NCBI GenBank assembly: GCA_900547555.1 | Contig: URHG01000006.1 | Span: 7,640-71,639 of the forward strand | DNA length: 64,000 bases | Direction: 5' to 3' | DNA from: an uncultured Porphyromonadaceae bacterium | GTDB taxonomy: Bacteria > Bacteroidota > Bacteroidia > Bacteroidales > UBA11471 | Part shown: positions 1-64,000 of the stretch, one piece after another | How positions within the stretch are numbered: the stretch's first letter is position 1 | Layout: every line of letters begins with the position of its first letter | Notes under the pieces: generated by a model | What the model was told of the DNA's origin: nothing | What the model saw: only the letters and a program-made list of their open reading frames with translations | The model's database searches: none | Position numbers and translations under genes: made by a program

Positions 1-708
1 TACGAGTAGTCCGCATCTGTCGTTCATGCCATATCGGGCTACTTCTTGCAGGCTTCCGCCTTGCGCTCCCACACCGGGAACGAGCAGGAAATGATCGGGG
101 ACTATACGGCGCACATCGGTAAATAATTTCCCTTGCGTTGCACCCACGACAAACATCAGTTGATCATCGGTTGCCCAGTTTTGGGTTACCCGCAGCACTT
201 TTTCAAAAAGACGTTCGCCGTTATTGTCTGTCGTGAATTGAAAATCTTGCGAACCTTTGTTCGAGGTCAGTCCCAGTACGATGACCCAATGTCCCGGATA
301 GTTGAGAAACGGCTTTACGCTGTCTTCACCCATGTAGGGGGCTACCGTTACAGAATCGATGTCGAGATGTTCAAAAAAACTACGAGCATACATTTCCGAT
401 GTGTTGCCTATGTCGCCGCGTTTGGCATCGGCAATGATAAATTGGTCGGGGTAGTTTTCTTTGATATAACGGACGGTTTTCTCAAAGGCTTTCCAGCCTT
501 CGATACCGAGACTTTCGTAAAATGCCAGATTCGGTTTGTATGCTACGCATAAGTCGGCCGTAGCATCGATTATCGCCTTGTTGAATGCGAAGATAGGATC
601 ATCGTTCTGTAAAAGGTGTTGCGGTATTTTTTTGATGTCGGTATCGAGGCCGACACAAAGAAATGATTTTTTTCGGCAGATATGTTCGACAAGTTGTTGT
701 TTGTTCAT
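1..708 (-). CDS. pyrF: orotidine 5-prime-phosphate decarboxylase (type 2), C-terminus cut by window edge
   Basis: Absent from ORF track because it runs off the left edge. Reverse-strand translation from ATG (cat 706-708) gives [24 protein letters not shown]...KPNLAFYE...[13 protein letters not shown]...VPGVGAQGG, 236 codons with no stop. The D-x-K...[10 protein letters not shown] pattern is typical of OMP decarboxylase. Confidence 0.9.
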
Positions 709-737
709 TTTAGAGTAAAATTGGAATAAAATATTTT

Positions 738-1847
738 TTACAATTCGCTTTCTTTCAGACGTTCGGCATTTTCGGCGACGATAAGATGGTCGATGCAATC
801 TTGAATATCGCCATCCATAAATGCCGACAAGTTGTAAATGGTGTAGTTGATGCGATGGTCGGTAATGCGCCCCTGCGGATAATTGTAGGTGCGGATCTTG
901 GCCGAACGGTCGCCGGTCGACACCATCGTTTTACGTTTGCTGGCAATGTCGTCGATATATTTCTGGTGCTCTTTGTCATAGATGAAAGTACGGAGACGAG
1001 AGAGCGCACGCTCTTTATTTTTGGGTTGGTCGCGTGTTTCGGTACATTCGATCAGAATCTCCTCGACTTCGCCTGTGTTGGGATTTTTCCAGTTATACCG
1101 TAAACGTACGCCCGATTCCACTTTATTGACATTCTGCCCGCCTGCGCCGCCGCTTCGGAATGTATCCCATTTGATTTCACCTTCGTTTATCTCTACGTCG
1201 AATGGTTCGGCTTCGGGCAGTACGGCGACCGATGCAGCCGATGTATGTACCCGGCCTTGCGTTTCTGTTGCAGGGACACGTTGCACGCGGTGAACTCCCG
1301 ATTCGTATTTCAGCGTACCGTAGACTTTTTGTCCCGATACCGAGCAGATGATTTCCTTGAACCCTCCGGCAGCCCCCTCGCTTGCACTCGATATTTCGAG
1401 TTTCCAGCCTTTCATTTCACAGTATTTTGCATACATGCGGAATAAGTCTCCGGCAAACAAGGCCGCTTCATCGCCGCCTGTTCCTCCACGTATTTCGAGT
1501 ATGGCGTTGCGGTCGTCTTGCGGGTCGGCCGGGACGAGCAGGAGTTTTATCTCCTCTTCGATGGAGGGAATTTGCGATTGACTGTTGTCCAATTCTTCCC
1601 GGGCCATTTCACGCATCTCGGGATCATTCTCGCTATCTAGTATTTCCCGAGCCTCATCTATATTTCTCAGTAGACCGGCGTAGCGTTTGCGGGCATTGTC
1701 TATTTTTTCGAGGTCGCTGTATTCTTTGGTGAGTTTGGCAAAGCGTTTCCGGTCGTTGATGACTTCGGGGTCGGTGATAAGCGTACTTACTTCTTGAAAA
1801 CGCAATGACAAACCTTCTAATTTTTCTAATAACTTATTGTCGCTCAT
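738..1847 (-). CDS. prfA: peptide chain release factor 1
   Basis: ORF 738..1868. Likely start is the internal ATG at 1847 ([13 protein letters not shown]). GGQ motif ([11 protein letters not shown]) and the RF1-type PAT tripeptide ([10 protein letters not shown]) are present. Confidence 0.95.
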
Positions 1848-1865
1848 AAATTGGCAATTTGAGCG

Positions 1866-1873
1866 CAAATATA
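1866..1873 (-). promoter_or_regulatory. candidate Bacteroides-type -7 promoter element (TATATTTG on minus strand)
   Basis: Plus-strand caaatata is the reverse complement of TAnnTTTG. It lies 19 nt upstream of the prfA ATG. Confidence 0.35.
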
Positions 1874-1976
1874 CAAAATCACCACGGAACTTTTACATCG
1901 AGGCGGAACTAAATTCGTCTCTATCGACAGTCGGTTTTTCTTATTGTTTTTGACGGGAGGGATAAGACCGGTTTAT

Positions 1977-4268
1977 TTATTCCATATCTTCGTTGTGGAA
2001 TTTATGTTTTTTATTACCGAAAGTAAAGCGGTAATTTATAATGAAATGGAATATGTTTCCGGTTTCGACACGAGATTTGCTTATATGCGATTTATAGGTA
2101 TAGGTCAACTGTTCGTATTCGGTATCGTATGCACCTTTGAAAAACGGATTATAGGTATAAAAACTGAAATTCCAGTTGTCGATATTGTACGTAACTTGTA
2201 TGTTCACGCCTATCTGTCGAGATGATAGTACGGTTGTGGACGGGTTGAAATTTTTATTGATGTAACTGCAACTGGCGTTGACCGAAAAACCTTTGTACAT
2301 AAAATATGTATATCCGCCGATTCCGAAAAAAGCATTGTAATGAAAATTTTTCCATAACGAAGAGCTCATATGGGCGTATGCTCCTTCTGCACCTACGACC
2401 AGTCGCTGAGGAATGATTTCATATTGTACGTTTAGACCGTATTGTTGCGAGAAGGCGAGTCCTCCGTTTTCTTTTCGGGAGATGAACATGCCCTGTTTTT
2501 CTGTGTAATCGATCTTTTCATACATGGTTCGGGTCTTGCCATTGTTTTGGATATAAGGCATCAGTGTGAGATTGTTTCGGGTCCATGTATAGCTGATCCG
2601 GCCGTTGAATTTCCATTCGTTTTTCAGCGCGGGATTGCCTGTGTGGAGCATATATTCGTTGTCTTTGTATTCTGTGGCGGTCATGTCCGAGGCAGAGGGT
2701 TGCGTACTTTTAAAAGAGGCCTTTATTCGCAAGTTATGCGCTTTTTTCGTAAAAGTGAGTTGTAGGGAGGGTATGAACTGGTGGTCGAATGACGACCGGT
2801 TTCTCGTCCGGCTGAACGATAATTGTTCGGCCAAACGGAATTGTAAATTCAACCTGTTTTTTATCCGATAATCATAAGTGGCGTATAAACGAGTGTTGCC
2901 TCGGTTCAGATAGACGTCCGATACGTTTCCTTCCCGAGTGTTACGGTCGTTGGTACGAGTAAAGTCCTGATAACCTTCCACACTGAGAGAAGAACGGTTC
3001 TTGAATGTTTTGCTGTAACTGGTTTTGAAACTCGTATGCCAACTTTTCTCATCGGTGGCGTTGCTGTAAGACGAGGTTATCACGTCGTCGGTGTGGTAGG
3101 CATACCAGCGTTTGTAATCGTTGTTACCGCGATTTCCATACCATTCTACCCGTAGGCGTTGTTCGTTTTTCAGTACACGGTTATACCGCATTCTCAGGGC
3201 AGGTTGTAAATCGAGGGAATGCTTGTTCTCCCGGCGGGTATAGATTCCCGGCATATTGCTGAATGTTTCACGAGTCCATGTATCGCTTCTTTCCATATTC
3301 CTGTTCATGCGGAGAGAAGAATAGAACGTTTGCTTTTTATCTTTATAGATGTAGTTGAAATAGCTGCTTAGATAATTGTTGGTTTCTTTCGAAGGAAGTT
3401 CGTTCGAGGTGTTGATGATCGTTTGTTCCGGGAGTCCATAAGTCGTTTCGGTGTAACTCTTGTTACGGTCTTTGGCATGGGTATATTTATCCGATACAGA
3501 GAGGGCGAACTCCGATTTCCCTTGAAAATATTGAATCGTTCCGCGACCGCCTCCGTAAGGTCTGTTCAGTTGTTCTTTTCCGTTGAGGGCGACCGATCCG
3601 GCATAGTCGCGTTCTTTCAATATATAGTCGAGAACGACATCGGCTTCCGGGTAATCCGAACGGCCGTTGGGATAGAAGTCTACCCGTTTGATGTCTCGTG
3701 GATTCAGATTGTTTACTTCTTCTTGTGTCGCTTCCATTCCGTTGATGCAGAAGAATATCTCCTGATCGAGATAGGTGGGTGTGGAATTCTGCATATTCGC
3801 TTTTACTCCGGGTATCATCAAAGATGTCAAGGCGCTGTATCCGTCGTATGCATGGCGTAATTGTTCCCGGGTAGGATACACCATTGTTTTGTCTTCGGTA
3901 CGCACGGTTTGTTTCCCTATTACGGTAACCTCTTGTACTTGTATGGTATTTTCACTCAGGGTAATGTCTCCGAGACGGATAAGTTTTTCTTCTGTGGGAT
4001 TCAGTATGAGGGTCAGTTCTTTGTACCCGAGGTAATTGATGCGGAGACGAAGCGCCCTTTTCCCTTCGGGTACATGCAAGGTAAAGTTGCCTTTGCTATC
4101 GGTTACGGTACTTTTTGTAAGCAAAGAATCATTATTGAAGCAACGTACGGCGGCTCCTATCAGGTCGTTTCGTTGGCTATCGAGTACATGACCTTCTATT
4201 TTTATTTCTTGGGCAGATAAAGTGGTAACAAGTAAAAGGCAAAGAAAAAAAAGTATGGATTTTGACAT
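1977..4268 (-). CDS. outer-membrane beta-barrel protein with N-terminal carboxypeptidase-regulatory-like domain (TonB-dependent-receptor-like)
   Basis: ORF 1977..4304. Start is probably ATG 4268 (MSKSILFFLCLLLVTTLSAQ signal peptide). The N-terminus IKIEGHVLDS...GAAVRCF...TDSKGNFTL is CarboxypepD_reg-like. The long Y/N/S/T-rich alternating region ends in an aromatic residue (NYRFTFG...), typical of OM barrels. Confidence 0.8.
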   Translation of the reverse strand: MSKSILFFLCLLLVTTLSAQEIKIEGHVLDSQRNDLIGAAVRCFNNDSLLTKSTVTDSKGNFTLHVPEGKRALRLRINYLGYKELTLILNPTEEKLIRLGDITLSENTIQVQEVTVIGKQTVRTEDKTMVYPTREQLRHAYDGYSALTSLMIPGVKANMQNSTPTYLDQEIFFCINGMEATQEEVNNLNPRDIKRVDFYPNGRSDYPEADVVLDYILKERDYAGSVALNGKEQLNRPYGGGRGTIQYFQGKSEFALSVSDKYTHAKDRNKSYTETTYGLPEQTIINTSNELPSKETNNYLSSYFNYIYKDKKQTFYSSLRMNRNMERSDTWTRETFSNMPGIYTRRENKHSLDLQPALRMRYNRVLKNEQRLRVEWYGNRGNNDYKRWYAYHTDDVITSSYSNATDEKSWHTSFKTSYSKTFKNRSSLSVEGYQDFTRTNDRNTREGNVSDVYLNRGNTRLYATYDYRIKNRLNLQFRLAEQLSFSRTRNRSSFDHQFIPSLQLTFTKKAHNLRIKASFKSTQPSASDMTATEYKDNEYMLHTGNPALKNEWKFNGRISYTWTRNNLTLMPYIQNNGKTRTMYEKIDYTEKQGMFISRKENGGLAFSQQYGLNVQYEIIPQRLVVGAEGAYAHMSSSLWKNFHYNAFFGIGGYTYFMYKGFSVNASCSYINKNFNPSTTVLSSRQIGVNIQVTYNIDNWNFSFYTYNPFFKGAYDTEYEQLTYTYKSHISKSRVETGNIFHFIINYRFTFGNKKHKFHNEDME

Positions 4269-4301
4269 GGTATTTGAGAATGAAATATATTCTTTTTTAA
4301 A

Positions 4302-4309
4302 CAAAAGTA
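4302..4309 (-). promoter_or_regulatory. candidate -7 promoter element (TACTTTTG on minus strand)
   Basis: Plus caaaagta, 34 nt upstream of the OMP start at 4268. Confidence 0.3.
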
Positions 4310-4516
4310 ATGAACGAACAAAAAATGTTTAGGATAATTATCTATGATTTTATCATGATATACCGAAAACTATATTTTTATTTTGGTGGGTTATGTAGGC
4401 TGTCATAAATAATATTTTGAAGAATTGTTTAATGTGCATATCCATGATTATATTTTTGTCGTTAGACGTATGTCGATTATAAAAAAGTTTCTCCGACGGG
4501 TTTTATTTTTCTGCGA

Positions 4517-4554
4517 AATAAAAAGGGGCTGCCGAAACATTGGCAACCCCTTTT
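4517..4554 (-). terminator. intrinsic terminator downstream of lon
   Basis: Minus strand reads GGGGTTGCC-loop-GGCAGCCCC (one G-U pair) followed by TTTTTATTT. It starts about 23 nt after the lon stop. Confidence 0.7.
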
Positions 4555-4576
4555 ATAAAGGAAATTGGTTTTATGA

Positions 4577-7054
4577 TTATGCTTTATCGTTACATTCTTT
4601 GGGTATGGAAAGGTCTATCGGGTGGGAGACTTTTTCTTGAAGCAGGGCGATGTCGAGAACCTCTTTTATATCGTGTACATAGTAGAACTTCAATCCTTTA
4701 AGATAGTTTTCTTTGATATCTTCGATATCTTTTCGGTTTTCTTCGCAGAGAATAATCTCTTTGATACCGGCACGCTTTGCCGCAAGAATTTTTTCTTTGA
4801 TACCCCCGACTGGCAATACGCGGCCTCGGAGTGTGATTTCTCCCGTCATGGCAAGATGAGCCCGTACTTTACGCTGGGTGAATGTCGAGGCGATAGATGT
4901 TACCATCGTAATTCCGGCCGATGGTCCGTCTTTGGGTATGGCCCCTTCGGGTACGTGGATATGCAGATTCCAGTGGTTGAATACGTCGTAGTCGATTCCC
5001 AGTTGGTCGGCGTGGGCTTTGACATATTGCAAAGCGATAACGGCGGATTCTTTCATTACATCTCCCAAATTTCCCGTGAGCGTAAGTTTCTCGCCCTTGT
5101 TGCGGCTCAAACTCGATTCGATATAAAGAATTTCTCCTCCGACGGCCGTCCATGCGAGACCGGTTACTACACCGGCGTAGTCATTCCCCTCATAGCGGTC
5201 GCGCATGTATTCCTTCATGCCGAGGTATTCCGTCAGTTCGTCTATGGGTAATTCATGGCTCCATTGTTCGCCCGACGCTTTTTTTCGAGCAACCTTTCGC
5301 ATGATTTTCGCGATTTTTTTATCGAGTTCCCGTACACCCGATTCCCGTGTGTACGATTCGATAATGGCAGCCATCGTTTTCTTGGGAATATCGAGATCGT
5401 CTTTGCTCAAACCATGTTCTTCGAGCTGTTTGGGGACGAGATGGCGTCGGCCTATCTCGATTTTTTCTTCCTGTATGTAGCCCGAGACTTCGATGAGCTC
5501 CATACGGTCGAGCAGTGGCCGCGAGATGGTGTTCAGGTTGTTGGCTGTGGCAATAAACAATACTTTCGAGAGGTCGTAATCGATATCCAAATAATTATCG
5601 TGAAACGCATTGTTCTGTTCCGGGTCGAGCACTTCGAGAAGTGCCGATGCCGGGTCGCCCTTGAAGTCGTTGCCTATTTTGTCGATTTCGTCGAGAACGA
5701 ATACCGGATTGGAGGCTCCTGCTTTCTGTATACCCTGAATGATTCGTCCCGGCATAGCTCCGATATAAGTACGGCGATGCCCTCGTATTTCGGCCTCGTC
5801 GTGCAGACCGCCTAATGAGACACGTATATATTTGCGGTTCAGGGCGGCGGCGATCGATTTGCCCAAAGAGGTTTTTCCCACACCCGGAGGACCGTACAGG
5901 CAGATGATGGGAGCTTTCATGTCTCCCCGTAATTTGAGTACGGCAAGGTGTTCGATAATGCGCTCCTTGACTTTTTCGAGGCCGTAATGGTCTTTGTCGA
6001 GTTGCCGTTGGGCATTTTTCAAATTGAAGTTATCTGTCGTGTATTCACCCCACGGCAAGTCGGTCAACGTTTCGAGGTAGTTGTACTGTACCGAAAAATC
6101 GGGAGATTGGGGATAAAGTCGTTCCAGTCGACGTAGCTCTTTATCGAATACTTCTTGGACTTCTTTACTCCATTTCTTTTGCGCCGCTTTTTGCGAAAGC
6201 TCCTCGATATCTTGCTCTTGGCTATTGCCTCCCAACTCGTCCTGTATGGTTTTTATCTGTTGTTGCAGGAAATGTTCGCGTTGTTGCTGGTTGATATCGG
6301 CACGGGTTTTCGATTGGATATCGGCTTTTATTTCGAGTAGCTGAGCTTCTTTGCGTAGGGCGGCATAGAGGGCGAAAGCACGCTCTTTTACCGTCGGAAT
6401 ATCGAGAAAATCTTGTTTCTGTTGCGGCGTAAAAGGAATATTCGTGCACAAGAAATTGACGAGATAGAGCATATTACCCATATTGCGCAAGGCAAAAATG
6501 AGTTCTCTCGGCGGTTCGGGCATCGCCTTCAACACATCGAGCGTAATGTCTTTCAATGCATCGAGCAGCGCTTCGAATTCCTTGTCGTTTTCTTGGGGCA
6601 TAATTTCGGGTCGGAACGTGATATTTCCGGTAATGTACGGAAAATACGACGTAACCTCATCGAGGTGAAAACGTTGTTTCCCTTGTAAAATGACTGTCGT
6701 ATTGCCGTCGGGCATTTCCAGTATCTTGACGATTTCTCCCATAGAACCGATAGGATAGAGGTCGTCGGTTTCATCGGGATCGTCTTTGTACATGTCCTTC
6801 TGGCAGACAACGCCGATGAGTTGTTTCTTTTTGGCGGCTTCGCGTACCAGTTGCAGCGACTTGGCCCTGCCTACGGTAATAGGAAGGGTTACGCCGGGAA
6901 ATAACACCATGTTGCGTAAGGGGAGAATCGGTAATTTTTTTTCGTCGAGACCCGGACATTCGATATCGGGCGATCCGTCGATTTCGGCAAAAATCGTGCC
7001 AATATTGGTATTCTCGTCGGTATCGAAAAAGAGGTTTTTATCAGATGAAATCAT
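4577..7054 (-). CDS. lon: ATP-dependent Lon protease (LonA type)
   Basis: 825 aa. Walker [10 protein letters not shown], catalytic-serine motif [11 protein letters not shown], and an N-terminal LON substrate-binding domain ([11 protein letters not shown]). Confidence 0.97.
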
Positions 7055-7225
7055 AGTTAATCGTATTTGTCATTTTGTCAGGTTTCGGTTTATTCAGCAC
7101 TTTGCTGCACAAATTAGCTTATCTTTCTAAATAGCAATTGACGTGCCAAAGTTAATGATTCTTTATCGACTATGGGTATTATTATATATTTTTGTTTATT
7201 TGCCGACGAAAAAGTCCCGAATAAT

Positions 7226-7945
7226 ATGAGCAATCCCTATTTCCGGTTCAAACAATTTACCGTATGGCATGACCGGTGTGCCATGAAAGTTGGTACCGAC
7301 GGTGTTTTGATAGGTGCGTGGTGCGATGTCGTTGCATGTAGCCGCATTCTTGATATCGGGTGTGGAACTGGCCTTATATCTTTGATGGTTGCCCAAAGGA
7401 CTCCTGATAAGACAATGATAGAGGGTGTGGAAATCGATGTTGTCGCGTCAGGACAAGCTGTCGAGAATGTCGGTCGTTCGCCGTGGAAAGATAAGATCAG
7501 GATTCATGCTTCCGATTTTCTCGATTTCGCAACTTCTGCAACCGCCCGCTACGACCATATTGTATCGAATCCGCCTTATTTTGAAAAATCGCTTTTGCCC
7601 GAAGATGCAGCCCGTCTCACAGCCCGACATACCGAATGTCTTACTTATGAGTCGCTTTTGCGTGGGGCTGTGTCGCTCTTGCTTCCCGGGGGACGTATAT
7701 CGCTTATATTTCCGGCCGGATTATATGATTCGGTTTCTGCCATAGCCCGGGAGTGCGGACTTTTTATCCGGCGTATCATGTGGGTGAGCGGTCGGGAAGG
7801 TATGTCCCCCAAGCGGGTGATGGTAGAGTGGGGAAACATGCCGTCCGAGATTAGAGAGGAACACACTTTGGCGATCGAGACGGCACCGTTGCAATGGACG
7901 CCCGAATATATCGATTTGACGCGCGATTTTTATTTACAGTTGTGA
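7226..7945 (+). CDS. trmN6: tRNA1(Val) (adenine37-N6)-methyltransferase-like SAM-dependent methyltransferase
   Basis: ORF 7172..7945. ATG at 7226 gives MSNPYFRFKQFTVWHDRCAMKVGTDGVLIGAW. SAM motif ILDIGCGTG and N6-MTase motif NPPY are present. Confidence 0.8.
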   Translation: MSNPYFRFKQFTVWHDRCAMKVGTDGVLIGAWCDVVACSRILDIGCGTGLISLMVAQRTPDKTMIEGVEIDVVASGQAVENVGRSPWKDKIRIHASDFLDFATSATARYDHIVSNPPYFEKSLLPEDAARLTARHTECLTYESLLRGAVSLLLPGGRISLIFPAGLYDSVSAIARECGLFIRRIMWVSGREGMSPKRVMVEWGNMPSEIREEHTLAIETAPLQWTPEYIDLTRDFYLQL

Positions 7946-7949
7946 TAAG

Positions 7950-7988
7950 AGAAAAGGGAATATGTGTTTTTGACATATCCCCTTTTCT
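7950..7988. terminator. bidirectional hairpin between convergent trmN6 and tyrA
   Basis: agaaaagggaatatgt / acatatccccttttct is a 16-position stem with one mismatch and a 7-nt loop. It is flanked by A/T runs. Confidence 0.6.
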
Positions 7989-8004
7989 GTCGAAGGTTTG
8001 GGTG

Positions 8005-8778
8005 TTACTTGATATTTTCCCGTAATTGCGTGAGGTATTTTTTCATTCCTGCACTATCTTTTTGCTTGATGATATTTTGGAGTGTCGACAACTGTTCTTG
8101 TATTTTTTCCAGTTGCTCTCCGGTGTGGGGATTGAAGAGAATTTCGGTAAGCAGATAGTCGTCTTCCGATAACAGGCCTCGGGCGATATTCATGTGTTTT
8201 TTGAATGTCGTGCCCGGAGCGTCTTGATGTTTCATCGTGGCGGCGAATACCATCGTCGAAACAAACGGGATAGAAAGCGAATAAGCTATCGTCTCGTCGT
8301 GTTGCTTGAATGTGTATTCGAAGATGTTGAGGTGCAAACGGCTGTATAGGTCTTTGAAAAAGACTTTTCCCAAATGATCCGACTCGGTGATGATGATGGC
8401 GTTTTCTTCGGACAGACTGCCGAGGTTGGCAAACGTGGGGCCGAACATCGGGTGTGTCGAAACGAAAGGCCGTTTGGCTTTCTTGTAAAATTCGGGAAGC
8501 CCGGTCTTTACCGAGGCTATGTCGGATATGATACAAGATTCGGGAATGTGCGGCAGAACCGATTCGAACGCGGAAATTGTGTATTTGACCGTTGCGGCGT
8601 TGATGAGCAGTTCGGGTCTGAAAGCCTCGATTTCTTCCATCGTCGTCATGCGTTGCGTGTTGAATGTGAAACGCAGCCGTTGAGGGTCGGTGTCATATAT
8701 GGCGACTTCGTGTTCGAAACTCAATACGTCGGAGAAAAACGAACCCATTTTCCCGGCACCTAAAATCAGAATCTTCAT
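8005..8778 (-). CDS. tyrA: prephenate dehydrogenase
   Basis: 257 aa with an N-terminal Rossmann motif MKILILGAGKMGSFF. It is the last gene of the aromatic amino acid operon, 7 nt after the upstream gene. Confidence 0.85.
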   Translation of the reverse strand: MKILILGAGKMGSFFSDVLSFEHEVAIYDTDPQRLRFTFNTQRMTTMEEIEAFRPELLINAATVKYTISAFESVLPHIPESCIISDIASVKTGLPEFYKKAKRPFVSTHPMFGPTFANLGSLSEENAIIITESDHLGKVFFKDLYSRLHLNIFEYTFKQHDETIAYSLSIPFVSTMVFAATMKHQDAPGTTFKKHMNIARGLLSEDDYLLTEILFNPHTGEQLEKIQEQLSTLQNIIKQKDSAGMKKYLTQLRENIK

Positions 8779-8785
8779 TTCGATA

Positions 8786-9862
8786 TTATTTGTTGATGAT
8801 GACCATTTGTTGACGTATCGACTCTTCGTGGATCGCAGCCAAAATAGTTTTCATAAACTCTCCGTCCATATCCATGTTACAAGCTTGTTCCACGCGTTTG
8901 TTCAAGATTTCATCATAACGGGTAGCCTGTAAAATAGGCATATCATGCTCTTTTTTATACAGCCCGATTTCGCGTGAGATGCGCATACGTTTTGCCAACA
9001 GGTCGAGCAGCTGGTTATCGAGTTCATCGATTTGCCGACGCAGTTCGTTGAGGTTTTCGGTACTTTGTGATGTTTCCCTTATGATAAGCATATCGAGAAT
9101 ATAAGCTAAGACGTCGGGGGTAACTTGTTGCGATGCGTCGCTCCATGCACAATCGGGGTTACAGTGCGATTCGATGATGAGCCCGTCAAATCCGAGATCC
9201 ATAGCTTGCTGGCTGAGCGGAGCTATAAGATCTCGTTTCCCGCCTATGTGGCTGGGGTCGCATATAATGGGAATATTCGGAAACCGGCGGCGCAGTTCGA
9301 TGGGAATGTGCCATTGGGGGAGATTCCGGTAGATACGTTTATCGTATGCGCTGAATCCCCGGTGAATGACACCTATTTTACGTATTCCGGCATTGTAGAT
9401 GCGTTCTACGGCACCGATCCATAATTCAAGGTCGGGATTGACCGGGTTTTTGATAAGGATAGGTATGTCCACGCCTTTCAATGCATCGGCTATCTCTTGC
9501 ATCGAGAAAGGATTCGCCGCAGTACGGGCACCTATCCAAAGAATATCCACACCGTATTTGAGTGCTTCGAATACATGGTATTGATTGGCCACTTCGGTCG
9601 AAACGTACATGCCTGTTTCTTCCTTCACACGTTTCAGCCAAGGCAGTCCGATACTGCCTACACCTTCGAAACCTCCCGGTTTGGTACGAGGTTTCCATAT
9701 TCCGGCACGGAATATTTTGATACCTTGTGCGGCCAGCTCTTTGGCGGTTTCGAGTACTTGGTCTTCGGTCTCGGCGCTGCATGGGCCGGCGATGACGAGC
9801 GGGCGTTTGTTTTCGATACCCGGTAGGGTAATCGGTTCCAGATTCATAATTGTGTCTGCCAT
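8786..9862 (-). CDS. bifunctional 3-deoxy-7-phosphoheptulonate (DAHP) synthase / chorismate mutase type II
   Basis: 358 aa. The N-terminal about 260 aa resemble type I-beta DAHP/KDO8P synthases (RPLVIAGPCSAE, KPRT, DPSH). The C-terminal helical segment ELRRQIDELDNQLLDLLAKRMRISREIGLYK is a chorismate mutase type II signature. Confidence 0.88.
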   Translation of the reverse strand: MADTIMNLEPITLPGIENKRPLVIAGPCSAETEDQVLETAKELAAQGIKIFRAGIWKPRTKPGGFEGVGSIGLPWLKRVKEETGMYVSTEVANQYHVFEALKYGVDILWIGARTAANPFSMQEIADALKGVDIPILIKNPVNPDLELWIGAVERIYNAGIRKIGVIHRGFSAYDKRIYRNLPQWHIPIELRRRFPNIPIICDPSHIGGKRDLIAPLSQQAMDLGFDGLIIESHCNPDCAWSDASQQVTPDVLAYILDMLIIRETSQSTENLNELRRQIDELDNQLLDLLAKRMRISREIGLYKKEHDMPILQATRYDEILNKRVEQACNMDMDGEFMKTILAAIHEESIRQQMVIINK

Positions 9863-9885
9863 AGAATAGGAGTATTTTGTTGTTA

Positions 9886-11073
9886 TTATATTCTGATGTG
9901 GTTTTTGATACGTTTGAGGGATTCTTCCAATGCTGTTTTATCGGCGCAGAGCGAAATGCGGACATAGCGTTCTCCCTGACTGCCGAATATGATTCCCGGA
10001 GTGATAAAAACATGTGCCTCATACAATACTTTATCAGCCAGTTCTGCTCCGTCTTTCACGTTATCCGGAATCTTTGCCCACAGGAACATGCCTCTTTGGT
10101 TTTTGTCGAAAGTGCAGCCGAGAGCTTCTACGATTTTTTCGGCGATGCCTCGGCGCTCTTGATAAATCATGTTGTTGCCTTCGTACCAAGATGCCGGCAG
10201 AGACAAGGCGTGGGCGGCGGCTTCCTGCATGGGACGGAAAGTCCCCGAGTCGATATTGCTTTTCACGCGCAATATCCAAGATACGAATTGAGCATTCGAG
10301 GCCAGCATGCCTACGCGCCAGCCAGGCATATTGTGCGATTTGCTCATCGAGTTCATTTCGATACAGATTTCTTTTGCTCCCGGGATCGACAACAGGCTCA
10401 GCGGAGTGTCGTTGAGAATGAAGCTATAAGGGTTGTCGTTGACGATGATGATGTTGTGGCGACGTCCGAAATCGACCAGCTTCTCGAATAATTCACGGCT
10501 TGCTTGTGCGCCGGTAGGCATGTGCGGGTAGTTTACCCACATGAGTTTTACACCCGAGAGATCGGCTTTTTCCAAACTTTCGAAGTCGGGTTGCCAATTG
10601 TTTTCTTCCCGCAGTTCGTAAGGAAGAATACGGGCTTCGGCCAGTCGGCTTACCGATGTATAAGTAGGATATCCGGGATTCGGGACCAATACTCCGTCTC
10701 CGGGATTGAGAAATGCCAAAGAAATGTGCAGGATTCCCTCTTTCGACCCGATGAGCGGTTGTATTTCATTGGCCGGATTGAGATCTACTCCGTACCATTT
10801 TTTATACCAGTCGGCAAATGCCTGCCGCAATTCGGGAATACCCACATACGGTTGGTACCCGTGCGTATTGTCTTTGTGGCTTTCACGACAGAGCGTTTCG
10901 ATGGTTTCGCGATGAGGCGGACGGTCGGGACTGCCTATTCCGAGACTGATGACGTTGAGGCCCCGGGCATTCATGTCGGCAACCTCTTTCAGCTTTTTCG
11001 AGAAATAATATTCGCTGATTTGGTTTACTCGGTTGGCGGGTGTTATATTACAAGTCGTTTTTAGATTCGGCAT
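9886..11073 (-). CDS. class I/II PLP-dependent aminotransferase (likely aromatic/prephenate aminotransferase by operon context)
   Basis: ORF 9886..11151. ATG 11073 (MPNLKTT...NRVNQISEYYFSKK) is the only start that keeps the conserved N-terminus. PLP-lysine motif SMSKSHNMPGWRVG. It overlaps the pheA 3-prime end by 26 nt. Confidence 0.85.
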   Translation of the reverse strand: MPNLKTTCNITPANRVNQISEYYFSKKLKEVADMNARGLNVISLGIGSPDRPPHRETIETLCRESHKDNTHGYQPYVGIPELRQAFADWYKKWYGVDLNPANEIQPLIGSKEGILHISLAFLNPGDGVLVPNPGYPTYTSVSRLAEARILPYELREENNWQPDFESLEKADLSGVKLMWVNYPHMPTGAQASRELFEKLVDFGRRHNIIIVNDNPYSFILNDTPLSLLSIPGAKEICIEMNSMSKSHNMPGWRVGMLASNAQFVSWILRVKSNIDSGTFRPMQEAAAHALSLPASWYEGNNMIYQERRGIAEKIVEALGCTFDKNQRGMFLWAKIPDNVKDGAELADKVLYEAHVFITPGIIFGSQGERYVRISLCADKTALEESLKRIKNHIRI

Positions 11074-11890
11074 ATTCTCCAAGTATTTTAAGTTCTTTGA
11101 TAAGGGGGGTAATCGCATCGACTGCCTGACGGTATCGCAAACGGTCTTCATATACGACGTCGATATAGAATTGGTATTCCCATTCGCGTCCGATGATGGG
11201 GAGAGACTGTATTTTTGTCAGGATCATTTTGTAATAAGAGAGTATCGATAGAACCTGAGACAAGCTGCCTTCGGTATGCGGGAGGGTAAATACGAGGCTC
11301 GATTTGTTGCAGGCCTTGTTTTTGCGCAATTCGTCGGCATGCCAACGATTGGCCAAAATCAGAAAACGGGTGGAATTGTGTTTGTTGGTTTCGATGCCCT
11401 CTTGCAGAATTTTCAATCCGTACATGGCCGCTACGTCTTTGCCGCAAATGGCGGCATGTCCGCGCAGTTTGTTCTCGAAAATATCTTCTGCACTCTTGGC
11501 TGTATCTTCGGCTTCCACAGCTTTGATATTGGGGTGGGCGTTCAAGAACTCTCTACATTGCATGAGTGCTATGGGGTGGGAGCTTACCTCTGTTATATCT
11601 TCCCAATTGTCTTCGGGCAGACACATGATTGAGTGTGAAATGTGCAGGCGGGCTTCCCCGATGATTTGCGTGTCGCTTTCGCGCAAGAGTTCGTGATTTT
11701 GCAGTAAGCTCCCAGCTATGGTATTTTCGATGGCCATGAGTCCGATGACAGAATCGTCTTTTTTTATCATCGAAAAAATATTTTCGAAGCGGGCGCAATA
11801 AATTACTTCTATATCTTCACCCGAGAAATACCGGTGTGCGGTTATGTCGTGAAAAGAACCTTTGGCTCCTTGTATGGCAATACGTTTCAT
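11048..11890 (-). CDS. pheA: prephenate dehydratase (PDT + ACT domains, no fused chorismate mutase)
   Basis: ORF 11048..11971. Start ATG 11890 (MKRIAIQGAKGSFHD). It has the TRF motif (NSTRFLIL) and a C-terminal ACT-like region. Confidence 0.9.
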   Translation of the reverse strand: MKRIAIQGAKGSFHDITAHRYFSGEDIEVIYCARFENIFSMIKKDDSVIGLMAIENTIAGSLLQNHELLRESDTQIIGEARLHISHSIMCLPEDNWEDITEVSSHPIALMQCREFLNAHPNIKAVEAEDTAKSAEDIFENKLRGHAAICGKDVAAMYGLKILQEGIETNKHNSTRFLILANRWHADELRKNKACNKSSLVFTLPHTEGSLSQVLSILSYYKMILTKIQSLPIIGREWEYQFYIDVVYEDRLRYRQAVDAITPLIKELKILGEYAESKNDL

Positions 11891-11908
11891 ATTTGTGTTT
11901 TGTGTTAT

Positions 11909-11943
11909 AAAAAAATTCCCACTCTTCTGTGTCAGAAGGTGGG
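11909..11943 (-). terminator. attenuator 2 intrinsic terminator, 18 nt upstream of pheA ATG
   Basis: Minus strand reads CCCACCTTCTG-ACA-CAGAAG(A)GTGGG (11 bp, one bulged A) followed by AATTTTTTT. Confidence 0.75.
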
Positions 11944-12054
11944 ATAACATATCATCGAGTTTTTGAGGCATGTGCGATTGCCTCCCACCTTAATGCCTTG
12001 TTGCATAAAGTAGAAAAAATAAAAACCGTAAAATCGAGAAAATGAATGTTTCAT
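11932..12054 (-). CDS. candidate leader peptide 2 (MKHSFSRFYGFYFFYFMQQGIKVGGNRTCLKNSMICYPTF)
   Basis: ATG at 12054 (an alternative in-frame ATG at 12060 gives MTMKH...). Nine of the first 16 codons are Phe/Tyr. It is the in-frame 3-prime part of track ORF 11932..12120. The stop TGA sits in the terminator loop. Confidence 0.55.
   Translation of the reverse strand: MKHSFSRFYGFYFFYFMQQGIKVGGNRTCLKNSMICYPTF
11936..11991 (-). promoter_or_regulatory. attenuator 2 antiterminator pairing
   Basis: Minus-strand AAGGTGGGA (11991-11983) is the perfect complement of TCCCACCTT (11944-11936). The latter is the 5-prime arm of the terminator, so the two structures are mutually exclusive. Confidence 0.6.
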
Positions 12055-12067
12055 AGTCATGTATATT

Positions 12068-12095
12068 AAAAAATCCCGTCTTGCGAACGGGATTT
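12068..12095 (-). terminator. attenuator 1 intrinsic terminator
   Basis: Minus strand reads AAATCCCGT-TCGCAAG-ACGGGATTT, with the run continuing as TTTTTT. It ends 8 nt before the second leader ORF region. Confidence 0.75.
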
Positions 12096-12134
12096 CTTTA
12101 TTTTGTGAATCATTAGCCATACAGAATCCCGTTC
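12085..12134 (-). promoter_or_regulatory. attenuator 1 antiterminator pairing
   Basis: GAACGGGATT (12134-12125) lies directly after the leader stop codon. It is the perfect 10-nt complement of AATCCCGTTC (12094-12085), which overlaps the terminator 5-prime arm. Confidence 0.7.
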
Positions 12135-12191
12135 TTACTTTTGGGTAAAGTAAAAATAGAAAAAGTAAGTATAGCTAAAACAATGTTTCAT
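12135..12191 (-). CDS. candidate leader peptide 1 (MKHCFSYTYFFYFYFTQK, 18 aa)
   Basis: Below the ORF-track size cutoff and found by hand translation of the minus strand. ATG 12191, TAA 12137-12135, with 5 Phe and 4 Tyr codons in 18. Confidence 0.7.
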   Translation of the reverse strand: MKHCFSYTYFFYFYFTQK

Positions 12192-12215
12192 CTTTTGCTG
12201 TTGCTTTTACGGCGA

Positions 12216-12223
12216 CAAAGATA
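12216..12223 (-). promoter_or_regulatory. candidate -7 promoter element (TATCTTTG on minus strand) for the leader/pheA operon
   Basis: Plus caaagata. It lies 24 nt upstream of the leader peptide 1 ATG. Confidence 0.5.
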
Positions 12224-12396
12224 GAAAAGATTACGAGAAGAAAAAAGTATTTTGCAATTTTTTTTGTCAAAAAGAAAAGCAAATGCCATTTCTGAAAAAG
12301 AAACTGTAAATTATAGTAAGCGCTAACCCGTGCGGTCGAGAATCGATTCTGTTTTCTTCTTTAATATGTAAATATATTTGTTATTATAAATATTAT

Positions 12397-12404
12397 TATA
12401 TTTG
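12397..12404 (+). promoter_or_regulatory. candidate -7 promoter element TATATTTG for mscL
   Basis: Matches TAnnTTTG, 22 nt upstream of ATG 12426. A second copy lies at 12373-12380. Confidence 0.4.
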
Positions 12405-12425
12405 CATAACTAAAATCAAATTATT

Positions 12426-12863
12426 ATGAAAAAAATTATTCAGGAGTTCAAGGCATTTGCTATGCGAGGGAATGTCGTTGATATGGCTGTCGGTGTGATT
12501 ATCGGTGGTGCATTCGGTAAGATTGTGTCATCGTTGGTTGCTGATATTATCATGCCGTTGATCGGAGTGCTGATCGGAGGTGTGAATTTCAAGGATTTGA
12601 AGTGGACATTCCATTCTCCTTCCATCGGTGAAGGAATCCCTGCACAGGAGGTTACCGTGAATTACGGTAATTTTATACAAGTAACATTTGATTTCCTGAT
12701 TATTGCATTTTCCATCTTCCTTTTTGTGAAACTCATCACTCGCTTCTCGCGTAAGAAAGCCGAAGAAGAGGCTGCCAAACCGACCCCGGCTCCGGTTGTT
12801 CCCGAAGACGTAAAATTATTGCAGGAAATACGGGATCTCTTAAAACAGAATAACCAGAAATGA
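12426..12863 (+). CDS. mscL: large-conductance mechanosensitive channel
   Basis: 145 aa. The N-terminus [41 protein letters not shown] is the MscL signature. Confidence 0.95.
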
Positions 12864-12958
12864 TATATTTCCCCGAGAAAAAATAAAGGAAGAAAATTTC
12901 GACGTATATTCTTTGTTATTGGAATAAATGATTATCTTTGGAGGAAAATAGAAATGGT

Positions 12959-13417
12959 ATGAATGCAGCACGTGAATCGATTTTGAAACTAATTACAGAG
13001 GCATTCTGCGAAGCAATAGAAAAGGTCAAAAACGATAGTGTATTTTCTTTGACAGATATGTATGTGGGATTCAAGCCCGAAGATCTGTCACTGTCGTTTT
13101 TTGACGATAATGATGTTTTATTGTTGCAGATAACCCTCGATGGGTGTGAATCCCTTAAAGAAAATTCCGAAGAATTGTCGTCGGAGTTGATTCCGTTATT
13201 GCGTCAGGCATTGGATTCTCCCGAAGTAAATGCTGCATTCGGTTCGCTCGATACGGTAGCGCCGGTCTCTGTTATTTTGGTAACGGAAGACAAAGAGACT
13301 CTGTGTGAGTTGAAGACATTCGATAATGAAATGGTTTTTCTCGAAGATGATTTCTTGAAAAAAATGGGGCAGGAGTTGGACGAATTTTTTGAAAAACTGA
13401 TGTCCGATATGAAATGA
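12959..13417 (+). CDS. hypothetical acidic cytoplasmic protein
   Basis: ORF 12938..13417 begins at TTG. The first in-frame ATG is 12959 (MNAARESILKL). It is very D/E-rich, and I recognise no motif. Confidence 0.6.
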   Translation: MNAARESILKLITEAFCEAIEKVKNDSVFSLTDMYVGFKPEDLSLSFFDDNDVLLLQITLDGCESLKENSEELSSELIPLLRQALDSPEVNAAFGSLDTVAPVSVILVTEDKETLCELKTFDNEMVFLEDDFLKKMGQELDEFFEKLMSDMK

Positions 13418-13426
13418 CAGAAAAAG

Positions 13427-13456
13427 AGAAAGGGATTGCTCCTGCAATCCCTTTCT
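13427..13456. terminator. bidirectional hairpin between convergent genes
   Basis: agaaagggattgc-tcct-gcaatccctttct is a 13-bp perfect stem. It has an A run upstream and a T-rich tract downstream. Confidence 0.7.
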
Positions 13457-13489
13457 TGTTTGAAATTTCCCCCGTGCTTCTTTATCGTT

Positions 13490-13714
13490 TTAGAAGCTGA
13501 AAAAGCCCAGTGGCTGTTTATTGCTGACATACCATTCGCCGTCTTGTTCATCACAATAGATGTGATGTTCGCAGGCAAGCCAGCCGATAGCTGCAAAGAA
13601 GTCTTTGTCCGACAATGAAAGCAGCTTTTTTACTTGGTTTGTCGTGATGGAATATGTCCCTTCCAGGATATGCCATATACGACCTGCATTTACTGCAATA
13701 TCCAACGTTTTCAT
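13490..13714 (-). CDS. small winged-helix protein (DUF2582-like)
   Basis: 74 aa, MKTLDIAVNAGRIWHILEG...LSLSDKDFFAAIGWLACEHHI. The size and pattern match the DUF2582 family as I remember it. Confidence 0.6.
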   Translation of the reverse strand: MKTLDIAVNAGRIWHILEGTYSITTNQVKKLLSLSDKDFFAAIGWLACEHHIYCDEQDGEWYVSNKQPLGFFSF

Positions 13715-13833
13715 AATGTTGGGATTAAATTTCGTTCTAAATATAGGGCTTGAAGATTATAAATCAAAATATTTATAGCTTATTTTTTGTTCAGATAGTC
13801 GGTTCTGGTCCTTTTTTAAGATATGATAATTTT

Positions 13834-13995
13834 TTAAGTGTAAATTATCTCCTGAAAAATAGTGTTTCGGTAGAAGTCGCTTTCAATTACGTTATCTGAG
13901 TACAATAGAGTTTCGGCAAAAAGCCAGTATAAGAGAAGGATAATGGCTAGAAATACGGCTATACCTGTTCCTATTTTTTTTGTGTTGGGAGACAT
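13834..13995 (-). CDS. possible small membrane protein (53 aa)
   Basis: Hand-translated: MSPNTKKIGTGIAVFLAIILLLYWLFAETLLYSDNVIESDFYRNTIFQEIIYT. It has one clear TM helix and lies 70 nt downstream of aroE on the same strand. It is below the ORF-track cutoff. Confidence 0.3.
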   Translation of the reverse strand: MSPNTKKIGTGIAVFLAIILLLYWLFAETLLYSDNVIESDFYRNTIFQEIIYT

Positions 13996-14064
13996 AGATT
14001 TTATCTGTATGGTTATTTTTCTTATAACATACAGAGATGAAAAAATGTTCTTATGCCTTTTGTA

Positions 14065-14817
14065 TTATTTATTCCATATTTCCCAACTGGCATAGGCTTG
14101 CAGCAGAAGCATTTCCAATCCGTTTTTTATAGCGGCTCCTTGATGGGCGCATTTTTCCAGAAAAAGAGTCATTTCGGGATTGTAAACCAAGTCATAAGCC
14201 AGATGCAGTGGGGTAATGTATGAGTAAGGAATATTCGGACAAGTTTCTGTTCGTGGATACATACCCAGAGGAGTTGCATTCACGATGATTTTGTGTTCGT
14301 CGAGAATTTCAGGCGTAAGGTCGTCATAACAAAGAATTCCTTCTTGGGCGGTTCGCGATACCAGCTGGGGGGTGATACCCAACGAAAGTAATCCGTACCA
14401 TACGGCTTTTGATGCACCGCCCGTTCCCAAAATAAGAGCCTTTCGATGATGGTCTTTGATATAGGGCCTGATGGAATCGGTAAATCCTATGATGTCCGAA
14501 TTATACCCTTTCAAAATAAGTTTGCCTTTTTCCCGAATAAATTTGACTACATTCACGGCTCCGATCATTTGTGCGGTTCCGTCCATTTCATCAAGGTAGG
14601 GAATAATACTTTCTTTGTATGGTATCGTAACATTCAGCCCGCACAACTCCGGAGTCTCTTCTACGACCAGCCGTATATCTTCTATGCGGTCTATTTCGAA
14701 GTTCCTATATTCGGCGGCTATTTTTTCATTCGTAAATTTTTCGTTGAAAAAATTTCGGGAAAACGAGTGGGAAAGCCGGTATCCTACAAGTCCGTACACC
14801 TGATTGATTGTATCCAT
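14065..14817 (-). CDS. aroE: shikimate 5-dehydrogenase
   Basis: 250 aa. SKS-type N-terminus (YRLSHSFS), NVTIPYKE motif, and NADP-binding GTGGASKAV. Confidence 0.92.
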   Translation of the reverse strand: MDTINQVYGLVGYRLSHSFSRNFFNEKFTNEKIAAEYRNFEIDRIEDIRLVVEETPELCGLNVTIPYKESIIPYLDEMDGTAQMIGAVNVVKFIREKGKLILKGYNSDIIGFTDSIRPYIKDHHRKALILGTGGASKAVWYGLLSLGITPQLVSRTAQEGILCYDDLTPEILDEHKIIVNATPLGMYPRTETCPNIPYSYITPLHLAYDLVYNPEMTLFLEKCAHQGAAIKNGLEMLLLQAYASWEIWNK

Positions 14818-14818
14818 G

Positions 14819-15802
14819 TTATCCTTTGTATTTGGCAGTTTTCAAAATATTCATTTCGTCGTTTTCTTGCCACAAGTCGGGCAACTCATTACCTGTTTGT
14901 CGCATATATTCCGATACGATACGCCAACCGATATACCGACCTGCTTGTCCCGGAGATTGTTGCGTAAGCGGTGCGGTAAACGGTGCAGGCGAAAGATATT
15001 TGCCTATCAGAAAACGGTCGGTCGAATAAAGGTCTTTTTGCTTTAAGAGAGTGTTCCACATGACCGATTCGTTATCTTGGCACCATTGCAACTGTTCTTT
15101 CGTATAGCCGAACAAGAATTCCGGTGCTGCATCGGGAAGTATCTGTTGCAGACAATAAATGATTTTGCCTTCGTATATCATTTCTCTCAATAATGTCGAT
15201 TCCATTTTGTCCGGGATAGGGTGTCGGGTGTAGAGTATGACTTTCAGAACATCGGGGACGATATAGGCTTTTTCTTTGCGTTGCAGCTGATAGGGATTGA
15301 ATATGGAATGATACGGTACAAAATCGCTTCCCAAATAATGGTCGAGCGATATGGATAGGATAGTGTCGATGTTGATGATCTGTTGCTGTAATCCCGATAT
15401 GTGGCAATACAGTTGTGAGGGAAGTGTATCGCCCGGCATTAATTTTTTATAACAGGCAAAAGCTCGGGACAACTCTTTTTCGATTTCGCTTGTATCGAAA
15501 AACAAACTGTCTGCTGCCCGATATAGTATTTGCATGTCGGTCTCGGAAAGCCGTTTTATAAGCGCATCTTTTTCCGAAGAGTCGTTTGGAGAAAGATGCA
15601 AAATTTCTGAAATATATAACGGGTAGAATATTGAATACCGGTCGAGAAAATTTTTCTCTGTGTTTGTGTCGTTCGTTTGTATAAAGGCCGTTAGATCTCG
15701 GTCGTATCGCGTCAGGAAAATAGATTCTGCCGCATCTTTCTTATCGGTGCTACAAGCTCCGAATAATCCGATGAAAATGAGAAAAACCGCAATACGTATC
15801 AT
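14819..15802 (-). CDS. lipoprotein, GldB/DUF2268-like (tentative)
   Basis: Lipobox FGAC. The C-terminal half (MIYEGKIIY...GYTKEQLQWCQDNESVMW...PAPF...SPGQAGRYIGWRIVSEYM...KYKG) resembles Flavobacterium GldB as I recall it. Its stop is 1 nt from the aroE start. Confidence 0.55.
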   Translation of the reverse strand: MIRIAVFLIFIGLFGACSTDKKDAAESIFLTRYDRDLTAFIQTNDTNTEKNFLDRYSIFYPLYISEILHLSPNDSSEKDALIKRLSETDMQILYRAADSLFFDTSEIEKELSRAFACYKKLMPGDTLPSQLYCHISGLQQQIINIDTILSISLDHYLGSDFVPYHSIFNPYQLQRKEKAYIVPDVLKVILYTRHPIPDKMESTLLREMIYEGKIIYCLQQILPDAAPEFLFGYTKEQLQWCQDNESVMWNTLLKQKDLYSTDRFLIGKYLSPAPFTAPLTQQSPGQAGRYIGWRIVSEYMRQTGNELPDLWQENDEMNILKTAKYKG

Positions 15803-15832
15803 ACGAATCTGTTCGACAAAGATGTTTTACAA

Positions 15833-15840
15833 CAAAGATA
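15833..15840 (-). promoter_or_regulatory. candidate -7 element (TATCTTTG on minus strand)
   Basis: Plus caaagata, 31 nt upstream of ATG 15802. Confidence 0.4.
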
Positions 15841-15947
15841 ACGTATACTGCGGGTATAAGCAAATGTTTTGACGTTTTCCCGAGAATATTGTTTTTATTA
15901 CGAAACGGGCTGAATAAGACGCAATGATAGAAACAATAGATTAGAAG

Positions 15948-16298
15948 CTATTTTGTTTTTTCTCTTTCTTTTGTTATTTCTTCTTGCTCCTTTTTTAATT
16001 GAGCTTGGGTTTTTTTCAATCGGGCTTGTTCTTTGGCCAACTTTTCTTTTTCTACGCGCAATTGTTTTTGGCGTTTTTTATGGGAGATATGCTGACTTTT
16101 TCGAGAATTTTTTATTTTACCTTGTTCTCTTTGTTGCTCTTCTATGGATTTTTGGGGAATACTATCATTGTTCAGGAGAGAATGTCGAGGCATTATTTGC
16201 ATCTGCGAATAATGTCGGATATGCTCATTGCTTTGGGCTGTCAGGCTGACGAATAAAAAGAAAATAATAAAGCAGGGTATTAAAATTTTGTTGTTCAT
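15948..16298 (-). CDS. secreted hypothetical protein with K/E/Q-rich coiled-coil-like tail
   Basis: 116 aa. Signal peptide MNNKILIPCFIIFFLFVSLTAQ. C-terminal low-complexity region KRQKQLRVEKEKLAKEQARLKKTQAQLKKEQEE. Confidence 0.6.
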   Translation of the reverse strand: MNNKILIPCFIIFFLFVSLTAQSNEHIRHYSQMQIMPRHSLLNNDSIPQKSIEEQQREQGKIKNSRKSQHISHKKRQKQLRVEKEKLAKEQARLKKTQAQLKKEQEEITKEREKTK

Positions 16299-16344
16299 GG
16301 CAAGTTCTATATTATGCGTTGTTTAGTAAGCGATGTTTGAGCAA

Positions 16345-16352
16345 CAAAGATA
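16345..16352 (-). promoter_or_regulatory. candidate -7 element (TATCTTTG on minus strand)
   Basis: Plus caaagata, 47 nt upstream of ATG 16298. Confidence 0.35.
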
Positions 16353-16443
16353 ACAAAAAAAATATATTGGGGCAAAGTGTTGCGTATATATGGCGGAATA
16401 ATATATTTTACACTTTAAAAAGTAATGGCTTCTTATTTTTTGC

Positions 16444-16451
16444 TATCTTTG
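16444..16451 (+). promoter_or_regulatory. candidate -7 element TATCTTTG
   Basis: 54 nt upstream of the amidase ATG 16505. Confidence 0.35.
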
Positions 16452-16504
16452 CCGCATAAGATGAGAATTTTGCTCAGAAAAGGTTTTGCTCATTGGTATA
16501 ATGC

Positions 16505-17554
16505 ATGAAAAATACTTTATTTATATATATTGTAGCGTTTATTTCTGCCTTGTTTTTTACGGTAGAGATCGAGGCAAAGGATAAATTTGTCGTCGTTATC
16601 GATGCTGGACATGGCGGCAATGATCCCGGTGCCGTTGCAAATCGATTGAAAGAAAAGAATATCAATCTCGACATTGCTTTGAAGTTGGGAAAAATGATAC
16701 AACGGAATTGTTCCGATACGAAGGTGATATACACCCGTAGCAAAGATGTTTTTGTAACATTGAAAGGGCGTACCGAAATCGGAAACAAAGCCAAAGCCGA
16801 CCTTTTTATTTCCATACATACCAATTCTGCAAAAAGCACCTCTGCAAAAGGTACGGAAACATATATATATGGTTTGGAACAGACCGGCATAAATATGGAG
16901 GTCGCTAAGCGGGAAAATTCGGTCATTCTTTTGGAGGAAGATTATTCTACGACCTATCAGGGATATGATCCCAATTCGGTAGAGTCGTTTATTATGTTCG
17001 ATTTTCAGCAGAATAAGTATTTCGAGCAGAGTATTCATTTTGCATCGATGGTACAAGAGCAATTTCGGGTTTTGGCCAAGCGACCCGACCGCAGTGTCCG
17101 TCAGCAGAATTTGTTGGTGCTCCGTCTTTCGGCGATGCCCAGTATATTGGTGGAAGTCGGGTATATCAGTAATCCGTCCGACGCAGCATTTCTCGGTAAA
17201 GATGCCAATCGAACAAAATTGGCAGAATCGATATATCGGGCATTTGTCGCGTATAAAGACGAGTGGAATCGAAAAAATCTTTCGGAGCATGTCGAACGGA
17301 AGGCAAGGGTATCGTCATCGTCGGGGGTGGTCTATAAAGTACAATTGTTGGCTTCGAAAAAGAAACTTTCATTGAAAGATCCATGTTTCAAAGGATTATC
17401 TCCGATTTCTTACTATGAGGAAAACGGGTGGTATAAATATACCTATGGAGAATCGACCCGGAGAGAGGCGTTGTCGGGGAAACTTGCCGAAGCCAAACGT
17501 TATTTTAAAGATGCATATATCGTTTCTTTTAAAAAAGGGAAAAAACTAAAATAA
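16505..17554 (+). CDS. N-acetylmuramoyl-L-alanine amidase (Amidase_3) with C-terminal SPOR-like domain
   Basis: 349 aa. VVIDAGHGGNDPGA zinc-amidase motif and ...ISIHTNS... are present. The C-terminal about 70 aa (YKVQLLASKKKL...YKYTYGES...A) is SPOR-like. Confidence 0.9.
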   Translation: MKNTLFIYIVAFISALFFTVEIEAKDKFVVVIDAGHGGNDPGAVANRLKEKNINLDIALKLGKMIQRNCSDTKVIYTRSKDVFVTLKGRTEIGNKAKADLFISIHTNSAKSTSAKGTETYIYGLEQTGINMEVAKRENSVILLEEDYSTTYQGYDPNSVESFIMFDFQQNKYFEQSIHFASMVQEQFRVLAKRPDRSVRQQNLLVLRLSAMPSILVEVGYISNPSDAAFLGKDANRTKLAESIYRAFVAYKDEWNRKNLSEHVERKARVSSSSGVVYKVQLLASKKKLSLKDPCFKGLSPISYYEENGWYKYTYGESTRREALSGKLAEAKRYFKDAYIVSFKKGKKLK

Positions 17555-17578
17555 CCAAGATACTTCAATAATTTAGAT

Positions 17579-18475
17579 ATGAAAAAATATTTCTCGAAAG
17601 AGGTGAAGATCGCCATTTCGGTTATCGTAAGTGCTGTCATACTTTATTTCGGTATCGAATTTCTGAAAGGTATCAATCTGATGCAGCCGTCCAATTATTA
17701 TTATATCCGGTATGACAATGTGGCAGGGCTTACTGTATCTACGCCTGTTACTGTCGATGGCTTCAAAGTGGGACTTGTGCGTAGCATAGAGTATGATTAT
17801 GATGCTTACAATGGTGCTGTGGTGGAGGTAATGCTCGATAAGAAATTGAAAGTTCCCGAAGGCAGCAAAGCCGTGCTTCAAGCCGATTTGTTGGGTACGG
17901 TAACTTTGGCGTTGCAGTTGAATAAGTATGTTTCGACCTATTATTCTCCCGGAGATTATTTGGTAGGGGAATCCGACGCCGGACTTATGGGAAGTGTAGA
18001 AGAAGAATTGTTGCCGTCTTTGGCAGCAATGATTCCCAAGATAGATAGTGTTCTCGATGGCTTGAATACGATTGTCAGGTCTCAGGAGTTGAACACAACA
18101 CTTGTTAATGCTGCTAAAATATCAGATGATTTACGTGCCGCGTCGCATCATCTGTCATTGTTGCTGACGGATTCTATACCGGCTATCGTTTCGGACGTAA
18201 AAAGGATAACAAGTCACCTCGATGTATTTACGGCCGAACTTTCCCAGACGAATATTCGACAGACAATCGAGCATATCGACGAAGTTGTCGTATCGGTCGA
18301 TACACTTATGGCAAAATTACAACAACCCGATAATACGGTTGGGGCATTGCTGTCCGACCGCCAGTTATATGAGTCGTTGAATGCAACGGTAATGAGTGCC
18401 GATTCATTGTTGATCGATTTGAGACTCAATCCCAAGCGATATGTTCATTTTTCACTCTTCGGCGGAAAGAAATAA
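17579..18475 (+). CDS. MlaD/MCE family protein
   Basis: 298 aa. An N-terminal TM helix is followed by an MCE fold (YYIRYDNVAGLTVSTPVTVDGFKVGLV) and a helical C-terminus. Confidence 0.8.
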   Translation: MKKYFSKEVKIAISVIVSAVILYFGIEFLKGINLMQPSNYYYIRYDNVAGLTVSTPVTVDGFKVGLVRSIEYDYDAYNGAVVEVMLDKKLKVPEGSKAVLQADLLGTVTLALQLNKYVSTYYSPGDYLVGESDAGLMGSVEEELLPSLAAMIPKIDSVLDGLNTIVRSQELNTTLVNAAKISDDLRAASHHLSLLLTDSIPAIVSDVKRITSHLDVFTAELSQTNIRQTIEHIDEVVVSVDTLMAKLQQPDNTVGALLSDRQLYESLNATVMSADSLLIDLRLNPKRYVHFSLFGGKK

Positions 18476-18476
18476 T

Positions 18477-18513
18477 ATTTTTATTATTTAGACACATTCT
18501 AAATAATAAAAAT
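18477..18513. repeat. 16-bp perfect AT-rich inverted repeat (5-nt spacer)
   Basis: atttttattatttaga-cacat-tctaaataataaaaat. All 16 positions pair, with a single G-C pair. It starts 2 nt after the mlaD-like stop. Confidence 0.9.
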
Positions 18514-18538
18514 GGTGGGATAATTTTTCATCACTTGT

Positions 18539-18567
18539 AAAAAACGCCTTATATCAAGGCGTTTTTT
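18539..18567 (+). terminator. intrinsic terminator
   Basis: aaaaacgcctt-atatc-aaggcgttttt followed by more T. Confidence 0.75.
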
Positions 18568-18808
18568 ATCTATCGAATATTGACTCATGTATGGCGCTTA
18601 GAGCTTGGTTGCTTCTTATACTGTTGTAAATCAGATTGATGATAATATTTTTCTCGGGTCTTTTCCTGTGAAAAATATTAAAATATAATAGGCTAACCTA
18701 CAAGTGGTTGTAATGTTTCCGGAATACGCAATAAAAAAGCGATTTTATTTTTCGGAAAAAGATTTGAATCTTTGTATTCGACTTCTACGATAGAATTTTG
18801 TTATAAAA

Positions 18809-20206
18809 ATGAGTATAGATTACGTCTCTTTGTGGGACCGCTGTCTCTCAATCATCAGAGATAATGTTTCGGAAGAACATTACAAGACATGGTTCGAGCC
18901 GATGCGCGCCGTGAGGTATTCTGATAATGAGTTGACAGTACAAGTTCCGACCCAATTTTTTTATGAGTATCTTGAAGAACATTTTGCCGATATTCTTCAA
19001 CGTACATTATTGCGTGTTTTCGGTTCGGGAATACAACTGATGTATAGCATATCGGTTGTAAAAGAACCCAAAGAGACCATTGACTTGCCGGGTGGTGGTA
19101 CCGGTTCGCCGAAATCGTCGAAGGGTGTTACAGAGCCTACTCAGATAGCAGATCCTTTTAAACAACCGGTTTACAAAGAGCTCGATTCGCAACTGAACCC
19201 GTATTATAGTTTCGATAACTATTTCTCGGGGTCGAGTAATGTTTTGGCTCGTTCTGCGGGAGAGACGGTCGCTCAGAATCCCGGTAAAACGGCATTCAAC
19301 CCGTTGTTCCTTTATGGGGAGTCGGGGGTAGGCAAAACTCATCTTGTGCAGGCTATCGGAGCAAAAGCTAAGGCTGTAAATCCGAAAGCCCGAGTATTGT
19401 ATCTGTCTTCGCATCTTTTTCAAGTGCAATATACCAATGCCGTGCGTAGTAACTCCGTTAATGATTTTATCAACTTTTACCAAAGCATTGATGTGTTGCT
19501 CATTGACGATATACAGGATTTGGTCGGGAAAACGGCTACGCAGAATACATTTTTCCATATTTTCAATCATCTTCATCAGACGGGAAAGCAGTTGGTGTTG
19601 ACGTCCGATCGTCCTCCCGTTTCGCTCGAAGGTATGGAAGAACGCCTTTTGACCCGTTTCAAGTGGGGACTTTCGGCCGAGGTTGAACGGCCCGATTATG
19701 ATTTGCGGAAAAATATTCTACTGAACAAGTTGAAAAAAGACGGAATCGTAATTGCCCCCGATGTCGTGGATTTTATAGCTCGGAATGTATCGAATAGCAT
19801 CAGGGAATTGGAGGGCATCATTGTTTCGTTGATGGCTCGTTCGATTATCTTGAAAAAAGAAATATCGGTGGAAATGGCCGAGTGTGTGTTGGCTTCCAGC
19901 ATTCAGTTGAAGAAGAAACAGATTACCATAGAACTTATTCAGCAAAAGGTTTGCGATTATTACAATATGGACGTAAAGTTGTTACAGTCCAAAACTCGTA
20001 AACGCGAAATTGCTTTGGCGCGGCAAATATCGATGTATCTGGCTAAGAAATATACCGAATATCCTCTTTCCCATATAGGGAGTCGTTTGGGGGGGAAAGA
20101 CCATGCCACAGTGCATTATGCTTGTAAGATGATATCCCAGCAGGTGGAAATAGATAAGTCTTTACGGGCTCAGGTCGATGAGATAGAACAGTCTTTGAAA
20201 TCGTAG
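18809..20206 (+). CDS. dnaA: chromosomal replication initiator protein DnaA
   Basis: 465 aa. Walker A GESGVGKTHL, box VII region, and a C-terminal DNA-binding signature (GGKDHATVHYACKMI). Confidence 0.97.
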   Translation: MSIDYVSLWDRCLSIIRDNVSEEHYKTWFEPMRAVRYSDNELTVQVPTQFFYEYLEEHFADILQRTLLRVFGSGIQLMYSISVVKEPKETIDLPGGGTGSPKSSKGVTEPTQIADPFKQPVYKELDSQLNPYYSFDNYFSGSSNVLARSAGETVAQNPGKTAFNPLFLYGESGVGKTHLVQAIGAKAKAVNPKARVLYLSSHLFQVQYTNAVRSNSVNDFINFYQSIDVLLIDDIQDLVGKTATQNTFFHIFNHLHQTGKQLVLTSDRPPVSLEGMEERLLTRFKWGLSAEVERPDYDLRKNILLNKLKKDGIVIAPDVVDFIARNVSNSIRELEGIIVSLMARSIILKKEISVEMAECVLASSIQLKKKQITIELIQQKVCDYYNMDVKLLQSKTRKREIALARQISMYLAKKYTEYPLSHIGSRLGGKDHATVHYACKMISQQVEIDKSLRAQVDEIEQSLKS

Positions 20207-20215
20207 ATGATTTAA

Positions 20216-20260
20216 TATATAGGAAAGGGGCACTGAAACTCAGTGCCCCTTTCCTATATA
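20216..20260. terminator. bidirectional terminator, 21-bp perfect palindrome
   Basis: tatataggaaaggggcactga-aac-tcagtgcccctttcctatata fills the gap between the dnaA stop (20206) and the nitroreductase stop (20261). Confidence 0.8.
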
Positions 20261-21007
20261 TTAAAATTTAAATCCTTGCTCTTTGATGACATTCAAGAAA
20301 ACGTCAGAGAAGTGTTCGTTGTTTGTACGTGTGTATCGTACATCTGTGAATACTTGTGCCAAAGTCTCTTTTTTATTTTCGTCTACAAAACCCTTATTGG
20401 CGGGGAGTTCCTCTTTTTCTTTATACAATCGGTCTATATCTTCCCGGGTGTAGTCTCGATAATGTTCGTGATGTATCATCGCTTCTATGGGCAGGCGTTC
20501 TACCTGATCGGGAATACCGTCGGGGTACCCGACCGTTACAGTAGTTACCGGAACGACGAAACGAGGCAGATCCAGAGCTTTTATGATTTGGTCGGCATTA
20601 TAGGTAGTCGTTCCTAAATAGCAGATGCCCAAACCTTTTGCCTCGGCAGCCGTACAGAATTGTTGAGCGACGAGTAATGCGTCTATCGATGCGGTGAAGA
20701 ACGATTGAAAGTTATCGTAACCCGGTTTTGCATGACGGAATTCGCACCACTTGATAAACCGGTTGAAATCGGCACAAAAAGTCAGTACGACAGGAGCATT
20801 TGTTACGGTCGACTGATTGAAGTGTGCAGGTGCCAGCTTTTTTTTGTTTTCGGCATCGCGGGTAACGACGACACTGTAAACTTGCATATTGCCGGTGTTA
20901 GAAACCCGGAACGCTGCTTCCAGAAGTTCGTTTAATAACTCGTCAGGTATATCCTCTTTCTTATATTGGCGGATAGTACGACGATTTTTGAGAAAATCTA
21001 AGTCCAT
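20261..21007 (-). CDS. nitroreductase family protein (NfsA/NADPH-dependent oxidoreductase-like)
   Basis: 248 aa. N-terminus FLKNRRTIRQYKKEDIPDELLNELLEAAFRVSNTGNMQ is typical of the nitroreductase fold. Confidence 0.85.
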   Translation of the reverse strand: MDLDFLKNRRTIRQYKKEDIPDELLNELLEAAFRVSNTGNMQVYSVVVTRDAENKKKLAPAHFNQSTVTNAPVVLTFCADFNRFIKWCEFRHAKPGYDNFQSFFTASIDALLVAQQFCTAAEAKGLGICYLGTTTYNADQIIKALDLPRFVVPVTTVTVGYPDGIPDQVERLPIEAMIHHEHYRDYTREDIDRLYKEKEELPANKGFVDENKKETLAQVFTDVRYTRTNNEHFSDVFLNVIKEQGFKF

Positions 21008-21375
21008 AGTATCAATAATATGTTTTTACAAATATACGGTTTATCCGTGAATTATTTCTTGTACAAGGGGCTTTTTTATATAGAAATGGAATAGTAAAGA
21101 CTTTTCCCGATAGGATTTTTATTGAGAACCAATAAAAGAACCTCGTTTATTAAAAAAGGAAACTTTTATTTTTATATTTCCCTGTAATATATTGATATTC
21201 AGTGTTTCGATTTGTTAAAATTGAAAATTCAATGAAATTGTTGATAAATAAATGTGTGAAATATTTGTGCGCTCGAAAGTTTTTCATAAACTTGCAAACA
21301 CAAAATCCTATCAAAAAAGTCAGCATCGAATACTATCGAAAAAACACAATTAAAAAACCATTAAATTATACATTC

Positions 21376-23925
21376 GTGGACTCAAAAAGTTATACTTACG
21401 ATGAAGCGTTCCAGTCGTCATTGGAGTACTTCAAAGGAGATGAGTTGGCCGCTCGTGTGTGGGTCAATAAGTATGCATTGAAAGATTCATTCGGGAATAT
21501 TTTCGAGAAAAATCCCGAAGACATGCACATGCGGTTGGCCTCGGAGATAGCTCGCATCGAGAATAATTATCCCAATCCTCTTTCGGAGGAACAACTTATG
21601 GATTTGTTCCGGGGATTCAAGTATGTCGTTCCTCAGGGAAGCCCCATGAGCGGCATCGGGAATAATTATCAGATCGGGTCGTTATCGAACTGCTTTGTGA
21701 TAGGTATGGAAGGAAATGCCGACTCGTATGGCGGCGTGATGAAAATCGACGAGGAGCAGGTACAGCTTATGAAGCGTCGGGGAGGGGTCGGGCACGACTT
21801 GTCCCATATCCGCCCCAAAGGATCTCCGGTAAAAAATTCGGCGTTGACATCGACCGGCTTGGTTCCGTTTATGGAACGCTATTCCAATTCCACCCGTGAG
21901 GTCGCGCAGGATGGTCGTCGCGGGGCGTTGATGCTCAGTGTATCGATAAAACACCCCGATTCGGAGTCGTTTATCGACGCTAAAATGACCGAGGGTAAAG
22001 TTACCGGAGCAAATGTCTCGGTGAAGATGACCGACGATTTTATGCAGGCGGCTATCGACGGGCGTCCTTATACGCAGCAGTATCCTATATATAGTGATCG
22101 TCCGATGGTGACGAAAGAGGTCGATGCTCAGGCTATTTGGAAAAAAATCGTACACAATGCGTGGAAGTCGGCCGAGCCCGGAGTTTTGTTTTGGGATACG
22201 ATTATACGGGAGTCTATACCCGATTGTTATGCCGATTTGGGATTCCGTACCGTTTCTACTAATCCCTGCGGAGAAATACCTCTCTGTCCTTATGACAGTT
22301 GCCGTTTGTTGGCGATCAATCTCTACTCTTATGTCGTAAATCCATTTACTCCGAACGCATATTTCGATTTCGAACTTTTCCGTGAACACGTTAAGCTGGC
22401 GCAACGTATCATGGATGATATCATCGATCTCGAAATGGAGAAAATCGATAAGATTTTGGAGAAGATACATTCCGACCCCGAATCGGAAGAGATAAAGCGC
22501 ACCGAGATACAGCTTTGGGAAAAGATCCGGGCCAAGACCTTGAAAGGTCGTCGTACCGGAGTGGGTACTACTGCCGAGGGCGATATGATCGCAGCTATGG
22601 GATTGCGTTACGGGACAGAAGAGGCTACGTCATTTTCTGAGAATGTACACAAAGCATTGGCGTTGGCAGCATACCGTTCGTCGGTGGAGATGGCCAAAGA
22701 ACGCGGGGCATTTGAGGTTTACGATGCTCGTCGGGAAGAAAAAAATCCTTTTATTAACCGTTTGCGTGAGGCCGATCCCCAGTTGTATGACGATATGGTG
22801 AAATGGGGGCGTAGAAATATTGCCTGTCTTACGATTGCTCCTACGGGAACGACCAGTTTGATGACGCAGACGACTTCGGGTATCGAGCCTGTGTTTATGC
22901 CCGTTTATCGTCGTCGCCGTAAGGTGAATCCGAACGATGCGGACGTACATGTAGACTATATCGACGAGTCGGGCGATGCATTCGAAGAATATTTGGTTTA
23001 CCATCATAAGTTTGTTACATGGATGCAGATGAACGGGTATGAAGTGCGAAATAATTATACACAAGAAGAAATCGACGAAATTATTTCTCGTTCGCCCTAT
23101 TATAAAGCAACGTCGAACGACATCGATTGGATACAAAAGGTGCGTATGCAAGGACGTGTGCAGAAATGGGTCGACCATTCCATCAGCGTAACGATAAATC
23201 TGCCTTCCGATGTTACCGAGGAGTTGGTCGGTAACCTCTATGTCGAGGCTTGGCGTTGTGGTTGCAAAGGTTGTACGGTGTATCGCGACGGCTCCCGTTC
23301 GGGTGTGTTGATCGCCGTTCAGAAAGAAGCTAAAAAAGAGAAAGAAAAAGCATCTGCTCCTGTGGCTGTTTCTCCGGCCGACTTGGTACGTCCTACCGAG
23401 CTCGAAGCCGATGTGGTACGTTTCCAGAATAATAGGGAAAAATGGATTGCCTTCATCGGGTTGAAAGACGGCAAACCGTATGAGATATTTACCGGTTTGG
23501 CCGATGACGAAGACGGTATATTGATACCTAAAAACATTACCAAAGGAAAAATTATCAAGGCATACGACGAGAATGGCAATAAGCATTACGATTTCCAGTT
23601 CCGGAATAAACGCGGATATAAAACCACGATCGAAGGCCTTTCTGAAAAATTCAATCCCGAGTATTGGAATTATGCCAAATTGATTTCCGGAGTATTGCGT
23701 TACGGAATGCCGATAGAACAAGTGTTGAAACTGGTCGGTTCGTTGCAACTGAACAGTGAAAATATCAATACATGGAAGAACGGCGTAGAACGCGCATTGA
23801 AGAAATATATGCCCAATGGTGCGACGGCCAACGGCCAGAAATGTCCTAAGTGTGGGCAGGAAACACTCGTTTATCAAGAGGGTTGCCTGATATGTACGTC
23901 TTGTGGAACATCTAAGTGCGGATAA
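21376..23925 (+). CDS. nrdJ: adenosylcobalamin-dependent (class II) ribonucleotide reductase
   Basis: ORF 21202..23925. Conserved sequence begins near YTYDEAF...GDELAARVWVNKYALKD. It has the catalytic loop STNPCGEIPL and a C-terminal CxxC...CxxC zinc-ribbon tail. Start is uncertain: GTG 21376 gives 849 aa, and ATG 21232 would add 48 AT-rich codons. Confidence 0.85.
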   Translation: MDSKSYTYDEAFQSSLEYFKGDELAARVWVNKYALKDSFGNIFEKNPEDMHMRLASEIARIENNYPNPLSEEQLMDLFRGFKYVVPQGSPMSGIGNNYQIGSLSNCFVIGMEGNADSYGGVMKIDEEQVQLMKRRGGVGHDLSHIRPKGSPVKNSALTSTGLVPFMERYSNSTREVAQDGRRGALMLSVSIKHPDSESFIDAKMTEGKVTGANVSVKMTDDFMQAAIDGRPYTQQYPIYSDRPMVTKEVDAQAIWKKIVHNAWKSAEPGVLFWDTIIRESIPDCYADLGFRTVSTNPCGEIPLCPYDSCRLLAINLYSYVVNPFTPNAYFDFELFREHVKLAQRIMDDIIDLEMEKIDKILEKIHSDPESEEIKRTEIQLWEKIRAKTLKGRRTGVGTTAEGDMIAAMGLRYGTEEATSFSENVHKALALAAYRSSVEMAKERGAFEVYDARREEKNPFINRLREADPQLYDDMVKWGRRNIACLTIAPTGTTSLMTQTTSGIEPVFMPVYRRRRKVNPNDADVHVDYIDESGDAFEEYLVYHHKFVTWMQMNGYEVRNNYTQEEIDEIISRSPYYKATSNDIDWIQKVRMQGRVQKWVDHSISVTINLPSDVTEELVGNLYVEAWRCGCKGCTVYRDGSRSGVLIAVQKEAKKEKEKASAPVAVSPADLVRPTELEADVVRFQNNREKWIAFIGLKDGKPYEIFTGLADDEDGILIPKNITKGKIIKAYDENGNKHYDFQFRNKRGYKTTIEGLSEKFNPEYWNYAKLISGVLRYGMPIEQVLKLVGSLQLNSENINTWKNGVERALKKYMPNGATANGQKCPKCGQETLVYQEGCLICTSCGTSKCG

Positions 23926-26600
23926 TGCGTGTAACGTTTTTTATAGAATATCATACCCGTTGGGGGCAGCAGCTATTCCTGAGTGGTGGAATCGAAGCCT
24001 TGGGTTCGGGCAATGAAGAACGTGCTCTTCCTATGCAGTATGTCGACGATGGCTGGTGGACGGCAACGATCGATGCCGATGAAGGGTGTACATTTACTTA
24101 CGGGTATTTGTTGCGCGAAAACGGAGTATGTCTGAAAGAGTGGGGTGGGGAACATTGTTTCCGCCCCACTTTCGGCATTTCTACCTATCGGGTTTATGAC
24201 GAGTGGTTGCAGATAAGTCGCGATCATGTGTTCCTTTCTTCGGCTATCCGTCAGAGCGGTATTTTTCGAAAGGCGACGGAAAAAGAGGATTCTGCCTCTA
24301 CTTTGGGAGTCAGATTTGAAGTAACTGCCCCGGCGCTTTTACCGCAGGAGACGTTGGCTGTTGTCGGCTCGTTTACCGGACACCCGTGGAGTGTCGAAGA
24401 GGGTTGTTTGATGTCTGATGCTCGTTATCCGGTATGGTCTGTTACCCTTCCGCCGGAGATACTGAGGTTGCCTGTTGAATATAAATTTGTCGTTGTAGAC
24501 AAATCTACTCGCCGTATTGTAGCATGGGAGGAGGGTGAGAACCGTCGTTTACCTCTTTTGGTAGAAAGAACCGGAGAAACGATTGTCGTAAACGGAGGAC
24601 ATCTGCGTCTTTTCCGACCTTTATGGAAAGGAGCGGGTGTTGCCGTTCCCGTGTTTTCTCTGCGTTCGGAGTCAAGCTGGGGAATCGGAGAATTTCTTGA
24701 TCTCGAAAAAATGGTCGATTGGGCAGTCCTCACGGGGCAACGTTTTATACAGGTCTTGCCCGTCAATGATACCACAATGTGGCATACATGGCTCGACTCT
24801 TATCCTTATCGAGCCAATTCGGTATATGCATTGCACCCGGCCTATTTGTATTTGCCCGCTGTGGGACGTTTGGCCGACGAGAAGGAGATGACGCGTTTCG
24901 AGCAAGAAGCTGCCCGCCTGAATGCCCTTCCTGCTGTCGATTACGAGGCTGTAACCCGGTTGAAAAGCGAATATATGCGTATTCTTTTCCGGGAAGTCGG
25001 TGCCGATACGCTTGCTTCATTTTCTTACCGGCGTTTTTTCGATGAGAATAAAAAATGGTTGGTCCCTTATGCCGCATTCTGTTATTTGCGGGATACGTTG
25101 CATACGCCCGTATTTTCGGAATGGGGGGAGTATGCCGAGTACGACGAAAGAAAAGTTGCCTGCCTTTCCGATGTAGAAAGTGATGCTTATCCTATTATTG
25201 CCGGATACTATTTTCAGCAATATCATTTGCACGAACAGTTGCTGCGCGTGCGTGAGTATGCCCGAAGCAAAGGCGTCGTGCTGAAAGGCGATATACCCAT
25301 CGGGGTGAGCCGAAACAGTGCCGATGCGTGGGTCGCTCCGTCCTTGTTCAATCTCGATTCTCAGACAGGTGCTCCGCCCGATGATTTTTCCGTCACGGGG
25401 CAGAATTGGGGCTTCCCCACCTATAATTGGGCCGAGATGGCACAAGACGGGTATGCATGGTGGAAGGCTCGTTTTACCAAAATGGCTGAATATTTCGATG
25501 CTTATCGTATCGACCATATTTTAGGGTTTTTCCGTATTTGGGAAATTCCCGATACGGCAGTCGAGGGATTGCCGGGGCATTTCAATGCCGCATTGCCGTT
25601 TACTCCCGATGATTTGGCCGAATATGATTTCCCATTCGATGAGAAACGCCATGCCGAACCGTATATTCGGGAATATATGCTTCCTGAAATCTTCGGGATT
25701 TATGCCGGAGAGGTACAAGCAAAATACTTGAAGCCGGTCGGCAATAATGCTTTCTGTTTGCGGGAAGAAGTCGACAATCAACAGAAAATAAATACTTTAT
25801 TGGGAGATACTTATGACGCCAAGGCACAAGCCATAAAAGAAGGATTGTTCCGGCTCACCGATGAAGTTCTTTTTGTTCGCGATCCTTATGCCGCCTATGC
25901 TTGGCATCCGCGTATCAATGCACAGGACACATACAGTTTCAAAGATTTACCCGTAGATATGCAACGGGATTTCCGTCGTTTGCATGATGAGTTTTATTAT
26001 CATCGACATGATGAGTTTTGGCGGAACGAAGCGCTGAAAAAACTGCCTGCTCTTGTTCTCTCGACCGACATGCTTGTCTGCGGAGAAGATTTAGGTATGA
26101 TACCACACTGTGTACCCGATGTGATGAATCGGTTGCAAATTCTCTCGCTCGAAATACAGCGTATGCCCAAAGAACCTTATTGCGAGTTTGGCGATACCCG
26201 TAAGTATCCCTATCTTTCGGTTTGTACGACATCGACTCACGATATGTCGGGAATCAGAGGGTGGTGGGAAGAAGACCGCTCTAAAACACAACGGTATTAC
26301 AATGTCGTATTGCATCGGGAGGGAGATGCTCCCGAGCAATGTCCCCCGTATATTTGTCAGGAGATTATCCGGCAGCATTTGGAATCACCGTCGATGTTGG
26401 TCATATTGCCTTTGCAGGATTGGCTGTCGGTAAATCTCGATGTACGAGTTCCCGATCCGTCAGTCGAGCGTATCAATGTCCCGTCCGATCCGCGTAATTA
26501 TTGGCGTTATCGTATGCATTTGACGTTGGAGTCGCTTCTTCGGCAGGATAAGTTGAACGAAACGGTTCGCTCGTTGATCGGCGATTCGGCCCGTCGGTAG
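23925..26600 (+). CDS. malQ: 4-alpha-glucanotransferase (GH77 amylomaltase) with N-terminal CBM20-like starch-binding modules
   Basis: ATG 23925 overlaps the nrdJ stop (TAATG). MRVTFFIEYHTRWGQ... and a second CBM-like repeat (FEVTAPALLPQETLAVVGS). GH77 catalytic region YRIDHILGFFRIWEIP and CGEDLG. Confidence 0.92.
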   Translation: MRVTFFIEYHTRWGQQLFLSGGIEALGSGNEERALPMQYVDDGWWTATIDADEGCTFTYGYLLRENGVCLKEWGGEHCFRPTFGISTYRVYDEWLQISRDHVFLSSAIRQSGIFRKATEKEDSASTLGVRFEVTAPALLPQETLAVVGSFTGHPWSVEEGCLMSDARYPVWSVTLPPEILRLPVEYKFVVVDKSTRRIVAWEEGENRRLPLLVERTGETIVVNGGHLRLFRPLWKGAGVAVPVFSLRSESSWGIGEFLDLEKMVDWAVLTGQRFIQVLPVNDTTMWHTWLDSYPYRANSVYALHPAYLYLPAVGRLADEKEMTRFEQEAARLNALPAVDYEAVTRLKSEYMRILFREVGADTLASFSYRRFFDENKKWLVPYAAFCYLRDTLHTPVFSEWGEYAEYDERKVACLSDVESDAYPIIAGYYFQQYHLHEQLLRVREYARSKGVVLKGDIPIGVSRNSADAWVAPSLFNLDSQTGAPPDDFSVTGQNWGFPTYNWAEMAQDGYAWWKARFTKMAEYFDAYRIDHILGFFRIWEIPDTAVEGLPGHFNAALPFTPDDLAEYDFPFDEKRHAEPYIREYMLPEIFGIYAGEVQAKYLKPVGNNAFCLREEVDNQQKINTLLGDTYDAKAQAIKEGLFRLTDEVLFVRDPYAAYAWHPRINAQDTYSFKDLPVDMQRDFRRLHDEFYYHRHDEFWRNEALKKLPALVLSTDMLVCGEDLGMIPHCVPDVMNRLQILSLEIQRMPKEPYCEFGDTRKYPYLSVCTTSTHDMSGIRGWWEEDRSKTQRYYNVVLHREGDAPEQCPPYICQEIIRQHLESPSMLVILPLQDWLSVNLDVRVPDPSVERINVPSDPRNYWRYRMHLTLESLLRQDKLNETVRSLIGDSARR

Positions 26601-26669
26601 AAGTTCGGGGTATAAGAAAGCGAATGAAAATATTCTGTCGGGAGAATTTGTCGGGAAATATAAAAGTGT

Positions 26670-26677
26670 TATTTTTG
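26670..26677 (+). promoter_or_regulatory. candidate -7 element TATTTTTG
   Basis: 26 nt upstream of the TetR ATG 26703. Confidence 0.4.
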
Positions 26678-26702
26678 CTCAACGATAAAGTATCTGTGCA
26701 GT

Positions 26703-27311
26703 ATGAAAGAGCTTATGTCAAAAACGCGGAAAATTCTGGTCGATACGGCCCGGCAATTATTCGCACAAAAAGGCATAGACAATACGACGATGAACAATAT
26801 AGCGTTGGCCTCGGGAAAAGGTCGACGTACGTTGTACACCTATTTCAGAAGTAAGACAGAAGTATATCAGGCGGTTATCGAGTCGGAATTATCTCATTTG
26901 ATACATCAGTTGGGTGATGTTGTTGGTAGGGACTTGCCACCCGACGAAAAGTTGACTACTTATATTCAGGTGCGGTTCGATGTTTTCAGGGAAACCGTTT
27001 TGCGTAACGGAACTTTGAAAGCGGAGTTTTTCAGAGACATACGAAAAGTCGAGACGGCACGAAAGAATATCGATAGGCAGGAACTTGAATTTTTGGGACG
27101 GATTATCGATGATGGAATAAAAAAAGGTATTTTCAGACCGACACCTCTTCAACCCACCTCTTGGGTTATACATTGCTGCCTCAAAGGCTTGGAAATTCCG
27201 TATCTCAAAGGAGTCTTTTCCGATATGGGTTTCGATTCGGGGAAATTAAAAGAATTTATAGCCGACATGACGAAATCCTGTTTGGGGTGCGAGAAATATG
27301 TAACAGAATAA
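26703..27311 (+). CDS. TetR/AcrR family transcriptional regulator
   Basis: 202 aa. N-terminal HTH ILVDTARQLFAQKGIDNTTMNNIALASGKGRRTLYTYF. Confidence 0.9.
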   Translation: MKELMSKTRKILVDTARQLFAQKGIDNTTMNNIALASGKGRRTLYTYFRSKTEVYQAVIESELSHLIHQLGDVVGRDLPPDEKLTTYIQVRFDVFRETVLRNGTLKAEFFRDIRKVETARKNIDRQELEFLGRIIDDGIKKGIFRPTPLQPTSWVIHCCLKGLEIPYLKGVFSDMGFDSGKLKEFIADMTKSCLGCEKYVTE

Positions 27312-27333
27312 CTTTCCATTAAAAAATAGAATT

Positions 27334-28080
27334 ATGAAATTACTTGAAGGAAAAGTAGCCCTTATAACAGGTGCTGCACGTGGAATTGGAAAAGCAATCG
27401 CTTTGAAATTCGCCAGCGAAGGAGCAAATATAGCTTTTACCGACTTGGTTATCGACGAAAACGGTAAAGCTACCGAAGCCGAGATTGCGGCTTTGGGGGT
27501 AAAGGTAAAAGGATATGCCTCGAACGCTGCAAATTTTGAAGAAACCGAAAAAGTGGTCAATCAGGTAAAAGAAGATTTCGGATCGGTAGATATTCTGGTA
27601 AACAATGCAGGTATTACCAAAGACGGTTTGATGATGCGTATGAGCGAAGCTCAATGGGACGCAGTGATCGCCGTCAATCTCAAATCGGCATTCAACTTTA
27701 TTCATGCTTGTACCCCCATCATGATGCGCCAGAAATCCGGGAGCATCATCAATATGGCTTCGGTTGTCGGTGTGCATGGAAACGCCGGGCAAGCCAATTA
27801 TTCGGCATCTAAGGCCGGTATGATAGGACTCGCCAAGTCGATCGCCCAAGAATTGGGTTCGCGTGGTGTTCGGGCCAATGCCATTGCTCCGGGATTTATC
27901 ATTACCGATATGACTGCTAAACTGTCCGACGAAGTACGGGAAGAATGGTGTAAGAAGATTCCTTTGCGTCGTGGCGGAACTCCCGAAGATGTTGCCAATG
28001 TCGCTACGTTCCTGGCTTCGGATATGTCGTCGTATGTATCGGGTCAAGTGATACAGGTCGATGGCGGAATGAATATGTAA
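27334..28080 (+). CDS. fabG: 3-oxoacyl-[acyl-carrier-protein] reductase
   Basis: 248 aa SDR with TGAARGIG, NNAG and YSASKAG motifs, and a FabG-type C-terminus GQVIQVDGGMNM. Confidence 0.9.
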   Translation: MKLLEGKVALITGAARGIGKAIALKFASEGANIAFTDLVIDENGKATEAEIAALGVKVKGYASNAANFEETEKVVNQVKEDFGSVDILVNNAGITKDGLMMRMSEAQWDAVIAVNLKSAFNFIHACTPIMMRQKSGSIINMASVVGVHGNAGQANYSASKAGMIGLAKSIAQELGSRGVRANAIAPGFIITDMTAKLSDEVREEWCKKIPLRRGGTPEDVANVATFLASDMSSYVSGQVIQVDGGMNM

Positions 28081-28089
28081 TTTTTCCTG

Positions 28090-28773
28090 ATGACCGTATT
28101 GTACGAAGATAATCACTTGATTATCGTTAATAAAAATACTTCGGAAATCGTTCAGGGCGATAAAACGGGCGATACTCCGTTGAGTGAGACAGTAAAGCTT
28201 TGGCTGAAAAAGAAATACGACAAGCCGGGTAATGTGTTTGTCGGGGTAACGCATCGTCTCGACAGGCCGGTAAGCGGGATTGTCGTTTTTGCTAAAACCA
28301 GCAAAGCGTTGGCACGGCTCAATGAGATGTTCCGTAAAGGTGAAGTGAAGAAATCGTATTGGGCGATTGTGCAGACGGTTCCCGAAAAAGGGGCCGATGA
28401 GATTACGCATTATCTTGTGCGTAACGAGAGGCTCAATAAGTCTACGGCGTGGGAGAATCCGCGTCCCGGGGCCAAAGAAGCGACTCTCTCGTATCGGGTT
28501 ATTGCCCGTAGCGAGAAATATGCGCTTTTGGAAGTCGATCTTAAAACCGGCCGTCATCACCAAATACGTTGTCAGCTTGCAAAAATAGGTTCTCCGATAA
28601 AAGGCGATTTGAAGTACGGAGCGAAGCGCTCCAATCCCGACGGAGGTATATCGTTGCATGCAAGGCATATACATTTTATACACCCTGTTTCTAAACAAGT
28701 TGTCGATGTTACGGCACCCGTACCCGATGACTCTTTGTGGAAGTATTTCGAACAAACGGTTTCTTTTGAGTAG
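28090..28773 (+). CDS. RluA-family pseudouridine synthase
   Basis: 227 aa. Catalytic motif HRLDRPVSGIVVFAK, plus HQIR. Confidence 0.88.
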   Translation: MTVLYEDNHLIIVNKNTSEIVQGDKTGDTPLSETVKLWLKKKYDKPGNVFVGVTHRLDRPVSGIVVFAKTSKALARLNEMFRKGEVKKSYWAIVQTVPEKGADEITHYLVRNERLNKSTAWENPRPGAKEATLSYRVIARSEKYALLEVDLKTGRHHQIRCQLAKIGSPIKGDLKYGAKRSNPDGGISLHARHIHFIHPVSKQVVDVTAPVPDDSLWKYFEQTVSFE

Positions 28774-28806
28774 TACCGATTGAAAAATCGGTCTTACGCG
28801 ACTTAT

Positions 28807-28846
28807 AAAGCGACATTGCATTTGCAATGTCGCTTTTGTTTTTTAT
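28807..28846 (+). terminator. intrinsic terminator after rluA-family gene
   Basis: aaagcgacattgca-tt-tgcaatgtcgcttt (14-bp perfect stem) followed by tgtttttt. Confidence 0.85.
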
Positions 28847-28853
28847 GAAATTT

Positions 28854-28867
28854 TAGAGACGTCTCTA
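28854..28867. promoter_or_regulatory. perfect 14-bp palindrome TAGAGACGTCTCTA, candidate operator at ferritin promoter
   Basis: Lies just upstream of TTTG repeats (28872-28879, a possible -33 element) and 23 nt upstream of the -7 element. Confidence 0.35.
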
Positions 28868-28890
28868 TTGGTTTGTTTGGCATAAGGTTT

Positions 28891-28898
28891 TATCTTTG
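28891..28898 (+). promoter_or_regulatory. candidate -7 element TATCTTTG for ferritin
   Basis: 36 nt upstream of ATG 28934. Confidence 0.45.
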
Positions 28899-28933
28899 TA
28901 TAAATAGAATTTTCACTATTTAAATATATAATT

Positions 28934-29452
28934 ATGTTAAGCAAGAAAATGGAAGATGCGCTCAATGCGCAAATTAATGCGGAGTTTTGGTCGGCATATC
29001 TTTATTTGTCAATGTCGTCCAATTTTGCTGCAATCGGAAATCCCGGTTTTGCCAATTGGTTTTCTGTTCAGTTCAAAGAAGAACAAGACCATGCCATGAT
29101 TCTGATAAAATATATTCTTTCTCGGGGAGGCAAAGTAACGTTGGCTCCCATCGAGAAGGTGCAGACCGAGTGGGCATCTCCTTTGGCTGCATTTGAGGAT
29201 ACATTGGCTCATGAGAAAAAAGTAACCTCTATGATCAATAATCTGTATGCTTTGGCCGAAGAAGAAAAAGACTATGCGACAAAGAGCATGTTGGGTTGGT
29301 TTGTCGATGAGCAAGTCGAGGAAGAAGAAACGGCACAAGGGTATATCGATGCCTTGAAAATGATTAAAGACAACGGTTTCGGTATCTATACGCTCGATAA
29401 AGAGTTGGGTGCACGTACTTATACGCAAGCAGCACCGTTGACCGGAAAATAA
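28934..29452 (+). CDS. ftnA: non-heme ferritin
   Basis: 172 aa. Ferroxidase-centre residues in LNAQINAEFWSAYLYLSM...FKEEQDHA.... Confidence 0.92.
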   Translation: MLSKKMEDALNAQINAEFWSAYLYLSMSSNFAAIGNPGFANWFSVQFKEEQDHAMILIKYILSRGGKVTLAPIEKVQTEWASPLAAFEDTLAHEKKVTSMINNLYALAEEEKDYATKSMLGWFVDEQVEEEETAQGYIDALKMIKDNGFGIYTLDKELGARTYTQAAPLTGK

Positions 29453-29474
29453 AGAACGATTTTATTTCCGAAAT

Positions 29475-29512
29475 AAAGATACCCTATCGATTGTCGATAG
29501 GGTATCTTTTTG
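29475..29512 (+). terminator. intrinsic terminator after ferritin
   Basis: aaagataccctatcga-ttg-tcgatagggtatcttt followed by ttg. Confidence 0.8.
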
Positions 29513-29605
29513 TAACAGAGAAACCTATAAAAATGTCGGAGGATAAGAAAAGATAAAGTTTGGATAAAAAACTACAAAAAAATAGCTTTTCAGGGGATTT
29601 CTTTA

Positions 29606-29613
29606 TACATTTG
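29606..29613 (+). promoter_or_regulatory. candidate -7 element TACATTTG for kduI
   Basis: 53 nt upstream of ATG 29666. Confidence 0.35.
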
Positions 29614-29665
29614 TATGGTTTGTAAATTAGCCGAAGAGTAGATATTTAATTTAAAAACTGTGTAT

Positions 29666-30508
29666 ATGAAAACCAATTACGAATTGCGCTATGCTGCGCA
29701 TCCCAAAGATGCAAAAAGTTATGATACGGCACGTTTGCGTGAAGATTTCCTGATTCAGAATCTTTTTGTCGACAATGAGGTGAACATGGTTTATTCCATG
29801 TACGACCGCCTTATTGTAGGTGGAGCAAAACCGGTAGGCGAGACACTTGTTCTTGAAGCTATCGATCCGTTGAAAGCGACTCATTTCCTGAGCCGTCGAG
29901 AAATCGGTATTTTCAATGTCGGAGGAGCCGGTCGTGTCAAAGTCGATGGAAAGACCTTTGATTTGGATTTTAAGGAAGCCCTTTATTTGGGGTGTGGCGA
30001 TCGTACGGTTTCTTTCGAAAGCGTGGAGGCCGCTAAACCTGCTAAATTTTATTTCAACTCGGCTCCTGCTCATCGCAACTGTCCCGATAAAAAAGTAACC
30101 AAAGCCGATGCTATCGTTGCCGAAATGGGTTCGCTCGAAGGTTCAAATCATAGAAATATCAATAAAATGTTGGTGTGTCAGGTTGTTGAGACCTGTCAGT
30201 TGCAAATGGGTATGACCGAACTGCAACCCGGAAGTATTTGGAATACGATGCCGGCCCATACCCATAGTCGTCGTATGGAAGCCTATTTCTATTTTGAAAT
30301 TCCCGAAGGCGATGCAATCTGCCACTTTATGGGAGAACCGACCGAAACGCGCCATATATGGATGAAAGGCGACGAGGCGGTACTTTCGCCTGAATGGTCG
30401 ATACATTCGGCTGCCGCAACGCATAACTATACCTTTATTTGGGGTATGGGCGGTGAGAATCTCGATTATGGAGATCAAGACTTTTATAAATATACGGAAT
30501 TGAGATAA
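29666..30508 (+). CDS. kduI: 5-dehydro-4-deoxy-D-glucuronate isomerase
   Basis: ORF 29660..30508 with ATG 29666 (MKTNYELRYAAHPKDAKSYDT). It has a cupin core with HTHSRRMEAY and is followed by kduD. Confidence 0.9.
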   Translation: MKTNYELRYAAHPKDAKSYDTARLREDFLIQNLFVDNEVNMVYSMYDRLIVGGAKPVGETLVLEAIDPLKATHFLSRREIGIFNVGGAGRVKVDGKTFDLDFKEALYLGCGDRTVSFESVEAAKPAKFYFNSAPAHRNCPDKKVTKADAIVAEMGSLEGSNHRNINKMLVCQVVETCQLQMGMTELQPGSIWNTMPAHTHSRRMEAYFYFEIPEGDAICHFMGEPTETRHIWMKGDEAVLSPEWSIHSAAATHNYTFIWGMGGENLDYGDQDFYKYTELR

Positions 30509-30531
30509 TAACCCTTTTAAACTTAAAGAAT

Positions 30532-31326
30532 ATGGTAAACTTTTCATTAGAAGGAAAAATCGCTCTTGTAACGGGAGCTTCTTATGGTATCGGATTTGCA
30601 ATTGCCAGCGGATTTGCCAAGGCCGGTGCTACTATCGTTTTCAACGATATCAAACAAGAATTGGTCGATAAAGGTCTTGCCGCTTATCAAGAAGCCGGCA
30701 TCAAGGCTCACGGATATGTGTGCGACGTTACCAATGAAGAGCAAGTCAATGCATTGGTTGCACAAATAGAAAAAGAGGTCGGATCGATTGATATTTTGGT
30801 AAACAATGCCGGTATCATCAAGCGTATACCCATGATCGAAATGTCTGCTGCCGAGTTCCGTCAGGTAATAGATGTCGATCTGAACGCACCTTTCATTGTC
30901 GCTAAGGCTGTCATTCCCGGAATGATAAAGAAAGGTCATGGTAAAATTATCAATATCTGCTCGATGATGAGTGAATTGGGCCGTGAAACCGTCTCGGCTT
31001 ATGCCGCAGCAAAAGGCGGTTTGAAAATGTTGACTCGTAACATCGCATCGGAATACGGCGAATACAATATTCAATGTAACGGTATAGGTCCGGGTTACAT
31101 CGCTACTCCTCAAACCGCACCGTTGCGTGAACGTCAGGCCGATGGTTCACGTCATCCTTTCGATGCGTTTATCGTTGCCAAAACTCCTGCTGCCCGTTGG
31201 GGTACGCCCGAAGACTTGATTGGCCCCGCCGTATTCTTGGCATCGGAGGCTTCCGATTTTGTAAACGGACATGTACTTTATGTCGATGGTGGTATTTTAG
31301 CATATATCGGAAAACAACCTAAATAA
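30532..31326 (+). CDS. kduD: 2-dehydro-3-deoxy-D-gluconate 5-dehydrogenase (SDR)
   Basis: 264 aa with TGASYGIG, NNAG and YAAAKGG motifs, in synteny with kduI. Confidence 0.85.
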   Translation: MVNFSLEGKIALVTGASYGIGFAIASGFAKAGATIVFNDIKQELVDKGLAAYQEAGIKAHGYVCDVTNEEQVNALVAQIEKEVGSIDILVNNAGIIKRIPMIEMSAAEFRQVIDVDLNAPFIVAKAVIPGMIKKGHGKIINICSMMSELGRETVSAYAAAKGGLKMLTRNIASEYGEYNIQCNGIGPGYIATPQTAPLRERQADGSRHPFDAFIVAKTPAARWGTPEDLIGPAVFLASEASDFVNGHVLYVDGGILAYIGKQPK

Positions 31327-31336
31327 AATTGTCGTC

Positions 31337-32584
31337 ATGTCGAAAATGAAAAATCTCTTTTGGGGAGCATTCATCGCTTTGCTGGCAACATCATGTGCGA
31401 GTAAAGATGTGAAGGTAACGGTAGAAAATACGGCCGATCTGGAACGTCAGAATGAAATGATAGAGGTGAATATGGACGCTGTTGCTTCTAAATTGCAATT
31501 GGCCGATACAGCTCAGGTTATCGTTCTCGATGCTACCGGAAAACAACTCCCGTACCAAATCACGTATGACGGAAAACTTATATTTCAGGCTTCTGTGGCC
31601 CCGAAAGGAACTTCTGTCTATACGATAACAGTTGGAGTACCCGAACCGGTGGAAGTACTGGCTTGCGGGCGTCAATATCCCGAGCGTGTCGATGATATCG
31701 CATGGGAAAATGATTTGACGGCATACCGCATGTATGGTCCGGCTTTGCAGGCGACCGGTGAACGTGCATTCGGTTACGATGTGTGGGTGAAATCGGTGAA
31801 AGAACCGGTTGTCGAGGCTCGTTATGCGTCGGAATTGAATCCCGAAACGATGGCGCAGATCGCCAAGTTGAGAAAGACCAACCCCAAAGCCGCTGATGAA
31901 CTTTACCATTCGGTATCGTATCATGTCGATCATGGTAACGGATTGGACTGTTATAAGGTCGGCCCTACTTTGGGAGGTGGAGCGACAGCATTGGTCGTAG
32001 ATGGAGAAATCGTATATCCTTATTGCTATAAGACGTATGAGATTCTCGATAACGGACCGTTGCGATTTACCGTAAAAGCTGTATATAATCCCGAGACTAT
32101 CAAGGGTAAAGATGTCGTTGAGACCCGTGTTATTTCTCTCGATGCCGGTTCGCAGCTCAATAAAACCGTTGTTACTTATGAAAATTTGGCCGAGGCGACG
32201 CCTATGGTGGCAGGAGTGGTTTTGCATGAACCTCTTGATCAATGCCATTATATGGCCAGTGCCGAAGACGGTTATATTTTGTATGCCGATCCGACCGATA
32301 ATGTAAATAATAACAACGGAACGATTTATGTGGGTTGCGTATTCCCCGGTACGCTTACCGATGCAAAACCCGTTATGTATGAAGAACCTGAAAAGACCCA
32401 GGAAAGAGGCGGTGCCGATGGTCAGCTGTTGGCTTATGCCGATTATCAACCCGGAAGCCAGTTCGTTTATTACTGGGGCTCGGGCTGGAGCAAATATGGT
32501 TTTGAAACAGCCGAGGCTTGGGATACCTACATTCAGAATGCGGCGTTAGCCAAGAGAAATCCGTTGCAGGTAACCGTGAAATAA
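31337..32584 (+). CDS. lipoprotein, DUF4861-like (commonly linked to kduI/kduD in Bacteroides)
   Basis: 415 aa with lipobox LATSC. The family call is from memory of kdu-locus synteny and was not searched. Confidence 0.6.
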   Translation: MSKMKNLFWGAFIALLATSCASKDVKVTVENTADLERQNEMIEVNMDAVASKLQLADTAQVIVLDATGKQLPYQITYDGKLIFQASVAPKGTSVYTITVGVPEPVEVLACGRQYPERVDDIAWENDLTAYRMYGPALQATGERAFGYDVWVKSVKEPVVEARYASELNPETMAQIAKLRKTNPKAADELYHSVSYHVDHGNGLDCYKVGPTLGGGATALVVDGEIVYPYCYKTYEILDNGPLRFTVKAVYNPETIKGKDVVETRVISLDAGSQLNKTVVTYENLAEATPMVAGVVLHEPLDQCHYMASAEDGYILYADPTDNVNNNNGTIYVGCVFPGTLTDAKPVMYEEPEKTQERGGADGQLLAYADYQPGSQFVYYWGSGWSKYGFETAEAWDTYIQNAALAKRNPLQVTVK

Positions 32585-32618
32585 TAGGATCTGCAATTCT
32601 TTCGGATTATACAAGTTG

Positions 32619-32657
32619 AAAAGGCTCTTTGCAATATTTTTGCAAAGAGCCTTTTTT
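32619..32657 (+). terminator. intrinsic terminator
   Basis: aaaaggctctttgca-atatttt-tgcaaagagcctttt followed by ttcg. The stem is 15 bp. Confidence 0.85.
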
Positions 32658-32728
32658 CGTTTTGCAATCAATTCGGTAGATGATTGTACAAATATTTACT
32701 TTTATGGAATTTTATGACGTTATTTTGT

Positions 32729-32736
32729 TAACTTTG
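32729..32736 (+). promoter_or_regulatory. candidate -7 element TAACTTTG for purU
   Basis: 29 nt upstream of ATG 32765. Confidence 0.45.
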
Positions 32737-32764
32737 TCGACAAAATAATCAACTGTAATCAAAA

Positions 32765-33640
32765 ATGACGAAGACCGTACAGAAAACGAATAAAAATGCC
32801 ATATTATTGATGCATTGTCCCGACCAGTCGGGTATCGTGGCAGTCGTTACCGATTTTATCAATATCAATGGCGGTAATATTCTTTATCTCGACCAGTATG
32901 TCGACAGGGAAAATCGTATTTTCTTTATGCGTATAGAATGGGATTTGAGCCAATTTATCATACCCGAAGATAAGATCGAAGAGTATTTCCATTCTCTTTG
33001 TGCGCAAAAATATTGCATCAATTTCAGCCTTTATTTCAGCGATAGAATTCCTCGTATGGCTATTTTCGTATCGAAGATGTCGCATTGCCTTTACGATTTG
33101 TTGGCACGCTATACGGCAGGAGAGTGGGAAGTGGAGATTCCTCTGATCATAAGCAATCACCCGGATATGGAGATCGCTGCAAAACGATTCGGGATAGACT
33201 ACAAATATTTCCCTATTACCAAAGAAAACAAAGCCGAGCAAGAGGCTGCCGAGTTGGCTTTGTTGAAAGAATACGATATCGAATTTATTGTATTGGCTCG
33301 TTATATGCAGATTGTTTCTCCCGAGTTTATCAGCCGGTTTCCTAATCGTATTATTAACATACATCACTCTTTCTTGCCGGCTTTTATCGGGGCCAAGCCT
33401 TACCATGCTGCTTTCGAGAGGGGTGTGAAATTGATCGGTGCAACGAGCCATTATGTTACAAGCGATCTCGATGCAGGGCCTATTATCGAACAGGATATTA
33501 CCCGTATTTCACATAAAGACCCTGTTGCCAGCCTCATAAGAAAAGGCCGTGATTTGGAAAAAATCGTCTTGTCTCGTGCCGTCGAAAAACATATCGAACG
33601 AAAAATACTTGTCTATCAAAATAAAACCGTAGTATTTTAA
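32765..33640 (+). CDS. purU: formyltetrahydrofolate deformylase
   Basis: 291 aa. An N-terminal ACT domain is followed by a formyltransferase core (INIHHSFLPAFIGAKPYHAA). Confidence 0.92.
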   Translation: MTKTVQKTNKNAILLMHCPDQSGIVAVVTDFININGGNILYLDQYVDRENRIFFMRIEWDLSQFIIPEDKIEEYFHSLCAQKYCINFSLYFSDRIPRMAIFVSKMSHCLYDLLARYTAGEWEVEIPLIISNHPDMEIAAKRFGIDYKYFPITKENKAEQEAAELALLKEYDIEFIVLARYMQIVSPEFISRFPNRIINIHHSFLPAFIGAKPYHAAFERGVKLIGATSHYVTSDLDAGPIIEQDITRISHKDPVASLIRKGRDLEKIVLSRAVEKHIERKILVYQNKTVVF

Positions 33641-33649
33641 AGTTCTATT

Positions 33650-34240
33650 ATGCAAGTTGCGATTGTTAAGTATAATGCCGGCAATATCTATTCGGTAGAT
33701 TGTGCTTTGAGGCGGGTAGGGATTACACCGATACTTACTGATGATAAGGAGACTCTCATGGCTGCCGATAAAGTCATATTTCCCGGTGTAGGTGAGGCGG
33801 CAACGACGATGTCTTATCTTCGGGAGCAAGGTCTCGATCGTCTTATTAGGGATTTGAGACAGCCTGTTTTGGGAATATGTATCGGTATGCAGCTCATGTG
33901 CCGCCATTCCGAAGAGGGAGATACCGATTGTCTTGGCATATTCGATGTCGATGTAAAACGTTTCCGCCCCGAAAACCGGGAACAGAAAGTGCCGCACATG
34001 GGTTGGAATACGGTAACCGGTATCGATACGCATATGTTTCCGTCGCAGTTGGAAGGGCAATACGTCTACTTTGTACACAGCTATTATGTACCTGTCTCTC
34101 CATATACAACGGCTATGACCGATTATATACACCCTTTCAGCGCAGCATTGCATCGCGATAATTTTTACGCCACGCAATTTCATATCGAAAAAAGCGGAAC
34201 GATGGGAGAGGCTATATTCAATCATTTTTTATCTCTTTGA
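33650..34240 (+). CDS. hisH: imidazole glycerol phosphate synthase, glutaminase subunit
   Basis: 196 aa. GVGEA, nucleophile-elbow GICIGMQL, and FHIEKS. Confidence 0.95.
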   Translation: MQVAIVKYNAGNIYSVDCALRRVGITPILTDDKETLMAADKVIFPGVGEAATTMSYLREQGLDRLIRDLRQPVLGICIGMQLMCRHSEEGDTDCLGIFDVDVKRFRPENREQKVPHMGWNTVTGIDTHMFPSQLEGQYVYFVHSYYVPVSPYTTAMTDYIHPFSAALHRDNFYATQFHIEKSGTMGEAIFNHFLSL

Positions 34241-34243
34241 ACC

Positions 34244-34963
34244 ATGATAGAACTCATTCCGGCCATAGATATTATCGACGGTAAGTGCGTGCGTCTTTCA
34301 CAAGGAGACTATGCCAGCAAGAAGGTTTATAACGAAGACCCTCTTGAAGTTGCGAAGATGTTTGAAGATAGCGGCTTGCGGCGTTTACATGTGGTTGACC
34401 TCGATGGGGCGAAAGCTCACCATATCGTCAATTATAAAATACTCGATAGGATAGCCTCGCATACCGAACTGGTTATCGATTTCGGAGGAGGGCTTAAAAG
34501 CGATGAGGATATAAAGATCGCTTTCGATTGCGGTGCCCGAATGGTAACCGGAGGAAGTATAGCCGTGAAAAATCCCGATGTTTTCAATGGTTGGATTACT
34601 CGTTATGGGGCAGACCGCATCATTCTTGGAGCCGATGTAAAGGACAAAAAAATTGCTGTCGGAGGGTGGTTGGAGTCTTCCGATTGTGATCTTTTCTCAT
34701 TTGTGGCGGCATATTGTGAGAAAGGTATAGAGAAGGTCATTACGACCGATATTTCCCGAGACGGTATGTTGCAAGGTCCTTCGGTGGTGCTTTATCGGGA
34801 GATGTTACAACAGCTGCCCGGTATTTACCTTATTGCCAGTGGCGGCGTCAGTTGTATCGACGATATTGTGCATCTCGATGAGGCGGGTGTGCATGGGGTC
34901 ATATTCGGAAAAGCTATATATGAAGGACGCATATCGTTGCGTGATTTATCCCGGTTCCTGTAA
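34244..34963 (+). CDS. hisA: ProFAR isomerase
   Basis: 239 aa. [19 protein letters not shown] and a C-terminal [11 protein letters not shown]. Confidence 0.95.
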
Positions 34964-34975
34964 GATTTTTAAGAT

Positions 34976-36133
34976 ATGAAAAACACATTTTCTTTGTTGT
35001 ATTCCGTATGTATGGCGATGGCTCTTTCTTTTTTGTTGAGTTGCTCTTCCGAGGAACATCGGGAGGGGATTGTTCTTGAAGAATTTCTTTATGAACAAGC
35101 CGATTTCCCATCTTGCCATTCGGTTACGATTGTAGAGCTTGAAAACGGAGATTTATTGGCCACCTATTTCGGGGGTACACATGAGCGGAACCCTGATGTG
35201 GAAATACGTTTGCAGCGAAAAACTCCCGGAGGACAATGGTCTGCGCCTCAAAGCGTGGCCACAGGTATTCAGAATGACACATTGCGTTACCCGACATGGA
35301 ATCCCGTGATTTTTCAACCGGACGGAGGGGAACTGATGCTTTATTATAAAGTCGGTCCCAGCCCAAAAGACTGGTGGGGAGAATATATCATGTCGACAGA
35401 TAACGGATATACATGGAGTTCTCCGCAGCGGTTGGAATTGCCTTTGCTCGGCCCCATTAAAAACAAACCCATACAGCTTGCCGACGGTACGCTGATTTCA
35501 GGATCGAGCGATGAGAGGCACGGTTGGAGGGCTCATATCGAGCGCAGTACCGATAAGGGGCATACTTGGGAGTTTATAGGACCGCTTAATGATGGAAAAA
35601 AGATCGCTGCCATACAGCCGACCTTTTTACAGCATGGTGGCGATACCATACAGGTGCTCTGTCGTACGAACGGAAAAAACGGAAATAATCGTATTGTGCA
35701 AGCGTGGTCTTATGATGCCGGCAAATCGTGGAGTGAAATGACCGAAACGACATTGCCGAACAATAATTCGGGTATCGACGCTGTAACCTTGCGAGATGGG
35801 CGTCATCTTTTGATATACAATCATTCGACTCGCGATCAAGAGAATATGGGACATAAAGGTCGCGGAGTAATTAATCTTGCGATGAGTCGGGACGGAATAA
35901 ATTGGGAGGCCGCTCTTGTCCTCGATTATATCGACCAACCCGGGAAGCAGTATTCTTATCCCTCTATGATTCAGACATCAGACGGTCTCGTGCATATTGT
36001 GTACACGTGGCATCGCCAACGTATCAAGCATGTTGTTGTGGATCCTCAAAAACTAGAAACTTATCCTATTATTGATGGGGTATGGCCTACCGATAAAATT
36101 CCATTTGTCGTGTCTCCTGTCGATGCTTTGTAG
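34976..36133 (+). CDS. sialidase-like BNR/Asp-box beta-propeller lipoprotein (PF13088-like)
   Basis: 385 aa with lipobox LLSC. Four Asp-box motifs: STDNGYTW, STDKGHTW, SYDAGKSW, SRDGINW. I see no FRIP motif. Confidence 0.8.
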   Translation: MKNTFSLLYSVCMAMALSFLLSCSSEEHREGIVLEEFLYEQADFPSCHSVTIVELENGDLLATYFGGTHERNPDVEIRLQRKTPGGQWSAPQSVATGIQNDTLRYPTWNPVIFQPDGGELMLYYKVGPSPKDWWGEYIMSTDNGYTWSSPQRLELPLLGPIKNKPIQLADGTLISGSSDERHGWRAHIERSTDKGHTWEFIGPLNDGKKIAAIQPTFLQHGGDTIQVLCRTNGKNGNNRIVQAWSYDAGKSWSEMTETTLPNNNSGIDAVTLRDGRHLLIYNHSTRDQENMGHKGRGVINLAMSRDGINWEAALVLDYIDQPGKQYSYPSMIQTSDGLVHIVYTWHRQRIKHVVVDPQKLETYPIIDGVWPTDKIPFVVSPVDAL

Positions 36134-36339
36134 ATCGATGATAAATGTAAATAATGTACTTGGAAGGCTGCCTGATAATATCTTATTATTTCCTCCTTGC
36201 AAATGTGGTGAAATAGAAAAGAAATCGTATTTTTGTCCTTTGTTTTGCAGTTATTTGATAGAAATAGATCGGAAAACGGCAAAATTATAATGAAGGAAAT
36301 ATTGGATTCAAACAAAAGTCATTGTCTTTCCGAGAAAAT

Positions 36340-37095
36340 ATGTTAGCAAAAAGAATAATACCCTGCCTTGACGTGAAAGACGGGAAAACCGTGAAAGGGG
36401 TGAACTTTGTTAATTTCAGGGATGCCGGTGATCCGGTGGAATTAGGTCGGGCATACAGCGAACAAGGGGCCGACGAACTGGTATATCTCGATATTACCGC
36501 TTCGCATGAAGGGCGTAAGACGTTTACCGACTTGGTGCGTCGTGTGGCGGCTCATGTGAGTATTCCTTTTACTGTAGGAGGCGGAATCAACGAAATCGGC
36601 GATGTAGACCGTTTGCTGAATGCCGGTGCCGATAAAGTTTCGATTAATTCATCGGCATTGAAAAATCCGGTTTTGATCGAAGATATTGCAAAAAATTTCG
36701 GTTCTCAGGTTTGTGTTGTCGCAATAGATGCTAATTTTGAGAAAAATTCTTGGCGTTGTTACCGTAGTGGCGGTCGTATTCCTACCGAGAAAGAACTTTT
36801 TGCATGGGCAAAGGAAGCTCAGGAACGGGGTGCCGGTGAAATTCTATTTACCAGTATGACCCACGATGGGGTGAAGACGGGCTATGCCAATGAGGCACTT
36901 GCAATCTTGCATGAGTTGCTCGATATACCGGTTATTGCATCGGGAGGAGCTGGGGCAAAAGAGCATTTTCGAGATGCTTTTCTATGGGGTAAAGCCGATG
37001 CGGCATTGGCGGCCAGCGTGTTCCATTTCGGAGAAATACCTATCCCGGAACTGAAAGCTTATCTTGCAAAAGAAAATATTTGTGTAAGAATATAA
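36340..37095 (+). CDS. hisF: imidazole glycerol phosphate synthase, cyclase subunit
   Basis: ORF 36322..37095 starts at TTG. ATG 36340 gives [23 protein letters not shown]. Confidence 0.95.
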
Positions 37096-37106
37096 TAGGA
37101 TAAAAT

Positions 37107-37703
37107 ATGGAACTTGATTTTGGTAAAATGGGCGGACTTATACCCGCCATTATACAGGATAACTGCACGGGCAAGGTCCTGATGTTGGGCTTTATGAATA
37201 AAGAAGCCTATGATAAAACTTTGGAAATAGGAAAGGTAACTTTTTTCAGCCGTACCAAAAATCGCTTGTGGACAAAGGGCGAGGAGAGTGGTAATTTTTT
37301 GAATGTATGCTCGGTAACGGCCGACTGTGATGCGGATACGCTTCTCATCAAAGTCAATCCCGTAGGCCCTGTTTGCCACACGGGGAGCGATACTTGTTTT
37401 GATGAAAAAAACGAAGCCGATTTCTATTTTATACAGTATTTGCAGGATTTTATCGACCGACGTAAAGCCGAGATGCCCGAAGGTTCTTATACGACATCGC
37501 TCTTCAAGAAAGGAGTAAACCGTATGGCTCAGAAAGTAGGAGAAGAAGCTGTCGAGACTGTCATAGAGGCAACGAATGGTACGCGAGAAGGATTTATTTA
37601 TGAAGCATCGGACTTGCTTTATCACCTTATCGTATTGTTGACGTCCAAAGGTTTACGAATCGAAGATTTGGCACGGGAATTAAAAAGTCGCCATAAAGAA
37701 TAA
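37107..37703 (+). CDS. hisIE: bifunctional phosphoribosyl-AMP cyclohydrolase / phosphoribosyl-ATP pyrophosphatase
   Basis: 198 aa. The HisI part has GLIPAIIQD...FFSRTKNRLWTKGEESGN...CHTG. The HisE part has YTTSLF...KVGEEAVE. Confidence 0.95.
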   Translation: MELDFGKMGGLIPAIIQDNCTGKVLMLGFMNKEAYDKTLEIGKVTFFSRTKNRLWTKGEESGNFLNVCSVTADCDADTLLIKVNPVGPVCHTGSDTCFDEKNEADFYFIQYLQDFIDRRKAEMPEGSYTTSLFKKGVNRMAQKVGEEAVETVIEATNGTREGFIYEASDLLYHLIVLLTSKGLRIEDLARELKSRHKE

Positions 37704-37712
37704 TCTCTTTCT

Positions 37713-38405
37713 ATGGAAAAACGGCAACTCATAAATTATCGTCAGGTGGAAATTTGCCGGAACGAGCAAGTCGTTCTGCAAAAAGCTGATTTTGAATTGT
37801 TCAGCGGTGAATTTGTCTATCTGATAGGCCGGGTGGGAAGCGGAAAAAGTACGTTGTTGAAAACGATATATGCCGAGGTTCCCATTCAAGATGGCGAAGC
37901 GATGGTATTCGATGTGAATATGCGGAAAATACGCCGTCGTGAGATACCGATGTTGCGTAGGAAATTGGGAATCGTTTTTCAGGATTTTCAATTATTGACC
38001 GACCGTACCGTACAGAAGAATCTCGAATTTGTATTGCGGGCCACCGGTTGGAAAGACCGTGCCGCGATTGATGAGCGCATACAGAAAACCCTTTGTCAGG
38101 TCGGTATGGAAAATAAGGCGTACCGTATGCCGCACGAGCTGTCGGGGGGAGAGCAGCAGCGTATCGTCATTGCGCGGGCTTTGCTCAATTCTCCTCAAAT
38201 CATATTGGCAGACGAACCGACCGGAAACCTCGATCCTCAAACGGGAAAACAAATCGTTGCTCTGTTACATGAGATTTGTAACGAAGGGACAGCGGTAATC
38301 ATGACTACCCACAACCATTATTTGGTACGGGAGTTTCCCGGTCGGGTATTGCTTTGTAATGAGAAGCAAATAACCGACATTACCAATACGATACCTATAA
38401 AGTAA
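37713..38405 (+). CDS. ftsE: cell-division-type ABC ATPase FtsE
   Basis: 230 aa. Walker A GRVGSGKST, signature LSGGEQQR, Walker B ILADEPTGNLD. No ftsX is adjacent. Confidence 0.8.
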   Translation: MEKRQLINYRQVEICRNEQVVLQKADFELFSGEFVYLIGRVGSGKSTLLKTIYAEVPIQDGEAMVFDVNMRKIRRREIPMLRRKLGIVFQDFQLLTDRTVQKNLEFVLRATGWKDRAAIDERIQKTLCQVGMENKAYRMPHELSGGEQQRIVIARALLNSPQIILADEPTGNLDPQTGKQIVALLHEICNEGTAVIMTTHNHYLVREFPGRVLLCNEKQITDITNTIPIK

Positions 38406-38438
38406 TCTCGATTATGTACGTTTTCTGATAAATCGTTA

Positions 38439-38446
38439 TATCTTTG
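38439..38446 (+). promoter_or_regulatory. candidate -7 element TATCTTTG for lysC
   Basis: 38 nt upstream of ATG 38484. Confidence 0.45.
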
Positions 38447-38483
38447 CAGCGGTTTAAGAAAGAAACAAATATTAAAATAAGAA

Positions 38484-39797
38484 ATGAAAGTATTAAAGTT
38501 TGGTGGAACATCTGTCGGCTCTGCGCAACGTATGAAGAGTGTTGCCGGGTTGATTTGCGACGGCAGTCAGAAGATTGTCGTTCTTTCGGCCATGTCGGGG
38601 ACAACCAATACCTTAGTAGAGATTTCGGATTATCTCTATAAGAAAAATCCCGATGGTGCCAACGAGGTCATTAATGCATTGGAACGTAAGTATCAACAAG
38701 TGATTTGCGAGCTGTTCGATACCGAGGCTTACAGACAACAAACCCTCGATGCCGTGAAGACCAATTTCGATACCATGCGCTCTTTCACCAAAGACCTTTT
38801 TACCATGTTCGAGGAAAAAGTTATCCTTGCACAAGGTGAACTGATGTCGACGACGATGATGAATCTCTACCTCAATGAGACGGGTATAAAATCGGTTTTG
38901 ATACCGGCTCTTGACTACATGCGCATCGATAAGAACGGAGAACCCGATACGGCATATATAAAAAGCAATTTGGAAAAACGGTTGGCCGATTGTCCCGACG
39001 CACCCATTTATATCACACAAGGATTTATTTGTCGTAATGCTTACGGTGAGATAGATAACTTGCAACGAGGCGGGAGCGACTATTCGGCATCTCTTATCGG
39101 GGCGGCTGTTCAGGCCGAGGAGATACAGATATGGACCGATATTGACGGCATGCATAATAATGATCCCCGTTTTGTAGAAGGTACGAAACCTGTACGTACG
39201 CTCAATTTCGAAGAAGCTGCCGAGTTGGCCTATTTCGGTGCTAAAATCCTGCACCCGACATGTATTCTTCCGGCAAAACTCAATCGTATTCCCGTGCGTT
39301 TGCTCAATACGATGGAGCCTGATGCTCCCGGTACGATGATCTGCGGAACGTCCGAATCGGGAAAAATCAAAGCTGTGGCAGCAAAAGACGGCATAACCGC
39401 GATTAAGATCAAATCGGGTCGCATGTTGTTGGCTTACGGTTTCTTGCGCAAGGTGTTTGAGATATTCGAAAGTTATCAGACGGCAATCGATATGGTAACC
39501 ACTTCGGAAGTCGGAGTATCGGTAACGATCGATAATACGAAACATTTGAGCGAGATTCTCGATGATTTGAAAAAATTCGGAACCGTAACTGTCGACGAGA
39601 ATATGGTAATTATCTGTGTCGTAGGTGATTTGGAATGGAAAAATATCGGTTTCGAATCGAATGCAATGCAGGCAATGAAAGACATACCTGTGCGTATGGT
39701 ATCTTACGGCGGTAGCAATTACAACATTTCGTTCTTGATAAAAGCCGAAGATAAACAACGAGCATTGCAAGCCCTTAGTCACAATCTTTTTGAATAA
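38484..39797 (+). CDS. lysC: aspartate kinase
   Basis: 437 aa. MKVLKFGGTSVGS is followed by an amino-acid kinase fold and C-terminal tandem ACT domains. Confidence 0.93.
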   Translation: MKVLKFGGTSVGSAQRMKSVAGLICDGSQKIVVLSAMSGTTNTLVEISDYLYKKNPDGANEVINALERKYQQVICELFDTEAYRQQTLDAVKTNFDTMRSFTKDLFTMFEEKVILAQGELMSTTMMNLYLNETGIKSVLIPALDYMRIDKNGEPDTAYIKSNLEKRLADCPDAPIYITQGFICRNAYGEIDNLQRGGSDYSASLIGAAVQAEEIQIWTDIDGMHNNDPRFVEGTKPVRTLNFEEAAELAYFGAKILHPTCILPAKLNRIPVRLLNTMEPDAPGTMICGTSESGKIKAVAAKDGITAIKIKSGRMLLAYGFLRKVFEIFESYQTAIDMVTTSEVGVSVTIDNTKHLSEILDDLKKFGTVTVDENMVIICVVGDLEWKNIGFESNAMQAMKDIPVRMVSYGGSNYNISFLIKAEDKQRALQALSHNLFE

Positions 39798-39811
39798 TAG
39801 TTTAAATTATG

Positions 39812-39844
39812 GGAGGCGGGTTAGTAATTAGTCCGCCTCTTTTG
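39812..39844 (+). terminator. hairpin plus T tract between lysC and lysA
   Basis: gaggcgg-13 nt-ccgcctc followed by ttttg. It lies inside the non-coding N-terminal extension of track ORF 39809..41017. Confidence 0.55.
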
Positions 39845-39862
39845 TCTATAAAAATTATTTTT

Positions 39863-41017
39863 ATGAATTTTCCGATAGAAAAATTCAAGTTTTTAGAAAC
39901 TCCTTTTTATTATTACGATACCGACTTGTTGCGGGAAACGCTGCGAGAGATAAATCGGGAAGCGGGTCGTTATCCCCAGTTTCATGTACATTACGCAGTC
40001 AAAGCGAATGCCAATGCACGACTTTTGTCTATAATACGAGAGCACGGATTGGGTGCGGATTGTGTCAGCGGCGGTGAAATAAAAGCTGCTTTGAAAGCAG
40101 GTTTCCCGGCAGAACAAATCGTCTTTGCCGGTGTAGGGAAGGCCGATTGGGAGATAAAACTGGGACTCGAAGCAGGAATATGTTGCTTCAATGTCGAGTC
40201 TGTTCCCGAATTGGAGAATATTGATAAATTGGCCGGAGAGATGGGACGAACAGCCTCGGTGGCTTTACGTATCAATCCGAATGTCGATGCACACACCCAT
40301 CATTATATAACGACCGGATTGAGCGAGAATAAGTTTGGTATCAGTCTCGAACATCTTGAAGGGATTCTTGACTATATACCTTCGCTTCAACATGTAAAAC
40401 TTATGGGGTTGCATTTTCATATCGGCTCTCAAATCGTCGATATGGATTCGTTTAAGGTACTTTGTAACCGCATCAATGAAATACAGGAGACATTGTATCG
40501 GCGCATGATAATTGTCGATGTCATTAACGTCGGCGGCGGATTGGGAGTCGACTACCAGATGCCTGATAAACAGCCCATACCAGACTTTGCGGAATATTTT
40601 GCCGTATTTCATAAACATCTTAAACTTCGACCGAAACAACATTTGTTTTTTGAATTGGGGCGTTCTGTCGTGTGTCAATGCGGGAGTCTTATTACCGAGG
40701 TCCTTTATGTAAAGGAAGGTGTAAATAAGAAATTTGTCATTGTCGATGCCGGTATGACCGATCTTATCCGACCGGCGTTGTATCAGGCTTATCATTGCAT
40801 CGAAAATATAACTTCGCATTTACCCGTTCAAGAGTACGATGTCGTAGGACCGATTTGTGAATCGTCCGATTGTTTCGGAAAAGTCGTTTCCTTACCCGAA
40901 ACCTCCCGAGGAGACCTGATTGCGGTACGCTCGGCCGGTGCTTATGGTGAAATTATGGCCTCCCAGTATAACTGCCGCCGGTTGCCCGGTGCATATTATT
41001 CCGATGAATTGAATTAA
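39863..41017 (+). CDS. lysA: diaminopimelate decarboxylase
   Basis: ATG 39863 (MNFPIEKFKFLETPFYYYD). PLP lysine in HYAVKAN, plus GGGLGVDY and CESSD. Confidence 0.93.
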   Translation: MNFPIEKFKFLETPFYYYDTDLLRETLREINREAGRYPQFHVHYAVKANANARLLSIIREHGLGADCVSGGEIKAALKAGFPAEQIVFAGVGKADWEIKLGLEAGICCFNVESVPELENIDKLAGEMGRTASVALRINPNVDAHTHHYITTGLSENKFGISLEHLEGILDYIPSLQHVKLMGLHFHIGSQIVDMDSFKVLCNRINEIQETLYRRMIIVDVINVGGGLGVDYQMPDKQPIPDFAEYFAVFHKHLKLRPKQHLFFELGRSVVCQCGSLITEVLYVKEGVNKKFVIVDAGMTDLIRPALYQAYHCIENITSHLPVQEYDVVGPICESSDCFGKVVSLPETSRGDLIAVRSAGAYGEIMASQYNCRRLPGAYYSDELN

Positions 41018-41027
41018 AAATGTATCT

Positions 41028-41867
41028 ATGATAAAGAAGATATTTGTTATATGTTTGATGGCGATGGGTTTCCTGTCGCACGTTATGGCACAAGAAAATA
41101 TTTTTGTGTTGAAAGACGGTTATGTCTATCCTAAGAAAAAGTTCATCGACTCTTTGGCTGTGGCCGATAAAAACCTTGTAAAGCCGTATGAAACGTTTGC
41201 GACATCGACGGCAAGCATTCGCAGCGGTCGAGATAAGAATTATCAGGTGCGGTTGTCGAAGTTTAAAGGGGGCAATTATCCCGGAGACTTTCAGGCTATA
41301 CAGATTTTTTTAGGTAATAAGTGTCTGCTCGAAGTTACGAATGCCGACGGTTGGACTTCCCTGCCCCCGAATGTTCCTTCGACCAACAGTTATTATTTTG
41401 CCGTAAACGTTTCGGCTTATTCTACGGCATTATTTTTCTTTTCCCAACCGAAAGATAATTATCCACCCTATTTGACGATTATTTTGATAAAAACAGGAAA
41501 AGCACATTTGGTGTTCAATCGTCCCTGTGTGTTGCAGTCTATATCCAAAAATTCTTATTCGGTACGGCTCGAAATGAACGATCGTTATCCCGTATATGTG
41601 GCGCCTGCCGGTACGACGAGTGAGGTTACGGAAATGAATGATGAAAAAGAACCCGAGGTGCAGGTAGTAAAAGAGAAAGAAAAATCTAAGAAACGAAAAA
41701 AACGGCGTAAACGTTCTAAATCGGAAGTTCTGGTTGCACAGCCCGATACTGTGAAGAAAATCGAAGAACCGGCTCCGGTAGTGAAGAAAGAAGAGCCGAA
41801 ACCGGTACAACCGAAGCGCTATTTGATTTGGTCCGAAAACGATGTACTGAAAATTAAAGAGCAATAG
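41028..41867 (+). CDS. secreted hypothetical protein with K/E/P-rich tail
   Basis: 279 aa. Signal peptide MIKKIFVICLMAMGFLSHVMAQ. C-terminal EKEKSKKRKKRRKRSK...EEPAPVVKKEEPKPVQPK. Confidence 0.65.
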   Translation: MIKKIFVICLMAMGFLSHVMAQENIFVLKDGYVYPKKKFIDSLAVADKNLVKPYETFATSTASIRSGRDKNYQVRLSKFKGGNYPGDFQAIQIFLGNKCLLEVTNADGWTSLPPNVPSTNSYYFAVNVSAYSTALFFFSQPKDNYPPYLTIILIKTGKAHLVFNRPCVLQSISKNSYSVRLEMNDRYPVYVAPAGTTSEVTEMNDEKEPEVQVVKEKEKSKKRKKRRKRSKSEVLVAQPDTVKKIEEPAPVVKKEEPKPVQPKRYLIWSENDVLKIKEQ

Positions 41868-41889
41868 TTTCTTTGGTAATAGTTAGGTA

Positions 41890-41930
41890 AGGCGGTCTAT
41901 CCGAAATTTCGGATAGACCGCTTCGTTTAT
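41890..41930 (+). terminator. hairpin terminator
   Basis: aggcggtctatccg-aaattt-cggatagaccgctt followed by cgtttat. The T tract is weak. Confidence 0.55.
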
Positions 41931-42040
41931 ATCCTGTTTTATAGAATTTATATGACGGTACAATTTGCGGGCAAGTTTGGTGATGATTCTTTGTTTTTAA
42001 AATTTTGTTCGTATTTGTTATTGTAGCTACAATTAATTAT

Positions 42041-42048
42041 TATCTTTG
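42041..42048 (+). promoter_or_regulatory. candidate -7 element TATCTTTG
   Basis: 34 nt upstream of ATG 42082 and 56 nt upstream of the TTG at 42104. Confidence 0.4.
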
Positions 42049-42103
42049 CTGCTGTTTTGTTTAACTTTAATTTTTATATCTATGGAAATTATTTTTATGA
42101 TTA

Positions 42104-42685
42104 TTGCCGCATTGTCTTTTGTGGCTTTTGTTGTCGGTATGTTCGTCTCGTGGCAAAGTTGCTTTGATTTTTGTCAGTGTGTTTTTTGTCAGCGCGATTA
42201 TTGGTGGTTCTTTGTCGGAAGATAAAGAGGTTATCTCTGGAAACCCGCAAACACAAGAGTCCAAGACCCAATCCCAAGAAAAATCTGCTATTGGAACAGA
42301 GGTTCGTGTAGGGAATTTTGTTTATCGGGTTAGTGATTTTTCTTTTAGGAAAAGTGTAGGTAATGAGTTTGTGGGAGAAACAGCTAACGGGATTTATTTG
42401 TTAATTAGCCTTGACCTTATGAATGTGGACGATGAGCCTCACACTTTGGACGGTTCATTATTTTCCATAACGGATTTGGACGGAAGAAAATATGAATACT
42501 CGACAAATGGTTCCACTGCATTGGCAATGTCTGGTTATAAAACGTTGTTTTTGGAACAGTGCCAGCCGAATATCCAAATGAGTGGGATTCTTATTTTTGA
42601 AGTTTCTCGGAAAGATAAATATTACCTACATTTGGCAGGTGGATTTTGGAGTTCAAAATCTATACGGATATTGCTAAGTAAATGA
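42104..42685 (+). CDS. DUF4352-like membrane-anchored protein, start uncertain (possible frameshift)
   Basis: Track ORF begins at TTG 42104 and has no in-frame ATG near the 5-prime end. TM segment VALIFVSVFFVSAIIGG is followed by a beta-rich domain (VGNFVYRV...NGIYLLISLDLMNVDDEPHTLD...FSITDLDGRKYEY) resembling DUF4352. The first ATG after the promoter (42082) is in another frame. Confidence 0.6.
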   Translation: MPHCLLWLLLSVCSSRGKVALIFVSVFFVSAIIGGSLSEDKEVISGNPQTQESKTQSQEKSAIGTEVRVGNFVYRVSDFSFRKSVGNEFVGETANGIYLLISLDLMNVDDEPHTLDGSLFSITDLDGRKYEYSTNGSTALAMSGYKTLFLEQCQPNIQMSGILIFEVSRKDKYYLHLAGGFWSSKSIRILLSK

Positions 42686-42690
42686 TCATG

Positions 42691-42720
42691 TACGGGGCTG
42701 AGGCTCCGTATTTTCTTTAT
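42691..42720 (+). terminator. intrinsic terminator
   Basis: tacggggc-tgag-gctccgta (8 bp, one G-U) followed by ttttctttat. Confidence 0.65.
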
Positions 42721-42820
42721 TGGGATCGTCAATCAAGGGGTGAATATCCAAAAAGGTATACTTAAAGTTTAGAGAGATTTTTTTTATATCAAAAATCATG
42801 CAACACTTCTTATCCTTTTT

Positions 42821-42860
42821 GAAAAAAACACCCGCCCTGTAATTTGTAGCATGGCGGGTG
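42821..42860 (-). terminator. intrinsic terminator downstream of PL10 gene
   Basis: Minus strand reads CACCCGCC-16 nt-GGCGGGTG followed by TTTTTTTC. Confidence 0.65.
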
Positions 42861-42882
42861 CAGATATGATGTCGGATATACT

Positions 42883-43974
42883 TTACTGAATGGCTTTTTC
42901 CCATTCGGCATATTTTTCAAGAACTTCATTCCCTTCGTCGCTGTACCATGAATAGCCGCCTCTGCGTTCTACACCTATTTCGGCCAATGTCGCCCTTTTT
43001 ATTCCGTCACGGTCGCAGAAGAAAGGTTGTTCGGTTTCAAGATCATAAAAGCGGGCCCAAAGGGGTGTAGCCCCTTTCTGTGGTTCGATATAGGCAATCC
43101 ATTTTCCGTTTTTTCCCTTTTTTCGGATATAGGCGGTATCGGTGATTTTATGCTTTTCAAACCATTTTACAGCCCCTTTTACAGCTGCGATGACTTCGGG
43201 CGATGGATTTTCAACTTTCATCAGAAGCAATACGATATCGGCCGACTCATCTCCGCTATACGATGCCAATTCGTATGCCCGTGCATTTGCAGGAAGTAAG
43301 GTCTCGGGATCGTGTTGGGCGCACCACACGGTAAGTTCACCGTTTTTATTGCGTATTTGGGTATTGAGGATACATTGAATACCTTTTTTATATGCATCGA
43401 GGGCTTTTTGTTTTTGTTCCGGTGTAAAATCGAAAATGACGTAGGGTTTGTCATCATCGCTAATGGCGTAGAGCATTTTGAGTACGTTTACGATGGCACC
43501 GTCATTATAGGTTATGTCTCGGGAGTAGGCGACCGATTTCCCTTTGCGATAAGGATAGAATTGAGGCCAGCCTCCGTTGTCGTACTGCGATAGGTAGATG
43601 TAGTCGAGTGCCTTGAAAAAGGCATCTCTATAACGTTGCTCATGCGTTTGTGCGTACATGTTTGTAAGAAAGCGCATTTCGGTAGTCGTAGCATTATTGT
43701 CTATGGTTGTACCGATGCCGGTTTCTTTCTGTTTATCGATGACATCTTGCTGTATTTCCCTGTGGAATGCAATATTTTTGGGAAATCCGCCTAAGTCACT
43801 TTGGTACAATAGCAGCTTGTCTGCAATTTCTTTTGCTTCGGGGGTACCGTACCATTCCTGTGGCATTTTGGTTGCGATTTGTTTCCATGAAAGTTTCTGC
43901 AATTCTTGTATTGTCTGTCCCGCGACTGTGGAGAATAACATGCAGAAAAACACTCCGATAATCTCTTTTTTCAT
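42883..43974 (-). CDS. pectate lyase, PelA/Pel-15E (PL10-like)
   Basis: 363 aa with a signal peptide. ...LLLYQSDLGGFPKN...TIDNNATTTEMRFL...YDNGGWPQFYP matches the PL10 alpha/alpha-toroid family as I recall it. Confidence 0.75.
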   Translation of the reverse strand: MKKEIIGVFFCMLFSTVAGQTIQELQKLSWKQIATKMPQEWYGTPEAKEIADKLLLYQSDLGGFPKNIAFHREIQQDVIDKQKETGIGTTIDNNATTTEMRFLTNMYAQTHEQRYRDAFFKALDYIYLSQYDNGGWPQFYPYRKGKSVAYSRDITYNDGAIVNVLKMLYAISDDDKPYVIFDFTPEQKQKALDAYKKGIQCILNTQIRNKNGELTVWCAQHDPETLLPANARAYELASYSGDESADIVLLLMKVENPSPEVIAAVKGAVKWFEKHKITDTAYIRKKGKNGKWIAYIEPQKGATPLWARFYDLETEQPFFCDRDGIKRATLAEIGVERRGGYSWYSDEGNEVLEKYAEWEKAIQ

Positions 43975-44015
43975 AAGACAATATTTTAAGAAATGATGAT
44001 AATAGGTGGAAATAT

Positions 44016-45704
44016 TTATTTCTGTAATTTTTCTTTTAATGTATCATGGTTGTTCCGTAAGTCGGTCCAGTCGATTTTTCGGGTCGGATCGATGCCGTTG
44101 ATATATTTTTCGATGTTGGTATAACCGTCTCCGTTACAATCTTTTGCTGCATCGGTAGAGTCATTAGGGTCGAGACCGAAACGTTTTTCCCATTCGTCGG
44201 GCATTCCGTCGTTGTCGCTGTCGATATAGGGTGTCCCTTTATACTCGGGCAGGCCTCCGACTTGCTCGGGATGAGTGATAATGCCGTATTTGTAGGAGTC
44301 GTCGGGAAGTCTGCGTTTTACGTACGGAGTCGTGTAAGGTTTTGCTTTTTTATCATAGATGGCTTGCCCTGTCCGTACGGTACAAATGATGCGTGTGTCC
44401 ACCGAATCTCTTTTCGGTAGTGTCGCTCCGACATTTTCCATGACAAATTCGTAAGCATCTTGTGCCGAAAGGATCGGGTTGTGCATGGGCATTTCAAATG
44501 GAGTGTCTACTCGTATCTCGTTTTTGAATTTTCCGCAATCCTTCAATCCGTAGACTTGTACTCCGCCGTCCCAGTTATCGGCCGTAACTTTATCATTTCC
44601 CAACATTATGTTGCCGGAGACATACGCTTTTCCAAATGTATCGGGCTTGTTTTTATCCCGACTCGATTCCGGTTTTAAGATACGATGTTGAATGGGGCGA
44701 CCGGTTTGTAAGGCCGTGATAGGACCGGGTTTGAAATAGTTATTGATGATGTTGAATTGCGAATATTCGTCGCCGCCATCGATCGAGCGGTTCCACCAGT
44801 TATATATGACACTGTTCACCAGATTGAATCCTCCGTTCATACCTACCGAACAGTTTCTCGATATATTCGATGCAAACAGGTTACGTGCGAAATAGCAGTT
44901 ATGTCCGCCAATCGTAGCTCCGAAAGCATGATTATAGGTGTCGAGGGCTTCGGCAAACATGGAGTTTTGAATAGTGATGTTTACGGTTGGTAATTTTGTA
45001 CCCTTTCCCGTTTCGTCACGATTCCATACATGGCGGTATATCGACATGACCTCGTCGAGTCCCCATGATGCTGATATGTGGTCGAGAATAATATTTCCGA
45101 CAGCATTACCGCCCAAAGCATCATCACGGTCGGCAACATCGACGGCTCCCCGACGAAATCGCATGTGGCGGATAATCACATCGTGCGTGTCGATAAGGAA
45201 TGAGGCTCCCGTTACACACACACCATCTCCCGGTGCTGTTTGTCCGGCAATTGTGATATAAGGAGCTTTAATACTGATTGGCGATTTCAGTCGGATTACA
45301 CCGGCTACATTGAATACGATTATGCGGGCTCCTCCGGATTCGCATGCTTCTCTCAAAGTTCCCGGCCCCCGGTCTTCGAGCGACGTAACCGTGAAGACTT
45401 TTCCACCGCGACCTCCGGCGGTAAAAGCCCCGCCGCCTTCTGCCCCCGGAAATGCGGGTATTTGACATTGTGGTAAGTCTTCTGGCTTCGATGCCCACGG
45501 ACGATAGACGCGACCGTATTTTTTTTCTTCCTTCTTGACCGTTTTCAATGCCTTTTTCCATGCAGCAGCAGAGAGCTTGTCGTAGGTCGCATTTTCGCGC
45601 GCTGCACGTTGTTTTATCGAGTCGGGTACGGTAGGGTATTGTGCCCGGGTCGGACATATTGCTATCGGTAATAAAATACCTGCTAATAAGAGTAGTCGTT
45701 TCAT
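44016..45704 (-). CDS. pectate lyase (PL1-like parallel beta-helix) with C-terminal Asp-rich Ca-binding-type repeats
   Basis: 562 aa with a signal peptide. AFPGAEGGGAFTAGGRGGKVFTVTSLEDRGPGTLREA...ITIAGQTAPGDG...IIRHMRFRRG. C-terminus DSDNDGMPDEWE...DPNDSTD...DCNGDGYTN. Confidence 0.8.
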   Translation of the reverse strand: MKRLLLLAGILLPIAICPTRAQYPTVPDSIKQRAARENATYDKLSAAAWKKALKTVKKEEKKYGRVYRPWASKPEDLPQCQIPAFPGAEGGGAFTAGGRGGKVFTVTSLEDRGPGTLREACESGGARIIVFNVAGVIRLKSPISIKAPYITIAGQTAPGDGVCVTGASFLIDTHDVIIRHMRFRRGAVDVADRDDALGGNAVGNIILDHISASWGLDEVMSIYRHVWNRDETGKGTKLPTVNITIQNSMFAEALDTYNHAFGATIGGHNCYFARNLFASNISRNCSVGMNGGFNLVNSVIYNWWNRSIDGGDEYSQFNIINNYFKPGPITALQTGRPIQHRILKPESSRDKNKPDTFGKAYVSGNIMLGNDKVTADNWDGGVQVYGLKDCGKFKNEIRVDTPFEMPMHNPILSAQDAYEFVMENVGATLPKRDSVDTRIICTVRTGQAIYDKKAKPYTTPYVKRRLPDDSYKYGIITHPEQVGGLPEYKGTPYIDSDNDGMPDEWEKRFGLDPNDSTDAAKDCNGDGYTNIEKYINGIDPTRKIDWTDLRNNHDTLKEKLQK

Positions 45705-45837
45705 GGTTTTATGCCGAGATTTATCTGTTGATATTTGTTTTTGTTATTTTTATGTATAGGGCCTTTTTGAGGAAAAGCCGGTGTAATATCTGTTTCTTTT
45801 ATAGTACAACATTGTAAAAAATAGGTGGGATTCATCA

Positions 45838-48621
45838 TCAATGGCGAGTTTTGCCCTGAGACGGTATTTTTACCTTGTAATGGTAATGCCCCGATCCTAC
45901 ATGTTTTATATTCCCGTCGGGGAAATGTATTTCTCCCGTTGTATTGGGCGGAACGACAATATCCCATTTTATCTGCCGGTGGTTGTTTATCCAGCGGCTT
46001 TGTACTTTTCCGTACGGAGTACGGTAAGAAACATTTATGCTGTCAAGGGCTTCTATCGTGAAATCGGGAGCGAAAACAATATGCTTGAAAGCTACTTTTT
46101 CCGAAGATGGAGCAATACCTCCCAACCGTTCGAAGCAGAAGGGGAGAAAGTCTCCTAAGAGCATGACATGATTTCCGCTGTTCATTTTGGGATTGGCGGT
46201 ATCTCCATTCCAAAGTTCCCAAATTGTCGTAGCCCCGTTTTTCACCATGTATCCATATCCCGGATAGCTCTCTTGCGAAGCCAGTAGATAGGCGAGATTG
46301 CCCCGTCCCATATCGCATAGTTGGCGGAACAACCATTGCATGCCGATGACTCCACAGCTTACATGTGCATTATGACTTGTGGTGGCGATGACTTGTTTCT
46401 CTACATCGTTTTTATAAGACTCCGGTACCATATCGAATGCCAGTGGCAATATATTGGCTGTTACGGTATTGTTCCCGTAATAAACTGAGTCGATATGGAG
46501 AGAAGTGGCCGTTGTCGGCGACGTGTCTTTTTTTACCACGAGGAATTCTTCATTGAATGCTTTTTTCAAAGCCTCGGAATGCATTTCATATTGGGCAGCA
46601 TCGTTTTCTAACCCTTGAAGTCGGGCGAAATGGGACATTGTTTGCAAAACCTTGTAGAAGTATGCTGTGGAAATGAGCTTTCCATCGGTTTTTCGGGCAG
46701 GATCTTGGCTGTGTATCATTTCAGGCGATTCGGGTGGTACGCACCAATCGCCGTATTTGTCTTTGCGTATGATTCCCGACTTGTCGGAATATTCTTCGGC
46801 GATATGTTTCACCCACTTTTGCATCGAGGGATAGTGTTGTCGTATAGGCTCGATATTACCGAATTGCGTATATATCATGTCGCAGGCAAAAATCAACGCA
46901 CTGGGCCAAGTTACATTGTCGCTGTAATAGTTCCAAAATGCCGGTGCCACATCGGGTATGCAACCGTCTTCGCGTTGGGCTTCACATATATCGCGTACCC
47001 ATTTGGTGTATAGACGTTCGGTATCGAAAAGATAGCTTTCTCCCCAGCATCCCATTGTGCGGTCACCCAGCCATGGTTGACGTTCGTTGCGTTGCGGACA
47101 GTCTACCGGCATACCTTTATAGTTGCCGAGAATACCCCACCAAGCATTTTTGAAGATCTGATTGAGTAGCTCATTTGATGAAGAGAAGTCTCCGATAACC
47201 TCCATTTCGTCGCTGATGACCTCGGCCGTGAAGCGGGAAGCCAGTTGCGATACATCGGAGAGTGGATACCCGCTCACTTCGACAAAGCGAAACCCGTGAT
47301 ATGAAAATATAGGAGCCCATGTTTTTCCTCGTTCTTTGCCGTTGCATATATAGACATCGGTCGAGAGAGCATCTCGGAAATTTTCTGTGTAGAGAGCCGT
47401 TCCATCATCGGTAAGCCGCTCGGCATAACGTACTTTTATCGTGTCGCCCTCTTTGCCCGTAATACTCATTTTTACCCAACCGGCCATGTTCTGACCGAAA
47501 TCGATGATAAAACCGTTGGCGTTTTTTATAATGTTTTTCGGTTTTATTTCCTTCCATACTTTCATGCCGGGCATCATGTGGCCACGCAGGGTGCCGGCGG
47601 GTATGCTTACCCGTTCGGCAGGCAGCCAAGTCGTATCGTCATATCCGGGTGAAGACCAATCTCCCAACTCTTTGCGAGCATCGTATATCTCTCCGTCGTA
47701 TTCGTTGTTACTGCGAATGGGACCGTCGGGGTTTATTTTCCAATCGGTATCGCTGTCTATGGTCTCACGCTTGCCATCGGTATATTCGATAATAAGATTC
47801 AAGCGCAGTTTGGGATAGCCGAAATTAGTAATTTTGTAAGGCTTGTAATTTTGTCGCATAGTATAGAATCGCCCATTGCCCAATACGACTCCTATGGCGT
47901 TTTCTTTTTGTAAAAGGTCGGTTACGTCGTAGGTGTTGTATAGAATGGTTTTACGGTAATCGGTCGGAGCAGGAGTAAGTACTTCTTCGCCCACTTTCTT
48001 ACCGTTGATATACAGTTCGTTCAGACCCAAACCCGAGATAAAAGCAGTAGCTCGTTTCACGGTTTTAGCGGTTTTGAATTCGGTACGCAAATATCTGGCC
48101 GAAAGTTTGCTGTGCAATGATTCTTCGTCCCACGGCATGGCTCGATCGAGTCCTATCCAACGACCTCTCCAACGGTTTTCCGATAATAACCCTGTTGAGA
48201 AACGAGCTATACGGCTCCATGAGGTTTGGTATTGTTTCCCTTTTCCGTATGAAGCCGTTATTTGTACTTTCCAATATGCATGGCGATTACTGCCGAGTGG
48301 TTTTCCCCGGTATGGAATCCATAAGGAACTGTCGCTTTTTATAATACCCGAATCCCATAAATCTCCTTCTTCCGAGGCGAGTTTGGAACTGTCGCTTGCC
48401 ACTAAGATTCGATAGGAGAGTTGTACGACGTTGTATTCCGACGATTGTAGCTGCCAGCTGAATCGAGGAGTTTCCGTATGGATACCCAACGGATCGGTCA
48501 TACCTTCGGTACGTAATTCCGACACGGATACAATCTCCTTTTTTGATTGCGATTGTAGTACCTGAGGTGAAAGGTATAATGACAAGCAAATGCCGATAAG
48601 TAGAAAAATGTGTTTTTGCAT
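45838..48621 (-). CDS. alpha-L-rhamnosidase (GH78)
   Basis: 927 aa with a signal peptide. The N-terminus LRTEGMTDPLGIHTETPRFSWQL is typical of GH78, followed by a six-hairpin catalytic region. Confidence 0.85.
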   Translation of the reverse strand: MQKHIFLLIGICLSLYLSPQVLQSQSKKEIVSVSELRTEGMTDPLGIHTETPRFSWQLQSSEYNVVQLSYRILVASDSSKLASEEGDLWDSGIIKSDSSLWIPYRGKPLGSNRHAYWKVQITASYGKGKQYQTSWSRIARFSTGLLSENRWRGRWIGLDRAMPWDEESLHSKLSARYLRTEFKTAKTVKRATAFISGLGLNELYINGKKVGEEVLTPAPTDYRKTILYNTYDVTDLLQKENAIGVVLGNGRFYTMRQNYKPYKITNFGYPKLRLNLIIEYTDGKRETIDSDTDWKINPDGPIRSNNEYDGEIYDARKELGDWSSPGYDDTTWLPAERVSIPAGTLRGHMMPGMKVWKEIKPKNIIKNANGFIIDFGQNMAGWVKMSITGKEGDTIKVRYAERLTDDGTALYTENFRDALSTDVYICNGKERGKTWAPIFSYHGFRFVEVSGYPLSDVSQLASRFTAEVISDEMEVIGDFSSSNELLNQIFKNAWWGILGNYKGMPVDCPQRNERQPWLGDRTMGCWGESYLFDTERLYTKWVRDICEAQREDGCIPDVAPAFWNYYSDNVTWPSALIFACDMIYTQFGNIEPIRQHYPSMQKWVKHIAEEYSDKSGIIRKDKYGDWCVPPESPEMIHSQDPARKTDGKLISTAYFYKVLQTMSHFARLQGLENDAAQYEMHSEALKKAFNEEFLVVKKDTSPTTATSLHIDSVYYGNNTVTANILPLAFDMVPESYKNDVEKQVIATTSHNAHVSCGVIGMQWLFRQLCDMGRGNLAYLLASQESYPGYGYMVKNGATTIWELWNGDTANPKMNSGNHVMLLGDFLPFCFERLGGIAPSSEKVAFKHIVFAPDFTIEALDSINVSYRTPYGKVQSRWINNHRQIKWDIVVPPNTTGEIHFPDGNIKHVGSGHYHYKVKIPSQGKTRH

Positions 48622-48633
48622 GGTATAAAGGTA

Positions 48634-50094
48634 TCATCGGGTTTTACTGAATTGTGCGTCGGGTAAGGAGGCCCATTCGGGCGATACATACGCCTGTGTG
48701 GCATCGGTTACGATGAGAACGCAGTCATTGCTCGAAGAATTTTGCACGGTCGGAGTGAATCTTACGATTTTATTGGCAAATTCCCCGATGTAACGCACTT
48801 CTCCGTTCGACGGATTATACCACCACGCTTTTTTCTTTTTGCCTTTTATTTTTGTCAAGTCGATATTCATTGCGCGTCCGGTATAATTATACACCAGCAG
48901 ATAATCGTTTCCGCGAGTAGCGATGAGGCGGTCGTATTTCTCTCCGTTTTTTCCGGCTATGATACTTTGGTCGGGAATGCGCTCGAAAACAGGGAATGTC
49001 AACATCAGATTTTTGAGATATTTCATTTGATTGAATCCGGGGTCGTTGAGGGCCTCATACCAGGGTGTATGTGCACCGTACGCACCTCCTGTGCCGGGAC
49101 GATAGAATTGCATGATGTCGTTGTGCCCGTAAGTGTGTCCGAAAGCTCCTGCGAAAACCGACCAATAAGCATAACGTCGGCAATCGAAATCTCGCCATAA
49201 AGGTTCTTTGGGGTCGTGCAATCCTTGCGGTATTTTTTCATAAGAAGGTTCGCCGTCGAGAACCGGTTTCATGGGAGTTTTTGCCAAAGAACGCTCTACA
49301 TAACGCCAGTTGTCCTCTTCGGTGTTTTCGGGGATAGGATAGTTCTTATCGTCGCCACGTTGCCCATAGCGCCGGTGTCCGCTCTGGAACATGTTGAAGT
49401 CGAGCCATTCGGCATCGTTGTAATAATCGGCCGACGTCGTTCTTCCCCGGGGGTGAAAGGTCATAAGGTGGTTGGGGTCGTTGGCTTTTATGGCCCGGGC
49501 CAAAGCGTGCCATACTTCTGGTTTTACATCGCCCTGAATATCTCCGCCGATGATCCAGATGATATTGGGCGAATTTTTGTACCGGTCGGCTAAAAATTTC
49601 CCGTAAGCTTGCGCTTCTTCAACTGTCATGAGGCCCGATTTTACCAAACCGCCCCATATACACACCATACCGATGTATATACCGTTTCTTTCAGCGGTTT
49701 TTATGATAAAATCCATGTGGTCCCAATAACCGTACACTCCTTTTTTATTTATTTCGGAGAAATCGTATCCGTCGGGGTGGGACATTTGTCCGTATACATT
49801 GTATGCCGGTACACCGTTGACGGTTTGAACCTGTACCACATTATATCCGGCAGCTTGGCAACGGCTCAGATAATATCCTGCTTCATCTCGTGTCAGGCGT
49901 TCGGGTAGCAGCCAGCCGGTATCACCCAGCCAAAAAAAGGGTTTCCCGTTTTCATGTTTCAAGTAACGGTGTTCTTCCGAGACACACAATTTCCCGTTTT
50001 TCCAGGGGATATAAGTCGGAGATTTTGCAGCATATATACTGCCGATGGCCAGAAACCCGATAAGGGTCGTTAAAATCGTTTTTTTCATAAGCAT
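48634..50094 (-). CDS. DUF4038/GH140-like glycoside hydrolase (apiosidase family) with C-terminal collagenase-like binding domain
   Basis: 486 aa (an alternative ATG at 50088 gives MKKTIL). ENGKPFFWLGDTGW...YNVVQVQ... TIM-barrel pattern is characteristic of DUF4038. Confidence 0.7.
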   Translation of the reverse strand: MLMKKTILTTLIGFLAIGSIYAAKSPTYIPWKNGKLCVSEEHRYLKHENGKPFFWLGDTGWLLPERLTRDEAGYYLSRCQAAGYNVVQVQTVNGVPAYNVYGQMSHPDGYDFSEINKKGVYGYWDHMDFIIKTAERNGIYIGMVCIWGGLVKSGLMTVEEAQAYGKFLADRYKNSPNIIWIIGGDIQGDVKPEVWHALARAIKANDPNHLMTFHPRGRTTSADYYNDAEWLDFNMFQSGHRRYGQRGDDKNYPIPENTEEDNWRYVERSLAKTPMKPVLDGEPSYEKIPQGLHDPKEPLWRDFDCRRYAYWSVFAGAFGHTYGHNDIMQFYRPGTGGAYGAHTPWYEALNDPGFNQMKYLKNLMLTFPVFERIPDQSIIAGKNGEKYDRLIATRGNDYLLVYNYTGRAMNIDLTKIKGKKKKAWWYNPSNGEVRYIGEFANKIVRFTPTVQNSSSNDCVLIVTDATQAYVSPEWASLPDAQFSKTR

Positions 50095-50099
50095 ATATT

Positions 50100-53000
50100 T
50101 TATTTATTGTTTGTCGAAGGTAGGGTGCAGGATAGAGGCCCCAGTGTGGGACGATATCCGATCAGTTTTCCGTCGATCCAGACGAATAAGCCTTTGCCTT
50201 GTCGGTAACGGTCGCCTTTTTTGTCCCAGGCAATAGTAAGATTTCGTCCGTGATAAAGTACGTTGTCGAGGCAGAAATAGTCCCATGTATCATCGGGTAA
50301 TAACGGGTTTATTTCAAAAGTATCTCCTGCACGCGGACGTAATCCGACAAGTCCGGAAATAATTAGATCATTGAATGTGGAATGATTGTAATACCGGCTG
50401 CGTTCTTGTTCGCCTTTGAGCCAGTATCCGGTAACCTCATCGAGGTATTCTCCGATATAAGGACGTCCGTGGAAATAGTGCGATAGTACATATAATTTCA
50501 GTTGTCCGAACCAAATGCTGTCGTTTACGAATTCATTATTTCCGTTTGCATTTAAGTAATTGGCAAGGGCCGTGAGGGTTTGTGATGTCGCAAAAGGCCA
50601 AATCGGGCCGTTCCATTCGCAACTGGCTTTGAAAACGGCTCGGAACTGGGGATGACGACGTTCTGCCGTCGTCAGTCCGAAAGGGGCGGAGAATCCTTTC
50701 GGATCGCTGATTTGTAACCATGCCGAGTCGAATTTTCCTTGTGTCGGCAGATTGAAATACCACGGGGTATATCCGATGGCTTCCCGTACATTGGCGAGAG
50801 TATCTTCCCGGCGTGTTTCAAAGAAATTGTCGCTTTCGTTCCATAGATATTTCTCCACAAGGTATTTCAATGTGTCGGCCTTGTTTTTATAAAGAAGGCT
50901 GTCGGCATCATCTGCTTGTCGGCAGGCCTGAGAAATGGCCGTGGCATTGCCGTACATATAAGAAGAAATAGTAGGTCGAGCATATTGTTTTTTCCGACCC
51001 CCGCTTATGCTCTCTTCCATAGCGTCTTGCACGTCGCTTTGCCAGTAAAGACCGTTCGGCAGACGGTGAGTCTTTTCCCATCGGGAATATTCCCGTTTCA
51101 TATCGGGAAGCAAATCCGCAAGAAAAGCGGAGTCGTCGGTAACAAGCCGGCTGTTATATACGGCATACGGTGTCCAAGAACTGTACCGATCCATGCGTTC
51201 CATCGGTTTCCCATCATTACCCCGATACCATGTATAGACGATTTGGCGTAGATAGCTGGTGTCTCTCAACCATCGGCATTCGTGTATGTGATGACCCAAT
51301 GCACTCGATATGAGATTGTATTTGTCGGCATAAGAACGCTGTACGAGAAATTCGGTCATGGCATAACCTACCGGTGTATTTTTGATATGTTTTCGCAAGG
51401 TCCACCACCGGTAATAATAAATTTCTTCGATGTTCCGATCCGGACAATCGAATAACGGAATATTTGTTTCGAGCCAGTCGGCCGATCGGTCGTTGGGTAT
51501 GGCCTGTACAATGTTCTCGTCTTCCATACGGTTGAAGTAGTCGATGTAGTGCCGATAGTCGTCGAAATCCAAAAGATTTGCCGTACGGTCACCCGATGTT
51601 CGGAGTCTAGCTATACGGTAGGTTGCCGGTGTTTCTTCTCGACCGGCATTTTCGAGATCGAAATATTGATCGGCCGGAGTGTCGGGGGTCGGTATCGAAT
51701 TGACGGAGCCGGTACGGAATATAATGCGTTCGATTCCCGGTACAGGAGCGAAGAACATACGTGTCGTCTTTTTCTTACCGTTGATATATACGGTATAATT
51801 GCGGTTTTCGACCGATAGTTCGACATCGATATGGTAGATTTCTTCGGGAACGTATTTCCCCATTTGGGAATAACGGGCACCTCCTTTGGCGCGTATGATA
51901 TTGTCGGTAAACTCTATTCTGGCACAGGGAATACCTTTGGCATCGGCAAAGTCGATTTGTAAGTTTCCATGCCCTGTTTGTTCGGCCATTATATCGAACG
52001 AAACTTTCAGTATTCGGCTTTCCGGTATTTTCCGTTCGACCCAAGCGAAAGAGAACGGATCTTTGTCGGTGATTGTGAGCCAGCGTATTCCTTTTTTATT
52101 TTCGAGAGTAACCGGTGTGGCTATTCCTGTATAGAGATTCCATTCCCGCAAGTCGCACAGTTGTGTCGCATGGCTTATGTCGTCCTGCACGTATTCGGTA
52201 ACTTTTTGACGCACCGGAACGGGAATATGGCTTACCCATATATCTTCTTTCCCAACGCTGTACGATACCCACAAATCTCCGTCGGGGGGCGTCCCGTTAC
52301 CCGGTTGGATACCTCGTGCATATTGCGGCCCGAAACTTTTGTAATTACCGCCGTAACGCATCGGAGGAACAATCCCGTGTATGAGATTCAATGTCGTGTA
52401 CTCCAACCCGTCGTTACTTAACGAAATGGCTAACGGCCATCGGTATTCGGCCGGATTGTATACGGTTGCATAAGTGTCGTCGCTCAATTTTTGCCCCCAG
52501 ATTTTGGCGTTGCTGTTGACAAATCCTTTGGCTCGCTCTACGGGTTTTTCCCAAGTATTGCCTCCGTCATTACTGATAGAGGTGAGTGCATGTTTCCATA
52601 ATCCGACGATACGGTTATCGGGCAAATAATAGTAACAGAAAGCTTTATAAGGTTTGTTGAGCGGGAGCATAGGGTCATTGCGGTCGGCCTCTTCAACCAT
52701 TTGCATGCGATAGAGTGGGTTATCCATCATTTCCCGACAGGCTTTTACAAAACCTTTGTCGCGCGCACGGGTATAGAAAGGGTAGTCGGTATTCTTTTCA
52801 TTGAAATCGTGATTGTAATAGACAAAATAAATAGGGCCGAACGTACCGTCTTTTTTTATTTCTCTCACAACGCGGCCTATACCGTTTCCGTCGTTGGGAT
52901 CGTCTTTTCTGTCGAGGGCAATACCGTAATTGCCGGTGGCCAATAACCGTCCGTTCGATGCTACGTAAAAGCCTACACGCTGGTGCATGATGGCTGTAAG

Positions 53001-53426
53001 ATTGTGGGCGGTATCAGTCCGTCCCTTTTTGGTAAAACCTTCGGGCACTTTATATTCCGGAAACAAAATTTCGGGAGAACTCCAATGATACCCGTCGGTC
53101 GAAGTCATGAGCACCGTGCGCGACGGAGGAATGTGTTCGTCGGTACTGTCGCAGAGAAAATGAAGATAGAATTTCCCGTTCCAGTAACACATCATGGGTT
53201 GGTGGTTGTAAGTCCACCCGAAATTGTAAGTTGCTGTAATACTGTCGCGATTGGCCCGTAACAATTGTATGTTGTGGACACCGACGGCGGGAGAGAGTTG
53301 TCCGTCATGACGATATGGATTGGAAAGTTCTGATCCTGTATAACAAACTTTGTCTTGTGCCGAAATAAAAGCGACAGACGCAAGTAGAAAGACCGTTATC
53401 AGCAGAGTGGGAACGGAGTGCTTCAT
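50100..53426 (-). CDS. two-domain glycoside hydrolase: N-terminal sialidase-like beta-propeller + C-terminal (alpha/alpha)6-type domain (GH143/GH142-like, tentative)
   Basis: ORF 50100..53444 starts at TTG. ATG 53426 gives signal peptide MKHSVPTLLITVFLLASVAFISAQ. Asp-box-like motifs are STDGYHW, SNDGGNTW and SNDGLEY. The C-terminal about 500 aa are W/Y-rich and helical. Confidence 0.6.
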   Translation of the reverse strand: MKHSVPTLLITVFLLASVAFISAQDKVCYTGSELSNPYRHDGQLSPAVGVHNIQLLRANRDSITATYNFGWTYNHQPMMCYWNGKFYLHFLCDSTDEHIPPSRTVLMTSTDGYHWSSPEILFPEYKVPEGFTKKGRTDTAHNLTAIMHQRVGFYVASNGRLLATGNYGIALDRKDDPNDGNGIGRVVREIKKDGTFGPIYFVYYNHDFNEKNTDYPFYTRARDKGFVKACREMMDNPLYRMQMVEEADRNDPMLPLNKPYKAFCYYYLPDNRIVGLWKHALTSISNDGGNTWEKPVERAKGFVNSNAKIWGQKLSDDTYATVYNPAEYRWPLAISLSNDGLEYTTLNLIHGIVPPMRYGGNYKSFGPQYARGIQPGNGTPPDGDLWVSYSVGKEDIWVSHIPVPVRQKVTEYVQDDISHATQLCDLREWNLYTGIATPVTLENKKGIRWLTITDKDPFSFAWVERKIPESRILKVSFDIMAEQTGHGNLQIDFADAKGIPCARIEFTDNIIRAKGGARYSQMGKYVPEEIYHIDVELSVENRNYTVYINGKKKTTRMFFAPVPGIERIIFRTGSVNSIPTPDTPADQYFDLENAGREETPATYRIARLRTSGDRTANLLDFDDYRHYIDYFNRMEDENIVQAIPNDRSADWLETNIPLFDCPDRNIEEIYYYRWWTLRKHIKNTPVGYAMTEFLVQRSYADKYNLISSALGHHIHECRWLRDTSYLRQIVYTWYRGNDGKPMERMDRYSSWTPYAVYNSRLVTDDSAFLADLLPDMKREYSRWEKTHRLPNGLYWQSDVQDAMEESISGGRKKQYARPTISSYMYGNATAISQACRQADDADSLLYKNKADTLKYLVEKYLWNESDNFFETRREDTLANVREAIGYTPWYFNLPTQGKFDSAWLQISDPKGFSAPFGLTTAERRHPQFRAVFKASCEWNGPIWPFATSQTLTALANYLNANGNNEFVNDSIWFGQLKLYVLSHYFHGRPYIGEYLDEVTGYWLKGEQERSRYYNHSTFNDLIISGLVGLRPRAGDTFEINPLLPDDTWDYFCLDNVLYHGRNLTIAWDKKGDRYRQGKGLFVWIDGKLIGYRPTLGPLSCTLPSTNNK

Positions 53427-53550
53427 GGTACATATTTTTAGCAAGGTAAAGATATTTAGAAAATTTTCCTTTTCAAACGATTAAAATATAAAACTGTATC
53501 GAGTTTATTTTTTTTATCATTTAAGTGTAATATTTGTTCCTCGTAACAGT

Positions 53551-53589
53551 CAAAAAATAAAAGAGAATGCCAACACGGCATTCTCTTTT
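53551..53589 (-). terminator. intrinsic terminator downstream of nfo
   Basis: Minus strand has a 13-bp perfect stem AAAAGAGAATGCC/GGCATTCTCTTTT with a 5-nt loop, followed by ATTTTTTG. Confidence 0.8.
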
Positions 53590-53629
53590 ATTCCATTTAA
53601 TAGAAAGGTCTATTTAAGGAGTAAATCTC

Positions 53630-54472
53630 TTATCGGACAAGACTTTTCAGCCATGCGATTTCTTCCGGCCATCGGCTTTCGTCGGGCGTTTCGAGAATGA
53701 GAGGTATGCCGTCGAAGCGGCTGTCTGCCATGATCCGCTCGAACAATCCGCTGCCTAACGCTCCTTCCCGAAGTACTTCATGGCGGTCGACATGGGAGTC
53801 CAATCCCTTTTTGGAGTCGTTTATATGCATGCCTCGAAGGTATTTCAAGCCGACGATGGCATCGAGTTGCTCAAACGTTTCTGAAAAACCTTCCGGAGTA
53901 ATCAGGTTGTATCCACCGGCCAGTGCATGGCACGTGTCGATACAGATTCCGATACGGCTTTTATCTTCTACTTTGTCGATGATATGAGCCAGATGCTCGA
54001 ATCTGAATCCTACGTTAGAACCTTGTCCGGCCGTATTTTCGATGACGGCAGTAACCCCATGTGTCTTATCGAGAGTGATGTTTATCGATTCGGCTATCCG
54101 GTCGAGACATGCGTCGACCGATATTTCTTTCAGATGGGAACCGGGGTGGAAGTTGAGCAAGGTCAAACCCAATTGCTCGCATCGCTGCATTTCATCGAGA
54201 AAGGCAGCTCTTGATTTTTCAAGCCCTTCGGTCTGCGGGTGTCCCAGATTAATAAGATAGCTGTCGTGCGGTAGAATTTGTTGTGCGGTATAGCCGTAAG
54301 TTTGGCGACGTTCTTTGAACAAGGCTATGCTTTTGGTCGATAACGGGGCTGATACCCATTGTCGCTGATTTTTTGTAAAAAGAGCAAAAGCGGTTGCTCC
54401 TATGTTGTGTGCATTCTCGGGTGCGTTTTCTACGCCACCCGATGCACTTACGTGTGCACCAATGTATTTCAT
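53630..54472 (-). CDS. nfo: endonuclease IV (AP endonuclease)
   Basis: 280 aa. [13 protein letters not shown]...[11 protein letters not shown]...[14 protein letters not shown]...LNFHPGSH...[11 protein letters not shown]...CIDTCHA...[13 protein letters not shown] is collinear with, and very similar to, E. coli Nfo as I remember it. Confidence 0.95.
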
Positions 54473-54483
54473 AATGATAAAAG

Positions 54484-56064
54484 TTATTGGAATATAAAAT
54501 CGTATAATTCGCAGAGCGATTGGCCTTCCACATCTGAGGTGAATAACATGTAGAGAGCATGTTTCCCTTTCAATCCTCTTACTCCCGAGAGTGGGGCGGT
54601 GTGTTCACTCACTGTACCGTCGGATGTGGAGTCGAGTTTCAATCGACCTATCTCTTTACCTCCCCGGCTTTTCCACGGACTGTCAATCATGAAAATGATT
54701 TCCCCGTCTATGCCTGTCGATTTCAGTCGCAGACATAATTCGGCTTTTTTGCGGCGCCCCAATAGGTCGAAATTGAAATATTTATACCCGATGATGGAGC
54801 CGTTTGTGTTGTTGACGACCGGTGCATGAAAGGCATTCCGGCTGTAAGAGGCGTCGAGGCCATCATCTCCCGCATAAGTCGCTTTGACATAAGATCCGCT
54901 GTGTATGTAGTTGGGGTATTTCTTGATAATAGGAGTGGGCCCGGTATAGTAGCAGACAATACCGGCCGGTTGGCGTTCAAAAGGATTCAGTCCTTCGGAA
55001 CAAAAGCCTTCGGAGGTGTATTCGGCCTCGGAAATTTCTACTTTGTCTTTTTTTACGTTAACGGTAACCGGTGCGACCATGGCCTGACGCGAAAATTCAT
55101 TCGTCCCTATTTGCCGGTGATAGAAGACATACCATTGCCCGTTTATCTCGGCCAGACTACCGTGGGTATTCCCTCCCGAGTTGGCCGTAGGAATGACTTT
55201 GCCTTGTTCGTCATATCCGCGAGCACGGCCATCGATAAGAGTTCCACCGTAAGTGAACGGCCCTAACGGACTGTCGCTGTAAGCGTAAGCCAATGTATAG
55301 TTGGTGGAAGGAAGCGAAAATTCACCATCTTTGGTAACCCGGCTATATATGAATACATATTTCCCGTTGATTTTCCGCATCGAGGAGGCCTCGAAAAATC
55401 GGAATTCGCCTTCTTGTTTACAGCCCGAAATCATATCTTCTACAATGTGTGTACCGGGTTTTACGGTACACATGGTCGTAGGGTCGAGTTCGGCGCCGAA
55501 AGAGCGATTGAATCCCCAATAACCATATACCCGGCCGTCATCATCGCAAAAAATAGCAGGGTCGAACCCGAATATTCCGTAAGTAGTACGGCCGTCGTCA
55601 TTCCAATTGCATACCTCAAAAGGACCGTCGGGACGATAGGATTTGGCTATCATGTTTTGTCTGCCGTCGACTTGGTTGTTGGGACATAAATAATATACTT
55701 TACGGCCATTTTCGATACATTCCATTACATCGGGTGCATACAATACATCGGCCAAAGTATCGGGTGTGAAAGGTTGTCCGTCTCGGGTGAATTCCGATTT
55801 GAAAATCACACCGTCGTATCGCCATTCACGTAAATTGTCGACCGAGGCCGACCATACGACTTGGTCGCGTCCGCAATAGTGCGTGCGCAGATTATCGTGC
55901 GAACCGTAGATATATACACGGAAAGAGCCGGGCTTGTCGGGATCCTCAAATACATACGGTTCTCCGTCGGGAATATGTTCCCACAAAGGAAGAAACGGAT
56001 TTTGTGCATTGGCACATATACCGCCGACAACAAATACGACAATAAAGCTAAATAATTTCTTCAT
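54484..56064 (-). CDS. glycoside hydrolase family 43 with C-terminal beta-sandwich (CBM-like) domain
   Basis: 526 aa with a signal peptide. The N-terminus [22 protein letters not shown]...YIYGSHD is typical of GH43 five-bladed propellers. Confidence 0.8.
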
Positions 56065-56321
56065 GTTGTGATAACTGTTTTGGGCCGAAAATTTTTCATA
56101 AAGATATTGAATATATTGGTTCGAGACAAATTAAGAAACAATTCTTTTCAAATGATAACCGATGATAAAATGTGGAATGGATATTTGTTTCTTGTTATTA
56201 GGATTTTCATATATCCGATTGCGCAAAGAGACGGTGCTCTCTTGTTGGCGTGATAATGAGTCGGTAAGGGTGGGTTAGATAAAAAACGACTGATTTTATT
56301 TTATACTGTCTTTCCTTTCGC

Positions 56322-56329
56322 TATATTTG
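56322..56329 (+). promoter_or_regulatory. candidate -7 element TATATTTG
   Basis: 26 nt upstream of ATG 56355. Confidence 0.45.
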
Positions 56330-56354
56330 TCTGTCGGAAATCAGTGATGGTATT

Positions 56355-57530
56355 ATGAATAATTTTTCTTTTCACAGCCCTACCGAGTTTGTATTCGGAA
56401 AAGATACGGAAAAACAGACCGGCCTTTTGTGTAAGAAGTACGGGGCAACACGAGTATTGATTGTATATGGTGGCGGTTCGGTTGTACGTAGCGGCCTATT
56501 ACAACGGGTGGAACAATCGTTGGAAGATGCCGGTATATCTTATGTCGAGCTGGGTGGCATTCAGCCCAATCCTACCGATCCGAAAGTCTATGAAGGGATA
56601 GATCTTGCACGTAGGGAAGGGGTCGATATGTTGTTGCCTGTCGGTGGCGGATCGGTGATAGATACGGCGAAGGCTATTGCTGCCGGAGTTCCTTATGAGG
56701 GAGATTTTTGGGATTTTTTCATACGGAAAGCCATTGTGAAAAGAGCTTTGAAGGTGGGCGTCGTACTTACGATTCCTGCTGCCGGAAGCGAAGGATCCGG
56801 AAACAGTGTTATCACCAAACTCGACGGATTACAGAAATTGAGTCTACGTACCCCTGATGCATTGCGTCCCGTTTTTGCTGTCATGAATCCGGAATTGACT
56901 TATACATTGCCCTCTTTCCAGACGGCATGTGGTATTGTAGACATGATGGCTCATATCATGGAGCGTTATTTTTCCAATACTCCGGGCGTGGAAATTACCG
57001 ACAGGTTGTGTGAGGGAGCGTTGAAAGCGATCATGAAAGAGGCGGCCGTTGTCATGCAGAGACCGACCGATTATGATACCCGTGCCAATTTGATGTGGAG
57101 CGGAACGATTGCACATAACGGTATTTGTGGGGTCGGTCGGGAAGAAGACTGGGCATCGCATTTCATGGAACACGAAGTGAGCGCCGTTTACGATGTGGCT
57201 CACGGTGCGGGATTGGCGGTTATTTTTCCGGCATGGTTGACTTTTATGGCCGAACATCATATTGAAAAAGTTTATCAGTTTTCCGTGCGGGTGATGGATA
57301 TTCCTGCCGGAAAAGATAGAAAGGCCGTTGCATTGGAAGGTATCGATAGGTTGAAAAACTTCTATACATCGATCGGTATGCCTGTCAATTTCGGAGAGCT
57401 GGGAATCGAAAATCCTGATGTCGACTTGCTGGTGAAAAAATTGCATGCAAATAAAGGCGAGCAAGTCGGGTGTTATTTTAAGCTTACATCGGAATACAGC
57501 AGGGAGATATACGAAATAGCTTGTCGATAG
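56355..57530 (+). CDS. iron-containing (group III) alcohol dehydrogenase
   Basis: 391 aa. GGGSVIDTAKAIA motif and metal-binding His cluster (HIMERYF...H...HEVSAVYDVAHGAGL). Confidence 0.88.
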   Translation: MNNFSFHSPTEFVFGKDTEKQTGLLCKKYGATRVLIVYGGGSVVRSGLLQRVEQSLEDAGISYVELGGIQPNPTDPKVYEGIDLARREGVDMLLPVGGGSVIDTAKAIAAGVPYEGDFWDFFIRKAIVKRALKVGVVLTIPAAGSEGSGNSVITKLDGLQKLSLRTPDALRPVFAVMNPELTYTLPSFQTACGIVDMMAHIMERYFSNTPGVEITDRLCEGALKAIMKEAAVVMQRPTDYDTRANLMWSGTIAHNGICGVGREEDWASHFMEHEVSAVYDVAHGAGLAVIFPAWLTFMAEHHIEKVYQFSVRVMDIPAGKDRKAVALEGIDRLKNFYTSIGMPVNFGELGIENPDVDLLVKKLHANKGEQVGCYFKLTSEYSREIYEIACR

Positions 57531-57562
57531 ATAGGATTTGTTGTCGGTTTATTCGGTGAAAA

Positions 57563-58309
57563 ATGTTAAGCAAGAATAAAATAAAATTTATACAATCGTT
57601 GGAGCGGAAAAAGACCCGGAAGGAATACGGGTGTTTTTTGGCCGAAAGCAATAAGTTGGTAGAAGACACGATTGTAGCATTTTCATGCAAATTGTTGGTG
57701 GCGACGTCGGAATGGTTACAGGCGCATCCCGGAGTACGAGCCGACGAAATCGTAGAAGCCTCTCCCGATGAAATATGCCGGGCCTCGTTGCTCTCTTCAC
57801 CACAGGACGTGATAGCCGTTTATGAAATCCCGCAGTACACTGTGCAGCCGGCGTCGTTGTCGCAGCAGTTGGTTTTAGCTCTTGATACGGTACAAGACCC
57901 CGGAAATCTCGGTACGATTGTGCGTATTGCCGACTGGTATGGTATAGAGCATATCCTTTGTTCTCCGCTTTGCGCCGACCTTTACAACCCCAAAGTCGTA
58001 CAAGCTACTATGGGTGCTTTGGCTCGTGTACAAGTACATTATGTCGAGCTGGCCGATTTCCTTTCGCAAATCGATGCTCCGATATACGGAACATTTCTTG
58101 ATGGTGAAAATATTTATACCCAATCTCTTACCCCGTCGGGTGTCATTGTGATGGGAAACGAAGGAAACGGAATATCGCCCGAAGTGAGGAGCCTTGTTAC
58201 TCATACGCTTTTTCTTCCCAGCTATCCCGAAGGTAGAACAACGTCCGAGTCTCTCAATGTCGCGGTTGCAACGGCGGTGGTTTGTTCCGAGTTCCGTCGT
58301 CCCAAATAA
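57563..58309 (+). CDS. TrmH/SpoU-family RNA 2-prime-O-methyltransferase
   Basis: 248 aa. SpoU motifs LDTVQDPGNLGTIVRIA, VMGNEGNGIS and SLNVAVATAV. Confidence 0.85.
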   Translation: MLSKNKIKFIQSLERKKTRKEYGCFLAESNKLVEDTIVAFSCKLLVATSEWLQAHPGVRADEIVEASPDEICRASLLSSPQDVIAVYEIPQYTVQPASLSQQLVLALDTVQDPGNLGTIVRIADWYGIEHILCSPLCADLYNPKVVQATMGALARVQVHYVELADFLSQIDAPIYGTFLDGENIYTQSLTPSGVIVMGNEGNGISPEVRSLVTHTLFLPSYPEGRTTSESLNVAVATAVVCSEFRRPK

Positions 58310-58360
58310 AAAATCTCCGGAGAATATCACCGAAGATTTTTAGGGTATAGAATAATTTTC

Positions 58361-59155
58361 TTATAATCCTTTTGACTTGGCCTCATTCCAAAGTGAGTCC
58401 ATTTCTCCGAGGGTCATTTCTTTAATATTTTTGTTTTGCCGTTTTGCCGCCTCTTCTATGTAGTTAAAACGCCGTATAAATTTTTGATTGGTTCTTTCGA
58501 GTGCGTTTTCGGGGTTGATTTTATGAAGCCTTGCCGCGTTGATGAGGCTGAATAACAGATCTCCGAATTCTTGTTCGGCTTTATTCTCATTCAGGTGGCT
58601 CAGTTCGTTTTCAAATTCCCCGATTTCCTCTTTCACCTTATCCCACACCTGTTCTTTTTCTTCCCAATCAAACCCTACATTACAAGCTTTCTCTTGTATG
58701 CGATAGGCTTTGATAAGGGCGGGCAGAGTATTCGGGACTCCGGCAAGAACGGTTTTGTTTCCTCCTTTTTCTTTTAATTTGAGTGCTTCCCAATTTTGTT
58801 CGACTTGTCCCGATGAATCGACTTGTGTCGACCCGAAAACATGCGGGTGGCGGTAGATTAGTTTTTCGCACAGTGCGTCGCAGACATCGGCTATGTCGTA
58901 TAGCTCTTTTTCTTCTCCTATTTTTGCATAAAAAGCGACATGCAGGAGAACATCGCCCAGTTCTTTTTTTATCGATGCCGGATCGTTGTTGGTAATGGCT
59001 TCACACAATTCGTATGTTTCTTCTATCGTGTTGGCGCGAAGCGATTCGTTGGTTTGTTTGCGATCCCACGGGCATTTGAGCCGTAATTCATCGAGTATGT
59101 CGAGAAAGTGACCGAAAGATTCGATCTTTTCTTCTCTTGTGTGTCGAGGTGTCAT
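58361..59155 (-). CDS. mazG: nucleoside triphosphate pyrophosphohydrolase MazG
   Basis: ORF 58361..59269. ATG 59155 gives MTPRHTREEKIESFGHFLDILDELRLKCPWDRKQT. It has two MazG EExxE/D-type repeats (EETYELCEAI, ELGDVLLHV; EEIGEFENE, EFGDLLFSL). Confidence 0.9.
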   Translation of the reverse strand: MTPRHTREEKIESFGHFLDILDELRLKCPWDRKQTNESLRANTIEETYELCEAITNNDPASIKKELGDVLLHVAFYAKIGEEKELYDIADVCDALCEKLIYRHPHVFGSTQVDSSGQVEQNWEALKLKEKGGNKTVLAGVPNTLPALIKAYRIQEKACNVGFDWEEKEQVWDKVKEEIGEFENELSHLNENKAEQEFGDLLFSLINAARLHKINPENALERTNQKFIRRFNYIEEAAKRQNKNIKEMTLGEMDSLWNEAKSKGL

Positions 59156-59279
59156 ATCGTATATTTTTAGTGAAGGCAAAGGTAAAAATTTCTGACAGAC
59201 GAGCCAATTGACAATGATTAATAGATAAAAAATGACATCATCAATTTCTAAAACTCTCGATTTTCTCAAATAATATGTC

Positions 59280-59287
59280 TATTTTTG
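59280..59287 (+). promoter_or_regulatory. candidate -7 element TATTTTTG
   Basis: 28 nt upstream of ATG 59315. Confidence 0.45.
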
Positions 59288-59314
59288 CAAACTTACAAAT
59301 AATTATGAGTTTCT

Positions 59315-60358
59315 ATGATTCCCAAGATACTGTCGAAAAGCGAAGCCGATGAAATAAGCAGTTGCATCGATGAGGCCGAACACGTCGTCATTGTTTGCCA
59401 TGTGGCACCCGACGGCGATGCGATCGGTTCTTCTTTGGCTTTATGGCATACGTTGACCGATTTGGGTAAAGACGCCTATGTGATCGTTCCCGATCAATAT
59501 CCCGCCAGCCTGCGTTTTTTGAAAGGCTGTAAAGATATACTTGTCTATACCCGTTACACCGACTTTGCTCAAAAATTGATAGAACGAGCCGATTTGATTT
59601 TCTGTTTGGATTTCAATGAGCCGAAACGGGTTGATTCGATGGAGCCGGTTTTGATGGCGTCGAAAGCAAAGAAAATATTGATAGACCATCACTTGTATCC
59701 ATCTTCGTTTTGCGATATAACGATATCTCATCCCGAAATATCTTCGAGTTGTGAAGTGTTGTTCCGTGTAATTTGCAGTTTGGGATTGTTTGAGCAGATG
59801 TCTGTCGATGCGGCCAATGCCATTTATACCGGTATGATGACCGATACAGGAAATTTTACTTATAATTCGAATTATCCCGAAATATATATAACCATAGCCG
59901 AGCTGATAAAGAAAGGTATCAATAAGGATACGATATATGCCCGCATTCACAATACGAATAGCGAGGAGAAATTGCGCTTGAACGGTTTTGCGATTTCGCA
60001 AAAGATGGAGGTGTTTCCCGAGTATGATGCGGCGATAATCAGTTTATCTCAGAAAGAGTTGAACCATTATCATTATCAGAAAGGCGATACCGAGGGTCTT
60101 GTAAATGTCCCTCTTTCTATGGAAAATATTCTTTTTTCGGCTTTCTTGCGGGAAGAATCGAATTTGATAAAAATATCGTTACGCTCCAAAGGAACGTTTC
60201 CTGCTAATAAAATTGCATCGGAGTATTTCAATGGTGGCGGCCATCTGAATGCTGCCGGAGGGGAATTCTATGGTACATTGCAGGAAGCAGAAAATTTGAT
60301 GCATAAAATATTGCCGGTTATCGGAGAATTGGCTATTCAATCAAAAAATGAACAATAA
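59315..60358 (+). CDS. nrnA: DHH/DHHA1 phosphoesterase (NrnA-like oligoribonuclease / pAp phosphatase)
   Basis: 347 aa with motifs HVAPDGDAIGS, LIDHH and GGGHLNAAG. Confidence 0.85.
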   Translation: MIPKILSKSEADEISSCIDEAEHVVIVCHVAPDGDAIGSSLALWHTLTDLGKDAYVIVPDQYPASLRFLKGCKDILVYTRYTDFAQKLIERADLIFCLDFNEPKRVDSMEPVLMASKAKKILIDHHLYPSSFCDITISHPEISSSCEVLFRVICSLGLFEQMSVDAANAIYTGMMTDTGNFTYNSNYPEIYITIAELIKKGINKDTIYARIHNTNSEEKLRLNGFAISQKMEVFPEYDAAIISLSQKELNHYHYQKGDTEGLVNVPLSMENILFSAFLREESNLIKISLRSKGTFPANKIASEYFNGGGHLNAAGGEFYGTLQEAENLMHKILPVIGELAIQSKNEQ

Positions 60359-60956
60359 TATGAATATGAAATTTTTTATAACGATTTCGGTTTTCTTTTC
60401 GGTATTCGCATTTGCCTCTTGCGATGATGGAAAAACATATATAGAGTTGCGTGAGGAAGAAGATCACGCGATAGAGAAATATCTTACGACCGATGGTCGT
60501 TGGGTGGCAGACCTCCCCAGTGACGGAAATTTCCAAACGGCCGAGAATACCGATAATCCACCTTTTTATAGACTCCCCGATGAGGTATATATGCAGATTC
60601 TCTCGATGGGATACCGCGACTCGACCAATAGTTTTTTTGTTGCCGATGATAAAGTTTATTTCCGATATACGCGTATGAGCCTGACCGATTGGGCCGATGG
60701 CATCGTCTCGACTTCGGGAAATATGAATGATGCAAGTGGTGGCAGTGATAAGTATTATTTTACATATACGACGCAAATGGGCTCGAATTACTCGATGTAT
60801 TTTGAGTATGGACTGGGAATCCAATATCCGTTGAGATATGTAGGCAATGGAGCGTTGTTGAATTTGGTCGTTCCGTCTAAAATGGGTTTTGCCAGTGAAA
60901 TTTCTGATGTTATTCCCTATTTATATACCATTAAGTATAACTTGAAAGAAAATTGA
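60348..60956 (+). CDS. lipoprotein (DUF4827-like, tentative)
   Basis: 202 aa with lipobox FASC. An alternative start at 60366 gives MKFFITIS. Its position directly upstream of glmM matches Bacteroides synteny as I recall it. Confidence 0.65.
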   Translation: MNNNMNMKFFITISVFFSVFAFASCDDGKTYIELREEEDHAIEKYLTTDGRWVADLPSDGNFQTAENTDNPPFYRLPDEVYMQILSMGYRDSTNSFFVADDKVYFRYTRMSLTDWADGIVSTSGNMNDASGGSDKYYFTYTTQMGSNYSMYFEYGLGIQYPLRYVGNGALLNLVVPSKMGFASEISDVIPYLYTIKYNLKEN

Positions 60957-60966
60957 TAACCCGTCT

Positions 60967-62355
60967 ATGTCATTGATAAAATCTATTTCAGGAATCAGAG
61001 GAACTATCGGCGGAAAAGCCGGTGAGGGTCTGAATCCGCTTGATATTGTAAAGTTTACGGCAGCCTATGCAACGTTTATACAGCGTACGACAAAGTTGCC
61101 GGTAAAGAAAATCGTTGTGGGAAGAGATGCCCGTGTTTCGGGCGAAATGGTCTCTCACTGCGTAATCGGTACTCTCATGGGTATGGGGTTCGATGTTGTC
61201 GATTTGGGTCTGGCTACTACTCCGACCACCGAACTGGCCGTAGTATGGGAAGCTGCTTGCGGCGGAATTATTCTCACCGCAAGCCACAATCCCAAACAAT
61301 GGAACGCGTTGAAGCTGTTAAATGAGCATGGCGAGTTTCTGAATGCAGATGAAGGTAACGAAGTATTGCGCATAGCAGAAACGGGAGATTTTGAGTTTGT
61401 CGATATTGAAAACTTGGGACATGTAAAAAATGATAATACATCGATAACCAAGCATATAGATAGTGTATTATCTTTAAAATTGGTCGATGTAGAAGCCATT
61501 AAAAAGGCCGGTTTTTCTGTTGCTGTCGATTGTGTGAATTCTGTTGGAGGAATAGCTATACCTGCTTTATTGGAAGCGTTGGGTGTGAAGAAAATCGTTC
61601 CTCTCAACTGTCGTCCCGACGGCCTTTTTCCCCACAATCCCGAGCCTTTGCCCCAGCATCTTACCGAAATATCCGATTTGATGAAAAACGGAGGAATAGA
61701 TGTGGGATTTGTCGTAGATCCTGATGTAGACCGTTTGGCCATTGTTTGTGAAAACGGAGACATGTTTGGCGAAGAATATACGCTTGTTGCTGTATCGGAT
61801 TATGTTTTGCGCCATACTCCCGGTAATACGGTCTCTAATTTGAGTTCTACCCGGGCATTGAGAGACGTAACGCGTTCTTTGGGGGGTGAGTATAGCGCTG
61901 CTGCCGTAGGTGAAGTGAATGTGGTGGCAAAAATGAAAGAGGTCGGTGCTGTCATAGGCGGTGAGGGCAACGGTGGTGTGATTTATCCCGATAGTCATTA
62001 CGGGAGAGATGCCCTTGTGGGTATTGCGTTGTTTTTGACACATTTGGCTAAGGAGAAAAAACAAGTGAGTGAATTGCGTGCCACATATCCGTCGTACGGA
62101 ATGACGAAACAGCGTATAGATTTGACACCCTCTATCGACGTTGATGCCTTGTTGCGGGCTGTCAAAGAACAATATATCCGATACGAGGTTACTGATATAG
62201 ATGGGGTGAAAATCGATTTTCCCGATGGCTGGGTGCATCTGCGAAAATCGAATACAGAGCCGATTATCCGGGTGTATGCCGAGGCGGCGACAGTAGAGTC
62301 TGCTGAAGAAAAAGCTGCTGCCGTTATGGCGGTTATCCGGTCTATGGTAGAGTAG
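60967..62355 (+). CDS. glmM: phosphoglucosamine mutase
   Basis: 462 aa. Phosphoserine loop TASHNP, Mg site DPDVDR, and sugar-binding GGEGNGG. Confidence 0.93.
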   Translation: MSLIKSISGIRGTIGGKAGEGLNPLDIVKFTAAYATFIQRTTKLPVKKIVVGRDARVSGEMVSHCVIGTLMGMGFDVVDLGLATTPTTELAVVWEAACGGIILTASHNPKQWNALKLLNEHGEFLNADEGNEVLRIAETGDFEFVDIENLGHVKNDNTSITKHIDSVLSLKLVDVEAIKKAGFSVAVDCVNSVGGIAIPALLEALGVKKIVPLNCRPDGLFPHNPEPLPQHLTEISDLMKNGGIDVGFVVDPDVDRLAIVCENGDMFGEEYTLVAVSDYVLRHTPGNTVSNLSSTRALRDVTRSLGGEYSAAAVGEVNVVAKMKEVGAVIGGEGNGGVIYPDSHYGRDALVGIALFLTHLAKEKKQVSELRATYPSYGMTKQRIDLTPSIDVDALLRAVKEQYIRYEVTDIDGVKIDFPDGWVHLRKSNTEPIIRVYAEAATVESAEEKAAAVMAVIRSMVE

Positions 62356-62418
62356 GCTGTGCGTTATCTTTTTGTGCAGATAAAAACAAACTCGATAAAT
62401 TTCTTTTCCCGATAGAAT

Positions 62419-63624
62419 ATGAACAGATTGGAATATGAAATCGAACAGTTCCTACGGGGATTGGAATTGAGCGAAGCCGGTGTCGAGTGGACTAAAAGAA
62501 TTGTATGGGTAATTGTCATTTTACTCATTTCTCTTTTGTTGGCGAGAATATTTCGCCATTTTTTTATCCCCATATTACAGAAGATAAGCAAGCGTACCAA
62601 GATACAGTGGGACGACCATTTGTTTCAAGACGATATCATGCATAAGGCCACGAGGCTGATACCTCCTGTGGTCTGGTATTTGCTGTTGCCTTTTGCGTTT
62701 GGAAATACGCCGTATTTGCTGGATATTTTTTTGCGGGGAGCCCAAATATATCTTATCGTGGTATCGTTGATGCTCATCAATTCGGTCATGAATACGTTGT
62801 ATAAGATTTCGAATATGAACGAAACCTTGCGTACGCGACCGTTGAAAGGTGTTTACCAGATGGTGATTTTGGTTTCGAGTTGTATCGGGGCCATATTGAT
62901 TATCAGTATACTTCTCGGGAAAAATGCAACGACGATATTGGCCGGATTGGGAGCTTCGGCAGCCATATTGATGCTCATTTTCAAGGATAGTATTCTCGGT
63001 CTTGTTGCCGGTGTGCAATTGTCGGCCAATGATATGTTGCGTCCCGGCGATTGGATTACAATGAATAAGTACGGTGCCGACGGTTTTGTAACAGAGGTAA
63101 CATTGACCACTGTAAAAATACAAAACTTCGATAAGACGATAACGACAATACCTCCGTATGCCTTAGTGAGTGATTCATTCCAGAATTGGAGGGGCATGTT
63201 TGAAAGCGGTGGCCGGCGTATCAAACGGTCTCTCCTTATCGATGCCCATACGGTGCGATTTTGTACCCGGGAAGAATGTTTGCGTTTTCGAGAGCGACAT
63301 TGGATCGATGAGAATGAAGGACGGGAAGAACGCTCGCTTGTCAATCTGCATGTATATAGGAAGTATGTATTGAATTATTTGCAGCACTCTCCTTATGTAC
63401 ATGGTGATTTGTTGCAGATGGTGCGTATGTTGCAGCCGACGGCAGAAGGTATTCCTATCGAGGTGTACTGTTTTACAAAAGAGACCAACTGGATCAGTTA
63501 TGAAACTCATCAGGGAGAAATTTTCGATCATCTGTTGGCCGTATTGCCCGAGTTCGGGCTGCGAATATTTCAGCGGCCTTCGGGTGTAGATATACAGAAT
63601 TTCGAAATAAAAGAAAGCCGTTAG
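62419..63624 (+). CDS. MscS-family mechanosensitive ion channel
   Basis: 401 aa. Several N-terminal TM helices are followed by an MscS beta-domain (RPGDWITMNKYGADGFVTEVTLTTVKIQNFDKTITTIPP). Confidence 0.88.
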   Translation: MNRLEYEIEQFLRGLELSEAGVEWTKRIVWVIVILLISLLLARIFRHFFIPILQKISKRTKIQWDDHLFQDDIMHKATRLIPPVVWYLLLPFAFGNTPYLLDIFLRGAQIYLIVVSLMLINSVMNTLYKISNMNETLRTRPLKGVYQMVILVSSCIGAILIISILLGKNATTILAGLGASAAILMLIFKDSILGLVAGVQLSANDMLRPGDWITMNKYGADGFVTEVTLTTVKIQNFDKTITTIPPYALVSDSFQNWRGMFESGGRRIKRSLLIDAHTVRFCTREECLRFRERHWIDENEGREERSLVNLHVYRKYVLNYLQHSPYVHGDLLQMVRMLQPTAEGIPIEVYCFTKETNWISYETHQGEIFDHLLAVLPEFGLRIFQRPSGVDIQNFEIKESR

Positions 63625-63723
63625 TCATTATTCCCGTTTTTACCGAATTTATGAGGGCCGATCCCTAAGTCTTTTTACAGGGCTTCTCGTTGGAGTCGGT
63701 TTTTTAGATTCACCTTTTTATTT

Positions 63724-63731
63724 TATCTTTG
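63724..63731 (+). promoter_or_regulatory. candidate -7 element TATCTTTG for lepA
   Basis: 29 nt upstream of ATG 63760. Confidence 0.45.
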
Positions 63732-63759
63732 TACTGAAATTTATCTTGAATATACAGGA

Positions 63760-64000
63760 ATGAAAAATATCCGGAATTTTTGTATCATTGCGCATATCGA
63801 CCACGGTAAGAGTACATTGGCCGATCGCTTGTTGGAATATACGCATACCGTTGCCCCGAAAGACCTGCAAGAACAGGTTTTGGACAATATGGATTTGGAA
63901 AGGGAACGGGGAATTACGATCAAGAGTCATGCCATACAGATGGAATACGGCTATAAGGGAGAAAAATATATTTTGAATCTGATCGATACGCCGGGGCACG
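63760..64000 (+). CDS. lepA: elongation factor 4 (LepA), N-terminal fragment cut by window edge
   Basis: Hand-translated: [28 protein letters not shown]...[17 protein letters not shown]...LIDTPGH. G1 and G3 GTPase motifs and the LepA-specific N-terminus are present. Confidence 0.93.

Follow-up and report, generated by a model that had tools for sequence, protein, structure and literature searches.

How is an operon for phenylalanine (Phe) and tyrosine (Tyr) biosynthesis controlled when two attenuator-type units, arranged in tandem, stand in front of it? This arrangement was identified on the minus strand of a 64,000-nucleotide stretch of DNA (the window) from a gut Bacteroidaceae bacterium. 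We consider it probable, at roughly 0.8, that the two units are ribosome-mediated attenuators acting in series behind one promoter, that they sense charged tRNA-Phe and tRNA-Tyr, and that they gate the pheA-aminotransferase-DAHP synthase/chorismate mutase-prephenate dehydrogenase genes.

PheA homologues align from M1, which corresponds to the methionine at 11890 (Table 1). The aminotransferase gene that follows probably starts at 11073, overlapping pheA by 26 nt as in the related locus L161. Two other reading frames were considered and rejected: a 62-aa ORF from ATG 12120, which as a gene is not conserved in L083 or L161, and a 307-aa extended pheA from ATG 11971, which is not conserved in the same two loci and conflicts with homologues whose alignment begins at the M at 11890. 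The leader accounts for the over-extended PheA N-termini and the spurious small “genes” annotated in the intergenic region. On the minus strand of this region, a motif scan identified a single TAnnTTTG box, TATCTTTG, which is kept as (C)TATCTTTG 5' of leader 1 in L081-L084 and L161-L164. Judged by its sequence, this box likely provides the one promoter from which the two units and the operon are transcribed; scanning for sigma-70 promoters is uninformative in Bacteroidota.

Table 1. Features of the tandem leader and the operon downstream, in window coordinates.
Feature	Position	Strand	Basis or remark
-7 promoter box TATCTTTG (TAnnTTTG, Bacteroides-type)	12216..12223	-	sequence and motif scan
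Leader ORF 1 (pheL-like), MKHCFSYTYFFYFYFTQK + TAA	12135..12191	-	ATG 12191, TAA 12137-12135
Unit 1 region 1, Phe/Tyr codon run, codons 5-15	12147..12179	-	MFE fold
Unit 1 region 2, antiterminator 5' arm GAACGGGATT	12125..12134	-	sequence; begins 1 nt past ORF1 stop
Unit 1 region 3, shared strand AATCCCGTTC	12085..12094	-	sequence and helix covariation
Terminator 1, AAATCCCGT / TCGCAAG / ACGGGATTT + T run	12068..12095	-	MFE fold, family helix, RNAalifold consensus
Leader ORF 2, MKHSFSRFYGFYFFYFMQQGIKVGGNRTCLKNSMICYPTF + TGA	11932..12054	-	ATG 12054; begins MKHSFSRFYGFYFFYF
Unit 2 region 1, Phe/Tyr codon run, codons 5-16	12007..12042	-	folding
Unit 2 region 2, antiterminator 5' arm AAGGTGGGA	11983..11991	-	sequence; inside ORF2 (codons K-V-G)
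Small G+C-rich hairpin GAGGCA/UGCCUC, between unit 2 regions 2 and 3	11965..11984	-	fold and clade alignment
Unit 2 region 3 TCCCACCTT	11936..11944	-	complement of region 2; terminator 2 5' arm
Terminator 2, CCCACCTTCTG / ACA / CAGAAG(A)GTGGG then AATTTTTTT	11909..11943	-	folds
pheA, prephenate dehydratase, 280 aa, first structural gene	11048..11890	-	Pfam PDT, E 9.9e-54
Class I/II aminotransferase	9886..11073	-	Pfam Aminotran_1_2
DAHP synthase fused to chorismate mutase	8786..9862	-	Pfam DAHP_synth_1 and CM_2
Prephenate dehydrogenase (tyrA-like), last operon gene	8005..8778	-	Pfam PDH_N, E 3.3e-9

The original prediction had placed a -7 box and two units here, each with its arms, hairpin and T run, and all of these were confirmed on the minus-strand sequence at the predicted positions. 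In unit 1, half of the ORF1 codons (9/18; 5 Phe and 4 Tyr) encode aromatic residues. The segment AATCCCGTTC is a perfect 10-nt complement of GAACGGGATT, lies exactly 30 nt downstream of it, and also forms the 5' arm of terminator 1. The hairpin of this terminator spans 12095-12071, its T run ends at 12068, and its stem can be extended to 13 bp in the MFE fold; since the stem uses up the T run, a simple terminator scan missed it on the minus strand and detected it on the plus strand only. According to folding, region 2 pairs with leader codons 11-13 in the nascent transcript.

Unit 2 follows the same plan with a longer reading frame. ORF2 has 40 codons, with 7 Phe and 4 Tyr codons overall and 9 aromatic codons within codons 5-16 (9 of the first 16). 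It extends 24 codons past the aromatic run, crosses the antiterminator arm and ends at a TGA (11934-11932) in the loop of terminator 2. An alternative in-frame ATG is present at 12060. The 3' end of region 1, CUACUUUAUGC, pairs with GCAUUAAGGUGG in the folds and thereby sequesters region 2, which is in turn a perfect 9-nt complement of region 3 (AAGGTGGGA and TCCCACCTT). The GAGGCA/UGCCUC hairpin between these regions has an invariant stem and a variable loop in the clade, and may be a pause or spacer hairpin. Terminator 2 likewise has invariant arms and a variable loop among clade members; its hairpin spans 11943-11918 and its T run ends at 11909, 18 nt upstream of the pheA ATG. The proposal that a ribosome at the stop codon would occlude the antiterminator arm applies cleanly to unit 1, but not to unit 2, where ORF2 is far longer than had been implied. 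Across the six reading frames of the 64-kb window, the two ORFs are the sole ATG-initiated ORFs of 10-60 aa with at least 7 Phe/Tyr in any 10 residues, and 30 second-order Markov simulations of the window sequence produced no ORF with 8/10 Phe/Tyr.

Comparison with related genomes identified unit 1 as a member of a widespread leader family. We built a covariance model, R1, from 37 single-unit Bacteroidaceae pheA leaders, excluding the window sequences. The model matched upstream of pheA in 165/165 Bacteroidaceae loci, sampled from Bacteroides, Phocaeicola, Mediterranea, Paraprevotella-labelled MAGs and Caccoplasma, and in these loci pheA is preceded, at a distance of 145-311 nt, by an F/Y-rich ORF. 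Within the window, unit 1 scored 86.8 bits (E 6.1e-16) and unit 2 scored 33.8 bits (E 4e-5), both over model positions 1-160 and with E-values that are rough owing to a shortened calibration. There was no significant match to R1 in the window beyond the two units, the next (E 0.14) falling on the opposite strand of terminator 1.

The family antiterminator helix corresponds to columns 70-80/150-160 of alignment A2 (40 sequences). Of the antiterminator pairs, 73-157 is GC in 35 sequences and AU in 5 without a single break, and 71-159 has 19 GC and 15 AU; in the terminator, columns 157 and 174 form CG in 32 sequences and UA in 5. Column 157 thus co-varies with both 73 and 174, which means that the middle strand shared by antiterminator and terminator co-varies with both of its partners. 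The family terminator helix is 97.2% paired, as against about 50% or less with the partners slid. RNAalifold on the MAFFT alignment recovered the terminator alone, and the 1:2 hairpin was tested per sequence because it is shifted by one column between subgroups. The predicted leader-peptide attenuator design is upheld by these helices together with the R1 score of unit 1, and the expected conservation across relatives extends to the aromatic ORFs and the arms, with covariation in both unit-1-type helices and none for unit 2.

The single-unit leader of other Bacteroidaceae shares with unit 1 the peptide pattern ..Y.Y.FF.YFYF.., the position before pheA, and the helices GAxCGGGA / TCCCGxTC / xCGGGA; unit 1 is its orthologue. 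The unit 1 ORF stops directly before the antiterminator arm, like those of L004, L033 and related loci, whereas most Bacteroides and Phocaeicola leader ORFs are about 10-13 codons longer and cross the arm. The mixed F/Y run is ancestral to the whole leader family and the operon contains both pheA and prephenate dehydrogenase, in keeping with the earlier suggestion that mixed Phe+Tyr sensing would fit this cargo. Vitreschak et al. are said to have made, in 2004, what was probably the first prediction of attenuators in Bacteroidetes. A single Bacteroides pheL-like leader was later mentioned as possible (Gurvich et al, 2011; PMC3082878). The B. thetaiotaomicron pheA leader locus has no entry in the supplements of the transcriptome paper (PMC7366714).

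Folding of the window sequence gave the structures that the attenuator design anticipates. The MFE fold contains both terminators and both 1:2 hairpins, and the RNA folds much more stably than its dinucleotide shuffles, with z scores of -5.2 (unit 1), -5.1 (unit 2) and -7.3 (whole leader). In folds of the nascent RNA, region 2 was sequestered by the aromatic codons in 39 of 40 unit-1-type sequences (at least 7 nt paired), compared with 33% of shuffled leaders, and in 9 of 9 unit-2 sequences, compared with 22%. The 1:2 pairing has a sizeable background in the shuffled-leader control. The features of an attenuator are present in both units: each carries a run of end-product codons in a short leader ORF, an intrinsic terminator lies between leader ORF and first structural gene, and the antiterminator shares a strand with the terminator, through conservation and not covariation in the case of unit 2. 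Pairing of the region 1 codons with the antiterminator arm is predicted by the folds.

Based on this anatomy, we propose the following mechanism. In the nascent RNA of each unit, region 1 would first pair with region 2. Under scarcity of either Phe or Tyr, the ribosome translating the leader ORF would stall at the aromatic codons and free region 2. Pairing of region 2 with region 3, before region 4 is synthesised, would then keep the terminator from forming and let the polymerase continue into the operon. With Phe and Tyr both in good supply, the ribosome would advance and cover region 2, allowing the 3:4 terminator to form; in unit 1 it would do so while positioned at the stop codon, which precedes the arm by 1 nt, and in unit 2 by translating across the arm. 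Without translation, 1:2 and 3:4 pairing would lead to termination too. With one unit placed behind the other, expression of the operon should approximate the product of two read-through probabilities, which would give a tighter shut-off and a steeper response to Phe/Tyr supply than one unit. A caveat applies to unit 2: since ORF2 ends at or inside terminator 2, a ribosome trailing the polymerase closely could block this terminator even when amino acids are plentiful.

We modelled the effect of ribosome position by masking the ribosome footprint in a transcript truncated before region 4, which replaced equilibrium folds of the full units. In the full-length equilibrium folds with a masked ribosome the terminator prevails in most states, and the attenuation model therefore depends on co-transcriptional kinetics. 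The truncated transcripts switched with ribosome position as the design expects. In unit 1, 2:3 pairing forms unless the ribosome is on codons 17-19. In unit 2 it forms when codons 7-9 or 11-18 are occupied by the ribosome and does not form without a ribosome or with one on codons 20-29, although it can re-form with the ribosome on codons 30-33.

The tandem form has a narrow distribution. Among the 165 loci, second R1 matches, of 27-38 bits, were identified only in L001, L002, L081-L084 and L161-L165, and unit 2 is confined to a Candidatus Caccoplasma-like clade comprising these 11 loci besides the window; a metagenome scan contributed four members to the clade sampling and exact-protein look-ups five. 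In this clade, unlike in the single-unit Bacteroidaceae, a further, diverged copy separates unit 1 from pheA. The two units of the window are identical at 95 of 130 aligned positions (73%, z 6.4 in pairwise alignment), which, with the full-length match of unit 2 to R1, agrees with the prediction that they are paralogues of the same design. Unit 2 is a diverged paralogue, the product of a tandem duplication within the Caccoplasma-like clade, with its helix re-coded from CGGGA/TCCCG to TGGGA/TCCCA. The single-copy switch has been mentioned in print before, and it is the doubled paralogous form that is found only in this small clade. Our incomplete survey of the searchable literature turned up no account of an amino-acid leader-peptide attenuator duplicated into paralogous copies that stand in series.

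Under one alternative, only unit 1 is a working attenuator, and unit 2 is a duplicated remnant that either serves as a spacer or leaky constitutive terminator or is on its way to being lost. We regard this as unlikely. The R1 score of unit 2 is far lower than that of unit 1, yet the unit 2 alignment retains 86% identity per column despite PheA identities of 76-97% to the window's protein. Its arms provide no informative covariation, being invariant among 9 sequences, but the sole change in them, an A-to-G in region 2, preserves a G-U pair. The reach of ORF2 into the terminator, with a stop codon that shifts among the Caccoplasma-clade loci, would suit a decaying unit; however, decay would be expected to hit the ORF or the perfect 9-nt complementarity first, and in the 11 further loci the ATG, the 9-codon aromatic run, the 1:2 hairpin and the three arms are preserved, the variation being in loops and flanks. 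A constitutive terminator before an essential biosynthetic operon would also be costly. L004, which lacks unit 2 but nests inside the clade in the PheA tree, seems to have lost it again, and by this reading the second unit is dispensable. The deep branches of that tree are unreliable because L163-L165, in which upstream DNA nearly identical to that of L084 or L002 is combined with a more divergent PheA, probably derive from low-coverage contigs.

Tentatively, and with somewhat less than even confidence, we take the further step of reading the clade's leader as a two-stage attenuator in which the duplication has been kept. The re-coding of the helices in unit 2 suggests that the two stages would fold independently and that their read-through probabilities would multiply. 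The second stage would also depart from the usual logic, since translation of its leader ORF would continue over the antiterminator arm and as far as the terminator's interior.

A very unlikely alternative is that a trans-acting factor rather than the ribosome selects the fold, either a protein that binds the repeated UUUUAC/UUUAC motif in the RNA or, by analogy with T-boxes, an uncharged tRNA. Firmicutes do use T-boxes and TRAP for the same problem, and the leader core TTTTACTTTTACTTT is nearly invariant in nucleotides, synonymous positions included, which could reflect recognition at the RNA level. This conservation is, however, accounted for by the 1:2 pairing. In addition, the start codon and an open frame across the aromatic run are preserved in essentially all loci (one has a GTG start), leader ORFs differ in length by whole codons, and the tolerated F-to-Y codon swaps fit codon identity and not a fixed RNA motif; nor did the leader match a T-box or any other Rfam family. 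We give almost no credence to the idea that the hairpins act chiefly on pheA translation or mRNA stability instead of transcription termination. The short distance from the end of terminator 2 to the pheA ATG would allow structure to affect initiation, but unit 1, at about 175 nt from pheA, is unable to occlude the start, the folds leave ATAACACAAAACACAAATATG at the beginning of pheA unpaired, and the 6-7 T after both hairpins, matched by T runs after the hairpin in aligned family members, are the signature of an intrinsic terminator.

The ribosome-mediated reading of both units has several implications. It documents, with covariation and a working model, a Phe/Tyr leader-peptide attenuator family that is present in all Bacteroidaceae loci examined and absent from Rfam. 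Leader-peptide attenuation needs a ribosome close behind the polymerase, and for this reason the universal conservation of the leader is indirect evidence for transcription-translation coupling in Bacteroidota, where initiation is unusual in being independent of Shine-Dalgarno sequences. The tandem form represents a natural experiment on what is gained from a second like sensor in series, for which the apparent loss of unit 2 in L004 offers a built-in comparison. As a part that responds to Phe/Tyr, the leader could also be of use in engineering gut Bacteroides.

At gathering thresholds, Rfam 15 returned no match anywhere in the window and none for the leader in 13 related loci, and the statement that it belongs to no described RNA family holds for that release. 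The best attenuator match of the scan was Phe_leader (RF01859), which aligned over its full length to unit 1 with 23.7 bits (E 0.18) against a gathering score of 55; unit 2 was not among the matches. Phe_leader scored 15.7 bits, below threshold, in the leader strand of Bacteroides xylanisolvens, and L010 gave weak sub-threshold matches to Phe, Leu, Thr and Trp leaders. On these sequence scores the window units are not Phe_leader members, though they would work alike. No T-box, known riboswitch or Bacteroid-trp (RF01692) match was identified in 11700-12500 up to E = 10. A weak match of 14.6 bits on unit 1 to BTnc231 (RF04180), a validated B. thetaiotaomicron sRNA, raised the idea that this sRNA could be the attenuator; it was dropped since the match is absent from Bacteroides loci at either threshold.

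Among the closest parallels is the pheL-pheA system of E. coli and other gamma-proteobacteria. There, as here, a short ORF rich in Phe codons and beginning M-K-H precedes alternative 1:2 / 2:3 / 3:4 pairing and an intrinsic terminator just before pheA. The Phe_leader score is so far below threshold that no sequence homology can be demonstrated between the two. The regulatory codons are Phe only in pheL and a Phe+Tyr mixture here, the cargo is pheA alone in E. coli and a four-gene operon for Phe, Tyr and the common pathway here, and the window has two units in series. Bacteroidota also lack Shine-Dalgarno-led initiation. Multivalent attenuators are familiar from the E. coli thr leader (Thr and Ile codons) and the ilvGMEDA and ilvBN leaders (Ile, Leu and Val codons), which mix codons for every end product of their pathway, as the Phe+Tyr runs do here; these leaders respond to other amino acids, have no sequence relationship to the window units and are single.

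A leader with two ORFs is known from Salmonella mgtCBR, where translation of each of the short ORFs mgtM and mgtP selects alternative stem-loops (PMC3641672). Like the window's leader, it places two ORFs in one leader and controls transcription into the coding region in series, but mgtM and mgtP are unrelated and respond to different signals, whereas the two units here are paralogues that share their codon content, and each possesses a canonical intrinsic terminator. Outside Proteobacteria, the Bacteroid-trp (RF01692) and Lactococcus Leu/phe (RF01743) leaders are presumably leader-peptide attenuators of amino-acid operons, and Bacteroid-trp makes such a mechanism expected in Bacteroidota. Both were described as predicted cis-regulatory leaders (Weinberg et al, 2010; PMC2864571). 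They differ from the present leader in codons and cargo, and neither matches the region up to E = 10. In tandem riboswitches and T-boxes, two like sensors with separate expression platforms stand in series, an arrangement thought to sharpen the response. Those RNAs sense a ligand or tRNA directly, whereas the sensor proposed for both units here is the ribosome.

The two successive units upstream of pheA each comprise a leader ORF (ORF1 or ORF2) with a Phe/Tyr codon run (region 1), the antiterminator 5′ arm (region 2), a shared strand (region 3) and the terminator 3′ arm (region 4), so that a hairpin between the aromatic codons and the arm (1:2), an antiterminator (2:3) and a terminator (3:4) can be drawn. 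On the minus strand, the sequence between 12500 and 11800 bore out each of the originally predicted coordinates, which are collected in the table below. The -7 box is the sole minus-strand occurrence of TAnnTTTG in the 535-nt intergenic region, and the four operon genes lie on the same (minus) strand and overlap or are separated by no more than 23 nt. The observation holds, and its interpretation is supported: both units are predicted, with a probability of about 0.8, to be leader-peptide attenuators that respond to Phe/Tyr, and our confidence is higher in unit 1 than in unit 2.

Features of the tandem leader and the adjoining genes (window positions)
Feature	Position	Strand	Details
Bacteroides-type -7 box	12223-12216	-	TATCTTTG; sequence reading
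ORF1	ATG 12191; TAA stop 12137-12135	-	encodes MKHCFSYTYFFYFYFTQK
Unit 1 antiterminator arm	12134-12125	-	GAACGGGATT; 1 nt past ORF1 stop
Unit 1 region 3	12094-12085	-	AATCCCGTTC; perfect complement of GAACGGGATT, exactly 30 nt downstream
Terminator 1 hairpin	12095-12071	-	AAATCCCGT/ACGGGATTT; 5′ arm includes AATCCCGTTC; six T's, end 12068
ORF2	ATG 12054 (further in-frame ATG 12060); TGA 11934-11932	-	40 codons: MKHSFSRFYGFYFFYFMQQGIKVGGNRTCLKNSMICYPTF
Unit 2 antiterminator arm	11991-11983	-	AAGGTGGGA; perfect complement of TCCCACCTT
Unit 2 region 3	11944-11936	-	TCCCACCTT; opens terminator 2 hairpin
Terminator 2 hairpin	11943-11918	-	CCCACCTTCTG/CAGAAG(A)GTGGG, then AATTTTTTT; end 11909, 18 nt before pheA ATG
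Prephenate dehydratase (pheA)	11890-11048	-	Pfam
Class I/II aminotransferase	probable start 11073	-	Pfam
DAHP synthase + chorismate mutase fusion	9862-8786	-	Pfam
Prephenate dehydrogenase	8778-8005	-	Pfam
mscL	from 12426		divergent from leader/operon

The leader features exceed chance on three counts. When the 64-kb window was searched in all six frames, no ATG-started ORFs of 10–60 codons other than the two leaders had at least seven Phe/Tyr in any stretch of ten residues; both leaders reach eight, a density that no ORF attained in 30 simulated windows (second-order Markov model). Compared with dinucleotide shuffles, none of which matched the real folds, the fold z-scores were -5.2 for unit 1, -5.1 for unit 2 and -7.3 for the whole leader. 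The minimum-energy folds contained both terminators and, in both units, paired the 3′ part of the aromatic run with the antiterminator arm. Of the 12 Phe codons in ORF1 and ORF2 (12007–12179, minus strand), nine are TTT; in the four operon genes and lon (4577–11890, minus strand) TTC is preferred (47 TTC vs 26 TTT), and Tyr codon usage is balanced in both sets. The terminator 1 hairpin (12071–12095) is nearly palindromic: a simple scan also scored its plus strand, followed by CTTTATTTTG, as terminator-like, and the family model gave a weak reverse-strand match there (16.4 bits).

Window PheA shares 97% identity with the protein of Candidatus Caccoplasma intestinavium (Bacteroidaceae) and about 70% with Bacteroides PheA. 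We collected 165 pheA loci of relatives (L001–L165), of which 80 came from one genome per species, 80 from metagenomes and five from exact-protein look-ups. An ATG-started, F/Y-rich short ORF lies 145–310 nt upstream of pheA in 75 of the 80 genome loci, a typical peptide being MKSFTYAYYFFFYFYFSNKVEREFVCIK. The five exceptions, all of which still match the RNA model, comprise three loci that end at a contig edge, L040 and L003. In L040 (4561–4763) the leader ORF is apparently GTG-started (VKAWRYVYYYFFYFYF...), and L003 (300–506) has a full RNA element (134 bits) with no ATG in the leader frame. Two F/Y-rich leader ORFs were found only in the window and its closest relatives. A 62-codon ORF from ATG 12120 (minus strand) passes terminator 1 into ORF2 and is annotated by the gene caller in L163 (1269–1457), and a 307-codon ORF from ATG 11971 (minus strand) is in frame with pheA; neither extension is conserved. 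Database PheA entries of 291–316 aa are probably mis-started inside the leader. Bacteroides cellulosilyticus (L031) carries a CRISPR array of 17 repeats (9311–10585; Rfam CRISPR-DR49) a few kb downstream from its pheA operon.

The proposed paralogy of the two units is upheld by a covariance model (R1) built from 37 single-unit leaders with the window and its clade excluded. R1 matched both units at full length (unit 1: 86.8 bits, E 6e-16, 12065–12197; unit 2: 33.8 bits, E 4e-5, 11908–12060), with no other significant match in the 64-kb window. Aligned directly, the units, which share the beginning ATGAAACAT, are identical at 95 of 130 positions (z = 6.4), a score equalled by none of 300 shuffles. 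On the R1 matches and this alignment, unit 1 is orthologous to the ancestral leader, and unit 2 is a diverged paralogue. Among the 165 loci, R1 found one strong match directly before pheA wherever the upstream DNA was intact, and a second, weaker one (27–38 bits) only in L001, L002, L081–L084 and L161–L165. L004 (4848–5001) carries unit 1 alone, yet in a neighbour-joining tree of PheA, whose deep branches stem from low-coverage contigs and are untrustworthy, it is sister to tandem-bearing L161 (88% PheA identity) within the Candidatus Caccoplasma-like clade that carries both units. One duplication followed by one loss would be the simplest history. In L161 (1184–1500) a similar TTTTTT(A)ATATAAAC stretch follows both terminators, and recombination between stretches of this type could excise unit 2 exactly.

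The covariation anticipated for the leader helices is present in both helices of the unit-1-type family, as judged from an alignment of 40 such leaders (A2); the nine unit 2 sequences yielded none. In the antiterminator helix 81.6% of cells were paired, against 30–52% with slid partners; pair 73–157 was G-C in 35 leaders, A-U in five and broken in none, and pair 71–159 was G-C in 19 and A-U in 15. For the terminator core, which is also the RNAalifold consensus of A2, the figures were 97.2% against 37–52%, with pair 157–174 being C-G in 32 leaders and U-A in five. As pairs 73–157 and 157–174 both vary, column 157 represents a shared middle strand that changes with both alternative partners; this occurred in the Caccoplasma clade with L004 and, as a separate event, in L011, a Bacteroides MAG. 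Such joint change, read from the alignment, is what would be expected if antiterminator and terminator exclude each other. When leaders were folded up to region 3, the arm paired with the aromatic codons over at least 7 nt in 39 of 40 unit-1-type and all nine unit 2 sequences, compared with 33% and 22% of shuffled leaders, respectively; the enrichment in these predicted folds is real, yet the background is not negligible.

The antiterminator/terminator model put forward for both units is supported by folding the transcript up to, but without, region 4 with the ribosome represented as a 28-nt unpaired block. Unit 1 followed the textbook pattern: the 10-bp antiterminator formed at all ribosome positions up to codon 15, was weaker at codons 16–17 and disappeared at codons 18–19; a ribosome at the stop codon would cover the arm and leave the terminator free to form. 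In unit 2 the arm was locked in the 1:2 hairpin when the ribosome was absent, the antiterminator was present with the ribosome on codons 7–9 or 11–18 (most of the aromatic run), the arm was covered at codons 20–29 and the 2:3 helix could re-form around codons 30–33. Equilibrium folds of the complete units favoured the terminators in most states; as with every attenuator, the choice between the folds must be made kinetically. The motif scan detected no promoter box between the units, so unit 2 would be transcribed solely via unit 1 read-through, and the two read-through probabilities should therefore multiply. We infer that the unit 2 helices were re-coded so as to avoid cross-pairing with unit 1.

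For unit 2 the predicted coordinates stand, with the addition that ORF2 continues past the aromatic run to 40 codons, its frame spanning the antiterminator arm and its TGA sitting in the terminator 2 loop. Because ORF2 reaches the terminator, a ribosome close behind the polymerase could mask region 3 and block termination despite plentiful amino acids; with the possible re-forming of 2:3, this would make termination efficiency depend on the polymerase–ribosome distance. The stop is a TGA within the terminator 2 loop in the window, L001 and L084, a TAA abutting TCCCACC on its 5′ side in L002, L083 and L164, and a TAA within the loop in L161. The stop is moved by an indel of 1 nt (GTT-ATCCC vs ATTAATCCC); in the relatives compared the arm always lies inside ORF2, and ORF1 differs in this respect. 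Invariant across the nine unit 2 sequences are the start ATG, the aromatic run, a GAGGCA/UGCCUC hairpin and the three arms, except for one A-to-G change that retains a G-U pair; the loops and N-terminal codons vary, a pattern consistent with function. This small G+C-rich hairpin, GAGGCA(N8)UGCCUC (11965–11984, minus strand), separates the antiterminator arm from region 3, has an invariant stem and variable loop across the clade and is without counterpart in unit 1; it may be a pause site.

Both units share the design of the classical leader-peptide attenuator, and their mixed Phe+Tyr run is paralleled by the thr and ilv leaders, which are multivalent attenuators. No Rfam 15 family reached threshold in the window or in 13 related loci, in keeping with the prediction that no described RNA family could be assigned; the best-matching attenuator family, Phe_leader, scored 23.7 bits (threshold 55), and by Rfam's own criterion the window leader is not a member. 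A weak match of BTnc231 (RF04180, a Bacteroides sRNA family) to unit 1 (12068–12186, minus strand; 14.6 bits, threshold 80.4) did not recur in Bacteroides pheA leaders and probably reflects shared terminator or U-rich features. In print, one sentence names pheL as a gene that "Bacteriodes" may use (Gurvich et al, 2011; PMC3082878), a Flavobacterium psychrophilum transcriptome study describes, upstream of pheA, a structured element that is conserved, with leader-peptide clues and no Rfam match (PMC9723704), a B. thetaiotaomicron transcriptome paper treats leader-like sORFs in generic terms only (PMC7366714), and Bacteroid-trp and Lactococcus Leu/phe leaders have been listed (Weinberg et al, 2010; PMC2864571). 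The single-unit Bacteroidaceae pheA leader is a predicted element of known type, already mentioned in print and uncurated; the novel part, judged against the literature searched, is the arrangement of two paralogous units in tandem, which the Caccoplasma-like clade conserves. We found no earlier description of a tandem pheA leader, although literature coverage is incomplete and its absence thus unproven.

To a specialist the result may appear tidy rather than startling. The leader family supplies a model ready for use as an Rfam-type family, its predicted attenuators are an argument for transcription–translation coupling in Bacteroidota, and the tandem form is a natural test case for the effect of two sensors in series. 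In the literature searched, the only other "tandem attenuators" with two leader ORFs were those of Salmonella mgtCBR, which sense different signals (PMC3641672); the two ORFs of mgtCBR are unrelated to each other, whereas the two units in the window are paralogous.
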